64,000 nucleotides of DNA from sequence record MN871453.1, one strand, 5' to 3'. This document shows, one piece after another, positions 1 to 64,000 of the stretch; positions within the stretch are counted from its first letter, which is position 1, and each line of letters begins with the position of its first letter. Made by a program: the position numbers and the translations under genes. The notes under the pieces were generated by a model that worked only from the letters and a program-made list of their open reading frames with translations, made no database searches and was not told the DNA's origin.

Positions 1-1284
1 GAGTCCAAAGGGTAGATCGACAAAACCACCGTTCGAGGAAGGCGTCACCTTCGTTGGGTTTAACGCAAAGAGTTTTGCTAATGCGTTGTAGCCGTAAGCG
101 TTGATGACGTCCGTCGCTGTAAACGAGCCCCAGAAGTTTCGCATGATCGCCGTATAAAGAGAGTTTTCCAGGTTCTCTACACGCCACTCAGCCAACGTGG
201 AATCGAGTCCAATCATTGCTCTGAGAATGTCAGTGTCGCTTAAACGGTAAAGTGTTTCAATCCGATTCACCTCGTCGATGAGAGGGCGTTTAAAACCAGA
301 CTCACGAAGATGAAGACGAATATAAAGGTTGTCGTACGTTGTCCAGCCATCGTTCAGATAAGCCGAAACATAACCCGTCGGAATACTGTAATCAGCATGA
401 GTTACGTTACGCAGACTGTTCTCTTTATTGCGGTGATAATAGCGACCTGAAACCGAATCATTCGCACCGACTTTGTACATGAACAAATCGATATCGTCGA
501 CGTAATAGATTTCGTTATCGTGCGTATTTTTACTCGGGTGCAGCAGATACTTCTTCAGGTTGTCTAACGTCGACGTATAGTCGTACAGCGACGAGACTTT
601 GAAGTCCACTACGTGACTCACCGCGGCGTCGTAAACTGCCTCAGCCAGGTCACCAATGGAAATATCAGTCGATTTGATTTCCGGCTTCCAGACGCCATTA
701 TGGTAAATATTGGTTACACCGGTTAAGGTTTGCAGCGGCCGCAACCCATTAATAAACGCAGCGATATCAGTTTGCTTAGTAATCTCTCTGCCGATATAAG
801 CCACTTTCTGACCGATGTTATTACTTCGCTCTGAACGGAAAAAGGCGTTGTTGTAAATTCTGAGATACGCTTTCTTTTCACTTAACTCGCCAAAGATAGC
901 GTGCTCTTTAATCGCAATGATCAAATTGTCGTCGTAGGTACGAAGAACGTAACTGCTAAAGAGCGGGAGTTTAACGCCCGTTTCCAGATAGAGGTCAATG
1001 ATCAGCGCAGTCGCTTCGCTGTAAGGTCCCAACGCCATCCATTTTCCGCGAACGTCAGGGAGACCTGTACGCCAACGACTGTTTGCCCCGATCTGATAGA
1101 GATGATAGACGTCGCCTTCGGTAGGTAATGGGGTATCAACCCAGAGAATGGTACTGGAAACTTTCGCACCACTGTCTCGACTGATTCGCGTCAGATCGAG
1201 AATGACCTGACGATCCTGAATAGGTGCACACCACAAATTCGTGCGTGCATGATCGAGAAGGAAACTTTCGGTTACGGAATTCAT
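1..1284 (-). CDS. Virion structural protein, phiKZ gp27-like (3' end runs off the window)
   Basis: Not in the ORF track. Translated by hand from ATG 1284 (AAGGTG SD): MNSVTESFLLDHARTNLWCAPIQDRQ, and VINAYGYNALAK in the same frame at the window start. The middle was not read codon by codon. Motifs and synteny match my recollection of the gp27 family. Confidence 0.75.
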   Translation of the reverse strand, partial: MNSVTESFLLDHARTNLWCAPIQDRQVILDLTRISRDSGAKVSSTILWVDTPLPTEGDVYHLYQIGANSRWRTGLPDVRGKWMALGPYSEATALIIDLYLETGVKLPLFSSYVLRTYDDNLIIAIKEHAIFGELSEKKAYLRIYNNAFFRSERSNNIGQKVAYIGREITKQTDIAAFINGLRPLQTLTGVTNIYHNGVWKPEIKSTDISIGDLAEAVYDAAVSHVVDFKVSSLYDYTSTLDNLKKYLLHPSKNTHDNEIYYVDDIDLFMYKVGANDSVSGRYYHRNKENSLRNVTHADYSIPTGYVSAYLNDGWTTYDNLYIRLHLRESGFKRPLIDEVNRIETLYRLSDTDILRAMIGLDSTLAEWRVENLENSLYTAIMRNFWGSFTATDVINAYGYNALAKLFALNPTKVTPSSNGGFVDLPFGL

Positions 1285-1301
1285 TACACGCACCTTCTAC
1301 T

Positions 1302-2240
1302 TTAATAAGTTTTCTCGTGATGATTCGCCGTCAATGCGATCAGGTCGTTAACACGAGCAACGAAATCGTCGGTTTTCAGATTACGACCTTCACGGTCAAT
1401 CAACTGCGTTAACCATGCTTTACGGTATTGTTTTTCACCGGCACACGCTGAATAAATCATGGCAATAAACATCGGTGGGTATTCGAGCGCCACGGCCAAT
1501 TGCTCCCGGACTTCTGAACTACCAAACCAGCTGGTTGATGTCAGCGTCCAGAGAATACGTTTGTCAATTCGTTTCAGCGATAAGCTCTCGCCGAATTCAG
1601 CTAATGCTTTACAGTAGTCATCGAGGTTCGCCATGTAGCCAACCGGACGCAACCACAGATCCAGTTTCTGGTAAGGGATATTCAGGATGCGACTGATCTT
1701 CACGCAGAAGACCTCGTGACGACGATCGTTAAAGTCTTTCGCATCGCAGTGTAAGCAGTAGTAATAATAAGCAGTGATTGCTTTGAGTTTTTCTGCAACC
1801 AGCTCATTCAGGTTCAGTTTGTTTTTGAGCAGCCCAGTTAACCACTTAGCAAAGATTGCCAACGGGACATCGACGTTGAAATAGAACGCATCGATATTCC
1901 CTTCCGACCAAGCCATCTCCAGAACAGCACGGCGGAAAATGATCCCGACAGAACCTTCATTAACAAAGTCTGTGGTGCCGTCTGCATTTAATTTTAACGT
2001 CCCGCGGTAAGGGCGAAGATCAATATATGTATACGGTATACTTTGAACTTCTTGAGAAAGGGGATGACGAAAGACAGGAATGGCTTCCAATTCTGGGGTT
2101 TTCTCCAGTACCGCGAACAGCCCTTTAAAGTGGTTAATTGGGGTTAATGCACCTTCTGCGTTCGCCACCAACATCTTCCCGGGTAGACTCGCAGGAAAAA
2201 TAGAACTGCCGGCTGAGGTGTCAAAACTGTGTTTAAACAT
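1302..2240 (-). CDS. Virion structural protein, phiKZ gp28-like by synteny
   Basis: 312 aa ORF with GGAGA SD, divergent from the sheath gene and directly upstream of the gp27-like gene. Confidence 0.6.
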   Translation of the reverse strand: MFKHSFDTSAGSSIFPASLPGKMLVANAEGALTPINHFKGLFAVLEKTPELEAIPVFRHPLSQEVQSIPYTYIDLRPYRGTLKLNADGTTDFVNEGSVGIIFRRAVLEMAWSEGNIDAFYFNVDVPLAIFAKWLTGLLKNKLNLNELVAEKLKAITAYYYYCLHCDAKDFNDRRHEVFCVKISRILNIPYQKLDLWLRPVGYMANLDDYCKALAEFGESLSLKRIDKRILWTLTSTSWFGSSEVREQLAVALEYPPMFIAMIYSACAGEKQYRKAWLTQLIDREGRNLKTDDFVARVNDLIALTANHHEKTY

Positions 2241-2361
2241 TGCTTAATTCTCCGATAATGACCGTGACCTATAGAATGTTAATATGACGACGTTTCCGTA
2301 TTACCGGTAAACTATGGTTTAAAAACCACCCAAGCTTGGATTTAGCGTCATCAAGTAGCTA

Positions 2362-2372
2362 CATAATTTATG
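2362..2372. promoter_or_regulatory. Candidate pair of late promoters, one per strand (CATAATTTATG)
   Basis: TATG on both strands between the divergent structural genes. TATG is the phiKZ late promoter core. Confidence 0.4.
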
Positions 2373-2403
2373 CGGTACCCACTCTTTTTAAGAGGCAAAA
2401 GAC

Positions 2404-4473
2404 ATGTCAGAACAAATTACGGGATCAACACCCAGAATTTATTACCGCGGTACGAAGGATATTTCGTTCACCCGTTCTACGGGTTCAACGACGACCCTGG
2501 CTCTTCATCGACCGCTCATCATGTTCTTCGGCCAGAAAGGTCCAACTGTCCCTACCTGGATCGATCCGGTAAAATTCGAAGACATTTACGGTAGCGAAAC
2601 TACCAACCTTTCCGGCGTTTATGCGACCCACAGTACTCCTTTTATTAAGGAAGCGATTGCAGCGGGTAACCAGTTCCTGGCCTTGCGTCTGGAACCGGCA
2701 GATATCCCTGACGTCGCCACGCTGGGTCTCTCCGTCGATTGGGTAAAAACCAAAATCGACGACTATGAGCGTAACGACGACGGAACTTATAAAACCGATA
2801 CCAACGGTGACAAAATTCCGCTGGCCACGCAAGTAGACGGGATCAAATTCCGCTTTGTTCTCTCTAAAATCGAGACGGACGAGTCGGGCGTTTCCCAGTA
2901 CAAAAAACGTACCGCTTCTGCGGGGACAATCGGTACCGCTGAGAACCCGTCAACGATCACGCCACTGGCCGATTTCCGTTGCCGTTATAAATCGTCTCTC
3001 GGTGCGAATACAGCGATCCGTATTTGGGCACCGACTGTCAATTCGACTCAGGCCGCTGATGCCGATCTGCAAGAACGTATCAAATCGTTCCTGTACCGCT
3101 TCCAGCTCCTGACCCGTACCGATAAAAACAGTTCACCAACTATTTTTGAGACGATCTATAATGAAGCGTCTCTGTCGGTCGGTTTCGGTGAGAACTTAGT
3201 CGATCCGCAGACCGAAGTGGTTTACGATTTCGCGGAACGTATCGAAAGTCGTTACAACGACGAAGATCCATCGACTTACCTGATGTCGCCGATCGATGCG
3301 CCGTACCTGTATCAGTCCAACATCGATACCGTCCTGAAAGCAGTACAGTCGGTGGAATCCACCTTCGGTACGGTTTCTGACGATGAAGCGGATCTCTACA
3401 CAATTAACCTGTTCGGTGCGCAGACGGTAGAGGGTGTACCGTATCACGCTGTTCAGATTATGGGCGTACTGGATGGTGGCGTCACGCTGACAGAAACCTC
3501 CACCAACTACCTGCAAGGCGGTGGTGACGGTACGCTGGGTAACGCCAGTTTCAACGCTGCCGCTAACCTGGTGCTGTCCAACATGTCCAGCGGCGCATCT
3601 TTCAATATCGGTAACTACGCGCGTTATCCGTTCAATGCGTTCTGGGATTCCGGTTTCGACCTGAAGACCAAACAACTGATTCCGCAATTGATCGGTCTGC
3701 GTGCAGACACCTGGATCGCCCTGTCGACTCAGGACATCAGCCTCGACTTCAACAGCAATGAAGAAGAAGAATCAATCGCGCTGTCCCTGATGTCTCGCGT
3801 AAACGCTTTCCCGGACTCCTCTGATTTCGGTACCCCGGCGTTTCGCGGTATGATCGTAGGTGGTGCAGGTTATTACACGGAAACTACGCGTAAGCTGGCG
3901 GTCCCGCTGACCCTCGACCGTTTCCGTGCTTACTGTCAGTATGCTGGCGCTTCTGACGGTGTACTCAAACCGGAATACGCGGTGGATGAAGGTGAGAACC
4001 GGAAAGTCCAGGTGGTTAAAAATATTAACAACCTCGATAAATCCTGGCGCGTTCGTCGTGCGCAGTGGAACAACAACCTGGTTTACGTAGAAGACTACGA
4101 TACCGGTTCGCAGTTCTACCCGGGCCAGCAGTCGTTCTACAGCGAACAAGGTTCCGTACTGAAGGCGGCTATCGTGGGTCTGTGCGTGGCTAACCTGAAC
4201 CGTTTCGCTTTCGAAGCGTGGCGTGACCTGAGCGGTACTCAGAAACTCACCGACGATCAGTTGATTGAGCGCTCTGACGAAATCGTGAGCACCCGCGGTG
4301 CCGGTGCCTTCGATAACCGCCTGATCTTCACGCCGCATTCTGAGATTACCCAGGCCGATAAAGAACGTGGTTATTCTTGGTCTATGCGCATTGACTTCGG
4401 TGCTAACGCGTTCCGTACCGTAATGGATATGTCTTCTGTCGCATACACCAGAGAGGAATTAGCAAATGGCTAA
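2404..4473 (+). CDS. Contractile tail sheath protein, phiKZ gp29-like
   Basis: 689 aa, RIYYRGTKD...QKGP...YATHSTPFI...AAGN N-terminus, strong codon bias, GAGG SD, followed by the tube gene. Confidence 0.88.
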   Translation: MSEQITGSTPRIYYRGTKDISFTRSTGSTTTLALHRPLIMFFGQKGPTVPTWIDPVKFEDIYGSETTNLSGVYATHSTPFIKEAIAAGNQFLALRLEPADIPDVATLGLSVDWVKTKIDDYERNDDGTYKTDTNGDKIPLATQVDGIKFRFVLSKIETDESGVSQYKKRTASAGTIGTAENPSTITPLADFRCRYKSSLGANTAIRIWAPTVNSTQAADADLQERIKSFLYRFQLLTRTDKNSSPTIFETIYNEASLSVGFGENLVDPQTEVVYDFAERIESRYNDEDPSTYLMSPIDAPYLYQSNIDTVLKAVQSVESTFGTVSDDEADLYTINLFGAQTVEGVPYHAVQIMGVLDGGVTLTETSTNYLQGGGDGTLGNASFNAAANLVLSNMSSGASFNIGNYARYPFNAFWDSGFDLKTKQLIPQLIGLRADTWIALSTQDISLDFNSNEEEESIALSLMSRVNAFPDSSDFGTPAFRGMIVGGAGYYTETTRKLAVPLTLDRFRAYCQYAGASDGVLKPEYAVDEGENRKVQVVKNINNLDKSWRVRRAQWNNNLVYVEDYDTGSQFYPGQQSFYSEQGSVLKAAIVGLCVANLNRFAFEAWRDLSGTQKLTDDQLIERSDEIVSTRGAGAFDNRLIFTPHSEITQADKERGYSWSMRIDFGANAFRTVMDMSSVAYTREELANG

Positions 4474-5341
4474 GAAAGATCCGAACACAGTCATGAGTGC
4501 TAATAGTTCGTACGCTAACGGGGCCAATGGTCCCGTGACGAACTTGGAAATCCCAGCACCCTATGGCTATACCCCTGACTTCCGTTATTACCACGCTGCG
4601 GCCGATTATACTCGTCGCCCGACCATCGCGTTTCTGATGGAGTTGCCTAACTGCTTCAAAGACACTGATGACCCGGAAAAATGGGGCGGTTCACTGAAAG
4701 CGCTAATCGAGATGCACGCTCGTACGATCGACGGTATCGATTACACGCTGGAAGTAGAACACGTTGAAACCCCGTTCGGTGGCGGCGGCGAAATGATGCA
4801 AACGCTGTCCAAGGTTCGTCGCGCTCGTTCTGTCCCGGTCTTTACCTGGGTAGAAAAAGTAGGGATGCCGGTTTCCCGTTACTGGAACAACTACATCCTG
4901 TACTTCATGGGCGAACCGAACTCCAACGTCGCAGGGATTATTGGTAAAGGTGGTATTACCCCGGCTGCAACTTACCCGGATTACAACACCTTCTCTATCC
5001 TGTTTGTGGAACCGGATCCGACCGAACGTTACGCGTTGCGTTCTACGCTGATCACTAACATGCAACCGACCGGCCAAGGCCCAGAAATGCGCATGTCAAA
5101 AGATCAGACCTCTTCACCGGAACAGCTCCAGGTATCCTTGACGATGACCGGTCTGCAGATGGTAGGTCGCGGCGTTGATAAACTCGGTCAGATGATGTTG
5201 GACCGCGCGTCCCAGACGGGTATCGATCTTAACGCCCAACCTGCCTTCCTGAGCGATCGTGAAGCAGACGTGGCGGCAAGAGACGACGGGTATATCGAAC
5301 AATTAGTTTCGAGCCTGTCTAAACCTGGCGTGGCGATCTAA
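4466..5341 (+). CDS. Tail tube (major tail) protein, phiKZ gp30-like
   Basis: 291 aa, overlaps the sheath stop by 8 nt, GAGGA SD, LKALIEMHARTIDG motif. Confidence 0.82.
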   Translation: MAKKDPNTVMSANSSYANGANGPVTNLEIPAPYGYTPDFRYYHAAADYTRRPTIAFLMELPNCFKDTDDPEKWGGSLKALIEMHARTIDGIDYTLEVEHVETPFGGGGEMMQTLSKVRRARSVPVFTWVEKVGMPVSRYWNNYILYFMGEPNSNVAGIIGKGGITPAATYPDYNTFSILFVEPDPTERYALRSTLITNMQPTGQGPEMRMSKDQTSSPEQLQVSLTMTGLQMVGRGVDKLGQMMLDRASQTGIDLNAQPAFLSDREADVAARDDGYIEQLVSSLSKPGVAI

Positions 5342-5367
5342 GTTATCAACACCTTAGTAAATAGATT

Positions 5368-5395
5368 CCTCAAGGAACCTTCGGGTTCCTTGAGG
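5368..5395 (+). terminator. Rho-independent terminator
   Basis: CCTCAAGGAACC-TTCG-GGTTCCTTGAGG followed by TTTATT. Confidence 0.9.
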
Positions 5396-5468
5396 TTTAT
5401 TCTCTTAAGTTTTTTATTTTACCGACCTGCAATAATCATCCTATGAAAGAATAGTTGAGAGGTGAATT

Positions 5469-6113
5469 ATGTTTGATAAAAACGCAGCATTAAAATTACA
5501 GCAGTCGTTAAAGAACGCGGGTTTCGATCCGAAAGGCGTTGATGGTTTATGGGGTAAGAACTCGCAAGCGGCACTTGATGCTTCTTTCGAGAAGTATGAC
5601 ATCGCGTGGAGTGCAATCCCCTCACTGGAGTTCGTCAACAAGACGAAAGACATCGTGGCAAAATTAGGCGGTGATCCGAGTCATTTGATGTCGTGCATGG
5701 CGTTTGAAACCGGCCGTACCTTTAGCCCCACAATTAAAAATGGTGCAGGCGCACCTTACTGGGGAATCATTCAGGGCGGTGCCGCATTCTGCAAAGACGT
5801 CGGGATCACACTTGATCAGTGGAAGTCCATGACCAACGTACAACAGCTAGACTACGTGTATAAATGGTATATCCCTTATAAAGGGAAACTGAACGATCTG
5901 CCGTCTTGGTATTTAAGAATTCTCTGGCCCGTTGCCGTGACCAAACCGGATTCTTACGTCATGTGGGACAATAAAACGCGTCCGACGACCTATCTCCAGA
6001 ACAAGGGTCTCGACGTGAACAAAGATGGGTTGATTACGCGTGGGGAAGTGGCTAAAGTTATTTACAACATGTATGCGGAAGGTTGTTTAATCGAAAAACG
6101 CCGACCGCTTTAA
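5469..6113 (+). CDS. Modular endolysin: peptidoglycan-binding domain plus lysozyme/transglycosylase-like domain
   Basis: LQQSLKNAGFDPKGVDGLWGKNSQAAL (PG_binding_1-like); CMAFETG catalytic-Glu motif; QNKGLDVNKDGLIT; GAGGTG SD. Confidence 0.8.
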   Translation: MFDKNAALKLQQSLKNAGFDPKGVDGLWGKNSQAALDASFEKYDIAWSAIPSLEFVNKTKDIVAKLGGDPSHLMSCMAFETGRTFSPTIKNGAGAPYWGIIQGGAAFCKDVGITLDQWKSMTNVQQLDYVYKWYIPYKGKLNDLPSWYLRILWPVAVTKPDSYVMWDNKTRPTTYLQNKGLDVNKDGLITRGEVAKVIYNMYAEGCLIEKRRPL

Positions 6114-6123
6114 GCGAGGCGAT

Positions 6124-6249
6124 ATGGGTGTGAGTACTCTTACCGGTGTTGACGTTATAATTATTTGCACCGGTATTCTTGTCACCATGGCTACAACAGC
6201 GTTTGTTATTTCTATCCTGTTTGATGACAAAAATAAAAAAGATGAATAA
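6124..6249 (+). CDS. 41-aa single-TM protein after the endolysin (holin candidate)
   Basis: Hand-translated MGVSTLTGVDVIIICTGILVTMATTAFVISILFDDKNKKDE with GAGG SD. Confidence 0.6.
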   Translation: MGVSTLTGVDVIIICTGILVTMATTAFVISILFDDKNKKDE

Positions 6250-6252
6250 TTA

Positions 6253-6282
6253 AAAGAGAGAGTCCAAATGGACTCTCTCTTT
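6253..6282. terminator. Bidirectional terminator
   Basis: AAAGAGAGAGTCC-AAAT-GGACTCTCTCTTT between convergent genes. Confidence 0.85.
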
Positions 6283-6287
6283 GTGTT

Positions 6288-6887
6288 TTACCCTAAATGC
6301 TTCACCGCGAGATCGAAGACTTTTTGCTTCACGTCATCGAAGGTGAACAGACGTTCGTAAGCGGTTTCTTTCTGGTTCCACAACTTGTCCATCAAAAAGA
6401 CGTTACTGACTTCGTTGCGATCAGTACCATTCCAGTGCGGGTTATCGTCAAAGAGGTAATACTGATACCCCTTAAGGTTCTGGTCTAACCACGTCTTTTT
6501 ACACGGCACAATGGCAGGGTCAAGGAAAACCCCTTCCATCTCAATGCCCAGACGATCAAACTGTTTCTGCGTAAACTCTGCTGCGCGAGGATGATACCCG
6601 CGGTGCGTGGCGAACATCGTTTGAATGCGAGAACCAAAGACCGTTTGCATTTCTTTAATGAGCGAAGGGAGTTGCTCAAAGCCCGAAACCCATTCTGCTT
6701 CTTCCATGAAATGGCCGTCTTCTAAAACCGCCTTGAGGTAAGGCGCTTCAAACGGATCGGTTCTCGAGAGACGGTTCTTCCAAACCAGACCACAGTTGAA
6801 GGTCCGATTGATCCAATTAGTCATCGCCACTTCAGTTTCGAATTTAGTGTCATCTAAATCGAAAACGAACATCAATTTTTCCATCAT
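6288..6887 (-). CDS. HAD-superfamily phosphatase, 5'(3')-deoxyribonucleotidase-like
   Basis: FVFDLDDT motif I and YLFDDNP motif IV. Confidence 0.7.
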   Translation of the reverse strand: MMEKLMFVFDLDDTKFETEVAMTNWINRTFNCGLVWKNRLSRTDPFEAPYLKAVLEDGHFMEEAEWVSGFEQLPSLIKEMQTVFGSRIQTMFATHRGYHPRAAEFTQKQFDRLGIEMEGVFLDPAIVPCKKTWLDQNLKGYQYYLFDDNPHWNGTDRNEVSNVFLMDKLWNQKETAYERLFTFDDVKQKVFDLAVKHLG

Positions 6888-7384
6888 TTACCTTTACGTT
6901 GAATGTAGAGTTCCAGCGACTCTTTGAGATTCTCAAGGAAGCTTTGGTTTTGACTGGTCAACTTAAAAGTTCCGCCGCTCCCGGAAATGACCAGAGTTTG
7001 CCAGAATAAAGAAATGGCGTTAAACTTCCTCAGATCGATGTGGAGCGTATGAGGTCCCCAATATACCATTATCTCAAGGTCTTGAATAAAACGCGTTCTA
7101 GGGTGTTCTGAGGAGTTCTCAAAGACCCCTTCGTGAAGAAGATAGTCCGACCACTGCGAGATGATATATTTAAAGACGGTTTCCGCCTCTACAAGGTCAA
7201 GCGTTTGGATGTTAGTGATGTTGTTATCCTGGTCGATAACCGAGACAAAAGTTTTCGGATAGAGCGTACCTAAACTCTGCGCTTTATCAACGTTTTTGAT
7301 TCGGTTAAGGTCAACGTAGTAAACACCCTTGGTCGTCGAGATAAACAGTTTATCCGACTGTATCCGTTGTAAAAGAGTTTCCAT
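6884..7384 (-). CDS. Hypothetical protein
   Basis: 166 aa, coupled to neighbouring genes. Confidence 0.7.
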   Translation of the reverse strand: METLLQRIQSDKLFISTTKGVYYVDLNRIKNVDKAQSLGTLYPKTFVSVIDQDNNITNIQTLDLVEAETVFKYIISQWSDYLLHEGVFENSSEHPRTRFIQDLEIMVYWGPHTLHIDLRKFNAISLFWQTLVISGSGGTFKLTSQNQSFLENLKESLELYIQRKGK

Positions 7385-7389
7385 CAGTT

Positions 7390-8352
7390 TTACCCTTTGT
7401 TATTTGTACCCAGTTCACTGTATTGATCGAGTAAAAAGTTAAGATACGCCTCATGGGGATCAGTGCGGAAAATCATCTCATGAAGCACGGTAAAAGGTAC
7501 AGGATTGTCAAAGACCCCGCCAGCAGCCTCAGCGTGCCCTCCACCGTTAAAGCGCACCGCGGCTTGTTGTGCCAAACCTGTCCCTTTGCGTGACCGGAAC
7601 GACAAACCGAGACCGTTCCGGTTTAACGTTACGTTCACGACCAGATTAACTTTGTCGTCTTGGGCCATGATTGTACTGGCCGCTTCAGAAGCGTAATAAT
7701 ACGGAGCAGAAATATACGCCACTGAGAAAGGACTTTCTGCCGCCTCTTCAATAATGACTGCTTTATTCAGGTGAAACGCAATATTTTTATCCCGACCTTT
7801 TACTAACAGTTCGGCCTGCGGGCGGAGAATTTCTTCAACTTGTTCTTTGCTGTATTTAAACAACTCAATGAAAGGTGGGAAAATTTCATCCTTATCCCCC
7901 TTCTTCAAATACTGAACAAAGAGTTCGTGGTAATTCCGTTCGCTCTCTTCTGCAATCCAGAGGTCGCGGTTATTGATTAAACGAATCACTTCTGGCATAG
8001 GGGTAGAATTAACATATTTCCATGCTAAACCCGCCCCTGAAAGTTCTGTGTCGAAATAAACAACCGTCGCCCCGAAGAATTTTTGGATCTTATCACATTC
8101 TTCTTTTTTGTCTGCATGATGATCGAGGATCACGATAGACCGTATACGTGCCGCGTTCTTCTCAACCCATTCAAACGGTGGAGTGAAATCGACAAAAACA
8201 ATATGTACCGGCTCCTCATTTTCTAAGTCCGGCATAGCACGGTAGTTTACCGGGATGAAAGTCTGCAGCCTTGTATATTGATACATGATTGCCGCCGCCG
8301 CGAAACCGTCCATGCAAAGGTCGTGGTAATAAACGATTATTTCATTATTCAT
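7390..8352 (-). CDS. DHH/DHHA1 phosphoesterase
   Basis: YHDLCMDG, FVDF, LDHH, SFRSR and GGGHAEAAG motifs. Confidence 0.85.
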   Translation of the reverse strand: MNNEIIVYYHDLCMDGFAAAAIMYQYTRLQTFIPVNYRAMPDLENEEPVHIVFVDFTPPFEWVEKNAARIRSIVILDHHADKKEECDKIQKFFGATVVYFDTELSGAGLAWKYVNSTPMPEVIRLINNRDLWIAEESERNYHELFVQYLKKGDKDEIFPPFIELFKYSKEQVEEILRPQAELLVKGRDKNIAFHLNKAVIIEEAAESPFSVAYISAPYYYASEAASTIMAQDDKVNLVVNVTLNRNGLGLSFRSRKGTGLAQQAAVRFNGGGHAEAAGGVFDNPVPFTVLHEMIFRTDPHEAYLNFLLDQYSELGTNNKG

Positions 8353-8371
8353 AAATTCTCCAAAAAATAAA

Positions 8372-8391
8372 AGAGGGGAAAATTCCCCTCT
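8372..8391 (-). terminator. Terminator hairpin
   Basis: AGAGGGGA-AAAT-TCCCCTCT with a U-tract on the minus strand. Confidence 0.75.
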
Positions 8392-8398
8392 GTGATAG

Positions 8399-8650
8399 TT
8401 AGGCCAGGATTTTTAAAATCTGACGACCGTAGAACGTTTGGGTTAAGACGTTCAATTTAAACTCGGCCTTTTCAGGATAAACAATGAATTGTTCGCAGAT
8501 ATTTTTCGTCTCGTCAAAACGAAGACGTTTAAAAATCCGTTCCGCGACCCGTTTCATGATTTTTGCTTTTCCGTTGTGTTCGCGAAAGGCTATGGCTAAT
8601 GTAACGAGCAGATCGATCATCTCGTGATCAATTAAACGTCTATCACTCAT
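8399..8650 (-). CDS. Hypothetical protein
   Basis: 83 aa, ATGA overlap with the upstream gene. Confidence 0.65.
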   Translation of the reverse strand: MSDRRLIDHEMIDLLVTLAIAFREHNGKAKIMKRVAERIFKRLRFDETKNICEQFIVYPEKAEFKLNVLTQTFYGRQILKILA

Positions 8651-8994
8651 CCCGCGACATCCAGATTAGTGTAAAGTACAGAACAAGTGTCATCTCCGTC
8701 AAAAACAACACCGCTTTCATTCAACCAACGAACAGTTTCCTTTTTCTGCGTGAAAGAGACCGTACTGTAAACTTTATACCCTGGCGTCTGCGCCTCGCCT
8801 TCCATGGCAGAAAGCGAAGAAGGCTTAGCACGCATAAAGGTGACATGAACGGTTTTAGGGTTAACGCCAGGGAACAACGTCACCGCGTTTTTAACCTCAG
8901 TGTTGACGCGATCGATACAAGCGCTATTCGGCGCAGCTTGGGCGGTCGTAGCAGTGAACAGTAGAGCGATGGCCATCAAAGTAATCTTTTTCAT
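8647..8994 (-). CDS. Exported protein (signal peptide, two Cys)
   Basis: MKKITLMAIALLFTATTAQA signal peptide, GGAGA SD. Confidence 0.75.
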   Translation of the reverse strand: MKKITLMAIALLFTATTAQAAPNSACIDRVNTEVKNAVTLFPGVNPKTVHVTFMRAKPSSLSAMEGEAQTPGYKVYSTVSFTQKKETVRWLNESGVVFDGDDTCSVLYTNLDVAG

Positions 8995-9090
8995 TTTCTT
9001 CTCCTTCTAAAACGCGGTTCTTTTGTTCGTTGTCTAAGTGAATCCCGATTTCGCTCATAGCGGCAAAGAAATCGTCGTCGGTGAAATTTT

Positions 9091-9492
9091 TCATTCTGTT
9101 ACGATAAAACCAAAATTGTTTAACGGTCGGAAAGACCCGTGATCGATAAAACGAGAATAGTTGGAAAGCGTTTCGTACCATCTCAAAATTGAGGGCGTGA
9201 GATTGTAGTACTCAATTCCCTCAATGATAGTTAACCAACTGGTCTCAGTTTGAATATCCAGTAAATATCCCTCATAATCGCAATTTAAAATATCGTAGAG
9301 CGTTTCTACGAACAATTCGGTATCTACATCAGAAAGGTGAAGATCACTTCTGGAGAGCGTTTGTAGCGCCTTAAAAATAGGACCTAGCGTTTCAAAAACT
9401 TCCATCCCATGATAACTCGCGAGTATCCGGATGAATGGCGGATACTCAACGAAAAATCGGCTACGCGACCCCCGGATAATATCGTAAGTCAT
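9091..9492 (-). CDS. Hypothetical protein
   Basis: 133 aa in the operon. Confidence 0.6.
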   Translation of the reverse strand: MTYDIIRGSRSRFFVEYPPFIRILASYHGMEVFETLGPIFKALQTLSRSDLHLSDVDTELFVETLYDILNCDYEGYLLDIQTETSWLTIIEGIEYYNLTPSILRWYETLSNYSRFIDHGSFRPLNNFGFIVTE

Positions 9493-9694
9493 CAGGGCGA
9501 CGCTCCTTGAGTTCGCGGACTAAAACTTTCAATGGCGCCGGCGAGAGTGTCACTTTCATCAGCCAGTTATAACAGTCAATTTCTTTGACTTTAGTCGCCA
9601 TTAACCGGGCGGCTGTTTTGATAGCCGTTTGAGTTTTGTGCTCGCTGTACGCCAGTTGTAACGTGAGAAGAATGTGATCCCATTCAGTTTCCAT
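9461..9694 (-). CDS. Hypothetical protein
   Basis: 77 aa, GGAG SD. Confidence 0.6.
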   Translation of the reverse strand: METEWDHILLTLQLAYSEHKTQTAIKTAARLMATKVKEIDCYNWLMKVTLSPAPLKVLVRELKERRPDDLRYYPGVA

Positions 9695-9696
9695 GA

Positions 9697-10119
9697 TTAG
9701 CTCCGTGTGAAAATGTCTACCCCAAAGAATCCTGGGGCGTCTTTGTAACTGTCACCCAACTTCCAATAGTCATTGAAGGTGCGGCGTTTAAGGGTTATCA
9801 CCCCTTCGTATTCGATCAAAGTTTTATTCGTAATGGCGATATCGGCTTTGATCCCTTTATCGGTCAGTCTGAAATTACCGATGAAGTGAGAAGGCGTCAC
9901 GATCTTTCTAAAACGTGCGAAGAATTCGTTAGTATTTTCCCAGGCGAGTTTAGTTAATTGAGGATTAAGTTCACCCTCAAGAACTTGTCTGGTTTTAAAC
10001 GCCCTTGATAACCGTTCGATATCGGCAGCGCGCAGGTAGTTCGGTAAGGGGAGATAAATATTAACTAGTTTACTAACATTAGCCGGTTTAAACACGTTGA
10101 ATACCCTTTCATGAAACAA
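9697..10119 (-). CDS. Hypothetical protein (start uncertain)
   Basis: 140 aa ORF in the operon. Confidence 0.55.
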   Translation of the reverse strand: MFHERVFNVFKPANVSKLVNIYLPLPNYLRAADIERLSRAFKTRQVLEGELNPQLTKLAWENTNEFFARFRKIVTPSHFIGNFRLTDKGIKADIAITNKTLIEYEGVITLKRRTFNDYWKLGDSYKDAPGFFGVDIFTRS

Positions 10120-10125
10120 AACAAA

Positions 10126-10145
10126 TAAGGGCGAAAACGCCCTTA
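10126..10145 (-). terminator. Terminator hairpin
   Basis: TAAGGGCG-AAAA-CGCCCTTA with a U-rich tail on the minus strand. Confidence 0.75.
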
Positions 10146-10148
10146 GAA

Positions 10149-10316
10149 TTAAATTTTACATGCCCCGCCTTCGCAGTCATCGCTGGCTTCGATTTCGGGT
10201 TGTTCTTCGATAAACGCTTCGGCTTTCGCTAACGCCGATTCCGCTTCTTCTTCGCTCAGAGTGAATGAATCAAAATCCAGACTTTCGTCTTTCTTTTCAG
10301 GGGTGGTTTGTGACAT
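10149..10316 (-). CDS. 55-aa acidic protein ending in an RNR alpha-subunit-like redox tail (DDCEGGACKI)
   Basis: Hand-translated MSQTTPEKKDESLDFDSFTLSEEEAESALAKAEAFIEEQPEIEASDDCEGGACKI*. AAGGA SD, flanked by terminators. Below the ORF-track size cut-off. Confidence 0.85.
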   Translation of the reverse strand: MSQTTPEKKDESLDFDSFTLSEEEAESALAKAEAFIEEQPEIEASDDCEGGACKI

Positions 10317-10399
10317 GGTAACACTATCCTTTCTTTATTCTAGGCGGCTTGCCTCAAAGAAAGACAGAATAAACTTAAAAAAGAAAAAGATCTAGGAGC

Positions 10400-10419
10400 G
10401 GAGAGGGTTTACCCTCTCC
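10400..10419 (-). terminator. Terminator hairpin
   Basis: GGAGAGGG-TTTA-CCCTCTCC. Confidence 0.65.
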
Positions 10420-10429
10420 ACCCACTTGT

Positions 10430-10900
10430 TTAGCCGAGATAGAAGCAATTACTGCCTTTATTTTCGGTGACGATTTTCTTGAGCCCGTTGGTTGAGAAAA
10501 CAACGAAGGTCTCCGGATGATCTTGTACGTAAACCTTAACGGTTTTTGCTTTGGTTTTCTTAACGCCTTCGAAGAACAAGCGCCAGTTACTTGCCCCAAC
10601 GGTAGAAACAGGAGAGATCATCTGGTACTTCTGACCGCCCATTTCGATAACCAGCGCGTAGCGATCATCATCGCTGGAAAGCGAGTTGCCGTTAGTACCG
10701 TTCAGAAACAGCGCTTGAACCGGCCATTGGTCGCCAGTATCGCGGCAAGAGAATGCGAGTGAGAAACCGTCGCTGTTTTCGGTGTAGAATTCCAGAGTAC
10801 CCTGCTGATAAGATTCGGTCCAATTATTGACGGTGGCCATGGCATTGAATGACGCGATAGAGGACAGGGCGATGAGTGAAGCAGCAATGAATTTTTTCAT
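10430..10900 (-). CDS. Exported protein (signal peptide)
   Basis: MKKFIAASLIALSSIASFNAMA, two Cys. Confidence 0.75.
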   Translation of the reverse strand: MKKFIAASLIALSSIASFNAMATVNNWTESYQQGTLEFYTENSDGFSLAFSCRDTGDQWPVQALFLNGTNGNSLSSDDDRYALVIEMGGQKYQMISPVSTVGASNWRLFFEGVKKTKAKTVKVYVQDHPETFVVFSTNGLKKIVTENKGSNCFYLG

Positions 10901-10964
10901 GGGATAGACCTTATTAAGTTAACGTAAATAGATAGTTGAACGACAAGGAAACTGCGTCAGTGGA

Positions 10965-11273
10965 CTAGTACCAGTAATTACGGGAATGAAACGATTCTCT
11001 TGCTACCGCTTCTCTTGTTTTCTGATAAACGAGACCTTCGAAGACAGCGCGCATGATCCAGAAAGCGACATGACTGATCAGGTAGCCGATTTTACTTAAG
11101 AAACAAGTCCAATCACGGAGTTTTCTTATCGAGCGACCTTTCCAGGAATTATCGTAAAGGACTTCTGGTGTTGCGCACTTTGTAGTTAACTTTTTGTTAG
11201 CGATGTAGGTTAAGAAAGTGATCATCGCCAGGACAGCAAAAGTAACAACAGAAATGAACAGATAGAATTCCAT
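10965..11273 (-). CDS. Membrane protein (N-terminal TM)
   Basis: FYLFISVVTFAVLAMITFLTYIA, GAGGA SD. Confidence 0.7.
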   Translation of the reverse strand: MEFYLFISVVTFAVLAMITFLTYIANKKLTTKCATPEVLYDNSWKGRSIRKLRDWTCFLSKIGYLISHVAFWIMRAVFEGLVYQKTREAVARESFHSRNYWY

Positions 11274-11293
11274 GGAGTAGTCCTCGGTTTGTC

Positions 11294-11599
11294 TTAAAGT
11301 GGTTGGTAGTCAGCATCATCAAATTTGTCGTGCCACGTGCGACGGTTCTTGCCGGACACGCGATGGCGGTTACGATGACGTTTGTGTTTTTCTTTTTGTC
11401 TTTCCGTTGGTTCACCGTAGAAAAGAACATCGTTAACAGCAGGTTCTTCGTTAACAATTTCTTCGGTAGCACAAACTACTTCGGTCGTTACCTCTTCGGT
11501 AACGACGTCAGCGGCTGTATTTTGAGTACGCGAAGTAAAGAGGTAACCAATTACAAAAGAGACAATGAAAATAACAATGAAAAGTAGCGCCGTAAACAT
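11294..11599 (-). CDS. Membrane-anchored protein with acidic then basic cytoplasmic segments
   Basis: N-terminal TM, EEVTTEVV..., then KEKHKRHRNRHR; AAGGTG SD. Confidence 0.7.
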   Translation of the reverse strand: MFTALLFIVIFIVSFVIGYLFTSRTQNTAADVVTEEVTTEVVCATEEIVNEEPAVNDVLFYGEPTERQKEKHKRHRNRHRVSGKNRRTWHDKFDDADYQPL

Positions 11600-11628
11600 A
11601 GATACACCTTTTGGTTAAGAAGATAGCC

Positions 11629-12228
11629 TCACGAGAGGACATGTCCCATCTCGTCGAGTCCTGTTTCTTTATACGTATTAAATTTTTCAGTACGGTCTTT
11701 AGTGCAATATTTTCCTTCTCTCCTTAAATTATTACGTTCGTTACGTTTAGCCATAAGGAGTTCGCGGAAGGCCAAGAGACTAAAGTTAGAAACAATAATA
11801 CTGAGATTAACTAGTAGAATGCTCGCGGAGATAATTATTCCCACAGGGTGTCTGTTAGTAATACAAGTCAAAAGACCAATTATACTTGTACCAGTAGTTA
11901 TTGATAAAATAAAACCGTATTTTTTCAAAATGCGAGTGACGAACGATTTAGTGAGTATTGTACGAAAGAATTTAATGTCCGAACTGGTCATCTTGCTCCG
12001 ATGTTTTAACAGACATTTAGACCATACTCGTAACTTGTAAGTGATGAATTCCGCCCATTCTTCGTTGGAGCAGTCTTGATTTATTTTATCAAAAAAATCA
12101 ATGACTTCTCTTACTTGACCGACCACATTTAAAACTTTACTAAGTTGAGCAATGCCAGATTCCCACATTTTACGCTCTTCGCTTTTATTTTTATTATTTT
12201 TCGAACCATTTTCTTTTTTAGAAGTCAT
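11629..12228 (-). CDS. Membrane protein (2 TM), AT-rich gene
   Basis: 199 aa with a hydrophobic stretch at about residues 105-155. Confidence 0.7.
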   Translation of the reverse strand: MTSKKENGSKNNKNKSEERKMWESGIAQLSKVLNVVGQVREVIDFFDKINQDCSNEEWAEFITYKLRVWSKCLLKHRSKMTSSDIKFFRTILTKSFVTRILKKYGFILSITTGTSIIGLLTCITNRHPVGIIISASILLVNLSIIVSNFSLLAFRELLMAKRNERNNLRREGKYCTKDRTEKFNTYKETGLDEMGHVLS

Positions 12229-12246
12229 TTTTATTTCCTTTATAAA

Positions 12247-12531
12247 TTAATTATTTTTTGATGAATTCAAACTACCATAAAACATCAAACCGATGATTCC
12301 GGTAAGGATAGTTAAAGTCAACAGTTCGATGTTGAAAATAACTGCCCCAATAATAGAGAGGATGAAAATAGCTGAAATGACAGCATAAAGTACTTTAGTA
12401 CCTTTATTACTCTTACCTTTTTCTTCTTCGGTTTTTGCATTCTTGATGGCCAATTTGTTCATTCCAATGGCCGTCCAAAGAACAAAACTTATAGCGAAGG
12501 TTAATGCAATAATGATGATGGAAGTTAACAT
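12247..12531 (-). CDS. Small membrane protein (3 TM)
   Basis: 94 aa, mostly hydrophobic, AAGGA SD. Confidence 0.7.
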   Translation of the reverse strand: MLTSIIIIALTFAISFVLWTAIGMNKLAIKNAKTEEEKGKSNKGTKVLYAVISAIFILSIIGAVIFNIELLTLTILTGIIGLMFYGSLNSSKNN

Positions 12532-12865
12532 AATTTTTCCTTTTACTTTAAGAGTAGACTTAGACGTGAGAGAGTTGTTTGCGTTATAAGAGTCGCATAC
12601 GGCGATGTCCAGAACCAGACGGCGAAGCCTGTCATTTGTTCTGCAACTACCGAACCAGTAAGAGGGTTTACTGCTATTGTACCTGAACTCTGATCTTTCC
12701 TCGATTTCGGAAGAGTCAGTAGGTACAACGCCACAGCCTCGATTACAGGTGTCGGGTGGGTAACGAGAAATATCGTCTTATAACGGTTTGAGAGTGTGAG
12801 AATTTAATTTAGCTTATCGTAAGGCGTTTCCTTCTTATCTCGTGTGCCAAGGGTGAGGTGACGAC

Positions 12866-13153
12866 TTAAGCGGTTACCGCTGCGTCAGAGACGTCGGTCT
12901 CGCCTGCGTCAGTCGCAGTCTCGCCGTCAGTGGCAGGAGAAATGACGGTTTTGAGGTTGTTGTAGCTATCGTGAATATAGCTGAAGATAACCAAGACCGC
13001 AAAAGCGTAGGCTGCCACTTCCATGGCAGTAGCCATGCAGAACGCGGCGAAGATTGCCAGCGCGGCAACGATCAGGGTGTCGGTGATGAAAGCAAAGATT
13101 GCTTTGGTTTTCTCAGTGAAAGAGAAAGAGAAGAACGCTTTGATTTTTTCCAT
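12866..13153 (-). CDS. Small membrane protein (2 TM, acidic tail)
   Basis: 95 aa, AAGGT SD. Confidence 0.75.
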   Translation of the reverse strand: MEKIKAFFSFSFTEKTKAIFAFITDTLIVAALAIFAAFCMATAMEVAAYAFAVLVIFSYIHDSYNNLKTVISPATDGETATDAGETDVSDAAVTA

Positions 13154-13233
13154 GATAATTTACCTTTTGAATTGAATAATTTAACTACGGGTGAGAGTGC
13201 ACTACTCACGCTGTTGAGAGGCAGCGCTTACTA

Positions 13234-13353
13234 CTATTTGACCGCTTTTAAGTAACTCCCTACGGCGACGGCGAAAACGCAGGCCGGAAGTAAAGCCAGG
13301 TCAAGAATAAGTACCGAGGAAATAATCCCCAGTACCACGAAAGACGTTTTCAT
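13234..13353 (-). CDS. 39-aa hydrophobic micro-protein
   Basis: Hand-translated MKTSFVVLGIISSVLILDLALLPACVFAVAVGSYLKAVK; TAATG overlap and GGAGG SD. Confidence 0.7.
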   Translation of the reverse strand: MKTSFVVLGIISSVLILDLALLPACVFAVAVGSYLKAVK

Positions 13354-13523
13354 TACAACGCCTCCGGTGAATGAGTTGCGTTGAAATTGGCTTTGTTAAA
13401 CTGCTCTTCTGAAAGCGCTCCAATAACTCCCGCGGCGAACGCTACCAGAACTGCTGGGATGATAGTCAGTTCAAAGAAGGTGCAGATCAGCAGAGTGAGA
13501 ATTAACGTGATGAAGTAAGACAT
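13353..13523 (-). CDS. 56-aa hydrophobic micro-protein
   Basis: Hand-translated MSYFITLILTLLICTFFELTIIPAVLVAFAAGVIGALSEEQFNKANFNATHSPEAL; GGGAGA SD. Confidence 0.7.
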   Translation of the reverse strand: MSYFITLILTLLICTFFELTIIPAVLVAFAAGVIGALSEEQFNKANFNATHSPEAL

Positions 13524-13538
13524 GATGATTTCTCCCTC

Positions 13539-13697
13539 TTAGGATAAATAGGTAACGGAGACTAACAGAGCGAACGGCGAAACAATATACCAGACGAGCA
13601 CAGAGACGAACCCGTAAAGGATGGCCATCGGTAACGATACGCCGAAACAAAGCAATGCAATGAGAGTGACAATTAATAAAAGTATACTTTCTTTCAT
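13539..13697 (-). CDS. 52-aa hydrophobic micro-protein
   Basis: Hand-translated MKESILLLIVTLIALLCFGVSLPMAILYGFVSVLVWYIVSPFALLVSVTYLS; GAGGT SD. Confidence 0.7.
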   Translation of the reverse strand: MKESILLLIVTLIALLCFGVSLPMAILYGFVSVLVWYIVSPFALLVSVTYLS

Positions 13698-13753
13698 TTT
13701 ACTTTACCTCTTATTGGTTTAGTTATTTGGAAAAGACTTTTTCCTTTCCTATT

Positions 13754-13786
13754 TCACCTTAGCAATATATACATCAAAAAAACTGC
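13754..13786 (-). promoter_or_regulatory. Putative early (virion RNAP) promoter P1
   Basis: GCAGTT-N11-TATATTGC-N4-GTGA on the minus strand; one of eight aligned copies. Confidence 0.7.
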
Positions 13787-13838
13787 ATTTCGATTTATTG
13801 AAGTTTTTATGAAACATCTACCTTGGGGATTGAATACG

Positions 13839-14378
13839 ATGAAGAAAATTACGCTTTGGGGACATCCTGTTCCGTTATTGGGCTTCTTGCATTGGCTGAG
13901 TTTTTTATTGATCTACTTCGCAGCGTTGATCATTTGCGTCATTGTCACACCGTTTCTACCGGCCTTTGCGACGAAGGACGGGAAACTACCGAAATGGCTG
14001 AAATGGTTCGACACACCGGACAATAGTTTAGATGGGGATTCCGGTTGGAAAGAGAAACACTCTCTCTGGGTAAAGGTACTCCCTGAATGGGCGCAAACTT
14101 ACGTCGCCCGTGTCTTTTGGTTATACCGCAATCCATTGTACGGTTTTTCTATTAGCGTGTTAGGTGCACCAAAAGACAAATTCCGTCAACCTGTTTTAGA
14201 GGGTAAAGGGTTTGATGTTAAAGGCACCTATAAGTCCCATTACTGGATGGTCTACTTCATGCGTGACGACCACGTGAAGAAACGCCGGTTTAAGGTTTAC
14301 ATTGGATGGAAACTGAAAGCAGAAGGATTTGAGAAATACCAGTTTGCATTTCTGATCAACCCGTTCCAAACGCCGTAA
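13839..14378 (+). CDS. Conserved phage membrane protein (LPKWLKWFDTPDNSLDGD...WLYRNP type), late-type island
   Basis: N-terminal TM. Likely start at 13839 (GGGGA SD); TATG at 13808. Confidence 0.7.
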   Translation: MKKITLWGHPVPLLGFLHWLSFLLIYFAALIICVIVTPFLPAFATKDGKLPKWLKWFDTPDNSLDGDSGWKEKHSLWVKVLPEWAQTYVARVFWLYRNPLYGFSISVLGAPKDKFRQPVLEGKGFDVKGTYKSHYWMVYFMRDDHVKKRRFKVYIGWKLKAEGFEKYQFAFLINPFQTP

Positions 14379-14390
14379 AAGAAACAAAAA

Positions 14391-14416
14391 AAAGAGAGGG
14401 CAAACGCCCTCTCTTT
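14391..14416. terminator. Bidirectional terminator
   Basis: AAAGAGAGGGC-AAAC-GCCCTCTCTTT between convergent genes. Confidence 0.85.
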
Positions 14417-14417
14417 T

Positions 14418-14858
14418 TTATATTCTTTTTAAAGAATCGATTTCCAGCGCCACTTCAAATTCGTAAAGCATTCGCCCGAAGAAGGTCGCAATCGTGAGCA
14501 AGCCGAGGAGGTATTCGTGATGTACCATCAACAGAATCGTAAAAGCCAGTGCAACGATGATTCGCTGACAAACATTCATTCCGCCTACAAAGGTGATGTG
14601 TTTTTCTGCCTTTTCAACGATTACTTGGCGCATAGCGGGGGTCAGGACGGCTCGTGTTATATCGGGCAGTGAAATATATTGGTAAAGCACCCAGCCTAAA
14701 CGACCGAGGATGAGTGCTACTGCCCATAGACGAACCAAATCAAAGGCTGTTTCGTTTTGCTTAAAACACAATACAGCGAGTACCACGCAAGAGAGCAGCG
14801 AGCAAATTTTAGAGGTGAGGGTAGAGAGGTAGAACATCTTTGTATTCCTTTTCTTCAT
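14418..14858 (-). CDS. Integral membrane protein (about 4 TM)
   Basis: 146 aa, hydrophobic segments. Confidence 0.7.
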   Translation of the reverse strand: MKKRNTKMFYLSTLTSKICSLLSCVVLAVLCFKQNETAFDLVRLWAVALILGRLGWVLYQYISLPDITRAVLTPAMRQVIVEKAEKHITFVGGMNVCQRIIVALAFTILLMVHHEYLLGLLTIATFFGRMLYEFEVALEIDSLKRI

Positions 14859-14908
14859 GAATTGTCATAGTTGTCAGGGAACGGTTGTTCCCTGACAATG
14901 GACGGAGA

Positions 14909-15400
14909 TTAGTTACAGGTCAGAACGAGCTTCCCTTGGATATGGGTCACGCCAAATGGCATCTGCTGAGCGTCCAGGTTGATTTTCGGAGCCAGCGCCA
15001 GCGTTTTGGTGTTACCTGCGATATTCTGCGCTTGTGCAGCATCAGTCCACGCGTATTCCACATTGTTAACGAATACGGAAGTTTGATCGCGGTTGCTCAC
15101 CGTCATCAGGTTATCGGCAAAGTCGAAGCGACCAGTGTTTTGGGTCAGTTTCGCTTCAGTGAGGCGCCAGTTTTTCTGGGCCGTGTTGCTGGTCAGCACG
15201 AAGTTGATCGCCTTACTGTTATTAGTGCCGGTTTCGCCTTTCAACAGGATACCGCCGACTTGAACACCGTTCGCGTAATCGATACCGCAGGAGATTTGAG
15301 TTTGGTTGTATTCTGCGTCCCAGACCAGTTCATTGGCAGCAAAAGCCGAAGAGGTCAGTGCCAGAGCGATTACGGAAACAGCGATTTTGATAGATTTCAT
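14909..15400 (-). CDS. Exported fimbrial-subunit-like protein
   Basis: Signal peptide MKSIKIAVSVIALALTSSAFA; alternating N-terminal strand ending in Cys (ELVWDAEYNQTQISC); C-terminal strand PFGVTHIQGKLVLTCN; AGGA SD. Confidence 0.55.
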   Translation of the reverse strand: MKSIKIAVSVIALALTSSAFAANELVWDAEYNQTQISCGIDYANGVQVGGILLKGETGTNNSKAINFVLTSNTAQKNWRLTEAKLTQNTGRFDFADNLMTVSNRDQTSVFVNNVEYAWTDAAQAQNIAGNTKTLALAPKINLDAQQMPFGVTHIQGKLVLTCN

Positions 15401-15460
15401 TTGATACAATTCCTATTTGAATAAAGAAAGGTTTTAGTTAAAAACGACGAGAGTTTACTA

Positions 15461-15865
15461 CTATGGATCAACCTGCATGGCACGCTGAGAATCCATTTGT
15501 TGATTCTTTTCCATGCGATCCATTTCCATCTCCAAACGTTTAATTTGGAGTTCTTTCTGACGGCGACTCAAATCAGCGAGTCTTTCACATGACTCTGCCA
15601 TTTTATCGTCGCCCCCGAGAGGGATACTGATGCTAACGTAACCGCCTTTATCGTCATTAGCATAACGATACTCGCTGCCGTTATTTCCGTACGCACCAAC
15701 GTTGATTGTCGCCTGAGGACGACTAACCTCACAGCTAATATCACCGTTTTGAATACGGCCGCGGTTTTCTGCGATGTTGTTGGTGATATAGGGAGCATCA
15801 GCAAAGGCGGTACAAGCCGTTACCATTGTTACAATGAATAAGAGAATTTTATTCGAGATCGACAT
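15461..15865 (-). CDS. Exported protein with beta-hairpin and C-terminal coiled coil (oligomeric pore candidate)
   Basis: Signal peptide, QATINVGAYG...GGYVSISIPLG, two Cys, coiled coil RRQKELQIKRLEMEMDRMEK. Overlaps the upstream gene by 17 nt. Confidence 0.55.
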   Translation of the reverse strand: MSISNKILLFIVTMVTACTAFADAPYITNNIAENRGRIQNGDISCEVSRPQATINVGAYGNNGSEYRYANDDKGGYVSISIPLGGDDKMAESCERLADLSRRQKELQIKRLEMEMDRMEKNQQMDSQRAMQVDP

Positions 15866-16220
15866 TGAAACATGCCTCTGGCTGAATTTCCGATTGAGGG
15901 ACAACCTGCATGGCGCAGATCATTACGTATTTTTTACCGTTACTTCTCTCCCGAATAAATTTATTATTGACTTTGATAGGGAAGGTTGCCCTTTCTCCAC
16001 CGAAGACATATTTTTTATACGGAACGCCGTTTTTGTCGGCGATTTTTTTATCTTCGACGCGAAATACAAAATCAGAAGATTCTTTCGAATCAACAAACAT
16101 CTCAACAACTGTATAGTTGTCGTATCCGATCGGTGTTACCCGCTGCACCGGGCCGAAATAAAATGCCATGGCATTAACAGAGAACAGCGACAAAAGAGTA
16201 AGTAGTAATAAGTGTTTCAT
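15849..16220 (-). CDS. Exported single Ig-fold, chaperone-like protein
   Basis: Signal peptide MKHLLLLTLLSLFSVNAMA; beta-rich 104-aa mature chain ending YVMICAMQ...EACF. Confidence 0.5.
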   Translation of the reverse strand: MKHLLLLTLLSLFSVNAMAFYFGPVQRVTPIGYDNYTVVEMFVDSKESSDFVFRVEDKKIADKNGVPYKKYVFGGERATFPIKVNNKFIRERSNGKKYVMICAMQVVPQSEIQPEACFNVDLE

Positions 16221-16286
16221 TCAATTTCTCGGTGAAAGAAAATAATAGAGGGAGTGAAGGGATTTAAATCCCTTCACTGTATAATC

Positions 16287-16712
16287 TTATTTGCAATGAC
16301 GGCGCGGTTGATGGTTAAAGTTATTCTTCAAACGCTCCAGTGAACTTTTAGATGCCGGCGGTTCGGTGACTTTGGTGTTGTTGATAGATACAACATTTTG
16401 CTTTCCAGTGCACGGCCAAATTTCAAGAATTAATTCGGCTGTATCGTCTTTTTCCAGACCACCATAAACTTCGGAAAGAAGGTAGTAATCTGAAAATGCC
16501 GCTGCGTCTAAAATCAGATCAGAGATCTTAGAACCCGCGACAGGGTAAAGTTGACTAGCAACTAATTCGCCGTCTAAAATGTAAAGCGCCACCGAAATTT
16601 TTGGTGTGGTATAAATAGCTTTGACTTTAATCTCTTTAACAGTATAAGAACTTTTATTAATAGCTTTTTGTACGTTTTCGATAGTTTTCGCAGTCAGTAA
16701 CATTAATAGCAC
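16287..16712 (-). CDS. Hypothetical protein
   Basis: 141 aa, first gene after promoter P2. Confidence 0.6.
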   Translation of the reverse strand: MLLMLLTAKTIENVQKAINKSSYTVKEIKVKAIYTTPKISVALYILDGELVASQLYPVAGSKISDLILDAAAFSDYYLLSEVYGGLEKDDTAELILEIWPCTGKQNVVSINNTKVTEPPASKSSLERLKNNFNHQPRRHCK

Positions 16713-16762
16713 TCCAATAGGTTTAGTTATTTTATTTACGGAAAGCTTTTATCTTTCCTAAA

Positions 16763-16795
16763 TCACTGTAGCTATATAGATGTTAAAAAAATTGG
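16763..16795 (-). promoter_or_regulatory. Putative early promoter P2
   Basis: CCAATT-N11-TATATAGC-N4-GTGA. Confidence 0.7.
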
Positions 16796-16820
16796 AGATG
16801 GGTTCATCTCCAATTGCCTG

Positions 16821-17183
16821 TTATTTCGAATAGCTGTTACGAACGGTAGTCAGGTATTGCCCGCCATTAGGAAAGTTCCCTTTCCCGTCGATGTAATCAA
16901 ATGTGATTTCGTGACTAGGGATAGTCGAAAGAAACCCGCGTTGGTTCGCCACGATCAGTTGTTTGATGACGTTTTGAATTCGTTTCGTCAACACCGTCAA
17001 TCGGGCATTACCAGGACAAACGTTAGTGTAAATTTCGTTATAACGTTTCCCAATCAGTGACAACCTGGCAGGTGCTCGGAAAAGTACGCGTACCCCTTCT
17101 TTTTCGTAAATTTCTTTCTCAAGCTCCCACAGACCAAAAGTCTCCATGGTATCCGGTTGTACAGGAACATCTTGCTTAGTCAT
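16821..17183 (-). CDS. Hypothetical protein
   Basis: 120 aa, GAGGA SD. Confidence 0.7.
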   Translation of the reverse strand: MTKQDVPVQPDTMETFGLWELEKEIYEKEGVRVLFRAPARLSLIGKRYNEIYTNVCPGNARLTVLTKRIQNVIKQLIVANQRGFLSTIPSHEITFDYIDGKGNFPNGGQYLTTVRNSYSK

Positions 17184-17200
17184 TTTCTTTCCTCTGAAAA

Positions 17201-17225
17201 GTAGGCGGGGCTAATCCCCGCCTAC
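17201..17225 (-). terminator. Terminator hairpin
   Basis: GTAGGCGGGG-CTAAT-CCCCGCCTAC with TTTT on the minus strand. Confidence 0.8.
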
Positions 17226-17229
17226 TGTG

Positions 17230-17493
17230 TTAGTCTTTTTCTGACAGACCTAATGCAATGTCTGCCTTTTCTCGCGCTACAATTTCGCTATGGGTAAGCC
17301 CGTGCCCTTTACGTTGATGGCCGCACATCCAGCAACTACAGTTACAAGGTGTGGTCGCTACACGACCGATAATGCCTTTATCGGTTTGGGGTTTCATCCC
17401 ATTAAAATAGACATTGGCGTTCCAATAGTGAGAAACTTTCTTTTTCTTCATAGCACGTTTGAAACGGCGAAAAGCGCGGTCACGAATAGCCAT
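17230..17493 (-). CDS. Small basic Cys-rich phage protein
   Basis: TTPCNCSCWMCGHQRK motif; GAGGA SD before ATG 17493. Confidence 0.7.
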   Translation of the reverse strand: MAIRDRAFRRFKRAMKKKKVSHYWNANVYFNGMKPQTDKGIIGRVATTPCNCSCWMCGHQRKGHGLTHSEIVAREKADIALGLSEKD

Positions 17494-17574
17494 CGTTTTA
17501 AATCCTCTGAGTTCACCCGTAGAGAACATCTCTACGGGCAGAATATGATCTCAGAGTGGCGGTAGTACCGCATT

Positions 17575-18012
17575 TTAGGCAGCATATGCTTTTTCAACTC
17601 CCGATAAAATTTCGCCGAGCTTCTCGCCGGAGATATCACCTAACCCGCCAATAAAGGATTGAAGGGTATTGACACCTAATTTGAGATTGCGAGAAGGCCC
17701 AGCCCAGTAGTTAATGGAAAGTGAAATATAAAAACACTCTGGACTGAAGCAAATACCAGTACTTTTTACACCAGGTGTGACATGGAACAGAGGAACATAC
17801 GGCGCTTTATTTTTCTCTGCTCCATTGTCAATGCTACTGTCCGCTGGAAACAGGTCATGAAAATGAATAACAACGGAACGGTCTTTGGCCTTGACAAACA
17901 GCCCGAAATTGATTCGTAGTTTATCATCGCCACTGATCTGAATAAATTCCCCGAAGTCAGCCTTGTTACGTTTGGTCCAAATCCCTTTACGCCCTTTAAA
18001 TGTAGTGATCAT
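17575..18012 (-). CDS. Hypothetical protein
   Basis: 145 aa in the operon. Confidence 0.65.
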   Translation of the reverse strand: MITTFKGRKGIWTKRNKADFGEFIQISGDDKLRINFGLFVKAKDRSVVIHFHDLFPADSSIDNGAEKNKAPYVPLFHVTPGVKSTGICFSPECFYISLSINYWAGPSRNLKLGVNTLQSFIGGLGDISGEKLGEILSGVEKAYAA

Positions 18013-18015
18013 CTT

Positions 18016-18348
18016 TTATTCCTCCGGCCATTGAATGAGAATGGCGTTACCTGTCCGCCGAGAGTATAACTCAGCTTCTTTGGACTTAATACAACGTTGA
18101 ACATACCCAACAGAATAATCACCGTAGTGCGCGATCTCTTCGTCGCGTATCCCGCGTAAATGTGCTTCGTAAATTCCCGTCTGACGGAGATCCATTTGGA
18201 TAAGTTCACGAAGATGGTATTCTTCCTCACGAAGCGCGTTTAGTGCTTTCTCTACCGAACTTTGAGCGATGATATTTGCTTTAAGTTCAAAAAGGCGCTG
18301 TCTTTGATGAGTAGAAATTGCCTCAGAATCATTTAAAAAGCAGTCCAC
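18016..18348 (-). CDS. Hypothetical protein
   Basis: 110 aa in the operon. Confidence 0.6.
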   Translation of the reverse strand: MDCFLNDSEAISTHQRQRLFELKANIIAQSSVEKALNALREEEYHLRELIQMDLRQTGIYEAHLRGIRDEEIAHYGDYSVGYVQRCIKSKEAELYSRRTGNAILIQWPEE

Positions 18349-18559
18349 GACAGACCTCCGCTTCTTCAGTGTTCGCTGTCAAATGAAAACCGTTAAGGGT
18401 GGTCAGATCACAACCCACCACTAACCCTAATCTGGTTATATCGAAAAGGGTATCGAAAATAGGTTCATCGAGATCCGTTACCTCAACCCCTTCGACCTGC
18501 TCTAACTCCGTTTTAATTTTGGCGTTAGCGTACCGCAATAGATTGCCTTCGTACATCAT
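18329..18559 (-). CDS. Hypothetical protein
   Basis: 76 aa, GGAGG SD. Confidence 0.6.
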   Translation of the reverse strand: MMYEGNLLRYANAKIKTELEQVEGVEVTDLDEPIFDTLFDITRLGLVVGCDLTTLNGFHLTANTEEAEVCRGLLFK

Positions 18560-18970
18560 TTACCTCCAGCAAACATCGAACGTGATGATATCAAAACGGT
18601 AACTACCGTCTTGATTTCGCTTACGAAGAATTCGCGGGACAAATTCGAAAGGAAGTGTTTCCTTCATCAGCGCCCCCGCTACTTTCTCGGAACGAATAGG
18701 GCTGTAGTTTGTGATACTCGTAATGAGATTCCCTTCACTGTCCCACTTGTAGTTCTTCGTCACAAAGTGACATTGGTCGCGGTTAACCGTCACATAACGT
18801 TGGAAGTCCTCTTTGGACATCGGACCTTTCGGCCTCTCCAATACCCCTAATTCCAAAAACGAGTGTTTACGTTCAAAGAATTTCCTGACCGCATCCGGGG
18901 AGTACTTATCGACATCGTCCTTTTTCAGAATGATTATTTCCCGAATGAATCTGCTTAAATCATTGTTCAT
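18560..18970 (-). CDS. Hypothetical protein
   Basis: 136 aa in the operon. Confidence 0.65.
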   Translation of the reverse strand: MNNDLSRFIREIIILKKDDVDKYSPDAVRKFFERKHSFLELGVLERPKGPMSKEDFQRYVTVNRDQCHFVTKNYKWDSEGNLITSITNYSPIRSEKVAGALMKETLPFEFVPRILRKRNQDGSYRFDIITFDVCWR

Positions 18971-19493
18971 TATCGGCCCCTTTCAGATACCCCGTTAAAC
19001 GATCAACGTGCGGTTGTACCCACTCTATCGAATCGAACTCGTCGATGTGTTCGGCCACGTAACGGATTTTCTCCGGGATAGGCTGTTTAAAGTGCTCGAG
19101 GAAGAGTTTAGCGAAACTGCACCCCAGGGCATCGATCTCCAGATACCCGTCGATGAGCTCTTCAACGGTTACTTCATTCGCCCGATCTGCGCTATATTGA
19201 GAAAGGAGTTTCTCCAACTCAATACCGTGGGGATTAGCCGTGTCGATAATAACGTCGGAGAGGCTTACAAAAGCATGGTTCCCGCAATCGTAAAAGATCA
19301 CCTCATGTCCCCACTGCTTCGCTACCAAACCAATACATACTGCCGCCGTCCCGCAATCCCCGGAGTTAATCCGTTTAATCGCATCTTCTTTCGATTCACG
19401 GGAAAAATAGACCCGGTAAAAATCAACAAACTTATCAACAAGATTCAGGATTGATTCGGTAGGCATTTTCAAACTCCTTGCGGTTGTTATCAT
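18960..19493 (-). CDS. Putative Cys-His-Asp (transglutaminase/papain-like) enzyme
   Basis: INSGDCGTAA...GNHAFV...IIDT spacing. The start may be 19466. Confidence 0.45.
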   Translation of the reverse strand: MITTARSLKMPTESILNLVDKFVDFYRVYFSRESKEDAIKRINSGDCGTAAVCIGLVAKQWGHEVIFYDCGNHAFVSLSDVIIDTANPHGIELEKLLSQYSADRANEVTVEELIDGYLEIDALGCSFAKLFLEHFKQPIPEKIRYVAEHIDEFDSIEWVQPHVDRLTGYLKGADNEQ

Positions 19494-20139
19494 CTAAGAA
19501 AAATTCCATGGCATCACGGTACCGGTGCCAGCATTGCGTATCACGGAAATGATAGATTTTATCAAGCTCAGTAATACGGTCAGTGACAAGTTTGTGAAGA
19601 TGTGCGTAGTAACGTCCTTTCGGAAGAAACTGCGTAAAGATATCTTTTTCCGTGAGCCAAATTTTAAGGAAGGTGACTTCTATCCCTTCAACGTCTTTTA
19701 GGTTGTCGAGGATATCTGCCAATTTCACCGCCCACGCGTCAGGGTTAGCGGAGTTAAGGAGTTTAGTCGCCTCTAACATCGTTCGGTCTTTCCGGTTCGC
19801 TTGTATGGCTTTAGTTGTGTAGCGATCCGTAACCCAATCAACGAGTTTCAGTGTCTCATCAACCAGTTGGGTGTAATTACCGTCTATGCTATCAAACGTA
19901 AACAGCATAAAACGGAGATCCTCTAAAGAGATCTCGGTATCCTCAACCACGTCATGTAACAGACCTGCGCAGACTACGGTGATAGGGTAGTCATTTTCCT
20001 TGAGCGTTTCACTGACGGAAAACGGATGGATGTAATAAGGTTTGTTAGACCCTTTTCTTTTTTGCCCAGTGGCAGAATGCGTTGACATCGCCACCAGATT
20101 ACAAACAGAATATAATTTTCGTTCCGCTTCAGTTTTCAA
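19435..20139 (-). CDS. RelA/SpoT-type HD hydrolase, Mesh1/SAH-like
   Basis: H..GQKRK..KPYYIHP, AGLLHDVVEDT and VKLADILDNL motifs. Confidence 0.8.
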   Translation of the reverse strand: MKTEAERKLYSVCNLVAMSTHSATGQKRKGSNKPYYIHPFSVSETLKENDYPITVVCAGLLHDVVEDTEISLEDLRFMLFTFDSIDGNYTQLVDETLKLVDWVTDRYTTKAIQANRKDRTMLEATKLLNSANPDAWAVKLADILDNLKDVEGIEVTFLKIWLTEKDIFTQFLPKGRYYAHLHKLVTDRITELDKIYHFRDTQCWHRYRDAMEFFLDDNNRKEFENAYRINPESC

Positions 20140-20163
20140 TCCTAAGGCCCTCTGAGTAAGCTT

Positions 20164-20196
20164 TCAATAAAGTGATATAGTCTTCAAATAAATTCC
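20164..20196 (-). promoter_or_regulatory. Putative early promoter P3
   Basis: GGAATT-N11-TATATCAC-N4-TTGA. Confidence 0.6.
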
Positions 20197-20214
20197 ACAG
20201 GACGTAAAATAGAA

Positions 20215-20242
20215 AGAGAGGAGGGCAGCTGCCCTCCTCTCT
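20215..20242 (-). terminator. Terminator hairpin
   Basis: AGAGAGGAGGGC-AGCT-GCCCTCCTCTCT. Confidence 0.8.
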
Positions 20243-20248
20243 CTGTGC

Positions 20249-20872
20249 TTAATAAATCCGAATTTCGTACTGACCTTGTTGAACGAAGGTCATTCCTAAA
20301 CCCATATTTGAAGGCCAATTAATCAGGATTTTCCCGACCATAGCTTCCTTCTCAACGATGGCTGAAGACATCTCAATTGCTTCGCTCGCTAACCCTTTCT
20401 TTACCACGTACTCACCGAAGATATTAGGGTAGGTCAAGTTCGTCGCAATGATACGATGATAACCTGTGGTACCGATTAAACGACTCGGAATAGTGATCGA
20501 CTCGTTTGCCATAGCGGTGTAGCGGAACACTACCCCGGTCGCGGAACTGACGATCGGAATTTCAATCGCCTTACCGGATTCGGTAAGTAACTGGGCTAAC
20601 GTGTTACCGTCGAATTTGAAGATATTCGCCGAGGAGCGAGTGAAGTCCGACCAGATTAGTGCATAATCACCAGCTTTGAGATCGGCTAACGCTTTAGCGC
20701 TATCGTCGTAAACTGTCGGGTTAGCCATAATCATTCGTAGGATAGCGACGGAGACAGCTTGGGTACTTTCTGCTCCGTCCACTAACGAAGTAGAGAAAGG
20801 AATAATATCTTTCTCAGCAATGGTATTGACTCGGTTGAGTTCTGAGATCTTAACGGAAATATCGTCTGCCAT
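20249..20872 (-). CDS. Putative short tail-fibre or fibre-adaptor protein
   Basis: N-terminal VKISELN motif shared with the tailspike at 29018; AAGGTG SD; TATG at 20904-20901. Confidence 0.45.
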   Translation of the reverse strand: MADDISVKISELNRVNTIAEKDIIPFSTSLVDGAESTQAVSVAILRMIMANPTVYDDSAKALADLKAGDYALIWSDFTRSSANIFKFDGNTLAQLLTESGKAIEIPIVSSATGVVFRYTAMANESITIPSRLIGTTGYHRIIATNLTYPNIFGEYVVKKGLASEAIEMSSAIVEKEAMVGKILINWPSNMGLGMTFVQQGQYEIRIY

Positions 20873-20921
20873 GTTGACACCTTTTAAACGCGATTGTTAA
20901 CATAGCAAACCATCCGGAGAA

Positions 20922-22157
20922 TTACGCCTGAACAGGGTTAGCGTTATCGGACGTCAAGGTTTGATCGATGACGGCGACTTTCTCCTTAGGGTGTTTGATC
21001 TTAAACCGCCTACGCATCTGATAAAGGTAATTCTCATCATCACCAACGTATTTTACCTCATAGCCTACCCGATCAAAATAGGTGATCTCGTCAGGTTTAT
21101 CCGACGCCTTGACTAACGACACCACTACTTTATCATTAAAACGCTTAGAGGTAACTTCGACCCAAGATTGGAATTTTTGCGACGGGAACATAGGTTTTGT
21201 GAAGTTAATCACGAAACGCGCCCCTCTAAACCAAACGAGTTCATCCCCAACCAATTTCGCGTCCAGTGGAATCATTGCGATCAGTCGGGCCAAAGGTGCC
21301 ACTAGTGTACGGGGGAGAGTTTCACCACGGAACATTCCACCGATAGGGACAATTTCGTTACCGCTTTCGTAATCGTCTGTCCAATAAACGTTATCTAAAC
21401 TCATGAGCGCTCTTTTACGGGTTTTCTGATCAAAGGTACCCATCAGCTTAATGAACCGAGTAAAAAGCGCACTGAGTGCTTCCTGTTGGTCTTTATGAAT
21501 AAAGAATGATTCAAGATTGATATAGTCACCGTTAATAAACCCCGCGGCTTGTGTAACAGCACGGGTGTCGGAAATTGCGGCGGCGTGCTCAGGGGATATT
21601 TCTAACGCACCGTCACGATCGGCATAAAAGTGTTTCTCGATATCATCGGGCTGGACCCACGGGAAGGTCACTTCTACCGATGAATAAAAATTGTGGTAAC
21701 CAATAAAGTCACTGCTGTAGGAAGAAGGAGTGTAGAAAATTCTACCGTCTAAAAAACGCGCAATTCCGTCATCGTCCATGAAGACGGCGCTACAACGTTT
21801 GTTCTGTTTGGAGCCATAGCTGTGTTCGGCCCATTCGTCCTCTTCACCTGTCAGTGGTGTTAATGGACGATAGCTCACCAGGGTAATGAATTGTCCCAAT
21901 AACTGGTCGCGTTTAGTATCGTCGAGATTAGGGTTCTCAAACAACAAGCGACTGAAACCGGAAAGTAGTGAGGCATTATCGTCTATAGGGGTCAGTGATT
22001 TTCGCCAGGCTTTGAGGGAACCGATTAAAATCCCGGCGCTGCCACCGGAGTGCCCTTGATCATGCCAGATATCAAACGCTGCACGTAATACGGAACGACT
22101 TTCTTCATCGAGCTTAGCGAATTCAAATTCCGCTTCGAAGTGGGACTGTAAATTCAT
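20922..22157 (-). CDS. Conserved phage hypothetical protein
   Basis: 411 aa with QGHSGGSA...PLTPLTGEEDEW...QNKRCSAVF motifs, which I recall from other phage hypotheticals. Confidence 0.7.
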   Translation of the reverse strand: MNLQSHFEAEFEFAKLDEESRSVLRAAFDIWHDQGHSGGSAGILIGSLKAWRKSLTPIDDNASLLSGFSRLLFENPNLDDTKRDQLLGQFITLVSYRPLTPLTGEEDEWAEHSYGSKQNKRCSAVFMDDDGIARFLDGRIFYTPSSYSSDFIGYHNFYSSVEVTFPWVQPDDIEKHFYADRDGALEISPEHAAAISDTRAVTQAAGFINGDYINLESFFIHKDQQEALSALFTRFIKLMGTFDQKTRKRALMSLDNVYWTDDYESGNEIVPIGGMFRGETLPRTLVAPLARLIAMIPLDAKLVGDELVWFRGARFVINFTKPMFPSQKFQSWVEVTSKRFNDKVVVSLVKASDKPDEITYFDRVGYEVKYVGDDENYLYQMRRRFKIKHPKEKVAVIDQTLTSDNANPVQA

Positions 22158-22341
22158 CTTTGTTTCCTTAGCTTATTTTTCGATTAATTGATTGTATAAA
22201 GCGTATTCTCTGTGCGTTTTAATAACGACTTTCTTCTTATTATCAGACTAAAGGCGAAGTGCGTAAAAAGATCTCTGAGCAAGGTATATCTTATGTTACG
22301 AACGCCCGTATTATCACCCTTTGCAAAGGTTATGACCCAAA

Positions 22342-23637
22342 ATGAAACATACTCGTAAAGTACTCGAAGCCCTTGCTTCTACCCCCTCTTTGGAAGCCCA
22401 AGCGTTTATTGATCTCCTGGAAGGCGACGCTGGTGAGTTAGGTTTACTGGCCCTCGAAGCTTATGAGCTGACCGGTGAAGTGGTCGATCAGCTCGATGAA
22501 TCTGCGATTCTCGATGACAAATCCGAACGCGGTGAACTCCTGAAAGATTTTATCAGTAGCGAAGTCGTAGGCGAAGATCGTATCGCCACCCCGGCCGAAA
22601 TTGCGCTTATCGAACAAGCGACCGACGCCGTAGTTGACGGCACCGGTGAAACCGTAGAAACCGTCATCCCTTCTCTGGAAGCATTTGAAATCAAAGGCGC
22701 GTCTGAACCTGCTCTCGAATCGCTCGGCGAAACCGTCAGTAATTTCATGAAAGGCGCAGTTCAGTTAGTCAAGAACGCCGGCGAGTCTTTCAAGAAATAC
22801 GTGAAAGGACTGTTCTCTCGTTTGGAAGCCCTGAAGAATCTGGTGTCTTCTGTCGAGAAGAAAGCGACCGATGCAGAGTTTAAAGACAGTGTTCCGGTCA
22901 GTGAATCTTCCTCGGTTTACGTTGCGTGGGACAATAACAGTTTCGCGACGACGTTTGACAAAGCCGTTTCCGGTTTAGAAACGATCGCCAAGAAAACCGC
23001 CGAGCTCTCCGGTCCGTACTCCCAGAAAGTCCTGACCAAACACGACGAATTCGTTAACCTGGTACAGAAGACTTTTGATACCTCGTTAGGCCGCGGTGAT
23101 GCCAAAGCGAACAGTCGTAACGATCTCGCGAAAAAATTCATCGCTAATGCTGAGGCGTTAGACGCACTGTTCCAGAGTACCTTTACCGATGGTAAAGCGT
23201 TCGGCGGGATTTATATTTCTAACGGCGAAAGACTGGAAAAGAGCGAAGACTTCCGCGCCGTCTCGAAAAGCATTGGCGAGTCCGTACCGGATGTCTACTT
23301 AGCCGGGAACACCGACGGTCGCGCCTTTGAAATGACCGGAGTAAACAAAGAATCTGTGCGCCGTCTTTGCCAGGTGGTCAAAGGGACGATGGGAAGTCTC
23401 TCCCGTACCAAAGTGACTGGTACTATGTTTAACGTTGACTTCTTTACTACGCACACCGACTTTGGTTTGGCAAGTTCTATCGTATTCGGGATCAGTAGCA
23501 CCCAGTATCAAACCGCGATTAACCGCGTTAACCGGGCGTACATCAAAGCTTACACGAAACCGTTGATGCAATTCATCAACCACTTCTTCCGTGTGGCTGA
23601 AGCCCAGCTGAACGTGGCCAAAAAAGCAATGAAATAA
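22342..23637 (+). CDS. Internal head (ejection/inner body) protein with an acidic propeptide, phiKZ/SPN3US paralogue type
   Basis: Repeated ALE/SLE/AYE/AFE sites in an acidic N-terminus, ending ALES-LGETVSNFMKGAVQLVK; TATG at 22292. Confidence 0.7.
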   Translation: MKHTRKVLEALASTPSLEAQAFIDLLEGDAGELGLLALEAYELTGEVVDQLDESAILDDKSERGELLKDFISSEVVGEDRIATPAEIALIEQATDAVVDGTGETVETVIPSLEAFEIKGASEPALESLGETVSNFMKGAVQLVKNAGESFKKYVKGLFSRLEALKNLVSSVEKKATDAEFKDSVPVSESSSVYVAWDNNSFATTFDKAVSGLETIAKKTAELSGPYSQKVLTKHDEFVNLVQKTFDTSLGRGDAKANSRNDLAKKFIANAEALDALFQSTFTDGKAFGGIYISNGERLEKSEDFRAVSKSIGESVPDVYLAGNTDGRAFEMTGVNKESVRRLCQVVKGTMGSLSRTKVTGTMFNVDFFTTHTDFGLASSIVFGISSTQYQTAINRVNRAYIKAYTKPLMQFINHFFRVAEAQLNVAKKAMK

Positions 23638-23642
23638 AAGTA

Positions 23643-23672
23643 CTCCTCTCTCCGCTAAGGCGGAGAGAGGAG
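23643..23672. terminator. Bidirectional terminator
   Basis: CTCCTCTCTCCGC-TAAG-GCGGAGAGAGGAG between convergent genes. Confidence 0.8.
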
Positions 23673-23696
23673 CTATAAGTAGTTTTATCGGGTAAG

Positions 23697-24062
23697 TTAT
23701 TTAACCACTTTCCCGTTGAGGAGATCCACGACAAAAGCGCGTTTCTTCGTGTCTTCAATGCCAGGGAGTACAACGGCTTGAATAGCTGCCGGTACCGAGC
23801 GATAAAGTTCCACGTCAATGTCTTTGGCGCCTTTCTCGATGCGACTATCGGAATACCCAATGATCGTGGATTCGATCTCTTTGACGATAACTTCCAAAGG
23901 GACCGTTAATGTTTTCCAACGATCTTTCGCACCGTCGTAGATGCGCTGTAACGTATTCGCTTCGCTACTGTTCAGGTAGAGCAGATCGGTGAAATAGGTC
24001 AGGACCTGTTTATTCTGAACAAGGCGATTAAACAACTCGTTGTCGAAATCTTTGAGGTACAT
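23697..24062 (-). CDS. Hypothetical protein
   Basis: 121 aa. Confidence 0.65.
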   Translation of the reverse strand: MYLKDFDNELFNRLVQNKQVLTYFTDLLYLNSSEANTLQRIYDGAKDRWKTLTVPLEVIVKEIESTIIGYSDSRIEKGAKDIDVELYRSVPAAIQAVVLPGIEDTKKRAFVVDLLNGKVVK

Positions 24063-24067
24063 AATCT

Positions 24068-24454
24068 CTATCCTTTATGTTTACCATATACCCGACCGTA
24101 TTTGTCGGTATGCGTCACAAAATACTGCGTGTTCAGTTGAAGGAACGATTCCAGTTGCATTAGCATCCGATCAAAATCATTACTGATAGAAGCAATAGTA
24201 ATTTTTCTCATCACCCCCTGAGAGTAACGACTAGGTTCGTCAATCAACGTGTTGACTTCGCAACGGAGCATGAAGAAGTTCGAACCGTCGGGTTCTGCAT
24301 TCCCGTCGAGAATATACTCTTTCACACCGTAAGAGGAACGCATAATGGCCTGCCAACCCCTCAACGCTTCTTTAGAACTGATCGGAGTAACATCAATCTC
24401 ATTGATGCGAACAACGCTCTGTGCGATCAGGTTCAATCTTTTGGTCGTATCCAC
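24068..24454 (-). CDS. Hypothetical protein
   Basis: 128 aa, GTG start. Confidence 0.6.
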   Translation of the reverse strand: MDTTKRLNLIAQSVVRINEIDVTPISSKEALRGWQAIMRSSYGVKEYILDGNAEPDGSNFFMLRCEVNTLIDEPSRYSQGVMRKITIASISNDFDRMLMQLESFLQLNTQYFVTHTDKYGRVYGKHKG

Positions 24455-24468
24455 TGAAATCCCTTCTG

Positions 24469-25122
24469 TTAGTCTTGTGACTCGTTAGATTCGAACTGAG
24501 TGCGTTTAATCGCTAACCAGGCTTCGGCGTGCTCAGGAAACTCCAGCAGTGTCGAACTGGCGATTTTATCCTCTATTGCCCCACGACCATCCCACGGCTC
24601 GGCGTAGTAGTATTGCGGATGGACATTGGTCAGCGGGTTAATCGGGAACTCATCCGCGCGCACCAGCCGGGCCGTACTGTAACCCTGCCAGTATTTGAAC
24701 TGCGGTTTAGGGAAGTGATGAATAGCGTCATTGAAATAAATCGGGCCATCAATTTCATATCTGATCAACCGGTGGCAACCACGGTGTACGTAATGGTCGT
24801 AATAATTCGACCACTTCCAATCAGCCAGGGTATTGGTTAATGGTCGCGGAGATTGGTTGATCGAGAGTAACTCAATCGCCCTGACAACCTTAGGTGACAG
24901 TTCGAGAAGGTTCGCTTTTTCTTGCGCCTGCCTGATAAAATTCATCAACAACAATTGCGCATTGTTCGCAGAGTAGAAGTCGTTTTGTTTTAAGAAAGAG
25001 GAGAAACGACTGAGTACTATCGCCGGTAATTTACTGTTGAGAAAAGGCGTGACTTCGTGAATAAATTGCTTTTCTTTTTCGGTGAGATCTGCACCGTCTA
25101 AATGGATTTTGTTTTTATTCAT
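24469..25122 (-). CDS. Hypothetical protein
   Basis: Likely start MNKNKIH at 25122 (GGGGG SD). Confidence 0.6.
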   Translation of the reverse strand: MNKNKIHLDGADLTEKEKQFIHEVTPFLNSKLPAIVLSRFSSFLKQNDFYSANNAQLLLMNFIRQAQEKANLLELSPKVVRAIELLSINQSPRPLTNTLADWKWSNYYDHYVHRGCHRLIRYEIDGPIYFNDAIHHFPKPQFKYWQGYSTARLVRADEFPINPLTNVHPQYYYAEPWDGRGAIEDKIASSTLLEFPEHAEAWLAIKRTQFESNESQD

Positions 25123-25148
25123 TTTAACCCCCGTAGATTTGCTTTTGA

Positions 25149-25712
25149 TTAAACGCCATTGAAAAGACCGCGGGTAAAGTCCCGTTCGGCATCCACCGTC
25201 GTGAGACCCGATGTACAAAGAACACCCTGTACGAAACCCAGCCAACGGTGTTTCTTGGAGAGACTCTGTTCCAGGTCATCGCGTAGGGTCTCTAGCATCG
25301 ACAGTAAATGCGACGCAGAGAAATAACCCTCTCCTAACTTGTCGGCGTTACTCTCAATCATTTTACGATACCGGTCTAGTATCGCGGGATAGAATGTTTT
25401 TGGAACCAAACCAATATCGCCCAAAAGGTTATGAAGATAACAATCCCCATTAATGACAGTGTCTTCCTTAACAACTGTCCGCTCGTCTAAAAGAAGTTCT
25501 TCAATCTCTTCTTCTGGATGGGCCGTCACCACGATATCAATGGGAGTAGGAGTACCGTTGCTCCCTGTCCCGTCAATGAGCGTTAAGAACATGAACCCTG
25601 CTAACGAAAGGGCTTCTTCCTTCGTTCCCGCATTGCGGTTACAGTATCGAAGTATTTGTTTAATGTCAGAGAGGAACATCTCTCTGAGTGTTTCAGCGGT
25701 ATGTTCTGTCAC
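25149..25712 (-). CDS. Two-domain phage hypothetical protein
   Basis: C-terminal KKHRWLGFVQGVL...TVDAERDFTR motif, recalled from other phages. Confidence 0.65.
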   Translation of the reverse strand: MTEHTAETLREMFLSDIKQILRYCNRNAGTKEEALSLAGFMFLTLIDGTGSNGTPTPIDIVVTAHPEEEIEELLLDERTVVKEDTVINGDCYLHNLLGDIGLVPKTFYPAILDRYRKMIESNADKLGEGYFSASHLLSMLETLRDDLEQSLSKKHRWLGFVQGVLCTSGLTTVDAERDFTRGLFNGV

Positions 25713-25713
25713 G

Positions 25714-25995
25714 TTATAACCTCACGAAGAAGAGTGACCAGTTCATCATGGTCAGGGCGATGATCAGGTACAGGTAGCACCAGTTGAAAACATACCTGGA
25801 TGGGGATTTACGTTGACCTTCTCGTTTCAGGAGAAAAGAGAAAATCAATGACAAAACCAGACCACCAAGTAAAAAGCACCCCGCCACTGAAGGCGGGAGG
25901 CGTATACCGGTAAAAGTTTTGAACAGAAAACCAACCAGGATCAGAATGAACAAGAATACGAAGGAAACATTAGTACTGGGTGAAAATCGCTTCAT
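25714..25995 (-). CDS. Membrane protein (3 TM)
   Basis: 93 aa, hydrophobic. Confidence 0.65.
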   Translation of the reverse strand: MKRFSPSTNVSFVFLFILILVGFLFKTFTGIRLPPSVAGCFLLGGLVLSLIFSFLLKREGQRKSPSRYVFNWCYLYLIIALTMMNWSLFFVRL

Positions 25996-25997
25996 GA

Positions 25998-26585
25998 TTA
26001 TTCAACGTCCGGATTACGAGGTTGTTGTAATGCCCAATGTTTAGAACAGACAGAAACATACTGGTCATTACCACCCACGAGTACCTGAGGGCCGACCACT
26101 ATAACATTACCTTCACCATCCAAACGCAGAACAAATCTGGCTTTTACCCCGCACCAACAAATTGTCGGTATCTCTTCGAGTTTATCGGCTATGGCTAAAA
26201 GAACCGCACTGGCCGGGAAAGTGTTCCGTTGAAAATCTGTCCGCAGCCCGTAACACAGAACGGTGACGTCGTAAAGATCAACGAGCGATCGAAGTTCGTA
26301 AATGTGGAACGGTTCGAGGAATTGGGCCTCGTCGACCAAAATGACTTTAGGGTAATTGCGATCCTTGTAAATGTCGTTTAGGAAAGAATCGTTTTTCCCT
26401 AACATGACACAGATACCCTCTAGCCCAATACGGGAAACCACTTTACCTACTTTATCCCGAGTATCGACCGTCGGTTTATAGACATGAACCGACATCCCCC
26501 TTTCTCGGTAGTTGTACGCAGTTTGTAGTAGATTTGAAGATTTTGCCGAATTCATGGCACCAAATCGGAAAACTAGTGCTGACAT
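25998..26585 (-). CDS. tdk: Thymidine kinase
   Basis: FGAMNSAKS, ILVDEAQFL, CYGLRTDF, CWCG...YVSVCSKHW. Confidence 0.95.
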   Translation of the reverse strand: MSALVFRFGAMNSAKSSNLLQTAYNYRERGMSVHVYKPTVDTRDKVGKVVSRIGLEGICVMLGKNDSFLNDIYKDRNYPKVILVDEAQFLEPFHIYELRSLVDLYDVTVLCYGLRTDFQRNTFPASAVLLAIADKLEEIPTICWCGVKARFVLRLDGEGNVIVVGPQVLVGGNDQYVSVCSKHWALQQPRNPDVE

Positions 26586-26588
26586 CAA

Positions 26589-26864
26589 TTACACTCCCGC
26601 CGCTACTAAAGTTAATATCACAACCAACCCAGAGATCACGGCGGCGAAATAATACCACCGCCGCTGATTTTCTTTTTTGTTGTTTTTACCTACGGTATCA
26701 ACACGCCATACGCAGAAAATCAATGAAATAAGACCCATCCCCACTATCGTAAAAACCGCCCATAGACTGGGGTTGAGTTGGTGTATTTTTTCGGATAACA
26801 CCGCGATAGTGAGGATAACGAAAAACATCACAAATGAGAAGTACGTACTGGGTGCCCAAGTCAT
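26589..26864 (-). CDS. Membrane protein (3 TM)
   Basis: 91 aa, hydrophobic. Confidence 0.65.
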   Translation of the reverse strand: MTWAPSTYFSFVMFFVILTIAVLSEKIHQLNPSLWAVFTIVGMGLISLIFCVWRVDTVGKNNKKENQRRWYYFAAVISGLVVILTLVAAGV

Positions 26865-26878
26865 CTTCTTTCCTTACT

Positions 26879-27487
26879 TTAACCGTAGTAATCTACGCAT
26901 TCAATGACCCATGCGTGAAACGCAATGGCCGCGCTCTCTGTTTGAAAGGTAATTTCTTTATCGTCGATAAAAACGGTCGTATCATTTCGTGCGACGAGAT
27001 TGACAGCTTTCCAGCGCACGTAAACAACCGCGCCGCCGGCGGCACCGGTCTCATGATAACTGAAACTGAATTTGTTTTCGTCGGCATTATCTTCAACCTC
27101 AGAGAAGAATTCAATGTCTTTTTCTGAGAATGGTTCCGCGTCTTCACCAATAAAATAACTGGAAGGAGACGGCATAGGCTTACTATCATCAACGATCCCG
27201 TATGACTTCAACCAAAGGTCGCTAATGATATCTTTTGCCAGCGCTGCGCAACGGTCAGTGGGGAATTGTAAAAAAGCTTCTTTCTCACCTAAAGCAAGAG
27301 CGACCGCCTGAGACCAAGGTAAACTTATCCCGGTCAATTCGGTGAAAGAGACAATTTCCAAATTATTTTTTGATCTGAGTGCGATGCCGCTGCGACCAAG
27401 ATCGTTAAAAAGTTCAAGAAGCGAATTAACCTCAATAGCAGTTAATTCCGCATCGTCAGGGAGGTATTTATTGAGGGTGGCGTTCAT
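26879..27487 (-). CDS. Hypothetical protein
   Basis: 202 aa, GGAG SD. Confidence 0.65.
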   Translation of the reverse strand: MNATLNKYLPDDAELTAIEVNSLLELFNDLGRSGIALRSKNNLEIVSFTELTGISLPWSQAVALALGEKEAFLQFPTDRCAALAKDIISDLWLKSYGIVDDSKPMPSPSSYFIGEDAEPFSEKDIEFFSEVEDNADENKFSFSYHETGAAGGAVVYVRWKAVNLVARNDTTVFIDDKEITFQTESAAIAFHAWVIECVDYYG

Positions 27488-27499
27488 ATCGCTAAACTC

Positions 27500-27865
27500 C
27501 TATTTTGCATTTCGTTTAAACAAGAATATGATAAGCCCAGGGTCCAACTCTGAAGATCCCCGGTATTCATACTCCGGATCAATCTCTTTCAGTAACTCGC
27601 CGATACGTTGACGCAGAAGATTAATTTGGGTTGCCAAGACAAATCGATAATTGACTTCGCTGCCACCCCAAATAAAACGATTATTACTTTTAATCTGCAC
27701 GATCAACCTACCGTTGTCGAGGTCTACTACCACAGTATTATTTAATGAAGCAGAATCGACAACCGACCCATTCTGTTTACGGTCAAACAGTTTACGTAAA
27801 ATATCAAAAATGCGGTCGGATGTTTTTTGATATTCAATTGAACGTAATAAGGGCGAAGTCGTCAT
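27500..27865 (-). CDS. Hypothetical protein
   Basis: 121 aa. Confidence 0.6.
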   Translation of the reverse strand: MTTSPLLRSIEYQKTSDRIFDILRKLFDRKQNGSVVDSASLNNTVVVDLDNGRLIVQIKSNNRFIWGGSEVNYRFVLATQINLLRQRIGELLKEIDPEYEYRGSSELDPGLIIFLFKRNAK

Positions 27866-28206
27866 AGCGCAGCGCCCGCCGTGTTCTTACGCACAGTGAA
27901 AGAAATCACGGAAGGTTCAACAACGCTTTCCGTTTTATAGCCGTTTTCCGGTAAGAAGGCGACCAATAAATCTTTCAACGTTTCGACGTCTGCTGCGAGG
28001 GTAGTTGGATCATCCGTCCAATACGTTCCGTCAGGGTGAGTGATGTTGATACGCAACACATTTTCTGACACCTCGGCGCTGACTTCGTAATGACCTGCCC
28101 ATCCGTACATTTGGGTATTTTCATTATTTTCAGCGTAGGCTTTGTAGACCGCGCTGGCATCGGAAAACTCTCGTTTAAATTCTTCGATTAAATGTTTGGC
28201 GATCAT
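27862..28206 (-). CDS. Hypothetical protein
   Basis: Likely start MIAKH at 28206 (GGGGAG SD). Confidence 0.65.
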   Translation of the reverse strand: MIAKHLIEEFKREFSDASAVYKAYAENNENTQMYGWAGHYEVSAEVSENVLRINITHPDGTYWTDDPTTLAADVETLKDLLVAFLPENGYKTESVVEPSVISFTVRKNTAGAAL

Positions 28207-28790
28207 CGTGAACTCCCCATTGTTTTTTCTAACCAATCAAAGACGATCTGGTGAGAAAGGTCGTAGATGTTGATGCAAGGGATATCACGATCCCTTGCAA
28301 TTTTAAAGGCAGACCGAGTACCGCCTTTCGGAAGCCCTTCAGAGTCCTCTGGCGCACACGCGATCAAAAATGCTGACGGCGATTCAACGTCTTCGCCAAG
28401 AATCTGAAAGACGTTGCGAATATGGAAACGCTTTTGGCCGTCAGTTAAACGATCCCAGACCGGGTGAACGGTCGAGATAATAGCCTCTGCTTTCGCAATG
28501 CTTTCCGGGCTGTAGTCGTAACGATCGTAGCGATCAGAGACAAAGACGTTGTCACGCTCGAAGGTTTTCCACGGAAGAAAGATCTGTGGGTCACGAATAT
28601 AGTCCGCTGCTGAAAGCGAGTTCTCAAAACCAGATTGAAACGCTTGGTCGGCACCCGGTGCTTTCCCGGAGCGGATTGAGAACCCCTGTTCGCAAAGAAA
28701 GAATCCTAACTCTTTACAGAACGAAAAGTGTGCCTGTCCTAAGTCAGTGGATCCTATCGTTGTCACGTAAGCAAATTCGGTCTTTTCCAT
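28203..28790 (-). CDS. SLOG-superfamily (DprA/Smf-like) nucleotide-binding protein
   Basis: TTIGST, IRSGKAPGADQAF and KGGTRSA motifs; GGAGGG SD. Confidence 0.7.
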   Translation of the reverse strand: MEKTEFAYVTTIGSTDLGQAHFSFCKELGFFLCEQGFSIRSGKAPGADQAFQSGFENSLSAADYIRDPQIFLPWKTFERDNVFVSDRYDRYDYSPESIAKAEAIISTVHPVWDRLTDGQKRFHIRNVFQILGEDVESPSAFLIACAPEDSEGLPKGGTRSAFKIARDRDIPCINIYDLSHQIVFDWLEKTMGSSR

Positions 28791-28802
28791 ACTCCCTCCA
28801 AA

Positions 28803-28883
28803 TTATTCATCGTCGTCGTCATCGCTATCGTCGTTGCTTTGACCCAGTAAAACCAAAACCAATAAATCGAGTAAATCAGACAT
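28803..28883 (-). CDS. 26-aa hydrophobic/acidic micro-peptide
   Basis: Hand-translated MSDLLDLLVLVLLGQSNDDSDDDDDE; AAGGTG SD; first ORF after promoter P4. Confidence 0.55.
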   Translation of the reverse strand: MSDLLDLLVLVLLGQSNDDSDDDDDE

Positions 28884-28920
28884 TGTTTAATCACCTTATT
28901 TTTTGTTAATGATGTTAACT

Positions 28921-28953
28921 GCAATAGGGTGATATAGTTATCAAACTAATTGG
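28921..28953 (-). promoter_or_regulatory. Putative early promoter P4
   Basis: CCAATT-N11-TATATCAC-N4-TTGC. Confidence 0.65.
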
Positions 28954-29017
28954 AACGGTAGTGAAAAGAGAACGGTAATTTTCCTATGACAATAACCCCA
29001 TGAGAAAGGTAACGGTA

Positions 29018-31234
29018 ATGAGTGACTTCGGGAATAAGATCAGTGAATTAAACAGTTTGACTAGCGGGAATATGGCAGGAGAGTTACCGCTAAGTTTGAC
29101 GTTATCTAGCGGTACTTTGGCGACGAATAAGATCACGTTGAGTCAGGTTCGGGATCTTTTTGATTTTGACCATGCCTTTGAGACAGTGGAGGAAGGGATT
29201 GCTGCAACAGTAGAAAACCAACTCTTCTACGTTTATGTCGACAGTAACAAATTATCGGTTAATGAGTATATCAGAACAAATATTGGTGCGAACGCCGTCA
29301 TTGGTAATAGCGGGACTAAGAAAGTCATTTATATCCCCGAACTTTTGAAACATGTCAAAGTACAAGTGGATAGTTTTGCTGCACTGAGGGAGTTTAAACC
29401 ATGGTGGGAAGGTCAGGTAGTTTACTTGAAAGGGTACTATTCTGATGGGGTGACCGGCGGCGGGGATTTTGTCGGGCATTTAGGTACAAAGGTTGACGAC
29501 GGGGGTACTGTCGCGAGTGGTGCCGGATTTTACTGGGAACGCCAAGGGAAAAAGATTTTAGAGGTAGAATCTTTTGGTGCTGTAGGCGATGGTCAAACGG
29601 ATGACAGCGTCTCTTTACAGAGGGCACTAAACATAAAGAACATCGTTCTTATCTTTTCAAATAATTATCTCATTTCATCAACGCTTATTCCCGCCGAAAA
29701 TGTGAGAATAAAGGGAGCAGGTACAATCATTCACATCACTGATAACACCTTCAATTGGTCGGTTTCCAATCGAGCCAGCCCATATCCTGCGTTTTTAATC
29801 AGCAATAAAAATATCCTTTTTGAAGACGTAACAATTATGAGCACCTTCGAAGCTATTCAAAGTATGTCCGGTGGCGACAATTTGATTATTAAAAATGTTA
29901 CTGCCGGAGGGACGAGTGACAAACGCACGCTATCCTCTGTCTTTGTTTTCTTCAATACAAAAAACACGCAAGTTCTTAGCTGTAACTTGGGATATGCGGG
30001 TAAATTAGCAACATGGAATGGTACGGATATTGCAGCAGGTGGGTGTGACGGTATCGATTTTGGCGGATGTATCGGTATTAAAATTTTTGATACCATTTGT
30101 CATGATGTCGGAAGGAATGGAATTAACTGGTATGGTGCCTCCGAAGTCAAAATTAAAGATTGTAAACAATCCTACTGCGGTCAAAATGGCATTCAACCTG
30201 GTCCACACCCTTCGTACAGCAAAGCTGAAATTGTCAATAATCTTGCTGAATACTGTTGCGCAGATGCTATAGATTGCCGTTATACAGGAAGCGGAACTGT
30301 TGTAGTAAATCTCAAGTGCATAGGATGTAGCTCTAACTGGATAGGAATGCTTTACGGTGATGTTAATTATATCAGTAATGACGGTACCGGAATTGTTACT
30401 CTTGCGCGAGTAAGTAATGTGACTGTGAGTGATTGTATTTCAGAAAACTCCAGTGGGGTTATTTTGTGGTTTGAAGGCGTAAGTAATGGGACATTCACGA
30501 ATATCACGGGCATCTCTACTTATACGCGTTATGGCGTAGGATTCTTTACCGATTGTAACACAATCTCCATGAGTAATGTTAACATCAAGGTTAAGGGTTC
30601 TGCACTGTGGTTTGGTGGAAGTACAACAATGACGGACCTTATGATAGGCGGTCAATGTCATTTTGAGAGTTACGATAGTTACTCTCTTTTAATTCCGAAT
30701 ATTACTTTGGTGAGATTTAAATTAAGTGATTGTACTTTCATTGGGTATAATGTTGCGAATATAATTTTTCATACCACTCGATGTGAATTTGTGACCAAAT
30801 CAACAAATACCAGCGCAGTTTATCTTGGTGTGGCAAATACAAAACACGAACAGTTAAAATGTAGTGGCAGTACCTCGGCACCACTAGTTAATGTAGGTGT
30901 AGGTTCAGGTGTAATGATCAATCAGTCCGAATTTATTAACTCGGGTACAGGTGCCGCATTAACAGTTGTTGGGAGTTATCTTTTTATCCTCACTTCGTGT
31001 ATTGTTTATAATACTGGTAGCGGGAAAGGAAATGCTATTGAAATCACAGGTGGTCAGAATAATTCCTCTTTTTCTTTTTGTGATTTTTATAGCGCAAGTG
31101 GTTACTGGGTCAATTCTACTGCTGCTTCTCATACTCGGTTAAATACGAATGGAAACCGAGAGAACGGCGGTTTAGGTGCTTTCTGGACAAGTATCGCTAA
31201 TGTCTTTGATATTAAAGGTGTTCAAAGGACATAA
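29018..31234 (+). CDS. Tailspike / depolymerase with a pectate-lyase-like beta-helix
   Basis: KISELN N-terminus; GGGDF...DDGG...W linker; SFGAVGDGQTDD beta-helix entry; AT-rich body; TATG at 28985. Confidence 0.85.
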   Translation: MSDFGNKISELNSLTSGNMAGELPLSLTLSSGTLATNKITLSQVRDLFDFDHAFETVEEGIAATVENQLFYVYVDSNKLSVNEYIRTNIGANAVIGNSGTKKVIYIPELLKHVKVQVDSFAALREFKPWWEGQVVYLKGYYSDGVTGGGDFVGHLGTKVDDGGTVASGAGFYWERQGKKILEVESFGAVGDGQTDDSVSLQRALNIKNIVLIFSNNYLISSTLIPAENVRIKGAGTIIHITDNTFNWSVSNRASPYPAFLISNKNILFEDVTIMSTFEAIQSMSGGDNLIIKNVTAGGTSDKRTLSSVFVFFNTKNTQVLSCNLGYAGKLATWNGTDIAAGGCDGIDFGGCIGIKIFDTICHDVGRNGINWYGASEVKIKDCKQSYCGQNGIQPGPHPSYSKAEIVNNLAEYCCADAIDCRYTGSGTVVVNLKCIGCSSNWIGMLYGDVNYISNDGTGIVTLARVSNVTVSDCISENSSGVILWFEGVSNGTFTNITGISTYTRYGVGFFTDCNTISMSNVNIKVKGSALWFGGSTTMTDLMIGGQCHFESYDSYSLLIPNITLVRFKLSDCTFIGYNVANIIFHTTRCEFVTKSTNTSAVYLGVANTKHEQLKCSGSTSAPLVNVGVGSGVMINQSEFINSGTGAALTVVGSYLFILTSCIVYNTGSGKGNAIEITGGQNNSSFSFCDFYSASGYWVNSTAASHTRLNTNGNRENGGLGAFWTSIANVFDIKGVQRT

Positions 31235-31236
31235 AG

Positions 31237-31266
31237 AAAAGAGAGGGTCAAAAGACCCTCTCTTTT
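31237..31266. terminator. Bidirectional terminator
   Basis: AAAAGAGAGGGTC-AAAA-GACCCTCTCTTTT. Confidence 0.85.
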
Positions 31267-31526
31267 TATTTTCTCTTCAACATCACCGTCACCAGACCCA
31301 ACACCGGATCCATTGAATCTGTTCTCACCACCTCGTGGCGCGGTAGCTCTAATATCAGTTGTGTAATACGATGCTTCTCTGCGTCCGATAATGCACTAAG
31401 GTCTAATGAGTGAAAGTCTTCCACCAAACGAAGTTCATCGTCATTATACGGAAAATTCCATTCTTTCATATCACTCAATTTATTACCTGGAACGTAGGTC
31501 ACATTGACACGAATAAATTTATTCAT
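31266..31526 (-). CDS. Hypothetical protein
   Basis: 86 aa. Confidence 0.6.
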   Translation of the reverse strand: MNKFIRVNVTYVPGNKLSDMKEWNFPYNDDELRLVEDFHSLDLSALSDAEKHRITQLILELPRHEVVRTDSMDPVLGLVTVMLKRK

Positions 31527-32038
31527 TACCAGGTTACCTCTTTAAACTCAGAGAAGAATTCACGTTCCGGTATTGTTTTTGTTTCCCTTTCAATAGAAAC
31601 AAAACTCCCAACGATAGACCATTCCACAGGGAAGTTGTTAGTCATTACTCGATTAAACCCTTGAAAAAGACGACCTTCTTTAATCGAGTAATAATACGCT
31701 TTGGGGTCCAAATCTTTTGTTTCTTTCAACCGTAAGTTTTTTTCTGGGCTATAGGTTAATTGGTACAAATCATCCGGTATAGCCTTTACTTTCTTCTCCA
31801 CCAAAGAAAACAAATAATGCAACTTACAACCCCCGTCGAAATCTCCGCTGCGTAAGTATAAGAAAATATCTCCAAGTGTATTGTCCTTGATAAAAGTAGC
31901 AGGGGTATTGTTTTTACTTTTAAACATACGCCAGGTTCCTTTAATAAAATGGTGGGTGGTTTTACCACCCACCATAGATTTATTCTGCGTAGATCGCCAA
32001 CGCAGTTTGACAGATAGGGGAACGCACACAATCGTCAT
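31526..32038 (-). CDS. Hypothetical protein (start uncertain)
   Basis: 170 aa ORF. Confidence 0.55.
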   Translation of the reverse strand: MTIVCVPLSVKLRWRSTQNKSMVGGKTTHHFIKGTWRMFKSKNNTPATFIKDNTLGDIFLYLRSGDFDGGCKLHYLFSLVEKKVKAIPDDLYQLTYSPEKNLRLKETKDLDPKAYYYSIKEGRLFQGFNRVMTNNFPVEWSIVGSFVSIERETKTIPEREFFSEFKEVTW

Positions 32039-32792
32039 CGGTAAAGTTAATCACCGGGATATCTAACTGTTTACGCTCTATCCGTTCAAGTAGGTCTGCT
32101 AACCCCGACTTGACGCCTTTAGGAAGATCGCACTGCTTTAAGTCGCCATTAATGATGACTGTGGAATTGTCACCAACACGGGTCAGGAAGAGACGCATCT
32201 GGTTGACAGTAACGTTCTGGGCTTCGTCAAGAATAATCACTGCATCGTCAAAGGTTCGTCCACGCATAAAACTGAATGGTGCAACTTCGATCTTCTCGAT
32301 CTCAGGACGAAGACAATACTGAAGGAAGCTTGGCCCCATCCGACGACGGAGAATATCATAGACCGGACGGAAGTAGGGCAGGAACTTCTCGTATTGCGTT
32401 CCCGGAAGGAAACCCATCTCTTCTTCCGCTGTCAACATCGGCCGGGTCACGACAATTTTTTCAACGCTTTTCTCGCTGAGCTGATCGACCGCATAGACTG
32501 TGGCCAAAAGCGTTTTACCCGACCCTGCAGATCCTGTAGCGACGATCAAATCCCGACTCTGTAATGCATCCATATAGAGACCCTGATTGACGTTACGGGC
32601 TTCTATCGGGCTACGATCACGCTTTTCTTTCTCCATCCCAATATGAGTAACAGGGAAGCTGTTCCCTCTGTTATCAAACTGAAAAAGTTCCGCTGTTTCT
32701 TCATTCGATAGCGAGCGTTGCTGATTGAGTTTACGGCGAGACTCACGACGAACTTCGCGATCCAATTTAGCGTTACTCTTTTGACGTCCCAT
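31980..32792 (-). CDS. phoH: PhoH-family ATPase
   Basis: GSAGSGKT, VTRP, GFLPG, FMRGRTF, ILDEAQN, LTRVG, GDLKQCD. Confidence 0.95.
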   Translation of the reverse strand: MGRQKSNAKLDREVRRESRRKLNQQRSLSNEETAELFQFDNRGNSFPVTHIGMEKEKRDRSPIEARNVNQGLYMDALQSRDLIVATGSAGSGKTLLATVYAVDQLSEKSVEKIVVTRPMLTAEEEMGFLPGTQYEKFLPYFRPVYDILRRRMGPSFLQYCLRPEIEKIEVAPFSFMRGRTFDDAVIILDEAQNVTVNQMRLFLTRVGDNSTVIINGDLKQCDLPKGVKSGLADLLERIERKQLDIPVINFTDDDCVRSPICQTALAIYAE

Positions 32793-32897
32793 CGATACCA
32801 CCTTAGCAGAGTTTAAAGAGGCTCACCGGATAGTGAGCTTTTTCTTGGTATGCAAAATAAACCACAGTTGTACGTTCATAAAAAGTCAACGGAATCT

Positions 32898-33239
32898 TTA
32901 TTTTCGAATGAGGGGTTTAAATCCCCAACTGAACCCAGAGAAAATTCGTAACCATAAAGGTGCCTTTGGCTTATAGCGATAAAATACCTTGATCCCCGAT
33001 AACCAGCCGTAATAACGGACGGTTTTAAACCAATTACCTTTTACCTCAGCGAAAATACTCTGTAGCCAGTAATCGATGGTTTCACGATAAGGTTCAAGTT
33101 CAGGGTCATTATCGATCAGTCGATTGAGGAAATCAGTATAAAGGATATTGGGGTCATAGTGTTCCAGTTTGTATTGCTTGTTGAGGACGAGACGGTCCTT
33201 ATCCTCGATCAAGATTTCAAGAACGTGTTGTTTCTCCAT
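32898..33239 (-). CDS. Hypothetical protein
   Basis: 113 aa. Confidence 0.6.
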   Translation of the reverse strand: MEKQHVLEILIEDKDRLVLNKQYKLEHYDPNILYTDFLNRLIDNDPELEPYRETIDYWLQSIFAEVKGNWFKTVRYYGWLSGIKVFYRYKPKAPLWLRIFSGFSWGFKPLIRK

Positions 33240-33285
33240 CGTTTAAAACCCTCGAGGCAAAAAAAAGAAATTACATAGAGATGGT

Positions 33286-33311
33286 CTGAAGGAGGCGTTT
33301 GCCTCCTTCAG
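33286..33311. terminator. Terminator hairpin
   Basis: CTGAAGGAGGC-GTTT-GCCTCCTTCAG. Confidence 0.7.
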
Positions 33312-33319
33312 TAGATGTT

Positions 33320-33658
33320 TTATCTTACCGTTTTAATTTGGGTATACGGGACTTCCATTGTAGAAACGTATTTACCCATACGGTTGTAGAATAAGCCTAA
33401 TACCGCCACCTGCTCGTTGTCATGGTTTTCTAAGACCAACTGGTAGTCATCGCTGTTACAACTCCATTTATATTGACTACCTTGCTGGCCCATATACTGG
33501 CAGCCTATGTTAGTCCCGCCAAAAACACCGAAAGCTCTGTCGCCAGATACCGTTACACGATTATGACCGCTACGAAAAGTTTCAGTCACCGCCTGTGCAG
33601 AGAAGGTAGTGAAAACGGCTAAGAAAACTGCCGAACAAATGAGAAAAAACTTTTTCAT
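33320..33658 (-). CDS. Exported protein (signal peptide, two Cys in the mature chain)
   Basis: MKKFFLICSAVFLAVFTTFSAQA. Confidence 0.7.
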   Translation of the reverse strand: MKKFFLICSAVFLAVFTTFSAQAVTETFRSGHNRVTVSGDRAFGVFGGTNIGCQYMGQQGSQYKWSCNSDDYQLVLENHDNEQVAVLGLFYNRMGKYVSTMEVPYTQIKTVR

Positions 33659-33671
33659 GTTGAGCACCTTT

Positions 33672-34028
33672 TTAAGAACTGGAGAGAGAACGGAATTGAT
33701 TTTTGTTTACCAGCTTTTCAATGACCACTTTTTCACGTTTACCGTCGTAAATACGTAAAAGGAATAAATTGGTTTTGTTATAGCTTTTCAGTGCGAAGTA
33801 AAAACGATCCCCGCAAACGTAAGTGTCGGCGGAGTAAACAAAACCATCGTTATCGACCTGGTCATTGACGATTTCTGGATCGGTGCAGATGTACTTCTTG
33901 CCGTTCGCAAAGATGACCGCGCGGTTATCAGTGATCGTCCATTTAGAGTTTTGATCCTCGAACATAATCGCTGTTGCATTAGCGAAGAAAGGGAAAACCA
34001 ACGTTAAAATAAGAATGATCTTTTTCAT
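33672..34028 (-). CDS. Exported protein (signal peptide, two Cys); possible paralogue of 33320
   Basis: MKKIILILTLVFPFFANA; WTITDNRA aligns with VTVSGDRA. Confidence 0.7.
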   Translation of the reverse strand: MKKIILILTLVFPFFANATAIMFEDQNSKWTITDNRAVIFANGKKYICTDPEIVNDQVDNDGFVYSADTYVCGDRFYFALKSYNKTNLFLLRIYDGKREKVVIEKLVNKNQFRSLSSS

Positions 34029-34042
34029 GTTTATAACACCAA

Positions 34043-34342
34043 TTAATGGAAAGAATTAGAGAGCCAGAAACGACATTCGTCTTGCTGCGTTGCTTCTAGC
34101 TTGGTTTTCATCTCAGTGAAACATTTGATGTCGTCACGATGTTTACTGGCGATTTCAGGATCAAGAACTTCTGCCAGTTCCGCCAGAAAAGTTAAACTCT
34201 GAATCGTACGATCAAGGAGTTCAATGGCGCGACTCGTTAACAGAGGACGTTCAATGAGGTCATGTTCGTCTTTAATCGAAAAGAGCGACTGGAAGACCGT
34301 TGAGAGTTCGTTGATTGTAGCGTCGTTATCAGCAAATGACAT
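34043..34342 (-). CDS. Hypothetical protein
   Basis: Likely start MSFAD (AGGAG SD). Confidence 0.6.
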   Translation of the reverse strand: MSFADNDATINELSTVFQSLFSIKDEHDLIERPLLTSRAIELLDRTIQSLTFLAELAEVLDPEIASKHRDDIKCFTEMKTKLEATQQDECRFWLSNSFH

Positions 34343-34406
34343 ATTGATTCTCCTTTTATTAAAAAACAAAATAAGAAGAGGGGTTACCACCCCTCCTCCG
34401 GCTGTA

Positions 34407-34874
34407 TTATTTCTTTAAAATGTCACTACCGTTAAAGTAGAGTCTCAGTCCAGCGAGACCGAGTTTCTCTACGGCTTCATCGACGCCTGTCGCCAGCTTT
34501 TCAATAACCGTATGTTCCCTACCGCGTAAGAACATAGGTTCGAAGTCATCACTGAAGACACCGTCCAGATGAATCAACATCCAAATCTCACCGGTCTCTT
34601 TCATACAGACTTCCGACTTACCCAGGTCATTGATGCGCTCAAGACCCAGATCACGTAATATCAGGATAGCTGAACCGCATTCATCGCCGAGGATCCAGTT
34701 GTCTTCATCGAAATTTTCTAACTCTTCAAGCAGAACTCCGGCATGATGAAGGACGATATCGTTAACGGCATTGACCATTGCCGCTGCGGCGTCACGGAAT
34801 TTCTGTTCGCGTTCTTCACGGCTGTATTTCAGATTAGCAAAAACGCTTAAAGCAGTAGATTTTAAAAATGACAT
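34407..34874 (-). CDS. Hypothetical protein
   Basis: Likely start MSFLKST at 34874 (GAGGA SD); the track's N-terminal extension crosses a terminator. Confidence 0.65.
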   Translation of the reverse strand: MSFLKSTALSVFANLKYSREEREQKFRDAAAAMVNAVNDIVLHHAGVLLEELENFDEDNWILGDECGSAILILRDLGLERINDLGKSEVCMKETGEIWMLIHLDGVFSDDFEPMFLRGREHTVIEKLATGVDEAVEKLGLAGLRLYFNGSDILKK

Positions 34875-34941
34875 TTGACTTTCCTCTATAGGTTTAGTTG
34901 TATAAATGGCAGGGGAACTCCCCTGCCAGGTAAGTGTTTGA

Positions 34942-35574
34942 TTAGTTAAAGAACGGCGCCATGTTCGCACTGAATTTAATATCTTCAGCGTGTTTGAATT
35001 TGATCGTTGTAACAGTGATCGGTTCGTAGTCGGCCATGTTAACAATCGACAACGTTTTATCGAGGTAGATAACGTTGTCACGGATGATCATGTGGTAATG
35101 CTCACGTTCCCCGCTTTGTACTTTAGCCACTTCGTCAATGAAGATATCCGTTTCCGGATTAAAACTGAAGTCGCTCGGCATAACTTTCACAGGGTTCTGT
35201 TCGCGATAACGCTTAACATTAACGATAACTTCTTCTACCCCGTAGACGATAGAAAGAATATCCGTCTCTTCTTCGAAGTCTGCGAGTTCATCAGGAGTAA
35301 GAATCGTGCTGTCGAGGTATTCGCGTTTGTACGGCCAGTTGGCCAGGAATTCTGGCTCGTCGCACATCGTGGAAAACGCCTCTCCATTTTCGCAGTACAT
35401 CCAAAAACGGTCGCCCGTACTCATACGAGTCTCCACGATTAAATCTGCCGTTTCCGGGATAGAATTTTCAAAATCGAAGCGCGGAGTGAACGTAGCGAAA
35501 TTCTCGGACAGGGTGTCTGGTGTTAAATCGAAGTTAGCGTCTTTAGCGAAAACAGTAATAGTGAAAGTGGTCAT
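34942..35574 (-). CDS. Acidic hypothetical protein
   Basis: 210 aa, first gene after P5, AAGGA SD. Confidence 0.7.
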   Translation of the reverse strand: MTTFTITVFAKDANFDLTPDTLSENFATFTPRFDFENSIPETADLIVETRMSTGDRFWMYCENGEAFSTMCDEPEFLANWPYKREYLDSTILTPDELADFEEETDILSIVYGVEEVIVNVKRYREQNPVKVMPSDFSFNPETDIFIDEVAKVQSGEREHYHMIIRDNVIYLDKTLSIVNMADYEPITVTTIKFKHAEDIKFSANMAPFFN

Positions 35575-35632
35575 GATATATTCCTTATTAGTTTAGTTAA
35601 AAGTATGATAAAAGGGTTATTCTTTTCTTTTA

Positions 35633-35665
35633 TCACTCGGGCAATATATACATGAAAAAAATTGG
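35633..35665 (-). promoter_or_regulatory. Putative early promoter P5
   Basis: CCAATT-N11-TATATTGC-N4-GTGA. Confidence 0.75.
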
Positions 35666-35714
35666 AGATTAATCTTATGACTTTTTCACTGAACATAACC
35701 AGGTTGAATACTCT

Positions 35715-37172
35715 ATGGACGTAATCATTGATGGTAAACGTTATATACCAGAAGAACAAGCAGAGAAGAAAATTGGGATAGCGATCTCCACCCGTAACCG
35801 ACACGACGTCCTTAAACGAACGTTAGAGCAACACGAAAAGTTTCTACCACCTAATGCCGTGGTTTACATTGTCGACGATGGGTCTGATACCCCAGTTAAA
35901 GGTCCTGAATGGGCTCAGGTGCACCGTCACGAGAAAAGCGAAGGGATTGTTGCGGTAAAGAATACTTCGCTTCAGCTTTTGATTGACGCCGGCTGTGAGC
36001 ATCTTTACCTCTGGGACGACGACGCCTTCCCTATCGCAGAGAATTGGTGGGTGCCGTATATGGAATCCCCTGAACCGCATCTGGGTTATCAATTTAAAGA
36101 CCTCGCCGGTAAAAGGAAAATCAACGATACTATCGAGGTCTTCAATGACGGTAAACACTTCGCGCTTTCGGGTCAGCGTGGTGTAATGTTGTACTACCAT
36201 AAATCCGCAATTGATAAAGTCGGTGGTTTTGATCCTATTTACCAACGCGGGATGTATGAACACGTTGACTTAGCATTAAGAATTCACAATGCGGGGTTAA
36301 CAACATTTCCTTTCGGCGACGTCGTTGGCAGTAACAAACTCATTTATTCACTCGATGAACATGAAGAAGTGACGCGTTCAGTCCCGCCAGCTGATCGCCA
36401 GCAACAGGTCGAACGTAACGTCAAGATTTATAGCGCCAGGCGGAGAGCGCGTTATACTGGTTTCGCTCCGTACCGTAAACCACGTCGGGTGGTAATGACT
36501 TGTCTTCTCACTGGTTGTGTAGACCCGCAGCGTAATCAGCACATGCAGGCGACCCCCGCTTTATTACAAGCGTGGGCGAACAGTATCAAGGGCGCAGAGA
36601 AAATTGTCTTTGCTGATCAACTCTCAGCGATGACAGGTGTGAATCTGATTAAGGTTCCCGAAGTCAGCAATCTTTCCCCTTACTTCTTACGCTGGCTGCA
36701 CATCTACCAATACCTCCGCGATAACCCGGATATTGAACAGGTCTGGTGCACAGACGGAACTGACGTTATCATGTTGAGAGAACCATGGGAAAGCATGGAA
36801 CCCGGTAAACTGTATGTCGGTAATGAACACACCACTTACAGCAACCCGTGGTTTGATAAAGTCAATCACCAGAAATACCTGAAAAAGTTTATTCAGGAAA
36901 ATAAAGATCAACAGGTTGTCAACGCTGGGATTATTGGTGGTTCACGTGAAGACGTCATGAAAGTGGCACACGGGATGATCGCGCAAGTCTGGAAAATGAA
37001 ATCAGAAATTTTCTGGCGAGAAGAAACCGGTCCTGAATCAGCGACAGATATGGTAATGTTCGGGATCGAAGTCTTCAAATTTGGTGAGAACCTGGTACAC
37101 GGTCCGATCGTCAACACCGTCTTCAAAGGAAACGGTCACGGCAATGACATCGCTTTCTGGCAGCACAAGTAG
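35715..37172 (+). CDS. Two-domain glycosyltransferase (GT2-like plus a second GT-A domain)
   Basis: IGIAISTRNR...IVDDGS...LWDDDA...GGFDPIY..GMYEHVDL; second domain VWCTDGTDV...NAGIIGG; TATG at 35676. Confidence 0.85.
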   Translation: MDVIIDGKRYIPEEQAEKKIGIAISTRNRHDVLKRTLEQHEKFLPPNAVVYIVDDGSDTPVKGPEWAQVHRHEKSEGIVAVKNTSLQLLIDAGCEHLYLWDDDAFPIAENWWVPYMESPEPHLGYQFKDLAGKRKINDTIEVFNDGKHFALSGQRGVMLYYHKSAIDKVGGFDPIYQRGMYEHVDLALRIHNAGLTTFPFGDVVGSNKLIYSLDEHEEVTRSVPPADRQQQVERNVKIYSARRRARYTGFAPYRKPRRVVMTCLLTGCVDPQRNQHMQATPALLQAWANSIKGAEKIVFADQLSAMTGVNLIKVPEVSNLSPYFLRWLHIYQYLRDNPDIEQVWCTDGTDVIMLREPWESMEPGKLYVGNEHTTYSNPWFDKVNHQKYLKKFIQENKDQQVVNAGIIGGSREDVMKVAHGMIAQVWKMKSEIFWREETGPESATDMVMFGIEVFKFGENLVHGPIVNTVFKGNGHGNDIAFWQHK

Positions 37173-37183
37173 AGGTAACTAAT

Positions 37184-37774
37184 ATGCGTATTGCGGTAGT
37201 AGGCCACGCATCAAGGAAGATGGCTATTGAGAAGCTCACGAGCGTGCTCCCTTGCGAAGTGTTTCTTGACACAGTAGGGACAGGGGCGTTGGCTAACCAC
37301 ATCAAGGCTTTGGAATGGGCAGTCCAACAGGATGAACGCGTTGTTATCATGGAAGACGATGCTATTCCGGTTGAGGGCTTTATTGAAAAAGCAGAAAAGT
37401 GGTTTACTGTTTACCCGGAACAATTCGTCAGTTTTTATCTAGGGACGAGCCGACCACCGCAGTACCAGGAATTAGTAACGCACTCAATTCTTAACGCTAA
37501 ACGGTTAGGACGTGAAGCGATCCGATTAAATCAATTGATTCATGGTGTCTGTTATTCACCCGCCCCGGGTTCTATTGAAAAGATCCTAAAGGGAATTGAT
37601 AACCGAAAACCGGCGGACTTCGCTATCGGGAGTGCGTGGGGTGACCCCGTCTATTACCCCATTAAATCGCTAGTAGAACACCGTGATGGCCGTTCAGTGG
37701 AAAAGCATACTGACGGTAGGAAAAGTTCAGGGAAACGTGTAGCGCGCTTCTTGGACGGTAATTTGATGTACTAA
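37184..37774 (+). CDS. GT-A fold glycosyltransferase, GT25-like
   Basis: VVIMEDDAIP, IHGVCY, PADFAI, SLVEH; GAGGT SD. Confidence 0.65.
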   Translation: MRIAVVGHASRKMAIEKLTSVLPCEVFLDTVGTGALANHIKALEWAVQQDERVVIMEDDAIPVEGFIEKAEKWFTVYPEQFVSFYLGTSRPPQYQELVTHSILNAKRLGREAIRLNQLIHGVCYSPAPGSIEKILKGIDNRKPADFAIGSAWGDPVYYPIKSLVEHRDGRSVEKHTDGRKSSGKRVARFLDGNLMY

Positions 37775-37795
37775 AAAGAAAGATACGGCATAGAG

Positions 37796-37828
37796 TCTCT
37801 CCCTTCCTGCATTGGCAGGAAGGGAGAG
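37796..37828. terminator. Terminator between convergent genes
   Basis: CTCCCTTCCTGC-ATTG-GCAGGAAGGGAG. Confidence 0.75.
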
Positions 37829-37830
37829 GA

Positions 37831-38244
37831 TTATTCTACTAACGTGACGCCTTCAAAGCCATCCACCGTGTAACCGCGACATTTAACGAAGGTGATATCA
37901 AAAGCGATTTTTCCTAAGTTAAAGAGCGCGTCACCTAAGTCGATCTGTTCAACCTCGATCACGCACGACGCTTCAAACGTGTAAACCGGCATTTTCTTTT
38001 CCGCGACAAAGACAATACGTTTCCCGGAAAGTTCCGCGTCCTTTTTCGCTGACTTGATTTTCTCCATCAAGTCTTTCGCGTTTAAATCGCTGTACTCGCT
38101 GTGAATGAAAAGGATGACCTCCTCTTTCAATTCAGGGGCGACCGCTTTCAGGAAAAGCTCCGCTGCATCCGACGTCTCAGCGATAATCGATAAGGTATGC
38201 TGAGATTTTAAGAACTGAATAAGTAGCTGTTTAACGGGGGTCAT
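37831..38244 (-). CDS. Hypothetical protein
   Basis: 137 aa. Confidence 0.6.
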   Translation of the reverse strand: MTPVKQLLIQFLKSQHTLSIIAETSDAAELFLKAVAPELKEEVILFIHSEYSDLNAKDLMEKIKSAKKDAELSGKRIVFVAEKKMPVYTFEASCVIEVEQIDLGDALFNLGKIAFDITFVKCRGYTVDGFEGVTLVE

Positions 38245-38442
38245 CTAGAAATCCTTGATAAACGTAATTAAGCTTAGATAATGCAACCAGCCGAAGACGA
38301 CGACACAAGCTAACGACTGTAAAACCGTCATCATTTTCTTTTTCAGACCGTCCCGTATTGCAATCCACAGAAAAGCGAAAATCAGGTTACCGCTCAATAA
38401 GACCAATAACCAAAGTAAGGTATTAAGGACGTATGCCATCAA
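38245..38442 (-). CDS. Small membrane protein (2 TM)
   Basis: 65 aa, hydrophobic. Confidence 0.6.
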   Translation of the reverse strand: MMAYVLNTLLWLLVLLSGNLIFAFLWIAIRDGLKKKMMTVLQSLACVVVFGWLHYLSLITFIKDF

Positions 38443-38587
38443 CAGCCCCGGTAATGGTTTCGAGTTTCCAGAATAATTCTTTCCCCTCTCGTTTATCGGG
38501 AGCAGGGAGTTTCCCTTTACTGACGCGAATACGAACAGCGGATTGGGAGATGCCTAACATTTTAGCGACGTCTTTTGTGTTTTTCAA
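38423..38587 (-). CDS. AlpA/excisionase-like winged-HTH micro-protein (54 aa)
   Basis: Hand-translated from TTG 38587 (AAGGA SD): MKNTKDVAKMLGISQSAVRIRVSKGKLPAPDKREGKELFWKLETITGAVDGIRP. Confidence 0.65.
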   Translation of the reverse strand: MKNTKDVAKMLGISQSAVRIRVSKGKLPAPDKREGKELFWKLETITGAVDGIRP

Positions 38588-39029
38588 CGGGTTCGTTCCT
38601 TATTGAACTGTCTTTGGTAAAGGTGAAGTCAAACGCTTCGATTGATTCTATCTGGGCGATTCTGCCGTAGTCAGAATTAATGATAAGGGACTGACTGCGC
38701 ATAGCAAAACCAGAAAGGTCTGGAAAAAGATTTCTGAATCCGATCGCCTCGGGGGAAAGCGCAATGTCAGCATAAAGCCAGATGGCGCCACTGGAACAAT
38801 TGTTAACGATCTCGTAGCCTACTAGATACCCTGCACTTTGATTCCGCGAAAAGGATTTTTCCCAATCATCGGCTTGTGCGAACGTGACGTAACCAATGCT
38901 GCCAAAGTTCAGGATCTTCTGCATTTGGGCTTCTAGTCGATCAAGTGTAATGTTGTATTGATCAGCATTACGAAAATCACTGGGCGCATTGAAATTCATT
39001 AACTCTAAATTCCGTATCAATTCTGACAT
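38562..39029 (-). CDS. Hypothetical protein
   Basis: 155 aa, GAGGT SD. Confidence 0.65.
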   Translation of the reverse strand: MSELIRNLELMNFNAPSDFRNADQYNITLDRLEAQMQKILNFGSIGYVTFAQADDWEKSFSRNQSAGYLVGYEIVNNCSSGAIWLYADIALSPEAIGFRNLFPDLSGFAMRSQSLIINSDYGRIAQIESIEAFDFTFTKDSSIRNEPVEKHKRRR

Positions 39030-39047
39030 TGGCTTTACCTCACGATT

Positions 39048-39575
39048 TTATCCTCCGAAAGAATGGGAGGAAAAAGAAGAATGCGAACGAGATGTCGAAC
39101 CAAATCCCGAACGGGTCACTGTTTTCACACCTGAGAAACCATTAGAGGTTCGTGTAGGCGCGAATTCTGTACCGCTACGAGAACGAAAGGTTTCGCTATT
39201 TCGTGATCGATAGAAAGGCTGTGCGTAGCTCCCTGTACCGCCATAGGAATAATAATGCGGATATGGGTAGAAATGCGACCCACCATGGGACGTGTATTCA
39301 CAGCGATTGTTGTCGTTATCTTTCTCGCATTCTTCTTTGGTACGATAGGGCTTTCCTGTTACCTTTGCGTTATCAACTGCTGACTTATACGCGTTGGTGC
39401 AATTAGCGGAATAATCGTTGAGTGTCTTCTGACATTCTGAGATCGAACCATATGGGCGATAAGTGTCGTCAGAGACGTCGCACCCCGTTAAGATCCCGCT
39501 AACCAGAATAATCCCTCCTGCCAAAATAATGCGTTTACGAAAGCGACTCTTGCGAATGTTTTTAGTGCGTTTCAT
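39048..39575 (-). CDS. ygiB: DUF1190 / YgiB-family lipoprotein
   Basis: MKRTKNIRKSRFRK N-terminus, LTGC lipobox, four-Cys pattern, Gly/Ser-rich RSGFG tail. Confidence 0.8.
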   Translation of the reverse strand: MKRTKNIRKSRFRKRIILAGGIILVSGILTGCDVSDDTYRPYGSISECQKTLNDYSANCTNAYKSAVDNAKVTGKPYRTKEECEKDNDNNRCEYTSHGGSHFYPYPHYYSYGGTGSYAQPFYRSRNSETFRSRSGTEFAPTRTSNGFSGVKTVTRSGFGSTSRSHSSFSSHSFGG

Positions 39576-39670
39576 TTTTCTTTCCTAAAATATCCTTAAA
39601 CAAATAAAAAAGAGAATGAATAAAATAAATTGTAGGGAACGTTTGCTCCCTACAAAGTCGATTAATAAAG

Positions 39671-39970
39671 TTATTTGCGATACGCTTTCGTGCCGTTGTC
39701 TGTCTTCTGAGTATACTTGTTCTCAGAAGGGCAATACGGATCACGGGCAGCATAATCTCCCCCTAAGACAGGCGCAATGCTTCTCCCTTCTACGTAGAAG
39801 TACTCGCAACCAGTCGCGTGATCGACGATAATCCGTAAATAACCATCATCCATAGACTTCTTCTCGAAGCGCCCCGCATAGTTATTATCGGGGTCATCCC
39901 ACACCGTAATAGTGTCAGCTAACGCCCCGTGCGAGAACAACAGTATCAGAACAAGAAAAAGTTTATTCAC
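39671..39970 (-). CDS. Exported protein (signal peptide)
   Basis: MNKLFLVLILLFSHGALA; IIVDHATGCEY. Confidence 0.65.
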   Translation of the reverse strand: MNKLFLVLILLFSHGALADTITVWDDPDNNYAGRFEKKSMDDGYLRIIVDHATGCEYFYVEGRSIAPVLGGDYAARDPYCPSENKYTQKTDNGTKAYRK

Positions 39971-40418
39971 TTAACATTACCCCCGAGACCCCGTATTTGT
40001 TTCGCCAGACAGAGAAGGAGATTCCTTTCTCAGTGCGTTTAGCTTCTAACCAAACAGATGAAAAGTATTTAATCTCGTCACCTGAACCCCCTACTGAAAG
40101 CCACAATTTCTTGCCATTAGAAGAATTCGACGAGCGAATGGCTTTCATGACAGAATGAACAGAATCGATATAACTTGAAGTCGGGGACGTTAATTTTTGT
40201 TCGCCTAATCGGTTCTCCCAAAACGTTACGCTGTCAACTTCCCCGTAGCAGAACTTTGTCATATTCTGTTGCAATAGCGCAATCTGGGCGACATTGGTGA
40301 CTTTGTTACTAAAAAGCATGTCAACTGCAGAGAGGAGCAGATCCTCATCTTTAGCGGTCAGCAGCAGGGAAGATTTTTCTTGATCAGTAAAACCTTTGAT
40401 AATGTCTTCAATGTTCAT
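39963..40418 (-). CDS. Hypothetical protein
   Basis: 151 aa. Confidence 0.65.
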   Translation of the reverse strand: MNIEDIIKGFTDQEKSSLLLTAKDEDLLLSAVDMLFSNKVTNVAQIALLQQNMTKFCYGEVDSVTFWENRLGEQKLTSPTSSYIDSVHSVMKAIRSSNSSNGKKLWLSVGGSGDEIKYFSSVWLEAKRTEKGISFSVWRNKYGVSGVMLSE

Positions 40419-40426
40419 ATTCTTCC

Positions 40427-40996
40427 TTATTCAAAATGGTTAATCATGGCCAGCGGACTGGTTTTAAAATGCTTATCGCTTTCTATTTGACGGGCTAGTC
40501 GCGTAACTTCATCGGCAGCGATAATGTTGTATTCATTTCCGATTGCCAGAATTACGCACGGTATTTCCGCTTGGACAGAGAAACCCATCGTTAAACTATT
40601 AGGACGATTGATCACCTCGTAAGTCTTCTTCAACCGGCTTTCTTCTCTCTGTTCGATATTTAATCCAACCTCTTTCAGGCCGTTGACAAAGTTTTGCAGA
40701 TCCTGAAGGGTGTAAATAGGGAAAAGATGGCCGTTACCAGGTACAGTTTTTGTACGTTGAAAGAAATGAGTAACTGATGGGAGAAGTTTAAAACGAGGGA
40801 CAGGGAATTCTCCGGATGTAATGGTTTCATTGAATTCCTTTTCTGATCGATGGTAAACCGCACCGCCCCCGTTCAATGGGTAGTAACTAACAGAAGTCTC
40901 CCCATCAGTGTCATTATTAGCAGAAGTCGCTAAACCGGATACAATGTAAATTTCGCCTTTATAATGCCTATATACCTGCCCGATAGAAATGGTCAT
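40427..40996 (-). CDS. DUF1653-domain protein with an extra C-terminal domain
   Basis: GQVYRHYKGEIYIV...VSY...YHRSEKEF. Confidence 0.7.
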   Translation of the reverse strand: MTISIGQVYRHYKGEIYIVSGLATSANNDTDGETSVSYYPLNGGGAVYHRSEKEFNETITSGEFPVPRFKLLPSVTHFFQRTKTVPGNGHLFPIYTLQDLQNFVNGLKEVGLNIEQREESRLKKTYEVINRPNSLTMGFSVQAEIPCVILAIGNEYNIIAADEVTRLARQIESDKHFKTSPLAMINHFE

Positions 40997-41355
40997 TTCC
41001 CCGCCTTAAATTCATTAATTTCGATTCCGTAAACTTCGCAACTGATTTCGTTGTATGCTACGGCCGCGTTGACAGTGAAGCTATTACTATTCCTGTCCAT
41101 TGCCAATAATCCCAGTGGCAACACTTTAACGTGTTCTTTCACTCTGACACCACCTTGGTAATAGGCCCCTACCGGTTCGAGAGGACCCGTTACCTCTACC
41201 CATTTGTGGTAGGCAAGGTTTTCCACAGAACCCCCGTTAAGAAGTTTCTCTGAGAAATATTCACCCATCACAGATTTGAGATGTCCACGGCAATCGACCG
41301 CGACCGCATTAAGAGAAACACCCGCCAGTAAAACTGTTAAAATCATCTTTTTCAT
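40993..41355 (-). CDS. Exported protein (signal peptide, two Cys)
   Basis: MKKMILTVLLAGVSLNAVA. Confidence 0.7.
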   Translation of the reverse strand: MKKMILTVLLAGVSLNAVAVDCRGHLKSVMGEYFSEKLLNGGSVENLAYHKWVEVTGPLEPVGAYYQGGVRVKEHVKVLPLGLLAMDRNSNSFTVNAAVAYNEISCEVYGIEINEFKAGK

Positions 41356-41360
41356 GTTCG

Positions 41361-42002
41361 TCACTCCCAAATTTCGAAATTAATTGCTTTACGAATTTCT
41401 TCGATTATTTCAGAATGTTTCTTAGAAAGGGGTACTTTTTTTGGTGAGAAATTGAAAGACTGTTCTTCATTGAAGTGATAACATTGGTCTTCCCCCGTGT
41501 CGAAATAAAGCACGGTGCAACCCTTAATAAAGTGACGTTCTTCGATTCCGTCACGGGGATACCAGAATTCTCGCCAGCTAGGTTTTCTAGTTTCTCCGAT
41601 TTTTTCTGCCAGATTATCGAGTGAAATTTCGGTTGGTGTCCACTGAATTTCGTTACGAGGATCGGGGTAACCAAGATCAACGAAAAATTGGATAAAATCA
41701 GATACGGCGATATTTGGAACTATACCTTTGAATCTCGCCGATTGGAAGAGGATAATTCCATCTTTGATCTCTACCGTCAGATCACTCGGTGTAAATATTT
41801 GAGTGTTATTTTCGACTTTTAAGTGCGCGAAAATACGAAACGCAAATGAACCTGTTACATTTTCTTCGTTGATAGATAAGAATTCTAACAGTTTAGAAAT
41901 GTACTTCCCTTTTGTTAAACGATTGAATTCGAATGCCAAAGAAAGATTTCCTTCAACCAATTCAAAGCGCACTTCTTCCCATTTTAAATTAAACTTACCC
42001 AT
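41361..42002 (-). CDS. Hypothetical protein
   Basis: 213 aa. Confidence 0.65.
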   Translation of the reverse strand: MGKFNLKWEEVRFELVEGNLSLAFEFNRLTKGKYISKLLEFLSINEENVTGSFAFRIFAHLKVENNTQIFTPSDLTVEIKDGIILFQSARFKGIVPNIAVSDFIQFFVDLGYPDPRNEIQWTPTEISLDNLAEKIGETRKPSWREFWYPRDGIEERHFIKGCTVLYFDTGEDQCYHFNEEQSFNFSPKKVPLSKKHSEIIEEIRKAINFEIWE

Positions 42003-42030
42003 TTGTTTTACCCCAATTCACCTAAAAAGA

Positions 42031-42051
42031 AAAGGGCGGAAACCGCCCTTT
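42031..42051 (-). terminator. Terminator hairpin
   Basis: AAAGGGCGG-AAA-CCGCCCTTT. Confidence 0.75.
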
Positions 42052-42055
42052 ATCG

Positions 42056-43543
42056 TTACTGACCGATAGCCTGGTTCAGTTTCTCAATCGCCAGCCCCAA
42101 CGCCGCCTGCGCGTCAATCTGCGCGTCAATAGCTTTCTGCGCTTCGGCGAAACGCATGACGATTTCATCACGTAACGGTTTGATAGCAGCAATCAACGCC
42201 TCGTTACGCTCTTTCTGTTCCAGCTCAATCGCAACGCGTTCGAGTTCCAGAATCTGTTTACGGACGTCAGTGGATGTTGTAGGTGCCATAGTTTGCTCTT
42301 TAAACTCGATCGGTGTGATAGGGTCTGGTACAGAGTTGGCCATTTCAGGGAGTGTTGCTAAGTTCACCGGTCTAGCCTCTAAATGCGCCAACCGGTTAGG
42401 GTATTTCGAAGCATTAGTTTCCACCGTAGATTCCCCTTCTTTCGCCCCTTTTTGTAACGCTTCCATCACCGCCACTGCCATTGCAGTCGGTGCTTCAGTT
42501 TTCGTCCGATGAACAATCCCTACCGTATCTCCTTCCTCATTGAGTTTAATCCAGTTAACGTCACAGCCCGGTTTATTAGGGTGTTCATCGCTGTAGATAG
42601 AGACAATACCCTTTTCTACTAACGGGTTCAAAATGGCGAAACGCGTTTCTTTACTCAGTTCCGGCAGGTTAGGGAGATAGTTCCAAACCTGGTAGATCGG
42701 TAGTAAACTCTTAGACGCCTTCAGTAATTCTACGATCATGTCGCGGATAGCGGATTCGTTAACTTTTACCTGCGGTCTCGCTTCTTCTTTATTAGCGAAA
42801 GTATAGTCTTTTACCGCTTCCGGTAACACCGCTGTTTCAGCGTTAATGAAGTCAGGGTGAACAAAGCGCCCGACCGGGTACTTATATTTCTCCGGCTGCC
42901 ATTCTTTCTCTACTACACCTTCGTAGGTTTTCAGGTAGGAAAGAACTTGTTGACGAGACGCGCCTTTCAGGTAGCGATACTCCTTGACCGACTCATCGAT
43001 CTCCGTACGAGTAAAGCCTTTCGGGTCAGTGAGGAGAAAGGCTTTGATTTTATCGGCCGCGTTAATCAGTTTTACATCGACCAGGTGTTCGGCGCGGAGA
43101 GATTCAAAATCAACGACAGCTTTGGTTGTAACCGGTTTTTCTTGGGTGGCCATTTCTTTCTCCTCTTTGATAGGCGGGATAATGCGTTCCAGACGACTGC
43201 GTTTCTTAGTGACAATGGTCTGTTTACCTGCGCCGGTGATATGAACCACCGAACCAGACGGACGTTCTTTCTCTGGCTGTGCGAGGACGTTAATCGGCGC
43301 CGTAAACATTTTGTGACGAAGGAGAGGTGCACACTTGACGCCCTTTTGCGTTATCTCCGTTACGACGATTCTGTTTTTCTCAATGACGTACTTGAGTAAG
43401 ATATCCAGTTCTTTCTTCTTCAGTGAGCGTAGAGAAGGAATTTTAGACTGGAGCAGGTCAAAGGTCATTCCTTCGGGCAAACGCTCCAAAAACCGGCTCA
43501 GTTCTTCATACGGCAGATATAAGTTTTCTTGTAAACGGATCAT
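42056..43543 (-). CDS. Protein with three winged-helix-like repeats and a C-terminal coiled coil
   Basis: 495 aa; three ~70-aa helical units with a shared pattern; AGGAG SD. Confidence 0.5.
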   Translation of the reverse strand: MIRLQENLYLPYEELSRFLERLPEGMTFDLLQSKIPSLRSLKKKELDILLKYVIEKNRIVVTEITQKGVKCAPLLRHKMFTAPINVLAQPEKERPSGSVVHITGAGKQTIVTKKRSRLERIIPPIKEEKEMATQEKPVTTKAVVDFESLRAEHLVDVKLINAADKIKAFLLTDPKGFTRTEIDESVKEYRYLKGASRQQVLSYLKTYEGVVEKEWQPEKYKYPVGRFVHPDFINAETAVLPEAVKDYTFANKEEARPQVKVNESAIRDMIVELLKASKSLLPIYQVWNYLPNLPELSKETRFAILNPLVEKGIVSIYSDEHPNKPGCDVNWIKLNEEGDTVGIVHRTKTEAPTAMAVAVMEALQKGAKEGESTVETNASKYPNRLAHLEARPVNLATLPEMANSVPDPITPIEFKEQTMAPTTSTDVRKQILELERVAIELEQKERNEALIAAIKPLRDEIVMRFAEAQKAIDAQIDAQAALGLAIEKLNQAIGQ

Positions 43544-43574
43544 TGTATTTCTCCTTCTTCTTTTACTGGTTTAG

Positions 43575-43946
43575 TTATTTGACTAACATTTGTAATGAGG
43601 CAATAACTGCTTTCAGTTCCTCATTATTGAGAACAAGGTAGGTCGAGTCTTTTTCAAATAAGCCATCGCGGCTCGTTGCGAAAAGATCCATGGGAATATC
43701 AGAGGAAATGTCACACGTTTTCATTTCCCCCTGGATGAAATCATTGAGTTCATCTCGTTCTTCTGAGGATCTGACTTCAATGTCAATTAAGGGTCTAAAC
43801 ACAAAGTCATCGCGTAGCGATTCGTATTTAACATTTAGAGCTAGATAACCCGGCTCTAGTTGCCCCTCCGTCCAATCCACCGGTCCAAATACAAAAAGTG
43901 TCCCGGAAGGCAATTTAAGAAATTCTTCTTTAGAATAAAGTTTCAT
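43575..43946 (-). CDS. Conserved phage hypothetical protein
   Basis: Start MKLYSKEEFLKLPSGTLF at 43946 (AGGAG SD); RDGLFEKD motif. Confidence 0.65.
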   Translation of the reverse strand: MKLYSKEEFLKLPSGTLFVFGPVDWTEGQLEPGYLALNVKYESLRDDFVFRPLIDIEVRSSEERDELNDFIQGEMKTCDISSDIPMDLFATSRDGLFEKDSTYLVLNNEELKAVIASLQMLVK

Positions 43947-44007
43947 TGTATTTCTCCTATAGTAGACTGATAAAAATGAAATCGAATTTAATACATTCAA
44001 CTATCTT

Positions 44008-44040
44008 GCATAACGGAGATATATACATGAAACAAATTGC
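44008..44040 (-). promoter_or_regulatory. Putative early promoter P6
   Basis: GCAATT-N11-TATATCTC; downstream element degenerate. Confidence 0.55.
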
Positions 44041-44044
44041 ATAA

Positions 44045-44074
44045 TTCCCTACAGCACCTGCGTGCTGTAGGGAA
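44045..44074 (-). terminator. Terminator hairpin
   Basis: TTCCCTACAGCAC-CTGC-GTGCTGTAGGGAA. Confidence 0.8.
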
Positions 44075-44089
44075 CGTTATGTCTTTAAA

Positions 44090-45871
44090 TTACAACCACT
44101 GCGTCGCACGTTGACGAATAGTACGAAGACTTTCCAGTACTTTCACGTCGCCGTTCAGGTACACAGTCCGCATCGCGTCAACCTCACTACCGCGAAGCGC
44201 TTCATACTCTTCACGGGTCAGGTTATCACGCAGTTCGAGTTTTCCGTTCTCGCCCTTCGCAACGATCAGGTAACCTTTTGCCGATTTCTTGGTGCCGTCA
44301 TCGGTTTTCGGGTTTTTCGCGATAGAGTAATATTTACCGTTAACCTTCCCAGCGGTCGCCTTCATGGCGATACCCAGGGTGTCACGGGTAACATACTGGA
44401 ATTCGAAACTGCCCACACCAAAGACCACGTTGGAACTACAGAACCCGTTCGCTTTCAAACGAGAAAGGATCTGTGTCATACGAGTCAATGTGATCGCATC
44501 CCCGTAGATCAAACCGACGTGAGGGTCCAGTTCTTTGTAACCCGCAGCATTGATTGTCCCGCCGAAGATTTCAAAGAGAATTTGTACCGCCCCTTTTTTC
44601 TCTTCCAAAGAAATAGGTTTACCGCTTTTAGTCGAATAGAAAACGTTGTCGATACAATAGCACTCGTATCCGTTTTCAGAAGAAAAACGACGAACGTTTT
44701 CTTCTGTTTTCTCTCGACTTAATTCCGAGTAGAGCGTTTCACCGCCGATTCGCGGGTCGGGATAAATGCCAGCGGAAAGGTGATTATCGCCATCCCAAGT
44801 ATAGCCGCAGAGGATGTGATACGGATTACCGCTATCCGGGCGATAGACCAGTTTACCGTCACGCGCCATAATCGCATCTTTATTAGCGATGGCTTTGGTG
44901 GTGATGGTATCGAAGAAGTCGTTAGTATCGCTGACGAAGCTGAAAACGCCAGACGGATAAACTTCGGTGATCAGTCGACGTTGGAAAAGTTCTTCCGCTT
45001 TCGACAGTAGTTCCGCTTCAGTCGCATCGCGATATCCCGGAGTAGCTTGTAACTGCTCGACATAGACCGCGATATTCAGACAGGTCACACTGTGCTCTGT
45101 AGCGGGTACACTCCCGGCGATTTCAGAAATCGGCATATCGCCTTCTGGGTTATAAAAGCGATTCGCTGTCCAGACCGAAGGGAAGCTATCGCTCCCTTTG
45201 AAGTAGATCAATTGACCGACTGAACTGTTGGCATCATCGAACATCCCCGACATACCGCGCAGGGCGAAGTTATGGGATTGGTAGTCGATAAAGGCTTTTG
45301 CCGCACCCGTTTCGTTAGCGTACTGCTCTAACACTCGACGGAAGTGCAACGCTTTCGTTGCCAGTACACATGGCTTCCAGAGTTCGTTACTCCAGAGGTC
45401 TTCGAAATAACCCGTCAGCCACCCGAAGCCGTCAACTGTGTTTTCAATCGTCAGGAACGGAACACGAATAGGGACGAGTGAGCCTTCCGGCACCGCACGG
45501 ATCTCCAGTGGGATATAACCCAGTTCGTGAAGCGCTTTCAGGTGAGCGGATTTCACCACACCTTTACCCAGAACACCGTCCATGTACTGAAGGTATTCTG
45601 CCTCCGATTCGTTGAACGGCGCTTTAAAGAAGTTATCGAAACTCCCTACCAACCAACGCAGAACCAGGCGCTGCATTCCCATGAACACCGAACCGTCGAA
45701 GTCCAGTGGCGTATTGAAGTACGTATGGCTACGTGCCGTCAGGTTTTCAAAGAAGCTGTCAGTGCCCAGAGGTTGTTGGTTGATGTGCCCAGTTTTGTAG
45801 GCATCGCACAGCAGGAAAACCAGCGGATCTTCAGTATAGAACTTTGGGTCTTTCAGTAAAGGGTTGGTCAT
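44090..45871 (-). CDS. nadV: NAMPT-family enzyme, likely the NARP1 nicotinamide ADPR-transferase (Namat)
   Basis: CDAYKTGH, HNFALRG, VPATEHSV, VSDT, RPDSG, LIYGDAIT, FGVGS, NPKTDDGTKKSAKG; coupled to the Prs-like gene. Confidence 0.85.
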   Translation of the reverse strand: MTNPLLKDPKFYTEDPLVFLLCDAYKTGHINQQPLGTDSFFENLTARSHTYFNTPLDFDGSVFMGMQRLVLRWLVGSFDNFFKAPFNESEAEYLQYMDGVLGKGVVKSAHLKALHELGYIPLEIRAVPEGSLVPIRVPFLTIENTVDGFGWLTGYFEDLWSNELWKPCVLATKALHFRRVLEQYANETGAAKAFIDYQSHNFALRGMSGMFDDANSSVGQLIYFKGSDSFPSVWTANRFYNPEGDMPISEIAGSVPATEHSVTCLNIAVYVEQLQATPGYRDATEAELLSKAEELFQRRLITEVYPSGVFSFVSDTNDFFDTITTKAIANKDAIMARDGKLVYRPDSGNPYHILCGYTWDGDNHLSAGIYPDPRIGGETLYSELSREKTEENVRRFSSENGYECYCIDNVFYSTKSGKPISLEEKKGAVQILFEIFGGTINAAGYKELDPHVGLIYGDAITLTRMTQILSRLKANGFCSSNVVFGVGSFEFQYVTRDTLGIAMKATAGKVNGKYYSIAKNPKTDDGTKKSAKGYLIVAKGENGKLELRDNLTREEYEALRGSEVDAMRTVYLNGDVKVLESLRTIRQRATQWL

Positions 45872-46731
45872 TTCACGCGTCCATCTTTAGCAGTTAAATA
45901 AGATTGGGTTGGTAACCCGTCGTCAGTGATATTTTCCCACCAAACGTTGGTTGAGAAAATCTGATCAAAAGCGATAGAGAGTTCGCCCAGGCCCTTAGAA
46001 AAAATTCCATGGGTCACGAAGAGACTGAGCGATTTCGGGTTTTGGGTATTGAGCTTTTTCGCCAGCTCAGTGAAAGTCCACCCACCATCGCAGATGTCGT
46101 CGACAACCAACAAATTACGACCTTCGATATTGTCATTGTCCAATAACGTAATGTCGAGAATGTTGCCGGTTTTAGTATCGCGCTTTTTGTTTGCGTAAAC
46201 GATAGGCACCCCGCCGAGTAGTTTTGCCAACTCTTCAGTTTTCTTCGCCGCGCCGCCGTCCGGTGAAACTAACACGACGTTATTTTCCCGAATCCAATTA
46301 GCCAATAAATTGTAGACAATTTTGGACTGTTCCAGGACGACGAGGTTTTTGATCAGCGCCGGGGTAACGTTAGAGTGAGGATCGTGTATCAACACTCGGT
46401 CTGCTTTCAGGCTGTTGAACAGTTCAGCAAAAACGCCGAGTGAAAACGATTCGCCTGCATTACAGACACGGTCTTGTCGCGCGTACGGGAAATAAGGCAC
46501 AACTAAATGGAGTTCTGTTTTCGCAGTGTATTTCCCAATACGACGAATGGCATCGACCAGTAACAGTAGACGCACTGCCTCGGTGGAGGATTTGATACTT
46601 CCTTCTATTTTAACAACACCGATATCATGAGGCGGTAGACCATGACGACTAATGGCGATATGTTCCTCGCCACCCGGGAAAGTTAAATTTTCATAAAGGA
46701 CCGGTTGGTCATCAAACGTAACTTTAAACAT
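45868..46731 (-). CDS. prs: Prs-family pyrophosphokinase, likely the NARP1 ADPR-PP synthetase (Adps)
   Basis: FPGGE, PYFPYARQDR, DPHS, VSPDGGA, VDDICDGGWTF, VTHGIFSKG. Confidence 0.88.
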   Translation of the reverse strand: MFKVTFDDQPVLYENLTFPGGEEHIAISRHGLPPHDIGVVKIEGSIKSSTEAVRLLLLVDAIRRIGKYTAKTELHLVVPYFPYARQDRVCNAGESFSLGVFAELFNSLKADRVLIHDPHSNVTPALIKNLVVLEQSKIVYNLLANWIRENNVVLVSPDGGAAKKTEELAKLLGGVPIVYANKKRDTKTGNILDITLLDNDNIEGRNLLVVDDICDGGWTFTELAKKLNTQNPKSLSLFVTHGIFSKGLGELSIAFDQIFSTNVWWENITDDGLPTQSYLTAKDGRVK

Positions 46732-46779
46732 TGTAACCCCTTTCAAAATGTTAAAACTTAATCTTCAAAATAAATATTA

Positions 46780-47319
46780 TCAGCGTGTTATTGGATTCTG
46801 TATTTTCACGAACGTAGAGAAACGACATCCCTCGTCTTCCCCGAATTCATGCGACTCAAGGGTCCAACCACGGTGAACGGTAGTATAAGAGAATAGTTTA
46901 CTGAGTTCTTGGATAAGATCAATGTCGAGCGGAACATTCCCTTTGGAGCGAATAGGGATTTCCGTCACGTAAAGCTTCTGTACCCGATCTAATAGTTGTT
47001 TGTAGATACTTACCCCTCCGCAAATAACAATCTCGTTGTAACCTTTTCTAGAGGCATCTACAGCGATATCTTCAAACGAGCTATAGGCAATGATATCAGG
47101 GATAGATTCGAATTGAGAAGGGTTACTTGTCAGAACGTAGTGGGTACGTCCGGGTAAAGCCCGTCCTATTCCTTTTGCTGTAGTAGAGCCCATGACAATC
47201 GCTTTATTTTTGGTTTTCCTGATGAACCATTGCATGTCTTCTTTGGAGCGCCAAGGGAGTTTATCGTCTTGACCAATAACGAAATCAAGATCGTGTGCTA
47301 CGATGAGAGAGAAAATCAT
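46780..47319 (-). CDS. folA: Dihydrofolate reductase
   Basis: IVAHD..FVIG..DKLPW..KEDM, VMGSTT, LPGR..YVLT, ICGGVSIY. Confidence 0.92.
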   Translation of the reverse strand: MIFSLIVAHDLDFVIGQDDKLPWRSKEDMQWFIRKTKNKAIVMGSTTAKGIGRALPGRTHYVLTSNPSQFESIPDIIAYSSFEDIAVDASRKGYNEIVICGGVSIYKQLLDRVQKLYVTEIPIRSKGNVPLDIDLIQELSKLFSYTTVHRGWTLESHEFGEDEGCRFSTFVKIQNPITR

Positions 47320-47368
47320 TGTGAGTTACCTTTCAGTGAGTTCAAAAGAAAAAACAGAAACGTGATAA

Positions 47369-47396
47369 TAGACAGAGGGTAAATACCCTCTGTCTA
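47369..47396 (-). terminator. Terminator hairpin
   Basis: TAGACAGAGGGTA-AA-TACCCTCTGTCTA. Confidence 0.75.
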
Positions 47397-47405
47397 TGAA
47401 TTAAA

Positions 47406-49889
47406 TTAAGCGAGCGTTACTGAAAACCAACTGTTCCATGCCGAGGTATTGGTGTTCCAAGTCCTCCGGTAAATCTTTGTACTGGCAGCGTTAAAGATTT
47501 CATAAGCCCCGGCTCTATTATTGGGGTGACCAGTGAACATTTCTACGGCACCTAATGACTCCGGCCAAAGTGAATCATTATAGATTGGGCTCTTAATCGT
47601 AGTGTATGGCGCAAACGAAAGGGGTGTAGTCGTGGTGTCAATCATTGAAACCATGTTATTAGTTAAATAACCGCCCACCATCTGCCAGTTATTATCCTTA
47701 TTGAATCTCCACCCAGAGATCTCCCCATAAGCTGAACCTGTAGTCTTGACAAACATTCCCTCCTCCCAGGTAATGTACTGATATCCCGGTAAAAGAGAGT
47801 TGTTTGGTTTTCCTAGTGTTGTAGAGTCATAGACCGTAGAGAATTCTTCGAGTATCCATTTTCCTTCTACCCCGACAGATACTTTACCTAAATATCTATC
47901 CCTTAAATGAACCCCTTTAACTTTTTGGATAGCAGAAAAGTTCCTACTGTTACGAACGACAGCAGAGTATCCATATATTTCTGGTTGGGTAGCTGAGTCT
48001 GTTGTTAGGACGTTAGAAATATAAATTGTGTCTGCGCTATTTCTTCTTATTGGTAAATTATTAAAGTATAATTTACTTGCCGTACTATTAGTATTACCCC
48101 AGTTAAGTACGAGCTGTGCCTCCATAATAGAGCTTGTAGTGGCGGTAGGTGAATTATGTACTACGTCGGAAATAGACATAGATGAAATTAATCTATCACC
48201 AACGCAATTGATGATGTTGTACGTGTCGTCAACAATTTTACTATTAACAGTAATACCGCTAATAGTAATTGTCGGGATGGTGGTGTAGCCAATAACAATT
48301 AATGACCGTGTACTCCCGGAAGGATAAAGTTTAATATTCGAGATGGTCAATGAATCTATACTCGAGGTATAGGTATTGGTCTTACCCGTATCGGCTGTCA
48401 ATATCCCTATTCTAATAGAATTATAAAGATGCTGGTTATTTGTAGTCCCAGCAACAGCGATGTCGATTTCACTAATAATCACAGAACCTATAGGTAACCA
48501 ATAATCGGTGGCTGAGCTATTTCCGGTAACGTGGTTGTTACCAATTCGTACTCCGCTATATTGAGTAAAGCCTTTGATGTTCGAAACATGGATTTTCTCG
48601 ATACCCACCCCGCCTTGTCCAGAAATTGAAACCGCATTCCAGGTATAAACTGTGGTCGTACCATCGAGGTCGCTTAACTTATGCCATGGGTTGACATTTC
48701 TAATTGTGATGGATCTGATCGTAAGGTAATCGAGATTTGTGATCATGTTAGAGTCTGAAGGAGTCCCACCTTCAATCCAAAGACACCCAGAAAATACAGC
48801 GACCATGTCATCGGTCGTGAACCCGTAAACATTTTCTATCAAGACATCTTCAGAACATCCGGTTATGCCGTCACCTCTAGATCCACCTTGAGGGAACGCG
48901 GTGGCAATATGAGACCAAACTTTAATATCTCTGGCATGAAAGAACTTGTTACCACCGTGGTTGATGTTATGGCCTCGAAAATCATGTACAAAGACATTTT
49001 CTAACAAAACTTTGTTAAAGAGACTAATAATCAAACCATGCGATAAATCGGAAAACGTCCCGCTCGCATTAAGTGTTTCTTCTCCTTGTCCCGCCCAGTT
49101 TCCATCCAACTCCCCTCCGTTCCAGTGGAAGTTATTCGTGCGGTCACCGACGATAACAAACATATTCTTTCTAACATTATTGGCTAACTTGAAGATAGTA
49201 CCCTCTTGACACTCTACAATGAAATCCTTAGAGATTAATACTTTTATTTTGCTATTTATCGTATATGTGCCGGCCGTAAAAATTACCTTTTTAGCTGACC
49301 CATTGAAAATAGAACGAATTCTTTCATCAATATCAACGATGTTTCCTCCTGTCACCCCGTAGTAATCGGAGAGAACAGTCCCTTCCTCTAATTCCCTTTC
49401 CCAGTAAAACCCCGCACCACTCGCCACGACCCCGCCATCATCGGTTTTTGTACCTTTATGACCGATGAAAGTCCCTCCTCCCAAGTTAGTCCCTTTATTC
49501 CAACCGAGAAGCGTCACTCGTTGTCCTTCGTAAACAACAGGTAGCGTGCGTAACGTTGAAAAACCATCAACTTCTAAAACTAACTGGGTGGAAATGCTTT
49601 GCTGTAATTTCCCGTAATAGTCAAAAGTAGCAAAAGAGTAATGGGTATCGACTAATAAATCTACAGAGTTACCATTGGCGTCTATCGGGGTACCTGTAGC
49701 TGACAACGCGATTGGTTGCGTTAATGCTACTATTGTCCCATCGCTTTTCCGCCCGGTAACAGTTAATCGATTAGCTGCGACCGTAGGGTCTGTCCCAGCA
49801 GCACCGATATATAACGTGCCATTTTTTGCCGGACGAAAACCATCGGCTAAGGAGAAACTTGAATTCTGAGGTGAAACGATATTAGACAT
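47406..49889 (-). CDS. Tailspike / depolymerase with a P22-type head-binding N-terminal domain
   Basis: Likely start MSNIVSPQ. FRPAKNGTLYIGAAGTDP..AANRL.V...DGT.V.LTQPI resembles the P22 gp9 N-terminus. Shared DDGG linker and beta-helix (RGDGI, GFTTDDMVA). Confidence 0.8.
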   Translation of the reverse strand: MSNIVSPQNSSFSLADGFRPAKNGTLYIGAAGTDPTVAANRLTVTGRKSDGTIVALTQPIALSATGTPIDANGNSVDLLVDTHYSFATFDYYGKLQQSISTQLVLEVDGFSTLRTLPVVYEGQRVTLLGWNKGTNLGGGTFIGHKGTKTDDGGVVASGAGFYWERELEEGTVLSDYYGVTGGNIVDIDERIRSIFNGSAKKVIFTAGTYTINSKIKVLISKDFIVECQEGTIFKLANNVRKNMFVIVGDRTNNFHWNGGELDGNWAGQGEETLNASGTFSDLSHGLIISLFNKVLLENVFVHDFRGHNINHGGNKFFHARDIKVWSHIATAFPQGGSRGDGITGCSEDVLIENVYGFTTDDMVAVFSGCLWIEGGTPSDSNMITNLDYLTIRSITIRNVNPWHKLSDLDGTTTVYTWNAVSISGQGGVGIEKIHVSNIKGFTQYSGVRIGNNHVTGNSSATDYWLPIGSVIISEIDIAVAGTTNNQHLYNSIRIGILTADTGKTNTYTSSIDSLTISNIKLYPSGSTRSLIVIGYTTIPTITISGITVNSKIVDDTYNIINCVGDRLISSMSISDVVHNSPTATTSSIMEAQLVLNWGNTNSTASKLYFNNLPIRRNSADTIYISNVLTTDSATQPEIYGYSAVVRNSRNFSAIQKVKGVHLRDRYLGKVSVGVEGKWILEEFSTVYDSTTLGKPNNSLLPGYQYITWEEGMFVKTTGSAYGEISGWRFNKDNNWQMVGGYLTNNMVSMIDTTTTPLSFAPYTTIKSPIYNDSLWPESLGAVEMFTGHPNNRAGAYEIFNAASTKIYRRTWNTNTSAWNSWFSVTLA

Positions 49890-49984
49890 ATTGACTCTCT
49901 CTAATAGATAAAAGTTTACATACGAATCTTCGTAACTTTTTGAGAGAATCTTAAAAATAATCAAAAAAAAATAAATTGCCATAG

Positions 49985-50015
49985 CCCTAGGGGATCCGTA
50001 ATGGATCCCCTAGGG
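49985..50015 (-). terminator. Terminator hairpin
   Basis: CCCTAGGGGATCC-GTAAT-GGATCCCCTAGGG. Confidence 0.75.
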
Positions 50016-50038
50016 TACGTTCGCGCCGAATAGCGGAA

Positions 50039-50344
50039 TTATTTAAACGCCGGGTGCAGTTTGATCGCTTTCACTTCGGCGGCCAGCTCTTTATCAGCTT
50101 TGGCTTCAGCGAGGTCAACCGCCTGCTGGAGATTAACCCAGAATTCGACGGTGGTTTTGGTAGCCTTTGCCAGGCGGTGCGCGGTGCGGATCGTCAGTTT
50201 GGTTTTACCGTTGATCAGGCGAGACAGCGTTGCTGTCGCCAGGCCGATATGCGCAGCGAAATCAGTCGGGGAAATTTCTTTCGGTTCCAGGTATTCTTTC
50301 AAAAGAATTTCGCCCGGCGTAGAAGGTTTGCGTGCTTTTGCCAT
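50039..50344 (-). CDS. higA: HigA-family antitoxin / XRE HTH (101 aa), in frame with an upstream ORF extending to 50764
   Basis: TPGEILLKEYLEP..IS...FA...G....LSRLING...LT...AHRLA.......FWVNLQ; its own AAGGA SD. Confidence 0.8.
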   Translation of the reverse strand: MAKARKPSTPGEILLKEYLEPKEISPTDFAAHIGLATATLSRLINGKTKLTIRTAHRLAKATKTTVEFWVNLQQAVDLAEAKADKELAAEVKAIKLHPAFK

Positions 50345-50765
50345 TTTCGGTTTTTCCTTTGGTTTTTCAGGAGGTTGCGTAGTATTACTGTTATTGCATA
50401 ATACTACTTCTTGACGTGAAAGATTACCGAGGAACAGAATCGAGCCAACAGTGAAAATCGACTGTTTTACGCCGTCTGGTGTATTACAGAAAAGGGAGAC
50501 CTGATTTTTATTTTTCTGCAGAAGATCAATGAGCAAATTAACATGATAATCTGGCGGATTATTCAGATCGCGGAAGAGCAGTGCTTCAGCTTCTGTAAAG
50601 CTGATCTTCTTCTCCTGTACCATCACCATCTGAAGAGGGAACTTTAACTTATGGACTAAGATCCGATACGGTAATGAAACTACCGTTTTCAAATTACCCT
50701 CTTTATCGAGAATGAATCGGTTGAGCTCTTCGTCTGTAATGTCATTATTAACGTAGTGAATCATT

Positions 50766-51176
50766 TTATTCTCCTTTTAAATCTCTTAAATCAATAAGTC
50801 CATCAGAATAAGATAATTTGAAAAGTCTTTCATCGTGCTGAATAAATTTAATCACAGCTTCATTTACTCCGACATCGATCACTTCGATGCAGCACAAAGA
50901 GACATGTACACCCGGATGGGATTTGCGTATCAAATATGACAGTTTACCTGTATTTTCCCGAATATCCTCCAAAGAAGATAGGTACTCGACCAAGACCATA
51001 CTTTCGTCTATATTGCCTATAATGAAGGAAGCCCCTGTTGATAAATGACTGATTGGATTCGGCTTATTGTAGGGCTTAACGGTGAAAGTACGGTCGCTAC
51101 TTATCAGCGTAAGATCATACGTTCCTTCTTGTACGCCTGGTACAACGTTTAAACCAAAGATACTCCTGATATTCAT
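50766..51176 (-). CDS. Hypothetical protein
   Basis: 136 aa. Confidence 0.6.
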   Translation of the reverse strand: MNIRSIFGLNVVPGVQEGTYDLTLISSDRTFTVKPYNKPNPISHLSTGASFIIGNIDESMVLVEYLSSLEDIRENTGKLSYLIRKSHPGVHVSLCCIEVIDVGVNEAVIKFIQHDERLFKLSYSDGLIDLRDLKGE

Positions 51177-51190
51177 TTAGCCCCCTCCCT

Positions 51191-51559
51191 TTAGGGCATG
51201 ACAACCCAATGCGCATCCGGAATATTTTCAGCGGCCCACTTCGCTGCCGCCAACATTTCGACTAATTCATCTTTCGGCCAGTAACCTCTTTCGTCTTGAT
51301 CGAAAGGTGGCCAGCCAACTAATGTATTGAGACGATAAAGAAATACGTCATTGATTGGTCCGTAACGAGTACCTTCGTGATTTTTACCGATGAAAGTCCC
51401 ATTAAGGAAATTTTGAGTGTATACGTTAACGTTGTACCATACCAGATTATTTATAAAGAAACTCGATTCTTTCCCGTGACATTTCGGAATTTCAGCGTAG
51501 TAATTATTGTTATCTTCGGCGTCTTGTTTTAATTCCCCAAACTGAAATAAAAAAGCCAT
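51191..51559 (-). CDS. Hypothetical protein
   Basis: 122 aa, AAGGA SD. Confidence 0.6.
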   Translation of the reverse strand: MAFLFQFGELKQDAEDNNNYYAEIPKCHGKESSFFINNLVWYNVNVYTQNFLNGTFIGKNHEGTRYGPINDVFLYRLNTLVGWPPFDQDERGYWPKDELVEMLAAAKWAAENIPDAHWVVMP

Positions 51560-51582
51560 TCATTTTATCCTTTATAGTGCGG

Positions 51583-51609
51583 GCCCTGGGAGAGGTTATC
51601 TCCCAGGGC
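51583..51609. terminator. Hairpin, probable terminator
   Basis: GCCCTGGGAGA-GGTTA-TCTCCCAGGGC. Confidence 0.6.
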
Positions 51610-51663
51610 GATGAAGTTTTTATTTTTTCTTTTGAACTGCTATTGCTTCCTGCCCAAGAGAAA

Positions 51664-52488
51664 TTAAATTCTCTCTACCACAGCTTTTAACCAAGCTTTA
51701 ACGATGTCCTGATTCAGCAAAGAAAGTTCATTGCTACCAAACCCTGGTTCAACGATGTGCAACCGATAATTCTGGTCGAGGTTATCCACTCCTACGGCAG
51801 GGGAAATCGTATAAACTCGGTTTGAATTAAAACCAAACGAAGGCCCGTTTTCTGAGTTAAAACTAACACCCGCCTTTAACATTACCCTCGTTTTAATTCC
51901 GGCAAAAAGCGCGTAGAAGACGACAGAGATTTTTGGTTTCAGGACGACCCCACCTTCGAATTTTCTTCCGTCGAAAACAGGAACATTTATTTTACGTTCG
52001 TGACAGAATTCTGCAATTACGTCGAAGAACGGGTTTAAAGTAACAGCCTTAACCGGTAACTGATTATAAACGTCGATAACCTTATCACTCTTGAAACCGA
52101 TATCATGACGGTTTAAAAGAAAATAATAAATATATTCGCCGAACCAATTCATAACCCGCCCAAGTTGAGAGACGAACTTCTCTTCTTGATCTTCAATATT
52201 TGAGTAAAGCTTATAGGGTTTCTGATTGATAAAACGAATAATTAAGTTATTGTCATCCACGCGTTCCGCAATCGATAACCAACGCATATCGGTTGTTTTG
52301 TCATGGGTAATCACCGGGATAATTTTATAATTCTCATTATCCCGTTCCGGCATAATATAGTTTTTAAGCCCAGGACGTTCTTCGCCGAGCCTAATACGGA
52401 ACTCTGGGGTATAAGGGTGCACCAGAGCAGCATCATTGGTGTTTTGGACTTCGTTTGGTAAAATAATCATCGTACATTTCCTTTTCAT
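51664..52488 (-). CDS. Hypothetical protein
   Basis: About 270 aa; likely start at 52470. Confidence 0.65.
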   Translation of the reverse strand: MKRKCTMIILPNEVQNTNDAALVHPYTPEFRIRLGEERPGLKNYIMPERDNENYKIIPVITHDKTTDMRWLSIAERVDDNNLIIRFINQKPYKLYSNIEDQEEKFVSQLGRVMNWFGEYIYYFLLNRHDIGFKSDKVIDVYNQLPVKAVTLNPFFDVIAEFCHERKINVPVFDGRKFEGGVVLKPKISVVFYALFAGIKTRVMLKAGVSFNSENGPSFGFNSNRVYTISPAVGVDNLDQNYRLHIVEPGFGSNELSLLNQDIVKAWLKAVVERI

Positions 52489-52543
52489 GACCAGTTAGTG
52501 GTCTGTTACGTTAAGTAAGAGAATTTTAGATTCTCAGATATAA

Positions 52544-52568
52544 AGTGTAGAGATGTTGTCTCTACACT
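52544..52568 (-). terminator. Terminator hairpin overlapping promoter P7
   Basis: AGTGTAGAGA-TGTTG-TCTCTACACT. Confidence 0.7.
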
Positions 52569-52596
52569 AGAGTGATATAGACGTTAACCAGATTGG
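52564..52596 (-). promoter_or_regulatory. Putative early promoter P7
   Basis: CCAATC-N11-TATATCAC-N4-GTGT. Confidence 0.6.
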
Positions 52597-53123
52597 GTTT
52601 CTGTAGCCTTTACGTAAATGCCCGTTTCTACATCTAGTGTAAAGCCCACGACCTCCAGATTAACCCGCTCATTACCTTCGGCAGTAATTTTGAAACGTGC
52701 ATTACAAGTCTCAATGTTAACTTCCCCGTCGACGCAGATAAATGCGTCATCGATCAGTCCCGGTATATCGATTTCAGTCCCATTGACTAAATCGAATACT
52801 CGGAAGTTATACGTCGTATTCTGAGTGGGGCGAAAACGCGGGTAATGAACAACGACGTGACCTGAACTTTCGAGTTCACCGTCTTCGTTAAATTTGGTGT
52901 AACGGATGAGTAATTTATCTACCGCAAAATCCGATAGCGTACGTATTTGCATATCGGAGAATGTTAACTCCCCGCTTGCTGCCGCCAAACCAACCAAATT
53001 AAACCCGACGTCAGAGTTTGCTTTAAAGAACACTTGCCCTTCTGCCTCAGGAATTCCGGTAACAAAATGCTCTTGATTTTCTTTGATGATTTTGAACTGT
53101 ATTTTCTTAATATCGGTAAACAT
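52584..53123 (-). CDS. Hypothetical protein
   Basis: 179 aa, AAGGTG SD. Confidence 0.65.
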   Translation of the reverse strand: MFTDIKKIQFKIIKENQEHFVTGIPEAEGQVFFKANSDVGFNLVGLAAASGELTFSDMQIRTLSDFAVDKLLIRYTKFNEDGELESSGHVVVHYPRFRPTQNTTYNFRVFDLVNGTEIDIPGLIDDAFICVDGEVNIETCNARFKITAEGNERVNLEVVGFTLDVETGIYVKATETQSG

Positions 53124-53143
53124 AGCTTTGTCACCTTAATATT

Positions 53144-53587
53144 CTATTCGACGTTACTGTATCGATCACCCGCCCATACTACGGGCATTAATAGTCCTCG
53201 ACCGATTTCTTGTTCACGGTCTTTTTGTTTATCTTCGTCCGAGAAATCGTCGATTCTCATCAACTGGCGCGATTCAAAAAATGCACTGAAATTCTTACCT
53301 TCTTGATCCAGGAATGATTCCGCTAATCCTTTAAAGGTGAAATGACTACCATCTTCGATCCTATTTCCCGATACATTGACGAAGGTTTTAACATTGCCGT
53401 TGACCATCCACCCTGCCGACGAAGACGCCCCCGTCGCAATAATGCCCTGTCCATCTAAGTTAAGAAGAATTCTTACCGATTCTTTCTCCATAACTTTAAA
53501 TTGAACGACTACTTCTTTCCCTACGTTATCAGGGTTTTCATTATCGCTAATGACGATCGCTAAACAACCGGGTTCTAAAGGTTTCAT
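53144..53587 (-). CDS. Phage hypothetical protein
   Basis: EPGCLAIV...NVGKEV...LMRID motif, recalled from other phage hypotheticals. Confidence 0.65.
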   Translation of the reverse strand: MKPLEPGCLAIVISDNENPDNVGKEVVVQFKVMEKESVRILLNLDGQGIIATGASSSAGWMVNGNVKTFVNVSGNRIEDGSHFTFKGLAESFLDQEGKNFSAFFESRQLMRIDDFSDEDKQKDREQEIGRGLLMPVVWAGDRYSNVE

Positions 53588-53964
53588 TTATCTTTCTCCT
53601 GCACAAGGAAATATTCACGTATTCCCTCCGCTAATGGACCAAAGTCAGAAACCAACTGTAATAGAGATAATTGGTCATCGGTCTGTCGCAGTCTTTCGAG
53701 CCCTATATGAGGAGGCTTCAGACCGACAGTAGAGAGCTCTAGTTTACCGAGGTATATCTTTGTCTGCCCGCGATCGAGGAACGCATGAAATGTCAATTCC
53801 GGTCCAGTGGCAAGGATTAGTCCGTCGAAGGGATTCTTCCCGTTATAGACACTCTCCCTTTGAAAATGGAAAGCCGCTGCTACTTTCTCTCCCTCTCCCA
53901 ATTCTTTTTGGCAATGTTTCAACCAACGTTCAGTAAGTTCCGCTTCTTTGAATTTGAATTCCAT
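53584..53964 (-). CDS. Hypothetical protein
   Basis: 126 aa. Confidence 0.6.
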   Translation of the reverse strand: MEFKFKEAELTERWLKHCQKELGEGEKVAAAFHFQRESVYNGKNPFDGLILATGPELTFHAFLDRGQTKIYLGKLELSTVGLKPPHIGLERLRQTDDQLSLLQLVSDFGPLAEGIREYFLVQEKDK

Positions 53965-53973
53965 TTTGTACCC

Positions 53974-54231
53974 CTATAATTTTTGGTTCAATTCCATGGC
54001 AACTTCGATGAATTCTACCATGGTGCCTACTATCTCTTCCTTAATATCCAAGTCAACATCAGTAAGCGCATGTCCGATTCCCCTACGGTCAAGGAGATCG
54101 TCTATTATCGCCAGCGCAGCTAATCTGGCAGGGCTTGAAGTCAATCTTTCGCCACTATCATAAGGGTATTTTGCGGCGTTGAGCATAGTTTCTAATGTGG
54201 TCAATTCAATCACCTCTTCTTTATATTTCAT
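53974..54231 (-). CDS. Phage hypothetical protein
   Basis: 85 aa, ARLAALAIIDDLLDRRGIGH. Confidence 0.6.
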   Translation of the reverse strand: MKYKEEVIELTTLETMLNAAKYPYDSGERLTSSPARLAALAIIDDLLDRRGIGHALTDVDLDIKEEIVGTMVEFIEVAMELNQKL

Positions 54232-54247
54232 TAATCAAAATAAAAAA

Positions 54248-54271
54248 GTATAGGGGATTTCTCCCCTATAC
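54248..54271 (-). terminator. Terminator hairpin
   Basis: GTATAGGGGA-TTTC-TCCCCTATAC with TTTTTT on the minus strand. Confidence 0.8.
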
Positions 54272-54290
54272 CGGCTTTATGTTCCTAAAC

Positions 54291-55982
54291 TTAGAAGTGA
54301 CGCGTCAGGGAATAGCGAACCATTACCCCGTCTTCATTTTCAGCCAGCAGCTGGAATTCACCCGTACTGCGGTAGATCTCCACACCGGTGTTTCCCGGAA
54401 TCTGCAGACCGGCTACAACCTGCCCTTCGACCTGCTCCAGCGGATTCGCCTGAGAGAATGCTTCGACAACCCGACGAACGTCACGAAGTTCGTGACCGAG
54501 GTCTTCAGCAAACAATGCGGATTGTTTCGCTACGTTATCTTTCCAGCCCTCAAGTACCAGAAGCATCCCGCGATCTGGTGTCTGATAGCTGAAGGTTTCT
54601 TTCCCGCCCCATACTGCCGGCGCGAGAGAAATACCCACTACCTTGACACGTTGACCCGCTGTCTCCGACCACTGACCAATCGGGCTTCCGTTTTGATAGC
54701 TGTAGCTCGCTACGCTGTTACGTTTCTCTTCGCTGTCCCAACGATAGATCGGTTTCGCATCCGGGTCGGCCTGCGCGGTGAATTGTGCGAAGTTATAACG
54801 GCCGTAGTGCCCGCCTCTTAACTCAACGAACAGTGCCTTCGCCTTCGGTAACACCTCCGCGATAAATTGCATCAGTGAAATATCCCCGCCACTTACCACC
54901 GAGCGCTGAGGCTCTGTTTTATTCTCTTTGGTTTTCAGGCCATCGAAAATACTTCCCTTAGCTTCAGTAGCCGCTTCTGTTTCTTTCGGCTGCCAGAACC
55001 ATTCCTGAATGTCAGCAAGCGTAGCGAAACGGCGACGGAACGCCGACTCAATCCCTAATTCAGCGACGAGTTTTTTCGCTTTTTCCAGCTGTTCTTCAGT
55101 TGGGGCTTCGGTTGCCCGCATGTAGTTGACGCCTTCGGTACGGATGCGGAATTGGTTAATCCCGTAACGCAGATTACCGTCTTTAATATCGTCGAGCAAC
55201 ACCCCAACCGCCGTAGTGTGGAAATGGATGATATCTTTGTTATCAAAGTCCATCGCTTCCCAAACCAGGTTGGTTTTGATATTGTTGTTTTTCGTTTCAT
55301 GGAAGGCTGTGTAGAGTTTGTGCCACTTCATGAATTGGTTTTTGAACTTGGTGAGGTGTTTCAGTTCACCGTATTCAAACAGTTCATAAGCGGCGCGGAC
55401 GGTATCTGCACCCCAGCGCAACAGACCGCTTTGAAGAATACGAACCAGCTCACGTGCCTCTGCTTCTTTACCCAGACGCTCTTCGTCGTTCTGATAAACG
55501 AAGATCAGTTCTTTCGACGCGCAGTTCAGGGTACCGTTGAAATGGCGGAATTTACCGGAATGCGGGAAAGAATAGTCAGCGACGTTTTCAACCACGATGT
55601 TCGCCACCGGACATTTTGAGATCACTTTATTTAACGCGCTCACGAAAGCGTAGACGTTGTTCGTTGGTTCGCCTTCTGCTTCCACGTCAACGTTAAACGC
55701 CATCGACTTCACTAACCCGTCGACAATCGTTACGTACTGACCGTATTTGTTCAACCAACGCTCACAGGTTTTGCAGCGGTACTGTTGGCGCTCTTCTTCC
55801 GGGAAAAGCTCCAGGTAGTGCTGGTATAAACTTTTCCCGGTGCTGTGTTCAACATCGACACGATAAATGTCATCGTTGATATCGTGCAGGGAAAGATTGT
55901 GTTCAATAACGTCTACTAAGGTTTCGTAGAAACGATCAGAAGCTTCGGTGACGGTATTAACAGCAACAATTTGATCAGTCAT
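54291..55982 (-). CDS. Large conserved hypothetical protein with a CxxC motif
   Basis: Likely start MTDQ (AAGGA SD); YLELFPEEERQQYRCKTCERW; strong codon bias. Confidence 0.7.
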   Translation of the reverse strand: MTDQIVAVNTVTEASDRFYETLVDVIEHNLSLHDINDDIYRVDVEHSTGKSLYQHYLELFPEEERQQYRCKTCERWLNKYGQYVTIVDGLVKSMAFNVDVEAEGEPTNNVYAFVSALNKVISKCPVANIVVENVADYSFPHSGKFRHFNGTLNCASKELIFVYQNDEERLGKEAEARELVRILQSGLLRWGADTVRAAYELFEYGELKHLTKFKNQFMKWHKLYTAFHETKNNNIKTNLVWEAMDFDNKDIIHFHTTAVGVLLDDIKDGNLRYGINQFRIRTEGVNYMRATEAPTEEQLEKAKKLVAELGIESAFRRRFATLADIQEWFWQPKETEAATEAKGSIFDGLKTKENKTEPQRSVVSGGDISLMQFIAEVLPKAKALFVELRGGHYGRYNFAQFTAQADPDAKPIYRWDSEEKRNSVASYSYQNGSPIGQWSETAGQRVKVVGISLAPAVWGGKETFSYQTPDRGMLLVLEGWKDNVAKQSALFAEDLGHELRDVRRVVEAFSQANPLEQVEGQVVAGLQIPGNTGVEIYRSTGEFQLLAENEDGVMVRYSLTRHF

Positions 55983-56034
55983 TCTTTTATCCTTTACAGT
56001 GAAATAGGTTCTATTCAAACAAATGAGAAGAGGT

Positions 56035-56547
56035 TTATTTTCGGAACAGTGAGAAGAAACGTTTAAAAAGACTCGGTTTCTTCTCTTCCGGAATAATGTT
56101 TTTCTCTATCACAACCGCTTCAGTACTTTCTTCTGCGGCCCCAACATTTTTAAACCGTTTTTCGGTCATTGACCGGGTCAGGTACTCGTTACCGAGATAA
56201 ACGTTTTTATTGCGAATAAAGTCACGGAAACTTTCTTGTGCTTCTACTGCTCGTCCTTTACTGTCGTAATAAACCCTATAGTTTCTGACACTGTTGTTAT
56301 CGACGCCTTGTAATAGGATCGTGTAACCCTCACCCGCTTCATTGATTTCGTCGGTGACCAGGTTTAAACACCTGGACGGAATAACAAACGTCGCGCTGTC
56401 ACCTAAGATTTCCAGTCCTTGGCCGTTATCAACAATCACCCAATAGCGGGCACTAAATGTTTTCAGCATTTTGTCAAACGGGAGCGGAAGGAGACCCTCA
56501 ACAGAACCCGTCTCGTTGGGGGTATCGCTTTTAAACTCAGTTTTCAT
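56035..56547 (-). CDS. Hypothetical protein
   Basis: 170 aa. Confidence 0.6.
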   Translation of the reverse strand: MKTEFKSDTPNETGSVEGLLPLPFDKMLKTFSARYWVIVDNGQGLEILGDSATFVIPSRCLNLVTDEINEAGEGYTILLQGVDNNSVRNYRVYYDSKGRAVEAQESFRDFIRNKNVYLGNEYLTRSMTEKRFKNVGAAEESTEAVVIEKNIIPEEKKPSLFKRFFSLFRK

Positions 56548-56905
56548 GGGGTAGCTCCGGTGTCAGGTCACCCACTTTCAGTACCGTGACAGCGTGATTT
56601 TCTCTATCGAACGGTACAAAAGCAATACAAAAATAACGTTCTTCTTGCATCAGCTGAACAATTTTCCCTTCTGCTTTGATGTCTTTCCCTTCCCACACAA
56701 CGGCAGTGAAAACCGTATCAAAATCAAACACTGAATCGCCGGTTGATTTTTTACATTCTGCTTCGGTTTCACTGGCAACGACGATCTTCGTGTCACCTAC
56801 GTAATAAAAACGTTTACCGTCACGAATATAGAAAGTGGCGTCGGCATCGCGCATAGGCTGAAAATCCACAAAATCCATTTCTTCTAAGATCATTGTTCTG
56901 GCCAT
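56537..56905 (-). CDS. Hypothetical protein
   Basis: 122 aa, GAGGA SD. Confidence 0.6.
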   Translation of the reverse strand: MARTMILEEMDFVDFQPMRDADATFYIRDGKRFYYVGDTKIVVASETEAECKKSTGDSVFDFDTVFTAVVWEGKDIKAEGKIVQLMQEERYFCIAFVPFDRENHAVTVLKVGDLTPELPHEN

Positions 56906-56907
56906 TT

Positions 56908-57213
56908 TTAATCCTCGTAATCGATAACTTCGTTAGTAAACGGAAAACGGTTCGCTAACATTTCCATACAGGTTCCAACCGAATCCCCGATGAAATAATA
57001 ATCGTAAAGCATTTCGTTTTCATGGCGATGTTTGACGTGCAGGATCAGTCCTTTCCGATCCGCTGCGTAGAAGTCGTTAAACCACGCAGAGGTGTTATAC
57101 TCACCTGCGCCGAATACCGCACGCAGATAATCCTTCACAGTCATCTGGCTGTTTTCTGGGAAGAAACCAAACGACTTGATTTCAAATAACTCAAAACGAT
57201 GTTCTAACTGCAT
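56908..57213 (-). CDS. Hypothetical protein
   Basis: 101 aa, AGGAG SD. Confidence 0.6.
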   Translation of the reverse strand: MQLEHRFELFEIKSFGFFPENSQMTVKDYLRAVFGAGEYNTSAWFNDFYAADRKGLILHVKHRHENEMLYDYYFIGDSVGTCMEMLANRFPFTNEVIDYED

Positions 57214-57246
57214 ACCGTATCTCCTTATTAAAAGTCCATAGAAGCT

Positions 57247-57270
57247 CTCCTGAGGCTTTCACCTCAGGAG
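57247..57270. terminator. Hairpin, probable terminator
   Basis: CTCCTGAGG-CTTTCA-CCTCAGGAG. Confidence 0.6.
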
Positions 57271-57276
57271 ACAATA

Positions 57277-57897
57277 CTATTTACGCTTTTTCTTTTTGGA
57301 ACGCCCACCGGCGTGTTTAGAGACGTTTTTCTGAGGTTTCCATGGCGAAGTAAAGAGATTGCGTTTTCCGCCCATACTGAAACCCCCGTTGAAAGAGAAA
57401 CTGGTTTGGAATTCAGCCGGTAACGCTTCTTTGAATTTGGTTTTCCACGCCAACCGCAGCGCTGACTGAATCACCTGGAAACTACCCGGAACAAACCAGT
57501 CACCGGGGTTACGTTCGATCAGCGTTTTCCCGCCGTAGCTCGCAGTAACGCTGTTCTCTTCTTGGTTAACAACGACGCTGACAACGGGATGTTCGATTGC
57601 CGGTTTCTCATCGCTAAGCTGAGACATACTGTCTATTTCGACAGTGTCTCCAGACTGCGAATAGTTTTGAGCTTTACGCAGATCAGGGATAAAAGCTGGC
57701 TCATCTAAGTAAGCAAGTTGACTTTTTTCTATCGGGGTTTCTGCTGCCATTAACTGTATTTTTTCTTCAGAAATAAAGGCAGGGTCGTCTACCGGAGTAG
57801 TGAATCGCGTATGTCCTCGACCGAGAACTTCATGTTTCTCCGCGGGCGTTTCGGTGGTGATAGCAGTTTCTGTAACTTCGATTTTTTTACTTTCCAT
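57277..57897 (-). CDS. Hypothetical protein (acidic N-terminus, basic tail)
   Basis: 206 aa, AAGGA SD. Confidence 0.65.
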   Translation of the reverse strand: MESKKIEVTETAITTETPAEKHEVLGRGHTRFTTPVDDPAFISEEKIQLMAAETPIEKSQLAYLDEPAFIPDLRKAQNYSQSGDTVEIDSMSQLSDEKPAIEHPVVSVVVNQEENSVTASYGGKTLIERNPGDWFVPGSFQVIQSALRLAWKTKFKEALPAEFQTSFSFNGGFSMGGKRNLFTSPWKPQKNVSKHAGGRSKKKKRK

Positions 57898-57922
57898 TTT
57901 ATTTTCCTTTTTAAGAAAATGA

Positions 57923-58255
57923 TTAACGACGGCGTTTAATTTTAATCGGTTTACTGCGCACTTTCTTCTTTGTCACCGTCCGACCTTTAGCGTGTTTAGA
58001 AACACGGATTGCTTCCAGTCGTTCGATCTCATGATCAATCGTTTTCCCATTCTCATCCAGAATACGATTAAGTACGGTGATCTCGATATTCTTTGCTTTT
58101 ACTTTTAATAACGGAAAGTGTTTCTTAAAAATGTCTGCAAGGATATCGAAATTGATAGTGGATGTTTTTGGATCTACGGCATCACGGAACATGGTGTGAT
58201 GAAGAGCATGTCCCTGAACGCGCGCAGAGAGTGTATTCTTTACCCGTTCTTTCAC
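57923..58255 (-). CDS. Basic hypothetical protein
   Basis: 110 aa, Lys/Arg-rich tail. Confidence 0.6.
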   Translation of the reverse strand: MKERVKNTLSARVQGHALHHTMFRDAVDPKTSTINFDILADIFKKHFPLLKVKAKNIEITVLNRILDENGKTIDHEIERLEAIRVSKHAKGRTVTKKKVRSKPIKIKRRR

Positions 58256-58320
58256 GGTGGCGTTCTCCAGAGGCGTTAGAGGATTCTGTTCACAGATACG
58301 TCACGCGCCTAAAAAATAAT

Positions 58321-58341
58321 GAGAGGGGACGAACCCCTCTC
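58321..58341 (-). terminator. Terminator hairpin
   Basis: GAGAGGGG-ACGAA-CCCCTCTC. Confidence 0.7.
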
Positions 58342-58350
58342 TCTTCAATG

Positions 58351-58824
58351 TCAATTAACGAAATAGATGATCACATCTTCTGACAACGTAAAGTTGGTCA
58401 GTAACGCGTCGTAGAACTTTTCTTTGCGAACGCGCGTAAAGTAGAAATACGCTTCGTCAACGTAGACGTGCGTAATCGGCGCTTCGCGGTAAAACTGAGT
58501 GTAACCGCGCTCATACGGTTTCCCAGCAATAGCCCTGACCTTTTCCGTCGGTGGATTAGCGTCACCGTAGAGACGCGCCTCAAAGTCATCCAGAAGCGTT
58601 TCTGTCGGGAGAAAGACCATCGAGTACTTAGGGTTTTTCTTCACTCGATCGAGTACCCATTTCGTCTTACCGGTTTGACGCGGTATTTTAAACCCGATTG
58701 TCCGACATTCGCGGAGAATGGTACCACGTCGCCAATCAATTCGTTTCGCCATTTCCGAGGTCTCAGAAATCAACGTTTTCTCTAGTGTCTGCGCTATCAA
58801 TTCGAAATCAACTTTCTTAGCCAT
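58351..58824 (-). CDS. Small single-domain P-loop NTPase, terminase-ATPase-like motifs
   Basis: IPRQTGKT Walker A and HVYVDEA Walker B in only 157 aa. Confidence 0.6.
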   Translation of the reverse strand: MAKKVDFELIAQTLEKTLISETSEMAKRIDWRRGTILRECRTIGFKIPRQTGKTKWVLDRVKKNPKYSMVFLPTETLLDDFEARLYGDANPPTEKVRAIAGKPYERGYTQFYREAPITHVYVDEAYFYFTRVRKEKFYDALLTNFTLSEDVIIYFVN

Positions 58825-58854
58825 GACGTCTTTAACCTTTTAACGTTTTAACGT

Positions 58855-59205
58855 TTACAAAGAATGGAACCAACCGTTTTCGTCTGGTTCCTCGGGGAAT
58901 TTAAAACTGACCGTTTTATTGCGTTTAGCGAACTCTTGGTAGACCTTAGTACCGACCCAAAACCCGCGCCGTACAATTTCAACATCGTCCCCGTTCAGCC
59001 GGAAAGAGAAGCGTTGCTTCTCCGGGTTTATCTCAATGTCCAGGAAATGGCCATCTTCTAATTCTTCTACCGCGGACGTAAAGCGAAAATAGCCGCTTTT
59101 GTAAAGGCACCCTGCCCGACTGGTTTGTCTGGAATTACCTACATTTTTAGGGACGGAAAGAAAACGCAAATTATCCAAATCAAGTTTCATGTTAATACCT
59201 GTCAA
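58855..59205 (-). CDS. Hypothetical protein
   Basis: About 111-116 aa. Confidence 0.6.
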   Translation of the reverse strand: MTGINMKLDLDNLRFLSVPKNVGNSRQTSRAGCLYKSGYFRFTSAVEELEDGHFLDIEINPEKQRFSFRLNGDDVEIVRRGFWVGTKVYQEFAKRNKTVSFKFPEEPDENGWFHSL

Positions 59206-59528
59206 TCGGTAAAGGTAATTGAAAAAGTTCCTTCGTTGCGATGCCAGTTAACCAGGAAGGGTAACCCTATTTCTTTTAAGATCTCGTTCAACGCACTTGC
59301 GGGAGTTTCTTGCTGACTTCTCCCGAAAAAGGGATTAGCGATAGTATTTTGTAGCTCCCAGAAACAGTTACCGTTTTTCCGCTTCTTAGAGAAGCGTTTT
59401 CGGGACGTGACGGGTTGTTTCAGATAGAGATGCAAAGGGCCTTTGTTACTCTGAACCACCACTAAACGTACAAACTGGTCGCTGTAACGTAACTCACCAA
59501 ACAAAATGTCTTTGATTTTCTTTAGCAT
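59202..59528 (-). CDS. Hypothetical protein
   Basis: 108 aa. Confidence 0.6.
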   Translation of the reverse strand: MLKKIKDILFGELRYSDQFVRLVVVQSNKGPLHLYLKQPVTSRKRFSKKRKNGNCFWELQNTIANPFFGRSQQETPASALNEILKEIGLPFLVNWHRNEGTFSITFTD

Positions 59529-59755
59529 TCGTTTAAATCTCCAGTAATCATCGTGGTTAAATTCCTGACTTTATTCAGGGTCGCAATGTCTTTTTCGACC
59601 GAGGCCACCGGGATATTGTAAAAGAAAGCGATCTCTTCTACTCGCATACCATGACTGGCAGCGTTCTCCATCGTTCGGGCGATCTGCGGATTTTCGAGTT
59701 GTGACATCAGTTCGTCAAACTCGGCCAGGTAAGCCAGATATTTGTCACGTTGCAT
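59522..59755 (-). CDS. Small HTH protein
   Basis: HGMRVEEIAFFYNIPVASVEKDI. Confidence 0.55.
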   Translation of the reverse strand: MQRDKYLAYLAEFDELMSQLENPQIARTMENAASHGMRVEEIAFFYNIPVASVEKDIATLNKVRNLTTMITGDLNEC

Positions 59756-59787
59756 CCTTAGGTACCTTTTTACTGTGGCGGGTCAAA

Positions 59788-60087
59788 CTACTCATCGTAC
59801 CCTTCTAATAGCGGGCTATGTCCGTTTTTAGAGATCCAAGCCTCCGCTAACTTATCAGATTTTTTCATAATCTCGGTGGCCTCGGTATAAATTTTAATAT
59901 CATGATCGACATCATCTACCGGAACAGAAAAAGCGGCGGCAATTGTCTCGTCGTCTAAACCGTTTTCTCGGAACTGAATAAAGTAATGAGGTAAGTCAGT
60001 CCCGTGGTGTCTCGCGGTAAAAAGTTGATCGTATCCTTTCATCCAAAGTTGATGGATTTCCATTTCTTCCTGTTTTTCTTTTGTCAT
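59788..60087 (-). CDS. Small HTH protein, probable paralogue of 59522
   Basis: NGLDDETIAAAFSVPVDDVDHDI; GAGGTG SD. Confidence 0.55.
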   Translation of the reverse strand: MTKEKQEEMEIHQLWMKGYDQLFTARHHGTDLPHYFIQFRENGLDDETIAAAFSVPVDDVDHDIKIYTEATEIMKKSDKLAEAWISKNGHSPLLEGYDE

Positions 60088-60115
60088 ATTTTCACCTCTT
60101 TCTGAATTTTATACA

Positions 60116-61090
60116 TCAGTCTTCCTTACTGCTCCCGGAAACTACGCTAGTACGAATCCACTTTATTTTCAGTTGGCGATTAGGGCTATTACGAGCACCG
60201 GTCCAATAGCCGTGCCAGTGTGCCCGTCTGATATGCGCTGCTCGCCCGGTCGTCTTCTGTCCTTTCTTTCGCTTCTCGATTTCTTCGAGGTAATCGACCC
60301 CTACTGGAAACTTACGGTGCGCGTTCAGGAACCGTAGGCTATAGTGTTTACCCGACCGTTTCATCTGGGTAAGTCGAAAGGTATTACGGAAGTCAGCGCG
60401 GTCTTGCAACTCGTATTCCTGCGCAACAAACAATGCCACGTTGAGTAGCTTAGTGTACGTTTCACGGTACCCGTCACGCATTAGAATATCGACAGCTTTA
60501 ACCGTATCGATATTGTATTCTTTTGCAGCCCGTACAATAGTAGGGTCAGAAGCAATGACCTCCTCCAGTGTCAAACCTTCATCAAACGGGAAGAATAACG
60601 TTTGCGGGAAGCCGTTATCGTTATACGGGTAAACGATCGTTAGACCCTCTTTCCCGCTCCAGTGTGTAACCGTAGAAAGGAAAATCCCTTCGATAGTCGG
60701 TTCCTCCGGGAGAGGGTGTTTGATAGGGCACGCTGAAAGGTCGACATACCCGGTCCAATGAGGGATAGTTTTCAAAACACTGAGCGGCAATTTACCGTTG
60801 AATTCAGAGTCCAATACATCGGGTAATAATTCAGTAGGGATCTGATATTCAGGTTTAGTAATTTGCCAGCAATACGCCATGCTCATATGCCAAAAGATTT
60901 CACGATAATACGGGTTAGTTAAATCGATCTTATTGTTCCAGTTACGATTCTCTCCCCATATTTCGATAGGGTAGAAATACGGTGGAACCTCCCCTTTCTT
61001 TTCCGTGAGGATACGATTGAAGAAATCCTTCGCGTCCCATGCCCGTAAACGGGGTAAGAGCGTTTTCTCCACTGTCTCCAGTATTTTCAT
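60116..61090 (-). CDS. AcrVA2/FinQ-family-like protein
   Basis: 324 aa; W..T...Y.I..EL...L.D....GKLP..VL..IPHW..YV and C-terminal AHIRRAHWHGYWTG...LKIKWI, matching my recollection of the family. Confidence 0.65.
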   Translation of the reverse strand: MKILETVEKTLLPRLRAWDAKDFFNRILTEKKGEVPPYFYPIEIWGENRNWNNKIDLTNPYYREIFWHMSMAYCWQITKPEYQIPTELLPDVLDSEFNGKLPLSVLKTIPHWTGYVDLSACPIKHPLPEEPTIEGIFLSTVTHWSGKEGLTIVYPYNDNGFPQTLFFPFDEGLTLEEVIASDPTIVRAAKEYNIDTVKAVDILMRDGYRETYTKLLNVALFVAQEYELQDRADFRNTFRLTQMKRSGKHYSLRFLNAHRKFPVGVDYLEEIEKRKKGQKTTGRAAHIRRAHWHGYWTGARNSPNRQLKIKWIRTSVVSGSSKED

Positions 61091-61393
61091 TTAGCTCTCC
61101 TCAGACTCGCGTGTTCCCAGGTTCCCGTTTCCGTTAAAGACGATTTGATAGTCTAACGTACCTTTACTGTTCAGCTCCTCTAAATGCTCAGAGACGGCCT
61201 CGTTATAGGGTTTGAGTAAGTGGTTCTTACCCAGCGCCTCTAGCGTCATGAAAATGATCAGAGTACTTTGATCAATCGGCGTAATGTTCTTATTCGTCAA
61301 GATCTCAATGACACGCGGAATATTCGCCTTGAGTTTCTCTAGGTCTTCATTCACCCGTAATCCCCTTATAAAACAATTCCATCCCTTTCTCAA
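61091..61393 (-). CDS. Hypothetical protein (start uncertain)
   Basis: 100 aa. Confidence 0.55.
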   Translation of the reverse strand: MRKGWNCFIRGLRVNEDLEKLKANIPRVIEILTNKNITPIDQSTLIIFMTLEALGKNHLLKPYNEAVSEHLEELNSKGTLDYQIVFNGNGNLGTRESEES

Positions 61394-61943
61394 CGTTACT
61401 GCAAAAGACAGAGAAAAGCGCCTCTCGTAGCGATTGCGGCCGGAAGGGGTTATTGGCCTGCACGTGAACGTCGTAAACCGCTTTGTTTGCTAAACGTGCA
61501 GTGAACGTTTGTTTTGTCAATTTAAGCGTCTTGACGTCATGGCCGTAGGATTTACAGACCTTCCGTCCCTCGGTAAAGACCAACCCCATCGCACCGTGAC
61601 CAACCAAAAGTTTGTCAGTCGGTACGAGTAGCGGGTGCTCTTTAGTACGGGGGCTAACAACCGTCCACCACATGTTCACAGGGATGAACCAATATGCATC
61701 TTTCGGGTTAAGATGCGTCCAGTCGCGGATGCAGTTGTACATCTCTTCCTGCGTGGTCGGGCGGAAGTCGACCTGAACCCCGTTCATATTTTCACTGTGG
61801 TCATATTCGTAGATTTTACGGCCCATCTTAACCGAATAGACAAAGGCAATAATCGAATTATCTTGACGTAAAAGATTTTCTCTTGCCCATTTGCCGTATT
61901 CGATCTCTAACGCGATGACCTTTTCTGCAATGCTGTTTTCCAT
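61347..61943 (-). CDS. Hypothetical protein
   Basis: 198 aa, AAGGA SD. Confidence 0.65.
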   Translation of the reverse strand: MENSIAEKVIALEIEYGKWARENLLRQDNSIIAFVYSVKMGRKIYEYDHSENMNGVQVDFRPTTQEEMYNCIRDWTHLNPKDAYWFIPVNMWWTVVSPRTKEHPLLVPTDKLLVGHGAMGLVFTEGRKVCKSYGHDVKTLKLTKQTFTARLANKAVYDVHVQANNPFRPQSLREALFSVFCSNVEKGMELFYKGITGE

Positions 61944-61955
61944 CTCGATTCCTTA

Positions 61956-62318
61956 TTAATGGGCTGTGGGACGTAAGGACTCGATTTTGTTCAAAACAAG
62001 ATCGATATTCGCGCCGAAATCAGTCCCTGCCATTTCTGTTTTGAGCGTGGTATAAAGCTCATCGAGTGTCTCGAACGGGATATCTGTTTCCGGCGAGTCC
62101 TTTTTCCCCAGCGTGATGATTTCGCCACGGTGAAGTACGGCCGCCGCCTCCAGTAAGCTCAGTTCGTTGGTTTGACTTACGTCAAAGAGTTTGTTGATAG
62201 TGACTGGTTTACGGGCGGTAATGATATTTCCGATCGCGCCGATGTGATAACCAACCACAAATTTTGATTTTTGAAACTGTGCAAACAATTCAGGGTCGAA
62301 AGTCTTCAGGGTTTTCAT
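61956..62318 (-). CDS. Hypothetical protein
   Basis: 120 aa, GAGGA SD. Confidence 0.65.
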   Translation of the reverse strand: MKTLKTFDPELFAQFQKSKFVVGYHIGAIGNIITARKPVTINKLFDVSQTNELSLLEAAAVLHRGEIITLGKKDSPETDIPFETLDELYTTLKTEMAGTDFGANIDLVLNKIESLRPTAH

Positions 62319-62347
62319 GTATTATTTCCTCTTTTAGTGAGTAGAAA

Positions 62348-62536
62348 TTAAATATCTAAAGTGGGGTTCCACCAAGTAGCCAGGCCGTCCAGCTCTTTGA
62401 CAACTTTCGCTGCCTGTCGTGCAGGAATACGATACTTTCTTGCGACTCGGCGTTTTGCGCTTTTTACCGTGGTCATACAGGTGGACAGATCGTAAGTGAC
62501 CAGGTTATCGATTTTCTTACGTAGTGATTCTTTCAT
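62348..62536 (-). CDS. Small basic hypothetical protein
   Basis: 62 aa. Confidence 0.55.
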   Translation of the reverse strand: MKESLRKKIDNLVTYDLSTCMTTVKSAKRRVARKYRIPARQAAKVVKELDGLATWWNPTLDI

Positions 62537-62550
62537 TGTTTGGTTCTCTG

Positions 62551-62817
62551 TTATTGGATAATGATGGCGTTGTCGCTTTTCTTGAGGATCTGTTCACGGG
62601 TGTAGAGTTGATTATCAAAACCCGTAGATGAGATAAAAACGCTGTTACCGAAATTGATGTAGCAGCCATCGCTATAAATGACTTCCACTTGTGAATAAAG
62701 TCGTTTCGTTAGTTTACACTGCTCTAAATCGTATTCTTTCTTTTTAGAAAGAAAATAAGGCGTTGCCAGCAGCATTAGAATAACCAGACCAAGAAGAACA
62801 TATGTCAATTTTTTCAT
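62551..62817 (-). CDS. Small membrane-anchored protein
   Basis: N-terminal TM, two Cys. Confidence 0.6.
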   Translation of the reverse strand: MKKLTYVLLGLVILMLLATPYFLSKKKEYDLEQCKLTKRLYSQVEVIYSDGCYINFGNSVFISSTGFDNQLYTREQILKKSDNAIIIQ

Positions 62818-63074
62818 GCGAGTTTCTCTCTCAGTGCCATGTAAAGTAAACCGACCTGATCGGCGATGATTTTTCCCCGGCTGATGACAATCGGTTTCTG
62901 CGTTCCGTAGAACTCAATCGTTAATTTGATAAAAGGGACATCACCAAGTATCCCTTTTAATTTACGGCATTCTTCTTCCTTGCGGACGTTTCTGACATCA
63001 CGAAGAAAGAAAATGTAATTCTTATCGTTATCGTCAACAATGACTTTATTACCTACGATGCTAAACTTAGGCAT
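62814..63074 (-). CDS. Hypothetical protein
   Basis: 86 aa. Confidence 0.55.
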   Translation of the reverse strand: MPKFSIVGNKVIVDDNDKNYIFFLRDVRNVRKEEECRKLKGILGDVPFIKLTIEFYGTQKPIVISRGKIIADQVGLLYMALREKLA

Positions 63075-63408
63075 GTTTTCTTACCTTAACTAAGGGAACT
63101 TCGATCGATTTAATGTTGTTGATTTTATAGCGCTGATTAGAAACCCCAAAGGAGCGTACTCGAATTCCAGTCTCTCCAACGAAACGTAAATGAGAGAGGG
63201 TAGAGAGTAAAGTAACAAAGTCTCTTTTGGTTATTGGGCTCCATCCCAGGATAGCAACAGCGTTTTTCCCAACCAAACTCTCGATACAAATTTGAACAGG
63301 GTAGGTGTTAGGAGCGGCCAGAGACCGCTCCTCAATGACCGCTTCTAACCAATTGCTAAGAGGAACGGATTCCTCTAACGTGGGGATACGGTATTCTTTA
63401 ACTGCCAT
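63067..63408 (-). CDS. Hypothetical protein
   Basis: Likely start MAVKE. Confidence 0.55.
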   Translation of the reverse strand: MAVKEYRIPTLEESVPLSNWLEAVIEERSLAAPNTYPVQICIESLVGKNAVAILGWSPITKRDFVTLLSTLSHLRFVGETGIRVRSFGVSNQRYKINNIKSIEVPLVKVRKHA

Positions 63409-63898
63409 AGCTGTTCTCAAAGCGAAAGAAAGAACCCTTGATGGAGATCATCACCTTGCTTTCCGCAGGATACAGTTCGTCTAAGGCATCCGCCATCACT
63501 TTCTCAATATCGATGTCGCCCCTCACACACGGACAAATACCGCCAGTGATTTCTTTAGTGGCGGTCGAGTCAAGTGTGAGCTTCATGACAAGATCACAGT
63601 CAGCATCGACACACGCCATGACACTGACGTTGTCTCTTTCATACTCCAACTGGAAGCGGTAGTTATTATTACCTGAATTATGGATGCAGAATTCCTCAGG
63701 GATTTCCCCCGTCTTGTTACATTTCTCAAGAAGCGAAAGGACAAGATTGACGTGTTCTTTGACTAAATGAACAACGTTGTTTTTCATTTTCTCTACGGCT
63801 TCTTTTTGTCCTTTAACATGGGACATAATCGCTTTGAAAGCGATGTCAGAAGAAACAAAGGTTTTTAAAACCGCAGCAGAACGAAATTCAGTGGACAT
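63398..63898 (-). CDS. Hypothetical protein
   Basis: 166 aa, GGAG SD, first gene after P8. Confidence 0.65.
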   Translation of the reverse strand: MSTEFRSAAVLKTFVSSDIAFKAIMSHVKGQKEAVEKMKNNVVHLVKEHVNLVLSLLEKCNKTGEIPEEFCIHNSGNNNYRFQLEYERDNVSVMACVDADCDLVMKLTLDSTATKEITGGICPCVRGDIDIEKVMADALDELYPAESKVMISIKGSFFRFENSYGS

Positions 63899-63955
63899 TT
63901 TTTTATCTCCGTGTTAAGTACAAACTATTTAAAGACCGAGTAATTTTTGTTACCT

Positions 63956-63989
63956 TCACTCAAGTGATATAGGTTTTAAAACGAATCGA
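63956..63989 (-). promoter_or_regulatory. Putative early promoter P8
   Basis: TCGATT-N12-TATATCAC-N4-GTGA. Confidence 0.6.
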
Positions 63990-64000
63990 AACAAAAAAAA

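Follow-up and report, generated by a model that had tools for sequence, protein, structure and literature searches.

Gram-negative pili held together by donor strands are thought to need a large usher, which has about 800 amino acids (aa) in chaperone-usher systems. Chaperone-usher pili, such as the class 5 pilus CFA/I (CfaA/CfaB/CfaC, where CfaA is the chaperone of the same system as CfaB) and the archaic Csu pilus, are built from small Ig-like subunits exported by the Sec pathway. In these subunits the N-terminal segment is free and the C-terminal strand has an alternating pattern; their operons encode several subunit paralogues and a PapD-like Ig-fold partner, and the genes follow the order subunit, 'chaperone', membrane component. 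Curli (CsgA/B, CsgG, CsgC/E/F) require few dedicated Sec-exported proteins and no ATPase, include the small Ig-like accessory protein CsgC, and are exported through an oligomeric outer-membrane channel formed by short hairpins of many protomers. Donor-strand fibres are also built without an usher, as in TasA/TapA, archaeal threads and cannulae, in organisms that have no outer membrane.

We analyzed a window of 64,000 nucleotides from the genome of a Klebsiella jumbo phage of about 300 kb (MN871453.1), which contains a cassette of small genes, here called A, B, C and D, that, by its sequences and predicted folds, shares the features listed for chaperone-usher operons, with C in the place of the subunit and A in that of its partner. 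In predicted structure, C best matches CfaB and A best matches CfaA/FaeE, and the B gene occupies the slot of the usher gene. The cassette differs from these operons in that it has no usher of about 800 aa, that A is one domain of about 104 aa whereas real chaperones have two (about 210 aa) with basic cleft residues, that none of its proteins belongs at threshold to the Pfam families Fimbrial, SCPU, PapD_N, PapD_C or Usher, that the predicted subunit disulfide of C links the N-terminal strand to the very C-terminus, and that an unrelated third protein, B (110 aa), is obligatory. With curli the cassette shares the small number of exported proteins, the lack of an ATPase and the Ig-like accessory protein, and the hairpin-built channel may serve as a model for B. 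However, C is predicted to be a folded Ig-like protein and not an amyloid repeat, and B is neither a lipoprotein nor similar to CsgG (PF03783; no match among 50 B family members). The proposed assembly without an usher resembles that of TasA/TapA, threads and cannulae, which rely on accessory proteins not related to those encoded by A and B.

All four genes lie on the minus strand: A at 15849-16220 (123 aa), B at 15461-15865 (134 aa counted from the ATG), C at 14909-15400 (163 aa counted from the ATG) and D at 14418-14837 (139 aa). These reading frames had been singled out in a prediction made from the letters of the window; they are present in the list of open reading frames with the sequence strings that the prediction quoted in their translations, and their starts match the GenBank annotation of the relatives FBKp24 (gp143-140), MJ359 and Centimanus. 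As also noted there, the end of A and the start of B overlap by 17 nt in the ORF coordinates (15849-15865, minus strand), consistent with translational coupling, and A and B abut or overlap in other loci as well (L004, L012, L013, L018, L022, L026 and L029). The genes are real and under purifying selection, with dN/dS of 0-0.27 in the comparison with FBKp24 and pN of 0.11-0.25 in the comparison with MJ359, where synonymous sites are saturated. Indeed, A, B and C each have the predicted signal peptide (16164-16220, 15797-15865 and 15338-15400, respectively, all on the minus strand), with one N-terminal hydrophobic segment, a basic n-region and an A-x-A motif; cleavage is predicted between AMA and F in A, AFA and D in B, and AFA and A in C.

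Protein C is predicted to be an exported Ig-fold, pilin-like subunit with a mature length of 142 aa. Its signal peptide is followed by a conserved N-terminal extension (15290-15337, minus strand), predicted to be unstructured in the monomer, and by Cys38 (15287-15289, minus strand); a C-terminal strand ending in Cys162 lies at 14915-14944 (minus strand). The AlphaFold2 (AF2) model of C (pLDDT 90.2, pTM 0.82) has six main strands, with residues 1-16 as coil; the input alignments for C and A were shallow (13-15 sequences). When this model was compared with the PDB using Foldseek, about 30 of the top 36 neighbours were chaperone-usher pilins (CfaB, CS17, the PapG pilin domain, FimA/I, PapA/E, SafA, CsuA/B, CupE) or other strand-complemented fibre proteins (TasA, uromodulin, cannulae, Sulfolobus thread subunits). 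This supports the description of C as pilin-like in its predicted fold, but marginally, the best match being CfaB (E 1.9e-3, TM 0.47). Ig-like sandwiches are common, and neither C nor A had a PDB match at E ≤ 1e-3, with TM ≤ 0.5 throughout, so that the modelled fold matches of both are best regarded as marginal. In BFVD, C had a match with E 3.9e-6 and TM 0.67.

The family of C is consistent with the predicted strand layout, that is, an alternating N-terminal strand ending in Cys and a C-terminal strand. C38 and C162 are invariant across 45 C-like proteins, and conservation of the N-terminal segment equals that of the core (E3, V5, W6 and A8 are invariant); hydrophobic residues recur with i/i+2 periodicity ahead of the invariant Cys throughout the family, and a phi-P-A-G turn precedes the C-terminal strand. 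The Paraferrimonas copies of B and C are without the Cys residues. The most recurrent Pfam family among the 45 proteins was SCPU (PF05229), always below threshold and found in four of them (best E 0.086; cut-off 22.4 bits), and the C protein of the window matched neither SCPU nor Fimbrial (PF00419). A profile of the 45 members retrieved no pilin from the PDB except FimA at E 7.7; the other matches were generic Ig domains. We rejected a match of C to the BhsA model of NCBIfam, which covered the signal peptide only (residues 1-36), as a chance match, and likewise the matches of A to Shiga-toxin B-subunit models (residues 1-20); their E-values were 0.05-0.14.

Mature A has 104 aa and, in its AF2 model (pLDDT 92.9, pTM 0.83), is all-beta: a single seven-stranded Ig-like sandwich with a C-terminal Cys pair, as expected from its earlier description as a beta-rich single domain of about 104 aa. 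Its nearest neighbours in the PDB were MSP domains and the pilus chaperones FaeE, CfaA, CsuC, PapD and FimC (E 4e-3 to 2e-2, TMq about 0.5), and the PapD-like superfamily made up 23 of the top 50, CfaA among them. These neighbours agree with the proposed chaperone-like character of A, whereas other properties do not: the likeness spans one chaperone domain and not two (E about 8e-3, TMq 0.5), and the A family has no conserved Arg/Lys pair that could act as basic anchor residues; F3, F34, P62, C83 and C98 are its only invariant residues. No PapD_N (PF00345) or PapD_C (PF02753) match was found in Pfam for A or A-like proteins, which gave weak matches to FixG_C, Fn3 and other Ig-like domains of a generic kind. 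When the PDB was searched by sequence and by profile with A, B and C, the outcome was no match, or only leucine-zipper and antibody Ig matches. Identity within the close family is 21-34% for A and 48-57% for C. There A is less conserved than C, the reverse of the usual pattern for chaperone and pilin, which counts against a fibre.

Protein B (about 111 aa, predicted to be exported) represents a family without a previous name. It was predicted to have a Cys pair, two amphipathic strands and a coiled coil, and was proposed to oligomerize into an outer-membrane pore. The pair, Cys45 (15731-15733) and Cys93 (15587-15589), occurs in 49 of the 50 family members; it encloses strand 1 (15686-15712) and strand 2 (15614-15646) and is followed by a coiled-coil helix (15491-15583; all on the minus strand). 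The column profile of the family shows alternating hydrophobic positions at 54/56/58 and 75/77/79/81/83, the latter being the five of strand 2, a Tyr at the loop-side end of both strands, and between the strands a variable, polar, N/D/S/Y-rich loop of differing length. The Cys staple thus sits at the base of the hairpin, and three to four heptads (positions 96-118) follow. The Cys in the signal peptide varies across the family and the AXA cleavage site is conserved instead; therefore, we rejected the possibility that B is a lipoprotein. Trimeric autotransporter anchors, TolC and foldon-type oligomers likewise combine a coiled coil with a few amphipathic strands and make sense as oligomers only. 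By this analogy B might act as an oligomer too, although the autotransporter anchors have the reverse domain order and B has only two strands, and no sequence or profile similarity of B to any of the three was found. Going by its sequence, a soluble oligomerization unit of the foldon kind is an equally good reading of the amphipathic hairpin with its coiled coil.

A deep profile search retrieved 94 representatives of B at E ≤ 1e-3, and B is the most widely detectable and most strictly linked component of the cassette. No relatives were found in Pfam (50 family members scanned), NCBIfam, PADLOC or the PDB, tblastn searches of cultured phages with distant homologues of B gave only an Erwinia phage or nothing, and the B of the window had no match among plasmids. 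Loci bearing B were also sought in genome contigs with a scan for a degenerate 36-nt motif.

The original prediction pointed to such triplets in marine bacteria and in phages other than this one, and they do exist. The triplet is shared by very distant loci: A and B are found together with one to six paralogues of C, and in about 40 loci of bacteria and phages the arrangement is A-B-C(n) or C-A-B. On the viral side, the module is present in four unrelated phage genera, all of strictly lytic phages, and in no fewer than 114 contigs of IMG/VR; among bacteria, it is present in Vibrionaceae and other marine Gammaproteobacteria, on chromosomes as well as plasmids, and also in Sphingomonadales and Caulobacterales. 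In 82 of the 86 IMG/VR contigs where a C-like gene lies upstream of B, an A-like reading frame sits between the two, and A, B and C are the only families common to 14 diverse loci. Loci of Vibrio, V. harveyi and Photobacterium have two to six C paralogues, as in fimbrial operons. In Endozoicomonadaceae, Vibrio and Paraferrimonas, chromosomal copies outside prophages have housekeeping genes as neighbours, and some copies of this kind adjoin AraC-type regulators. In phages that are otherwise 95-98% identical, the cassette is part of a mosaic block with far greater divergence than the sequence on either side, which fits genes of host interaction or of an arms race.

The absence of an usher, also part of the prediction, extends to related loci: no reading frame of about 800 aa is present in the cassette unit, and no Usher domain (PF00577) was among the Pfam hits within ±5-8 kb of the cassette in loci L004-L029, the scan covering these and not the 8-kb loci L030-L140. 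Scans of A-D against Pfam, PHROGs, NCBIfam and PADLOC gave no meaningful match, and no description of the cassette was found in the literature searched.

Taken together, these results support the original interpretation in part. We tentatively favour, at somewhat less than an even chance, the explanation that the cassette is a self-contained, mostly phage-borne module for assembling a fibre or an oligomer without an usher. A, B and C would be exported by Sec and their signal peptides cleaved, as the signal sequences suggest. The N-terminal extension of C may then insert into the next C by donor-strand exchange, so that a short fibre or oligomer forms, which would be mixed in loci with two to six C paralogues, while A would be the periplasmic holder of C (or B). 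B may oligomerize through its C-terminal coiled coil and insert its disulfide-stapled amphipathic hairpin into the outer membrane, as a platform or conduit in place of the usher. During the latent period, the product would decorate the envelope of the infected Klebsiella cell or remodel it. The full version of the proposal, an usher-less donor-strand pilus with the B oligomer as conduit or anchor and A as one-domain chaperone, by which lytic phages put fibres on infected cells, appears to us rather unlikely. A B protomer of two strands would need at least 12 copies to let a folded pilin pass, which counts against the favoured explanation. Roles of the product in adhesion, aggregation or as a decoy are speculation.

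If such assembly takes place, a three-gene cassette of about 1.3 kb would do the job of the usher with a protein of 110 aa, which would be a new assembly route, and the cassette could serve as a compact display scaffold. Whatever the mechanism, a conserved gene set unnamed in Pfam, NCBIfam and PHROGs is widespread, from viral contigs (at least 114) and four cultured phage genera to chromosomes and plasmids of Vibrionaceae and to Alphaproteobacteria. Since the cassette is exchanged between unrelated lytic phages and is under purifying selection, it is likely to be an important, unstudied means by which phages modify the envelope of the cells they infect.

The most probable alternative is that nothing polymerizes: A and C would be ordinary Ig-like binding domains which B, as a coiled-coil oligomerizer, gathers into an envelope complex binding a receptor, a porin, LPS or the capsule machinery, for example to exclude superinfecting phages or remodel the envelope. 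The marginal likeness of C and A to pilins and chaperones, the generic Ig domains found in the PDB with the C profile and the FixG_C and Fn3 matches of A-like proteins all agree with this, as do the retention of the module in strictly lytic phages of four genera and its position in the divergent block, where host-interaction or arms-race genes would be expected. However, such a complex leaves unexplained why the neighbours of C are almost purely fibre subunits when non-fibre Ig domains are far more numerous in the PDB, why loci have two to six C paralogues, and why chromosomal copies outside prophages adjoin AraC-type regulators. We regard it as somewhat less probable than the favoured explanation.

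Another alternative is that C is a pilin mimic, delivered by A, which uses or jams the chaperone-usher machinery of the host (in Klebsiella, for example, the ushers for type 1 or type 3 fimbriae) and caps or blocks its fimbriae. The missing usher and the predicted pilin-like fold of C, which shows similarity to the assembly terminator FimI, would fit. But Vibrionaceae, Sphingomonadales and many marine phages carry the cassette too, although the ushers of these hosts are unrelated or such ushers are missing, C has no sequence similarity to Fimbrial-family pilins, and B, the most strictly linked component, would be left unexplained; we consider this explanation improbable.

We also considered a periplasmic copper-handling module, in which A would be a CopC/YcnI-like sandwich using an N-terminal His. 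The predicted mature N-terminal residue is His in nearly all A-like proteins, including all 82 IMG/VR copies and those of Vibrio, Endozoicomonas and MJ359, and the size and all-beta fold of A are presumably close to those of CopC. However, the A protein of the window has Phe at this position, a second conserved ligand is missing among the invariant A residues, CopC and YcnI were absent both from the Pfam matches and from the 50 best Foldseek neighbours, and there is no DUF1775 membership. Since B and the multiple C paralogues would be left unexplained as well, copper handling is very improbable. Least likely of all is a lysis accessory or spanin-like set linking the inner and outer membranes late in infection: B does have an N-terminal hydrophobic segment, periplasmic Cys residues and a coiled coil as i-spanins have, the cassette of an Aeromonas prophage directly follows a Peptidase_M15 endolysin gene, and cell-wall hydrolase genes lie 2-3 kb downstream of the cassette in L004 and L015, but A, B and C have cleavable AXA signal peptides and no conserved lipobox, chromosomal non-prophage copies lie among housekeeping genes, and spanins have nothing that corresponds to the beta-rich A and C.

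Gene D encodes a membrane protein with about four hydrophobic segments, in agreement with its prediction as a four-TM protein, and is co-transcribed with A-C. Its inclusion in the cassette did not hold up: no fourth family is common to the 14 loci, the gene downstream of C in L004 is unlike D, and in phage Centimanus an endonuclease gene lies between D and C. D is lineage-specific and would be a passenger. A conserved fourth gene upstream of A was ruled out as well, as none is common to the loci compared; the gene at this place in the window (16287-16712, minus strand, 141 aa), which belongs to the same transcription unit and is an open reading frame without signal peptide or hydrophobic segment, had no Pfam or PHROG match and is absent from other cassette-bearing loci. 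The promoter annotated in FBKp24 is a software prediction only. The upstream edge of the transcription unit is marked by a terminator-like hairpin (16790-16815, minus strand) with an 11-bp stem followed by a T-run; this hairpin falls at the border of the mosaic block that the phage shares with FBKp24 (13717-16799). At the other end, the unit is closed by a bidirectional terminator-like hairpin (14388-14419) with a 14-bp stem and T-runs on both strands, which sits between gene D and a convergent DUF7338 gene.

The phage of the window is a Klebsiella jumbo myophage of ~299 kb; 4 kb of its sequence were 100% identical to the 'Serratia phage KpSz_1', 'KpZh_1' and 'KpZh_LPS_45' records (host K. pneumoniae), and its identity to vB_KpM_FBKp24 (genus Maaswegvirus) was ~92%. 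GenBank records MN871447-MN871453 are unannotated and named 'Serratia phage Kp...' with Klebsiella pneumoniae in the host field, and the organism names look wrong. Four successive minus-strand genes, A (15849-16220, 123 aa), B (15461-15865, 134 aa counted from ATG), C (14909-15400, 163 aa counted from ATG) and D (14418-14837, 139 aa, about four hydrophobic segments), lie in one unit, which is delimited by two terminator-like hairpins (16790-16815 and 14388-14419). The second hairpin is bidirectional and common to D and a convergent plus-strand gene (13809-14378) for a DUF7338/phrog_2143 membrane protein (E 1.5e-43), which belongs to the same mosaic block. There is a 17-nt overlap between A and B, and A, B and C each encode a single N-terminal hydrophobic segment with a basic n-region and an AXA site; the sequence features listed in the original prediction were all present. 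The four genes are under purifying selection and are labelled 'hypothetical protein' in all annotated relatives. Directly downstream of the unit, on the minus strand at 12247-13697, comes a run of four or more tiny ORFs; their products (52-95 aa) each contain one or two hydrophobic segments and are possible small membrane proteins.

The proposed conservation of the triplet was indeed found: C homologues formed only 12 clusters in an index of 5.8 billion proteins, and an A-like and a B-like gene lay ahead of the C homologue in every contig carrying one. Among cultured phages, tblastn detected B in four unrelated genera, the jumbo-phage genera Maaswegvirus, Eowynvirus and Miamivirus as well as Henunavirus (Vequintavirinae, 147 kb). 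An all-against-all comparison of 14 loci returned A, B and C as the only common families, with neither a fourth shared gene nor a D counterpart. We conclude that the cassette is a module and that D lies outside it. In Klebsiella phage Centimanus (L003 3231-4199), a homing-type insertion, an endonuclease gene of 969 nt, splits the unit between the D and C homologues. In the Henunavirus Erwinia phage pEp_SNUABM_01 (L014 4649-5872), A-B-C lies amid a 23-tRNA island, the kind of place where accessory genes typically insert. Compared with phages MJ359 and KpYy_2_45, the flanks were 95-98% identical, whereas 14492-16428 was ~72% identical or unalignable; compared with FBKp24, the block 13717-16799 was 91% identical and the flanks ~76%. 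The evolutionary history of the cassette is thus its own, distinct from that of its flanks, and these contrasts point to block exchange between related jumbo phages.

Distant B homologues in bacterial chromosomes also keep their A and C neighbours. The cassette lies between pyrE and housekeeping genes in Endozoicomonadaceae (hhalign: A, 95.7% probability, E 9e-9; C, E 9e-4, full length), adjoins pntAB in Vibrio parahaemolyticus, and is accompanied by an AraC-type regulator and has two C paralogues in V. alfacsensis; a Paraferrimonas chromosome carries a B homologue with cassette neighbours. In Paraferrimonas sedimenticola (L029 6284-7893), B and C have none of the otherwise conserved Cys residues, and a signal-peptide thioredoxin-fold gene lies immediately upstream of A. 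Prophage-like regions hold the cassette in V. harveyi, with three C paralogues, and in Aeromonas veronii. The prophage of an A. veronii MAG (L020 7208-9600) has an uncalled A-like ORF in the gap that follows its Peptidase_M15 endolysin gene and, after the C-like gene, a gene whose 185-aa product has an outer-membrane-protein-like C-terminus (final Phe).

We scanned genomes and IMG/VR with a 36-nt degenerate motif from B, which samples part of the family. Among species-representative genomes, 31 matched, 28 of them with a true B; these included many Vibrio, Aliivibrio and Photobacterium species, Erythrobacteraceae, Sphingomonadales, Caulobacterales and Hyphomicrobiales. Gammaproteobacteria had the gene order A-B-C(n) and Alphaproteobacteria C-A-B, and the largest cassette observed, in Photobacterium makurazakiensis (L035 460-4221), had up to six C-likes around one A-B pair. 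At least 120 IMG/VR contigs matched, at least 114 with a true B; among the matches listed, a C-like gene lay upstream of B in 86, with an A-like ORF between them in 82. Several of these contigs were from T5-like marine phages, and B also occurred on Vibrio and Mesorhizobium plasmids. If IMG/VR comprises on the order of 100 Gb, which is our estimate, compared with 596 Gb for the genomes, then phages are strongly enriched for the module. Two short contigs (L034, L050) assigned to 'Melainabacteria' and 'Aquiluna' MAGs show C-A-B as in marine phage contigs and are probably mis-binned viral DNA.

The AF2 model of mature C (shallow alignment, 13 sequences) had six main strands (pLDDT 90.2, pTM 0.82); residues 1-16 lay outside regular structure, yet were as conserved as the core. 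C had been proposed to be pilin-like. In a Foldseek search of the PDB nothing reached E ≤ 1e-3, but the ranked neighbours were nearly all fibre subunits, with CfaB on top (E 1.9e-3, TM 0.47), further pilus proteins (CS17, the PapG pilin domain, FimI, FimA, PapE, PapA, SafA, CsuA/B, CupE) and other fibre subunits (TasA, uromodulin/GP2, cannulae and an archaeal thread). Among predicted viral structures there was one clear relative, A0A2I7S9Y1 (E 3.9e-6, TM 0.67). Distant C-likes matched the phage C family over the full length (hhalign E 3.5e-5), sharing an alternating N-terminal segment followed by an invariant Cys and a C-terminal phi-P-A-G...strand...Cys pattern.

The mature A model (shallow alignment, 15 sequences; pLDDT 92.9) was a complete seven-strand sandwich. 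A had been suggested to be chaperone-like. No PDB fold match passed E 1e-3; 23 of the top 50 matches belonged to the PapD-like superfamily, comprising MSP domains as well as pilus chaperones (FaeE, CfaA, CsuC, PapD and FimC; E 4e-3 to 2e-2, TMq ~0.5). The matches of the A and C models, individually marginal, are coherent together, since the best pilus matches of both come from one system class.

B had no relative in Pfam, NCBIfam, PADLOC or the PDB, as single sequence or profile, and none with a function in PHROGs. When its profile was searched against 1.84 billion representatives, 94 proteins scored E ≤ 1e-3; all were of 110-160 aa and matched over the full length. The profile runs from the signal peptide through a short conserved N-terminal peptide, a D-R-(V/I)-R...C motif, a first strand (hydrophobic at 54/56/58, invariant Gly), an N/D/S/Y-rich polar loop of very variable length and a second strand (five alternating hydrophobic residues at 75-83, flanked by Tyr, Pro and Gly) to R-phi-D-C and three to four heptads. 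As a sequence pattern, this is compatible with a hairpin stapled by a disulfide and carried on a coiled-coil stalk; the hairpin might, as had been proposed, span the outer membrane.

In working, the module would be most like a chaperone-usher system, and in the fim, csu and cfa operons the usher gene occupies the position of B. As predicted for a pilus-like cassette without an usher, no Usher-domain gene was present in any flank with Pfam hits available (the scan covered loci L004-L029). Moreover, A has one domain and no conserved basic residues, and the C subunit family has no Pfam membership (SCPU only sub-threshold, in 4 of 45 members). With these three differences the module falls outside the chaperone-usher class. 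Curli were ruled out, as B lacks both CsgG similarity and a lipobox and the C protein is folded; a spanin pair was also rejected as the identity of the module. That it represents a genuinely new assembly pathway seems unlikely to us. A literature search found no experimental or published evidence for any cassette member.

Our tentative reading is that A, B and C are exported by Sec, that C subunits polymerise, or at least form oligomers, when the N-terminal extension of one inserts into the next, that A would hold subunits in the periplasm, and that B, translationally coupled to A, might form an oligomeric outer-membrane platform or conduit. Our data show the export signals, the predicted folds, the strict linkage of the genes, the multiplicity of C paralogues and, in the flanks scanned, the lack of an usher; polymerisation, the pairing of partners, the location in the cell and any gain for the phage are inferred. 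The chief alternative, a non-polymerising envelope-binding complex acting for example in superinfection exclusion, seems somewhat less probable to us; the marginal scores of the fold matches and a block that is mosaic and diverges fast would fit it equally well. Action of C as a pilin mimic on host ushers and a role of the cassette as lysis accessory are both less likely. Copper handling by A is likewise a less likely function. It is suggested by the predicted mature N-terminus of A-likes, which is His in nearly all of them (A|HE(M/W/L)TPxYP in 82 of 82 IMG/VR sequences) and could serve a histidine-brace-like function or be dispensable; however, the window's own A (cleavage site near 16164) has Phe in place of this His, as does the A of FBKp24.

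Follow-up and report, generated by a model that had tools for sequence, protein, structure and literature searches.

The gene pair analyzed here has a described counterpart in the Che8-type virion glycosylation of cluster F (Cheoctovirus) mycobacteriophages (Freeman et al. 2023, Cell Host Microbe 31:1216, consulted via citing papers). In these citing papers, O-glycans are reported on the C-termini of the Che8 capsid and tail-tube proteins, and phage glycosyltransferases (GTs) such as gp110 are named as essential. To our knowledge, particle glycosylation has not been shown outside mycobacteriophages; for other phages the abstract of Freeman et al. 2023 reportedly judged the evidence slight, and no chemical evidence of glycans is known to us for any Gram-negative phage. 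Soluble virus-encoded GT-A enzymes that act on virion proteins in the cytoplasm also occur in giant eukaryotic viruses (PBCV-1 A64R; Mimivirus R655, R699). Of the other phage-encoded GTs, those of GtrABC systems are integral membrane proteins (GtrA flippase, GtrB, serotype-specific Gtr), and the T4-type DNA glucosyltransferases are GT-B-fold enzymes that depend on hydroxymethylcytosine. DNA is protected through base glycosylation by the T4 enzymes and by TET-associated glycosyltransferases.

The pair lies in a 64,000-nucleotide stretch of sequence record MN871453.1 (the window), which is part of a ~299-kb phiKZ-like, nucleus-forming Klebsiella phage. An original prediction, made from sequence alone, had described it as a two-gene plus-strand island encoding three GT domains without membrane segments, a flippase or sugar-synthesis genes, and these claims held, the coordinates and strand of both genes exactly (Table 1). 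From ~31.5 to 47 kb of the window the two are the sole plus-strand genes, surrounded by small minus-strand genes, and the second starts 11 nt past the stop of the first. The divergent relatives L181 and L182 have hairpins at the position equivalent to that of the likely terminator. Neither protein contains a membrane segment (maximum Kyte-Doolittle 19-residue scores 1.03 and 1.19), and no flippase or sugar-synthesis gene is listed near the cassette in annotated relatives. The pair forms a plus-strand island closed by a 15-bp hairpin, and both proteins are soluble, as inferred from the absent membrane segments.

Table 1. Features of the glycosyltransferase cassette, in window coordinates.
Feature	Position	Strand	Basis
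Late-promoter-like element CTTATGAC	35674..35681	+	TATG at 35676-35679, conserved, shared with virion genes
Gene for 485-aa soluble bifunctional glycosyltransferase, two GT-A domains	35715..37172	+	ORF, phrog_1579, homology, fold
N-terminal GT-A domain, GT2-like, ~residues 18-254, with DDGS (54-57) and WDDD (100-103)	35766..36476	+	phrog_2456 covers 18-254
C-terminal GT-A-like domain, ~residues 255-463	36477..37103	+	Model secondary structure, pLDDT, invariant columns, Foldseek
Gene for 196-aa soluble GT-A glycosyltransferase, with EDDA at 57-60	37184..37774	+	ORF, phrog_854, model
Likely terminator hairpin, 15-bp stem, 9 G-C pairs	37796..37829	.	Between cassette and convergent minus-strand gene

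Sequence searches connect both proteins to mycobacteriophages. Over residues 1-485, the large protein shares 44-46% identity with the glycosyltransferase of Cheoctovirus, the Che8 genus (E about 1e-125), with about 380 matching mycobacteriophage records, and in a joint alignment with gp103 of phage Kersh the catalytic motifs are invariant. The 196-aa protein matches the small glycosyltransferases of the same mycobacteriophages with 28-33% identity over 85-95% of its length; among these, we take Kersh gp106 to be the counterpart of Che8 gp110, on the basis of genus membership and gene order. The predicted likeness to mycobacteriophage virion glycosylation has therefore held as true homology with Cheoctovirus GTs. 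As in the Che8 type, a large two-domain GT and a small GT-A enzyme occur in one phage in the same order, as soluble proteins without accompanying sugar-synthesis genes. The carriers differ, however: the jumbo phage has a Gram-negative host and is a nucleus-forming myovirus of ~299 kb, where the Che8-type carrier is a temperate siphovirus of ~58 kb. In the jumbo phage, moreover, the two genes are immediate neighbors, without a kinase-like or small gene between them.

The 485-aa protein matches phrog_1579 over its full length (E 4e-203) and carries the motifs DDGS at residue 54, WDDD at 100 and TDGTD at 346. Together with EDDA at residue 57 of the 196-aa protein, these are invariant or near-invariant in the homologues from Klebsiella, enterobacterial and Mycobacterium phages. 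Further invariant motifs of the C-terminal domain are DPQR (270-273), DGTD (347-350) and NAG..GG.R (403-411), and residues 464-485 form a tail that is disordered yet conserved. The N-terminal domain is found on its own in cluster C-type mycobacteriophages. The label 'GT2-like' originally given to it is sub-threshold in Pfam for the window protein (PF00535, 14.5 bits against a gathering threshold of 23.3), though 20 of 25 family members match (best E 5e-7) and some homologues carry a precomputed PF00535 hit. The C-terminal half has no Pfam family match.

Since sequence and profile searches of both proteins against PDB sequences yielded chance-level matches only, we used fold comparison. In Foldseek searches with AlphaFold models of the large and the small protein (pLDDT 77 and 92, respectively), three GT-A-type domains were found in total, in agreement with the three motif-bearing GT domains originally predicted. 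The C-terminal half of the large protein matched two-domain GTs and GT6-type enzymes. The best matches to the 485-aa model were Pasteurella heparosan synthase 2 (PmHS2) and E. coli K4 chondroitin polymerase (K4CP), which likewise comprise two GT-A domains in one chain. Sequence identity to these is about 10% and TM-scores are about 0.3, the latter being low because the domain orientation differs; unlike the function considered here, theirs is to polymerize free polysaccharide.

The 196-aa protein matches phrog_854 (E 1e-47), and its homologues are found alongside those of the large enzyme, in mycobacteriophages and in enterobacterial phages. The Foldseek neighbors of its model are Mimivirus R655 and R699, LH3, POMGnT1, COLGALT1, ppGalNAc-T2, STIV A197 and PBCV-1 A64R. 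These are mostly protein glycosyltransferases, and this model-based prediction supports a protein acceptor. The connection to the giant-virus enzymes is one of fold and strategy only: no sequence homology to them is detectable, and they differ in hosts, acceptor sites and glycans. The same distinction applies to the original label 'GT25-like', which failed at the sequence level: the Pfam GT25 family (PF01755) scores 13.5 bits against a threshold of 24, over 52 residues only, and is matched by just 2 of 32 homologues. Resemblance to the GT25 enzyme COLGALT1 (Foldseek E about 1e-3) exists at the level of fold alone.

The N-terminal domain of the large enzyme also resembles TAGT (PF20691), which bears on the question of whether the enzymes glycosylate phage DNA bases, such as a hydroxymethyl-pyrimidine, and so guard the genome from host nucleases. 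This was the alternative named in the original prediction, and it is weakly supported at best. In its favor, the TAGT matches run along nearly the whole profile, reaching 13.1 bits (E 0.09) in the window protein and a best E of 0.011 among the 13 of 25 family members that match. In addition, the R...DDD...E motifs are loosely like those of GT-A DNA glycosyltransferases (bioRxiv 10.1101/2023.12.21.572611), and the possibility was weighed in the early paper on phage Tweety (PMC2884959). Against it, the resemblance is distant, and every TAGT score lies under the curated cut-off of 27.5 bits. DNA-base modification pathways are usually clustered (bioRxiv 10.1101/2023.12.21.572611), yet there is no 5-methylpyrimidine dioxygenase, C5-methyltransferase or hydroxymethylase beside the cassette. 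Unlike the T4 type, the cassette domains are all GT-A-like, and no hydroxymethylase is annotated in the genome.

The nucleotide genes of a relative, comprising a ThyA-family enzyme, DHFR, thymidylate kinase and dUTPase, look canonical. We considered its long 'thymidylate synthetase' as a candidate hydroxymethylase and rejected it, as it belongs to the ThyA family, which it matches in two stretches around an insertion; Pfam cannot separate the two subfamilies, however, and the call also leans on the presence of DHFR. Two further points speak against DNA as the acceptor: the same pair sits inside late structural operons of ~40-kb lambdoid and HK97-like temperate phages, and, as inferred from chimallivirus biology, the DNA of a nucleus-forming phage would be sequestered from cytoplasmic enzymes. 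As DNA glycosylation also gives no reason for the C-terminal tags on capsid and tail-tube proteins that track the module (see below), we regard it as very unlikely.

Outside the jumbo clade, the closest sequence relatives of the cassette are found in enterobacterial phages and prophages, whose homologues of the 485-aa protein are 53-58% identical to it and which carry both genes in unchanged order. Carriers of the pair include HK542, mEp390, ECP1, Fostie, Cronobacter ENT39118 and ENT47670, Salmonella FSL SP-016, Aeromonas AsXd-1 and many prophages. A survey of homologue neighborhoods, proposed as a check along with the original prediction, bears out what had there been suggested, a similar pair among the morphogenesis genes of enterobacterial prophages. 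In Cronobacter phage ENT47670 the pair comes immediately behind the gene for the major tail subunit; in E. coli phage Fostie and in Klebsiella prophages it is flanked by the lysis genes and HNH-terminase. Location in late or morphogenesis operons is common to many enterobacterial temperate phages. We found no published functional study of their pair in the literature searched. In these phages the two genes overlap and are embedded in the late structural operon, whereas the jumbo pair stands apart as a plus-strand island that has a promoter-like element and a terminator of its own.

This context bears on a second alternative, namely that the enzymes modify, at the cytoplasmic face, the LPS core, O-antigen or capsule precursors of the host envelope and thereby block superinfection or change a receptor, as a conversion or 'moron' function. 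In support, PHROGs places all three families in 'moron, auxiliary metabolic gene and host takeover', and the folds are like those of polysaccharide synthases (PmHS2, K4CP, KfiA) and LPS-type GT-A enzymes. Furthermore, cyanophage GT clusters were read as surface-polysaccharide modifiers in a jumbo-phage comparison (PMC7824862), and the slot between lysis and terminase genes in temperate phages often holds accessory genes. On the other hand, the cassette has no membrane segments, flippase or lipid-carrier enzyme and is therefore not of the GtrABC type. The temperate pair lies within the antiterminator-dependent late operon, or between tail-tube and tail-assembly genes, a placement that we infer to be poor for a gene meant for expression in the lysogen, and late expression is soon followed by host lysis. 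Envelope modification also leaves the co-occurrence of tag and module on virion proteins unexplained, and we consider it highly improbable.

The evidence that links the module to virion proteins comes from their C-termini. The Che8 capsid protein gp6 (PDB 8E16) ends in TGS, and among 14 structural proteins of Kersh, which belongs to the same genus, only the capsid (TGS) and major tail protein (DGS) have such an ending. We surveyed 79 temperate-size IMG/VR loci with the module and found that 105 of 108 members of six protein families (two capsid, three tail-tube and one Ad1 adaptor) end in GS or TS, compared to 12 of 1887 other ORFs (0.6%). The comparison between loci with and without the pair gave the same picture: of the loci with it, 22 of 23 encode an HK97-type capsid protein with a GS ending, compared to 0 of 34 without it (Fisher p 7e-15), while the overall identity of these proteins is equal in both sets. 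These tests are not phylogenetically independent. As a co-occurrence, the tracking of module presence by a C-terminal serine tag on capsid and tail-tube proteins is shown; it is new relative to the original prediction, and the tag offers a simple sequence rule for predicting modified virion proteins.

The jumbo clade has Ser-ending virion proteins as well, a likeness it shares with Che8 gp6 and the enterobacterial temperate phages. Its capsid proteins end in Ser in all five GT-positive lineages (three PAS, one SGS, one AGS) and in none of seven GT-negative relatives (GG, KP, AP, GE or QA). The SGS and AGS capsid genes were linked to GT-bearing contigs via the same sequencing runs (SRR23468752 and SRR33317146), not by a shared contig. 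GT-positive phages have FGS or SAGS at the end of a 178-aa virion protein that is without relatives among solved structures; in phage 2050HW, which is GT-negative, the ending is PAA. Nevertheless, the Che8 pattern is only half reproduced in the jumbo phage, as neither the tail tube (window 4466-5341, ending GVAI) nor the sheath (window 2404-4473, ending LANG) is tagged; the untagged tube is inferred to be buried under the sheath. A second difference to Che8 is that the capsid protein of the window phage ends in Pro-Ala-Ser, Ala-Ser being rarer than Gly-Ser or Thr-Ser, and that glycans are undemonstrated. Across the jumbo proteome, GS endings are not clearly more common than in a GT-negative relative (7/342 vs 2/158), and we draw no support from them.

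A third alternative retains protein glycosylation and assumes acceptors other than the capsid, such as small tail-fiber-associated proteins, other virion proteins or host proteins. It is supported by three unrelated small proteins in the tail-fiber/depolymerase cluster of a relative, which end in GS (without a comparative control), by the 166-aa product of window ORF 63398-63898, which also ends in GS, and by the rarer AS form of the capsid tag in the window phage. Against it stands the capsid Ser ending, present in every GT-positive jumbo lineage and in no GT-negative one examined. We judge this alternative unlikely, and note that it overlaps with glycosylation of the capsid without excluding it.

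We consider it likely that the cassette is a Che8-type module for O-glycosylation of virion proteins, an inference that lacks chemical demonstration. What the analysis demonstrates is the homology, the folds of the domains, the conservation of the catalytic motifs, the genomic context and the fact that tag and module co-occur; enzyme activity, sugar donors, acceptor residue, late timing and any effects on stability or antibody recognition are all inferred. Under this proposal, the cassette would be transcribed late, probably by the phage non-virion RNA polymerase at the TATGAC element, and the two soluble enzymes with their three GT-A catalytic centers would draw on host nucleotide-sugars in the cytoplasm, building a short glycan stepwise on a serine that forms the very C-terminus of exposed virion proteins. 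In cryo-EM of phage phiKp24, the C-terminal loops of the capsid protein (ending at S597) are at the center of each hexamer (PMC9700779), and in phiKZ it is chiefly the C-terminal arm that sets the two capsid proteins apart (PMC11297242). The best-supported acceptor in the jumbo phage would be the major capsid protein, whose Pro-Ala-Ser tail is placed at the hexamer center by the phiKp24 structure, and a second candidate the 178-aa virion protein where it ends in Gly-Ser. The outcome may be a sugar coat over the capsid surface, provided that the terminal serine faces outward. Stepwise virion glycosylation in a Gram-negative jumbo phage, as originally predicted, is in this sense well supported by inference, with the glycans not shown chemically.

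A bolder reading, which in our view could as well prove wrong as right, is that virion glycosylation is a widespread mobile two-gene system rather than a mycobacteriophage peculiarity, with the tag as a portable acceptor code and, in Klebsiella chimalliviruses, with six glycans clustered in the middle of each capsid hexamer. If true, the acceptor code would be a terminal Gly/Thr/Ala-Ser-COOH on any exposed virion protein, spread over phages of Actinobacteria and Proteobacteria, and a glycosylated plug would account, at least in part, for the unexplained 'pore' in the capsid map of phiKp24. If the pair does glycosylate virion proteins, sugar-coated capsids and tails would exist in many coliphages, in Salmonella, Cronobacter and Aeromonas phages and in the Klebsiella jumbo clade, some relatives of which are under study for therapy. 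This would bear on antibody recognition, particle stability and the interpretation of cryo-EM maps and mass spectra, and the database label 'moron / host takeover' would need correcting.

The late timing assumed in the proposed mechanism rests on the element upstream of the cassette. The late-promoter consensus of phiKZ is TATG, with the G as start site, and is necessary but not sufficient (PMC4666361). A TATG had been noted 36 nt upstream of the cassette, and its position held: its G, where transcription is predicted to start, is 36 nt ahead of the ATG of the 485-aa gene. A bare TATG is not significant, however, and the weight rests on the longer, positioned YYTATGAC. This motif is not over-represented in the whole window (4 sites vs 7.4 expected), so that only its position and orientation are informative, not its frequency. 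An upstream 13-mer, GCAATATATACAT (35641-35653), was also considered as part of the cassette promoter and rejected, because each of its four intergenic copies in a relative is located 59-70 nt ahead of a minus-strand gene, one of them with no plus-strand gene downstream.

Intergenic YYTATGAC occurs at just two sites in the window, that of the cassette and one at 28983, which precedes a plus-strand tail protein gene. In the genome of a relative, tail, depolymerase, sheath, terminase, protease and virion genes are preceded by the same element, at -27 to -50. The original late-type call fits this sharing of the element with tail, depolymerase, terminase and virion genes as well as the phiKZ late consensus; late transcription of the cassette from the TATGAC element remains an inference, without transcript data. 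In relatives whose GT is 62-65% identical, the element upstream of the cassette is kept, at -32 and -39.

The region carrying the cassette is 100% identical to three records of ~299 kb that give Klebsiella pneumoniae as host ('Serratia phage KpSz_1', 'KpZh_1' and 'KpZh_LPS_45'), and 97-98% identical to the annotated Klebsiella phage KpLz-2_45 (genus Siatvirus). Since this relative has genes for split beta subunits of a multisubunit RNA polymerase, for the PhuZ tubulin and for a 761-aa phiKZ-type capsid protein, the phage is a phiKZ-like, nucleus-forming jumbo myovirus. MN871447-MN871453 comprise six unannotated GenBank records named 'Serratia phage Kp...' with Klebsiella pneumoniae given as host; names and host seem inconsistent.

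The cassette consists of a large glycosyltransferase with two GT-A domains and a small GT-A protein, with small minus-strand genes on either side and a hairpin (15-bp stem) 3' of the second gene. The few other plus-strand genes nearby encode tail proteins or tailspikes. At 47.1%, the G+C content of the cassette region (36001-38000) is the maximum of its neighbourhood, which has 43-44% on either side; this would be compatible with a foreign origin, yet the cassette is syntenic throughout the clade of jumbo phages that carry it (GT-positive). We consider it likely that the cassette is a new, Gram-negative, jumbo-phage member of the virion glycosylation system known from mycobacteriophage Che8, glycosylation itself being inferred.

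Coordinates of features in the window and, where a locus or phage is named, in related sequences
Feature	Position	Strand	Remark
Tail sheath gene	2404-4473
Tail tube gene	4466-5341
13-mer GCAATATATACAT, two copies	35641-35653; 13762-13774		intergenic; followed by an A-run and TTGG
TATG	35676-35679		inside CTTATGAC, upstream of the cassette
Large glycosyltransferase ORF	35715-37172	+	485 aa
Predicted disordered tail of the large protein	37104-37169		residues 464-485
Small glycosyltransferase ORF	37184-37774	+	196 aa; 11 nt from first ORF
NAD/nucleotide metabolism run	44090-47319	-	nicotinamide phosphoribosyltransferase, ribose-phosphate pyrophosphokinase, dihydrofolate reductase (assigned from the matching genes of the annotated relative)
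ORF of unknown function	63398-63898	-	166 aa; YGS ending
Thymidylate synthase homologue, KpLz-2_45	L010:23994-25373	-	458 aa; outside the window
Small GS-ending protein, KpLz-2_45	L011:7601-7810	-
Small GS-ending protein, KpLz-2_45	L011:12213-12506	-
Small GS-ending protein, KpLz-2_45	L011:21507-21728	+
Ad1 adaptor, temperate phage (example)	L034:8654-8980		family 49

The two ORFs and the motifs quoted for them in the original prediction were confirmed, the motifs being invariant or almost so among homologues in phages of Klebsiella, enterobacteria and Mycobacterium, and neither protein has a membrane segment, as had been stated. The GT2 and above all the GT25 labels held only in part, as fold-level rather than family-level assignments. 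Pfam matches were weak and all under threshold (GT2 E 0.03, TAGT E 0.09, GT25 E 0.065); matches to PHROGs were strong, with phrog_1579 covering the large protein at full length, phrog_2456 its N-terminal half and phrog_854 the small protein. For the large protein, AlphaFold predicts (pLDDT 77) two alpha/beta domains, residues ~1-250 and ~255-463, followed by a disordered tail. Foldseek paired it with heparosan synthase 2 and the chondroitin polymerase K4CP, both of them GT-A synthases with two domains, and GT6-type enzymes matched one domain of it. The small protein (pLDDT 92) matched Mimivirus R655 and R699, the LH3 glycosyltransferase domain, POMGnT1, STIV A197, KfiA, COLGALT1, ppGalNAc-T2 and PBCV-1 A64R, the majority of its matches being protein-glycosylating enzymes. 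The tail of the large protein, predicted to be disordered (pLDDT <50), holds several positions that are invariant from Mycobacterium to Klebsiella phages, including the terminal His-Lys, and could conceivably serve in docking or partner binding.

Full-length homologues of the large protein with 44-46% identity occur in ~380 mycobacteriophage records, mostly 55-60-kb cluster-F-type genomes, which also contain homologues of the small protein; ~155-kb mycobacteriophages have homologues of the N-terminal half. In Kersh, of the same genus as Che8 (Cheoctovirus), both genes lie near the right genome end, with a small gene and a kinase-like gene between them. According to papers citing Freeman et al. 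2023, the virions of Che8, Corndog and Myrna are glycosylated at the C-termini of capsid and tail-tube subunits, and the virion glycans strictly require phage glycosyltransferases, Che8 gp110 among them. These authors reportedly saw little evidence of virion glycosylation outside actinobacteriophages, and in the literature searched we found no report of the module, or of the tag rule described below, in Gram-negative phages.

Closer homologues of the large protein, with 53-58% identity, are abundant in chromosomes of Salmonella, Citrobacter, E. coli, Klebsiella and other enterobacteria, and occur in the cultured temperate phages HK542, mEp390, ECP1, Fraca, Fostie, LMessi, SaltyDalty, CharmingMan, Cronobacter ENT39118 and ENT47670, Salmonella FSL SP-016 and Aeromonas AsXd-1. 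The pair lies directly 3' of the major tail subunit gene in ENT47670; in Fostie and K. pneumoniae prophages it comes downstream of the Q-like antiterminator, with the lysis cassette on one side and HNH-terminase on the other. These contexts bear out the statement in the original prediction that enterobacterial prophages have a similar pair within their morphogenesis genes.

In ENT47670, Fostie and one Klebsiella prophage, the capsid and tail-tube proteins all have a short C-terminal stretch rich in Gly, Ser and Thr whose last residue is serine, hereafter the tag (GS, TS or AS). Of 14 structural proteins in Kersh, just two carry it, the capsid protein (TGS) and the major tail protein (DGS), and the Che8 capsid protein (PDB 8E16) has the same ending as that of Kersh. 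We called and clustered the ORFs of 79 temperate-size IMG/VR loci with the large glycosyltransferase. In six families, comprising two different capsid, three tail-tube and one head-tail adaptor (Ad1) family, 105 of 108 members ended in GS or TS; among the remaining 1887 ORFs, GS or TS endings made up 0.6% and Ser endings of any kind 6.5%. In these loci the tag was absent from terminase, portal and other large families. All nine Ad1 adaptors end in GS, TS or AS, and the tag is thus not confined to capsid and tube proteins.

As a control, we used 80 loci centred on HK97-type capsid homologues. Where the pair lay within 10 kb upstream, the capsid protein ended in GS in 22 of 23 cases, whereas without the pair across at least 8 kb of upstream sequence no capsid protein ended in Ser (0/34), even at equal 85-87% overall identity (Fisher p 7e-15). 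Tag counts are not phylogenetically independent; the protein families bearing the tag are unrelated, however, and among capsid proteins it appears in distinct sub-clades (e.g. locus L173 versus its sisters). We infer that the terminal serine tag is the acceptor signal of the enzyme pair.

In the jumbo phages, the capsid protein ends in VPAS in KpLz-2_45 and TPAS in phiKp24 and Centimanus, as against SGG in 2050HW, PAP in PhiEaH1, DGE in PCH45, NGG in SPLA10 and PQA in Eowyn, all GT-negative (judged from homologue hit lists and, for 2050HW, additionally by searching the first 150 kb locally). Among 24 database homologues of the capsid protein, all 11 full-length ones with 69-99% identity end in Ser (PAS, TSGS, GGNS, GAGS, AANS); neither the Moabite group (three full-length, 67-68% identity, and a 421-aa fragment) nor any of the nine at 44-53% identity does. 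The two of these capsid proteins with the canonical GS ending came from sequencing runs SRR33317146 and SRR23468752, which also gave 144-kb and 264-kb contigs with the cassette at 65% and 62% identity in the same syntenic position. Counted by lineage, the Ser ending is present in 5/5 GT-positive and 0/7 GT-negative cases (p 0.0013). A 178-aa protein adjoining virion structural genes (PHROG 'virion structural protein') likewise differs: its last residues are FGS or SAGS in GT-positive phages but PAA in 2050HW. The sheath and tube proteins of the jumbo phage lack the tag, and GS endings are not clearly enriched over its whole proteome.

The terminal serine of the capsid protein would be the most likely acceptor. 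In the phiKp24 cryo-EM structure (PMC9700779), six capsid C-terminal loops (Q582-S597) are twisted around one another at the centre of every hexamer, forming a previously unreported pore-like feature, and the C-terminal arm is what chiefly distinguishes the capsid protein of phiKZ from that of phiKp24 (PMC11297242). The KpLz capsid protein can be aligned with the deposited phiKp24 chain through its last residue; that a sugar contributes to the hexamer-centre density is possible, but speculation.

Three small proteins from the tail-fibre cluster of KpLz-2_45 (69-97 aa), without detectable mutual similarity, end in GS and each adjoin a tail-fibre or depolymerase gene. They may be further acceptors or fibre-associated factors, although no comparative control is available. 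The 166-aa ORF, which lies among small minus-strand genes and only weakly matches an unannotated PHROG, may owe its YGS ending to chance.

Two other roles for the enzymes appear very unlikely. Glycosylation of phage DNA is supported solely by the sub-threshold TAGT resemblance; base-modifying genes were not found nearby, the phage thymidylate genes look canonical, the pair is also found in small lambdoid phages, and the tag would remain unexplained. Modification of the host envelope would fit the PHROG label and the fold likeness to polysaccharide synthases, but the proteins are soluble, no flippase was found, the pair lies within late operons of temperate phages, and again the tag is unexplained. 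As a separate observation, the Pfam model of 266 positions matches the thymidylate synthase homologue of KpLz-2_45 in two separate segments; this homologue therefore carries a large insertion, which might be an intein or an extra domain, unlike its 2050HW homologue, which is of ordinary length.

Virion glycosylation had been proposed with 'late-type' expression of the cassette, a claim supported as likely by the position and conservation of a TATGAC element. In the relative, many genes for tail, depolymerase, sheath, terminase, protease and virion proteins have a pyrimidine-rich run and TATGA(C) 27-50 nt upstream. TATGAC occurs at -60 to -20 before 7 crudely called genes (2.2 expected); one of these is the cassette, and the other six belong to the tail cluster, encode virion proteins or directly adjoin such genes. 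The motif is not over-represented in the window overall; both intergenic copies there precede plus-strand islands, and divergent relatives have kept the motif upstream of both the cassette and tailspike genes. Because virion and tail genes share this promoter-like element, we infer that the cassette is probably expressed late.

The exact 13-mer lies beside two plus-strand islands, but we rejected it as a cassette element. In the relative, each of its four intergenic copies precedes the start of a minus-strand gene by 59-70 nt. The 13-mer probably acts as a promoter for divergent minus-strand units, perhaps early or middle ones. Its core is kept in the upstream regions of two divergent jumbo contigs (L181, L182) whose glycosyltransferases are 62-65% identical.

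Follow-up and report, generated by a model that had tools for sequence, protein, structure and literature searches.

The locus analysed here lies in a 64,000-nucleotide stretch of sequence record MN871453.1 (the window) and holds a tailspike/capsule depolymerase gene at 47406..49889 on the minus strand, stop codon included. According to the ORF list and its translation, these coordinates make up a single open reading frame, and the 827-aa product (P0002) matches the PHROG tail spike and EPS depolymerase families. The longest frame extends over 47406..49982. The ATG at 49889 is the true start, since a hairpin with perfect 13-bp arms and a T-run (inverted repeat I7; 49985..50015, minus strand) terminates the upstream gene. 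The window is 100% identical to MN871448, MN871452 and MN871453, and the spike belongs to KpSz_1/KpZh_1, a jumbo phage of Klebsiella with ~299 kb that is related to the myophage phiKp24 (FBKp24). The contractile tail of the KpSz_1 clade was taken from the literature, in which the tail of phiKp24/FBKp24 was solved by cryo-EM (PMC9700779). Genome-wide tests were performed on MN871448 (100% identical over the compared 27 kb of the window), FBKp24 and KpYy_2_45. Intact copies of the spike gene are also present in metagenomes from gut, wastewater and surface sources, in each case only as contigs; the nature of those libraries that are labelled RNA is doubtful.

A slot flanked by DHFR and HTH genes

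The spike gene is bordered by a dihydrofolate reductase (DHFR) gene at 46780..47319 (PF00186, 110.7 bits), a neighbour that is also present in FBKp24 and Centimanus, and by a gene for an HTH_3 protein at 50039..50764 (PF01381), which is labelled 'plasmid antitoxin with HTH domain' in relatives. Both are located on the minus strand and form conserved borders of a fixed slot. By synteny and by its head and neck, the spike slot matches the phiKp24 gp196-type slot of Maaswegvirus-like phages; the catalytic module is not homologous to that of FBKp24, and similarity stops at residue ~196-211. The gene sits among genes for nucleotide and NAD metabolism, away from the main fibre cluster and the structural genes.

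Within this slot, the spike gene is followed by a terminator of its own, a perfect 14-bp hairpin with a subsequent T-rich run (47368..47397, minus strand; inverted repeat I3), while the I7 hairpin on the other side both terminates the HTH gene and insulates the spike. Blastn mapping, backbone identity and gene orientations delimit an exchanged cassette at 47373..49962, to which no strand is assigned. This segment displays no nucleotide similarity to phage KpYy_2_45, whose remaining backbone is 95-97% identical, and it runs the other way round in KpYy_2_45, FBKp24 and MJ359; the 5′ part of the cassette (from 49429) is Centimanus-like. Judged from these sequence comparisons, the spike gene is a self-contained, hairpin-bounded cassette that has been swapped and inverted between close relatives.

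A sigma-70 scan for a spike promoter stayed at chance level, and a comparison of the two orientation groups showed no conservation of the DNA upstream of the spike. A k-mer search returned only GATAAAAG as a weak signal (8 matches versus 3.5 expected), which has the wrong orientation upstream of the spike. PADLOC gave no result for the spike.

Domain architecture of the spike

The P22-type head-binding domain comprises residues 4-100 (49590..49880, minus strand). It matches the Pfam family PF09008 Head_binding with 50.4 bits (E 3.2e-13) against a cutoff of 24, in an alignment that spans profile positions 9-104 of 113, and a six-frame search of MN871448 recovered PF09008 at 54.6 bits. In a PDB sequence search, head-binding domains of the P22, Sf6 and CUS-3 type were matched at E 1e-8 to 3e-10, and residues 4-110 share ~32% identity with P22 gp9. 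Furthermore, an AlphaFold2 model of residues 1-215 (pLDDT 89) retrieved 1LKT, 2VKY, 7SG7, 8EB7 and 9JG6 in Foldseek with a probability of 1.0 and E 4e-9 to 4e-8; the TM-scores normalised to the target ranged over 0.56-0.79, with 0.79 for 1LKT. The head domain is a genuine P22-type domain, and the match is far beyond chance. An earlier note, made from the DNA letters, had claimed that the N-terminal ~100 residues follow P22 gp9 and had proposed the Pfam Head_binding search as a check; PF09008, sequence and fold all agree with it. Its wider claim, a tailspike with a P22-type head domain in a contractile-tailed jumbo phage, was likewise borne out by profile, sequence, fold and clade. The full-length model and the alignments place the domain at the extreme N-terminus, ahead of the beta-helix, and the clade genomes examined contain one Head_binding gene each. 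By homology, the spike is presumably trimeric, the models calculated here being monomeric.

The head is joined to a neck, a PF27114 'Phage_tail_beta'-type module with a helix cap (residues ~103-200; 49290..49583, minus strand). PF27114 is recorded on the 95%-identical protein P0003 and on 14 further relatives. In sequence, the neck is covered by WceF (6TGF), which aligns to residues 5-199, and by Depo32, which aligns to residues 106-234. The neck fold is matched by Depo32 (7VYV), DpK2 (7LZJ), K2-2 TSP and CBA120 TSP2, with Foldseek rmsd values of 1.3-3.3 A to 7VYV, 7LZJ, 8IQ5 and 5W6P. It is common to five paralogous spikes of the same genome, and these paralogs match residues 103-212 only. 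Among spike variants the identity breakpoint lies at residues ~165-175: residues 1-165 are mostly 60-100% identical across at least 12 variants, 670-905 aa long, whose C-termini are unrelated. From these alignments the neck emerges as the recombination junction, and the P22-like part is confined to the N-terminal head and neck, ~165-200 aa in all. A conserved N-terminus combined with unrelated C-termini is the classical signature of an anchor with a swappable receptor module.

The neck is followed by a beta-helix of the right-handed parallel type, the predicted catalytic and receptor-binding module (residues ~201-650; 47940..49289, minus strand), as assigned from the AlphaFold2 strand pattern and Foldseek. 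The model shows a regular strand ladder over residues 201-650 with pLDDT >85, and the full-length model (pLDDT 88) matched the Depo32, WceF, Sf6, P22, DpK2 and HK620 spikes as well as GH28-like enzymes in Foldseek; none of the Pfam beta-helix families was matched by sequence. The beta-helix shares 54-56% identity with depolymerases encoded by Klebsiella phages that are N4-like or have a size of ~159-168 kb or 252 kb. Its residues R338, D340, D360 and D361 are retained by 84-86% of the 44 homologs in an alignment that mixes families. The C-terminal beta-rich domain (residues ~651-827; 47409..47939, minus strand; AlphaFold2 pLDDT ~84-93) is co-inherited with the beta-helix, homologs covering residues up to ~823. 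A capsule type for the 54-56% identical C-terminal relatives was not found in the literature. The catalytic part was drawn from the depolymerase pool of Klebsiella phages. As modelled, the protein is thus predicted to be a modular capsule-depolymerase tailspike with a head, a neck, a beta-helix enzyme and a C-terminal beta domain, and we consider the explanation built on this architecture probable as a whole.

Docking and origin of the head domain

The earlier note had also stated that myoviruses lack the P22 hub, and the genome searches are in agreement with this for the clade. At a cut-off of E<=1, HMM searches detected gp4 (PF11650) and gp10 (PF11134) in none of three clade genomes (KpSz_1, FBKp24 and KpYy_2_45), whereas among control contexts carrying such spikes gp10 was found in 7/7 and gp4 in 6/7. 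Both families were present in 5/5 podophages, one of them a divergent Vibrio phage, and in two metagenomic P22-like contexts gp10 was found in both and gp4 in one. For the phiKp24 clade, a negative HMM search carries little weight, since the Pfam sheath models PF04984 and PF17482 gave no match there either, even in FBKp24 with its cryo-EM-proven sheath.

The explanation that we regard as most likely overall is a modular spike cassette in which the head domain is re-used as an anchor on the fibre apparatus. The domain would still act as an anchor and would plug an extra spike onto the branched fibre apparatus, its docking partner being something other than P22 gp4/gp10, and the added spike may extend the host range by one capsule type. 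Head and neck would then be the lineage-conserved part of the protein and the beta-helix its exchangeable specificity part. As to the site, we favour docking on another fibre. In the published model of phiKp24, the spike gp196 is placed, by inference only, among the secondary fibres (group 3) and attached to a branching site (PMC9700779). The absence of a signal peptide from our tailspike protein is in favour of an anchor, whereas the secreted WceF carries a Tat signal. The chances appear about even for the most specific version of this explanation: that one lineage of nucleus-forming jumbo myophages has turned the P22 head-binding domain into a plug that fits a new socket within a hyperbranched fibre apparatus, and that the spike is an orientation-independent, hairpin-bounded cassette exchanged between phages with its anchor allele included.

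Some observations run against an anchor. Homologous recombination at the shared neck motif, and not selection for docking, might account for an N-terminus that is retained and a C-terminus that is swapped, and an anchor that co-evolves tightly would not usually show head alleles of only ~50% identity in near-identical backbones. The neighbours of the gene serve nucleotide and NAD metabolism and are not structural genes, and the same head domain exists in WceF without any virion. A literature search found no virion proteomics or mass spectrometry for any member of the clade.

An alternative that we consider rather unlikely is a soluble non-virion depolymerase that is produced during infection and, once released at lysis, clears capsule or biofilm from the surroundings of nearby cells, with a head that serves only as an N-terminal trimer or solubility cap, as in WceF. 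Free phage depolymerases usually come from internal starts rather than from dedicated anchor-bearing genes, which counts against such an enzyme, as does the sharp conservation of head and neck versus unrelated C-termini, which is typical of anchors. A soluble enzyme would, on the other hand, fit the missing cognate hub, a gene that has its own terminator and lies with metabolic genes away from the fibre cluster, and the divergent head alleles that are tolerated in near-identical backbones. It would also fit WceF, which has the same head and neck without a phage, needs its head domain for solubility and aggregates when the head is removed (PMC7949094). P22's own spike, however, folds without its head-binding domain (PMC7949094), and the phiKp24 authors (preprint) keep the soluble option for gp313 only.

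We consider it improbable that the spike occupies a P22-like position, docked on the head-tail connector or neck, not on the baseplate, via structural analogues of gp4/gp10 that are unrecognisable by sequence. The capsid site proposed in the earlier note is of this kind. The weakness of HMM negatives in this clade, where the sheath was missed as well, speaks for it; however, a hub that was co-acquired with a 32%-identical domain should be similarly detectable, and the hub of the Vibrio phage was found at comparable divergence. In addition, the phiKp24 text that was searched describes no fibres except those surrounding the baseplate; the words 'neck' and 'whisker' are absent, and the single use of 'collar' names a point used in measuring the tail.

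With respect to the origin of the anchor, the head domains of the jumbo type make up a monophyletic group (SH-aLRT 100) that is set off by a long stem and comprises two alleles or sub-lineages that are ~50% identical. One clade with a long stem and two such sub-lineages suggests a single old acquisition, and the data thus point to head and neck having been acquired once, long ago. P22-like podophage spikes with a head and neck are likely the kind of donor. The morphotype survey consisted of tblastn against 50,697 phage records with HMM checks. Head domains that BFVD/tblastn had hinted at in other large phages (Moabite, Eowyn and BUCTxx100) were rejected, as the genomes and proteins gave no PF09008 match, and the same applied to SopranoGao and a Gamaleyavirus; what these five have in common with the spike is the neck and, perhaps, a strongly diverged region resembling the head.

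The earlier note had proposed that the spike was captured from a P22-like prophage; the P22-like nature of head and neck was upheld, but a recent capture of the whole gene was not, given the old single clade and the Klebsiella-phage beta-helix. That an entire tailspike gene was taken over recently from a P22-like prophage, be it of Klebsiella or of another enterobacterium, is already contradicted and very improbable: the nearest non-jumbo head and neck proteins, P0049 and P0086, are indeed spikes in P22-like tail modules, but the best identity to any podophage head domain is ~36%, the jumbo clade is monophyletic with a long stem and already has two alleles, none of the phages with beta-helix relatives is P22-like, and the locus is syntenic in 13/13 clade genomes in the collection.

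Significance and comparison with known systems

The phiKp24-clade Klebsiella jumbo phages have the most elaborate receptor-binding apparatus described; for phiKp24, 14 fibres are predicted and depolymerase activity has been confirmed for 11 (DepoCatalog preprint). The P22-type spike is the only one with an anchor of well-known structure and binding mode (P22/Sf6), yet the known partners are missing. It therefore offers a tractable entry to the branching network, with the head domain usable as bait. A re-purposed head domain with a new socket, if real, would amount to a new pair of adaptor and receptor by which tailspikes attach, and would mean that anchor domains are able to pass from one tail architecture to the other, between podoviruses and myoviruses. 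For spike design, the neck (residues ~165-200) is a natural cut site, and the slot accepts either orientation. The discovery as such is modest, because the domain is already in RefSeq for a sister phage and the enzymatic activity of the ortholog has been published; a P22-type head domain in the phiKp24 clade is not new in kind.

That ortholog is FBKp24 gp196 (YP_010298833), labelled in RefSeq as 'tail protein, contains head binding domain of P22 tailspike' and, according to the supplement of PMC13385381, an experimentally active K2/K13 depolymerase when produced as a recombinant enzyme. The two spikes share the DHFR-HTH slot, the spike architecture, the jumbo myophage clade and the head and neck module, with 51-53% identity over residues 2-211. 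In contrast, the gp196 gene is inverted in the slot and encodes 660 aa versus 827 aa here, its beta-helix and C-terminus are unrelated, and its head allele is ~50% identical. Because of the unrelated beta-helix and C-terminus, the substrate of the 827-aa spike is probably not K2/K13.

P22 gp9 and Sf6 gp14 (1LKT, 2XC1, 7SG7, 8EB7) have in common with our spike the Pfam family, ~32-34% identity, the fold and a head domain N-terminal to a beta-helix enzyme. Unlike them, the spike described here resides in a ~300 kb contractile-tailed phage without detectable gp4/gp10 and has a neck inserted between head and beta-helix; its catalytic part bears no relation to the endorhamnosidase of P22. The best match among solved structures, by sequence (E 1.6e-15, residues 5-199) and by fold, is WceF of Pantoea stewartii (6TGF), which has the same order of head, neck and beta-helix and represents a second case of the head domain without the P22 hub. 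WceF, however, is of bacterial origin, with its gene in an EPS cluster, and acts as a biofilm glycanase exported by the Tat route, whereas our spike is phage-encoded, lacks a signal peptide and has another beta-helix.

The same head and neck module occurs in P22-like podophage spikes, for example the SEN22 colanidase-type spike and the metagenomic P0049 and P0086 with PF09008 and PF27114, where matches cover residues 3-211, 18-215 and 3-239. Those genes differ in that they immediately follow the genes for gp4, gp10 and the ejection proteins in podophages of ~40 kb, and the identity is only 26-36%. Lastly, Depo32 and DpK2 (7VYV, 7LZJ) share the neck fold, and uncharacterised spikes of the YC1, Pylas and GADU21 group share a 54-56% identical beta-helix and C-terminus, but these spikes, like the likewise uncharacterised ones of XDRKpn-1 and P01, carry other N-terminal anchors that fit their own virions (sipho-, N4-like and ~159-168 kb phages).

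The head-binding domain and its distribution

According to the earlier note, residues ~1-100 of the spike encoded at 47406-49889 resemble the N-terminus of the P22 tailspike, and this was confirmed at the levels of sequence and fold. The HMM search proposed there placed Pfam Head_binding (PF09008) on residues 4-100 of the 827-aa product, P0002, with 50.4 bits (cutoff 24), and PHROG tail-spike families matched the same residues. Sequence comparison with the solved head-binding domains of P22, Sf6 and related phages gave E-values of 1e-8 to 3e-10, the identity being 31.8% to P22 gp9 over residues 4-110 and 34.3% to Sf6. In addition, an AlphaFold2 model of residues 1-215 (68 homologs as input; pLDDT 89.2) matched 7SG7, 9JG6, 2VKY, 1LKT and 8EB7 with probability 1.0 and TM-scores of up to 0.79, normalised to the 104-residue crystal domain.

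When the 110-residue head domain was used as a tblastn query against 50,697 phage records, 184 records matched, 13 of which were ~300 kb phages of the KpSz_1/FBKp24 clade. Among the matches listed, the non-clade records were 36-54 kb P22-like, epsilon15-like or related genomes, or ~2 kb tailspike-gene records. Weak hints of the domain in the large phages Moabite, Eowyn and BUCTxx100, as well as in SopranoGao and a Gamaleyavirus, failed the HMM search, the shared part being the neck. A separate observation concerned OY979416.1 (Klebsiella phage vB_Kpl_K57alpha1.2), where positions 28034-31576 contain an open reading frame that spans 859 aa or more and is weakly similar to spike residues 9-196. 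The features annotated there (DNA polymerase, helicase) are all marked as pseudogenes and lie on the opposite strand, and the annotation appears shifted against the sequence. Several studies of gut, wastewater and surface metagenomes contained an intact P0002 gene, as contigs that are uninformative on transcription; one wastewater contig covered the entire stretch with 67 differences.

A jumbo phage lacking a recognisable P22 hub

The window was 100% identical to three ~299 kb records (MN871448, MN871452 and MN871453), which are labelled 'Serratia phage' KpSz_1, KpZh_1 and KpZh_LPS_45 and have Klebsiella pneumoniae as host. Backbone identity was 96-97% to KpLz-2_45, KpYy_2_45, LPKP23 and KpXa_1, while vB_KpM_FBKp24 (phiKp24; genus Maaswegvirus) and vB_KpM_Centimanus were ~75-78% identical to the window in patches. 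phiKp24 is a jumbo myophage with hyperbranched fibres, and cryo-EM structures have been determined for its capsid and its contractile tail (PMC9700779). Judging from this literature and from genome relatedness, the tail of the window phage would likewise be contractile. The tail-sheath models PF04984 and PF17482 found no match in the whole genomes of FBKp24, KpSz_1 and KpYy_2_45, despite the solved phiKp24 sheath; structural proteins of this clade escape standard Pfam profiles.

Six-frame HMM searches of the same three genomes detected neither gp4 (PF11650) nor gp10 (PF11134), the hub proteins gripped by the P22 domain, at E<=1. Both were detected in all five diverse podophages with Head_binding spikes that served as positive controls (SEN22, IME10, Skarpretter, Kosakonia Kc166B and Vibrio 1.275.O). 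The hub families of Vibrio 1.275.O, whose head domain is as far from that of P0002 as is that of P22, scored 2e-57 and 7e-10. Furthermore, the two nearest non-jumbo head-and-neck proteins, the metagenomic spikes P0049 and P0086, are encoded last in P22-type tail modules: the P0049 gene is preceded by coat, gp4, gp10 and gp16-like genes, whereas gp10 is the only hub gene on the record of P0086. Since each jumbo genome carries exactly one Head_binding gene and gp4 and gp10 were undetected, the domain occurs without its usual partners, as the earlier note had maintained. In view of the missed sheath, HMM negatives have limited weight in this clade, and what the profiles establish is the absence of recognisable gp4 and gp10; even so, a hub co-acquired with a head domain that has kept 32% identity to that of P22 should be roughly equally recognisable. 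In the SEN22 record (NC_028696.2), the gp10 (Phage_stabilise) homolog at 7627-9024 was read through two in-frame TGA codons, which may mean that the gene is broken or that the record contains a sequencing error.

A hairpin-bounded cassette with a common neck

The spike gene reads on the minus rather than the plus strand, and its longest frame extends to 49982. However, a perfect 13 bp hairpin followed by a T-run (49985-50015) ends the upstream HTH gene as its terminator, and an AT-rich leader comes next. We therefore placed the start at the ATG at 49889, in keeping with the earlier end coordinate. A perfect 14 bp hairpin with a T-rich tail (47368-47397) lies just past the stop, and with hairpins on both sides the gene is an insulated unit. 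Motif hunts for promoter classes gave nothing robust. The upstream gene (50039-50764, minus strand) encodes a 241-aa protein with a C-terminal HTH_3 domain; relatives have it annotated as 'plasmid antitoxin with HTH domain', and its PADLOC hits were weak (PDC-M69A, E 3e-4).

Similarity to the 95%-identical KpYy_2_45 ended at 47372 and restarted at 49963, coinciding with both hairpins. In its 5' part (49429-50777), the cassette was Centimanus-like. The cassette has the same direction as its neighbours in the window and Centimanus and is inverted in FBKp24, KpYy_2_45, MJ359 and KpLz-2_45, with no conservation of upstream DNA between the two orientation groups.

Pantoea WceF (6TGF) was the best solved-structure match to the whole N-terminus (E 1.6e-15, residues 5-199); according to its authors, WceF has a P22-like head domain in front of a CBA120-like neck (PMC7949094). 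The P0002 neck (residues ~103-200) matched Depo32, DpK2, K2-2 TSP and CBA120 TSP2 by fold, and is recorded on near-identical proteins as PF27114 'Phage_tail_beta'. Five other KpSz_1 spikes, four in the main fibre cluster (MN871448 168567-177002) and one isolated (262993-263316), have only residues ~103-212 in common with P0002, and the head domain is therefore one of several alternative N-terminal adaptors before a common neck. In the full-length model (pLDDT 88.1), a regular beta-helix (~201-650) and a C-terminal beta domain follow; the model matched tailspike depolymerases and GH28-type enzymes, and R338, D340, D360 and D361 stood out as the most conserved polar positions in the helix. The domain identities of the spike are established.

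Across at least 12 variants (670-905 aa), residues 1-165 were mostly 60-100% identical, while the sequences beyond ~175 were unrelated. For the P0002 helix, identity was 54-56% with spikes of the Klebsiella phages YC1 (252 kb); the N4-like Pylas, GADU21 and PW7; and XDRKpn-1, P01 and phi1_175010 (~159 kb). This establishes modular exchange, and the neck looks like a common joint combining N-terminal adaptors with catalytic modules. The 95%-identical wastewater variant P0003 was 100% identical to P0002 over ~200-827 but only ~95% over residues 50-200, so that the two modules differ in history even between very close alleles.

The jumbo-type head domains grouped as a single clade with an SH-aLRT of 100. 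Its stem was long, at 0.77 substitutions per site, and its window/Centimanus-type and FBKp24/KpYy-type sub-lineages were ~50% identical. This indicates one old acquisition. Of the proposed capture from a P22-like prophage, the P22-type domain is real, whereas a recent event is at odds with this tree.

Proposed function and known systems

We consider it probable that P0002 is a trimeric capsule depolymerase, anchored by its head and neck to a different part of the branched fibre apparatus, where it would add one capsule specificity. Enzymatic activity is that of the FBKp24 ortholog (YP_010298833, KP24gp196, 660 aa), the recombinant form of which is active on K2/K13 capsules (DepoCatalog, PMC13385381 supplement). 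In the main alternative, P0002 might be a soluble enzyme set free at lysis, with the head serving, like that of WceF, as a stabilising cap. This seems rather unlikely, although the metabolic neighbourhood (DHFR, PRPP synthetase, NAMPT) and the toleration of two 50%-identical head alleles in near-identical backbones speak for it. WceF is Tat-exported, whereas P0002 starts straight with the head domain and so has no apparent signal peptide. Docking on the neck or connector, at a site analogous to that in P22, would be very improbable. The three adjoining genes (44090-47319, minus strand) form a NAD-salvage and nucleotide module carried by the phage and kept in FBKp24 and Centimanus; their products are a NAMPT-like nicotinamide phosphoribosyltransferase (593 aa), a ribose-phosphate pyrophosphokinase-like protein (292 aa) and dihydrofolate reductase.

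The original observation is real and its reasoning sound. Searchable literature yielded no discussion of P22 homology or the missing hub, and no virion proteomics. Already known are the domain, annotated by RefSeq in the ortholog YP_010298833 of the sister phage FBKp24 ('tail protein; contains head binding domain of P22 tailspike'), and the spike as part of a published fibre system. To these our analysis adds the missing hub, shown with controls, the likely single old origin of the head domain within the clade, the neck as an apparent recombination joint, and a hairpin-bounded cassette that is swappable in both orientations.
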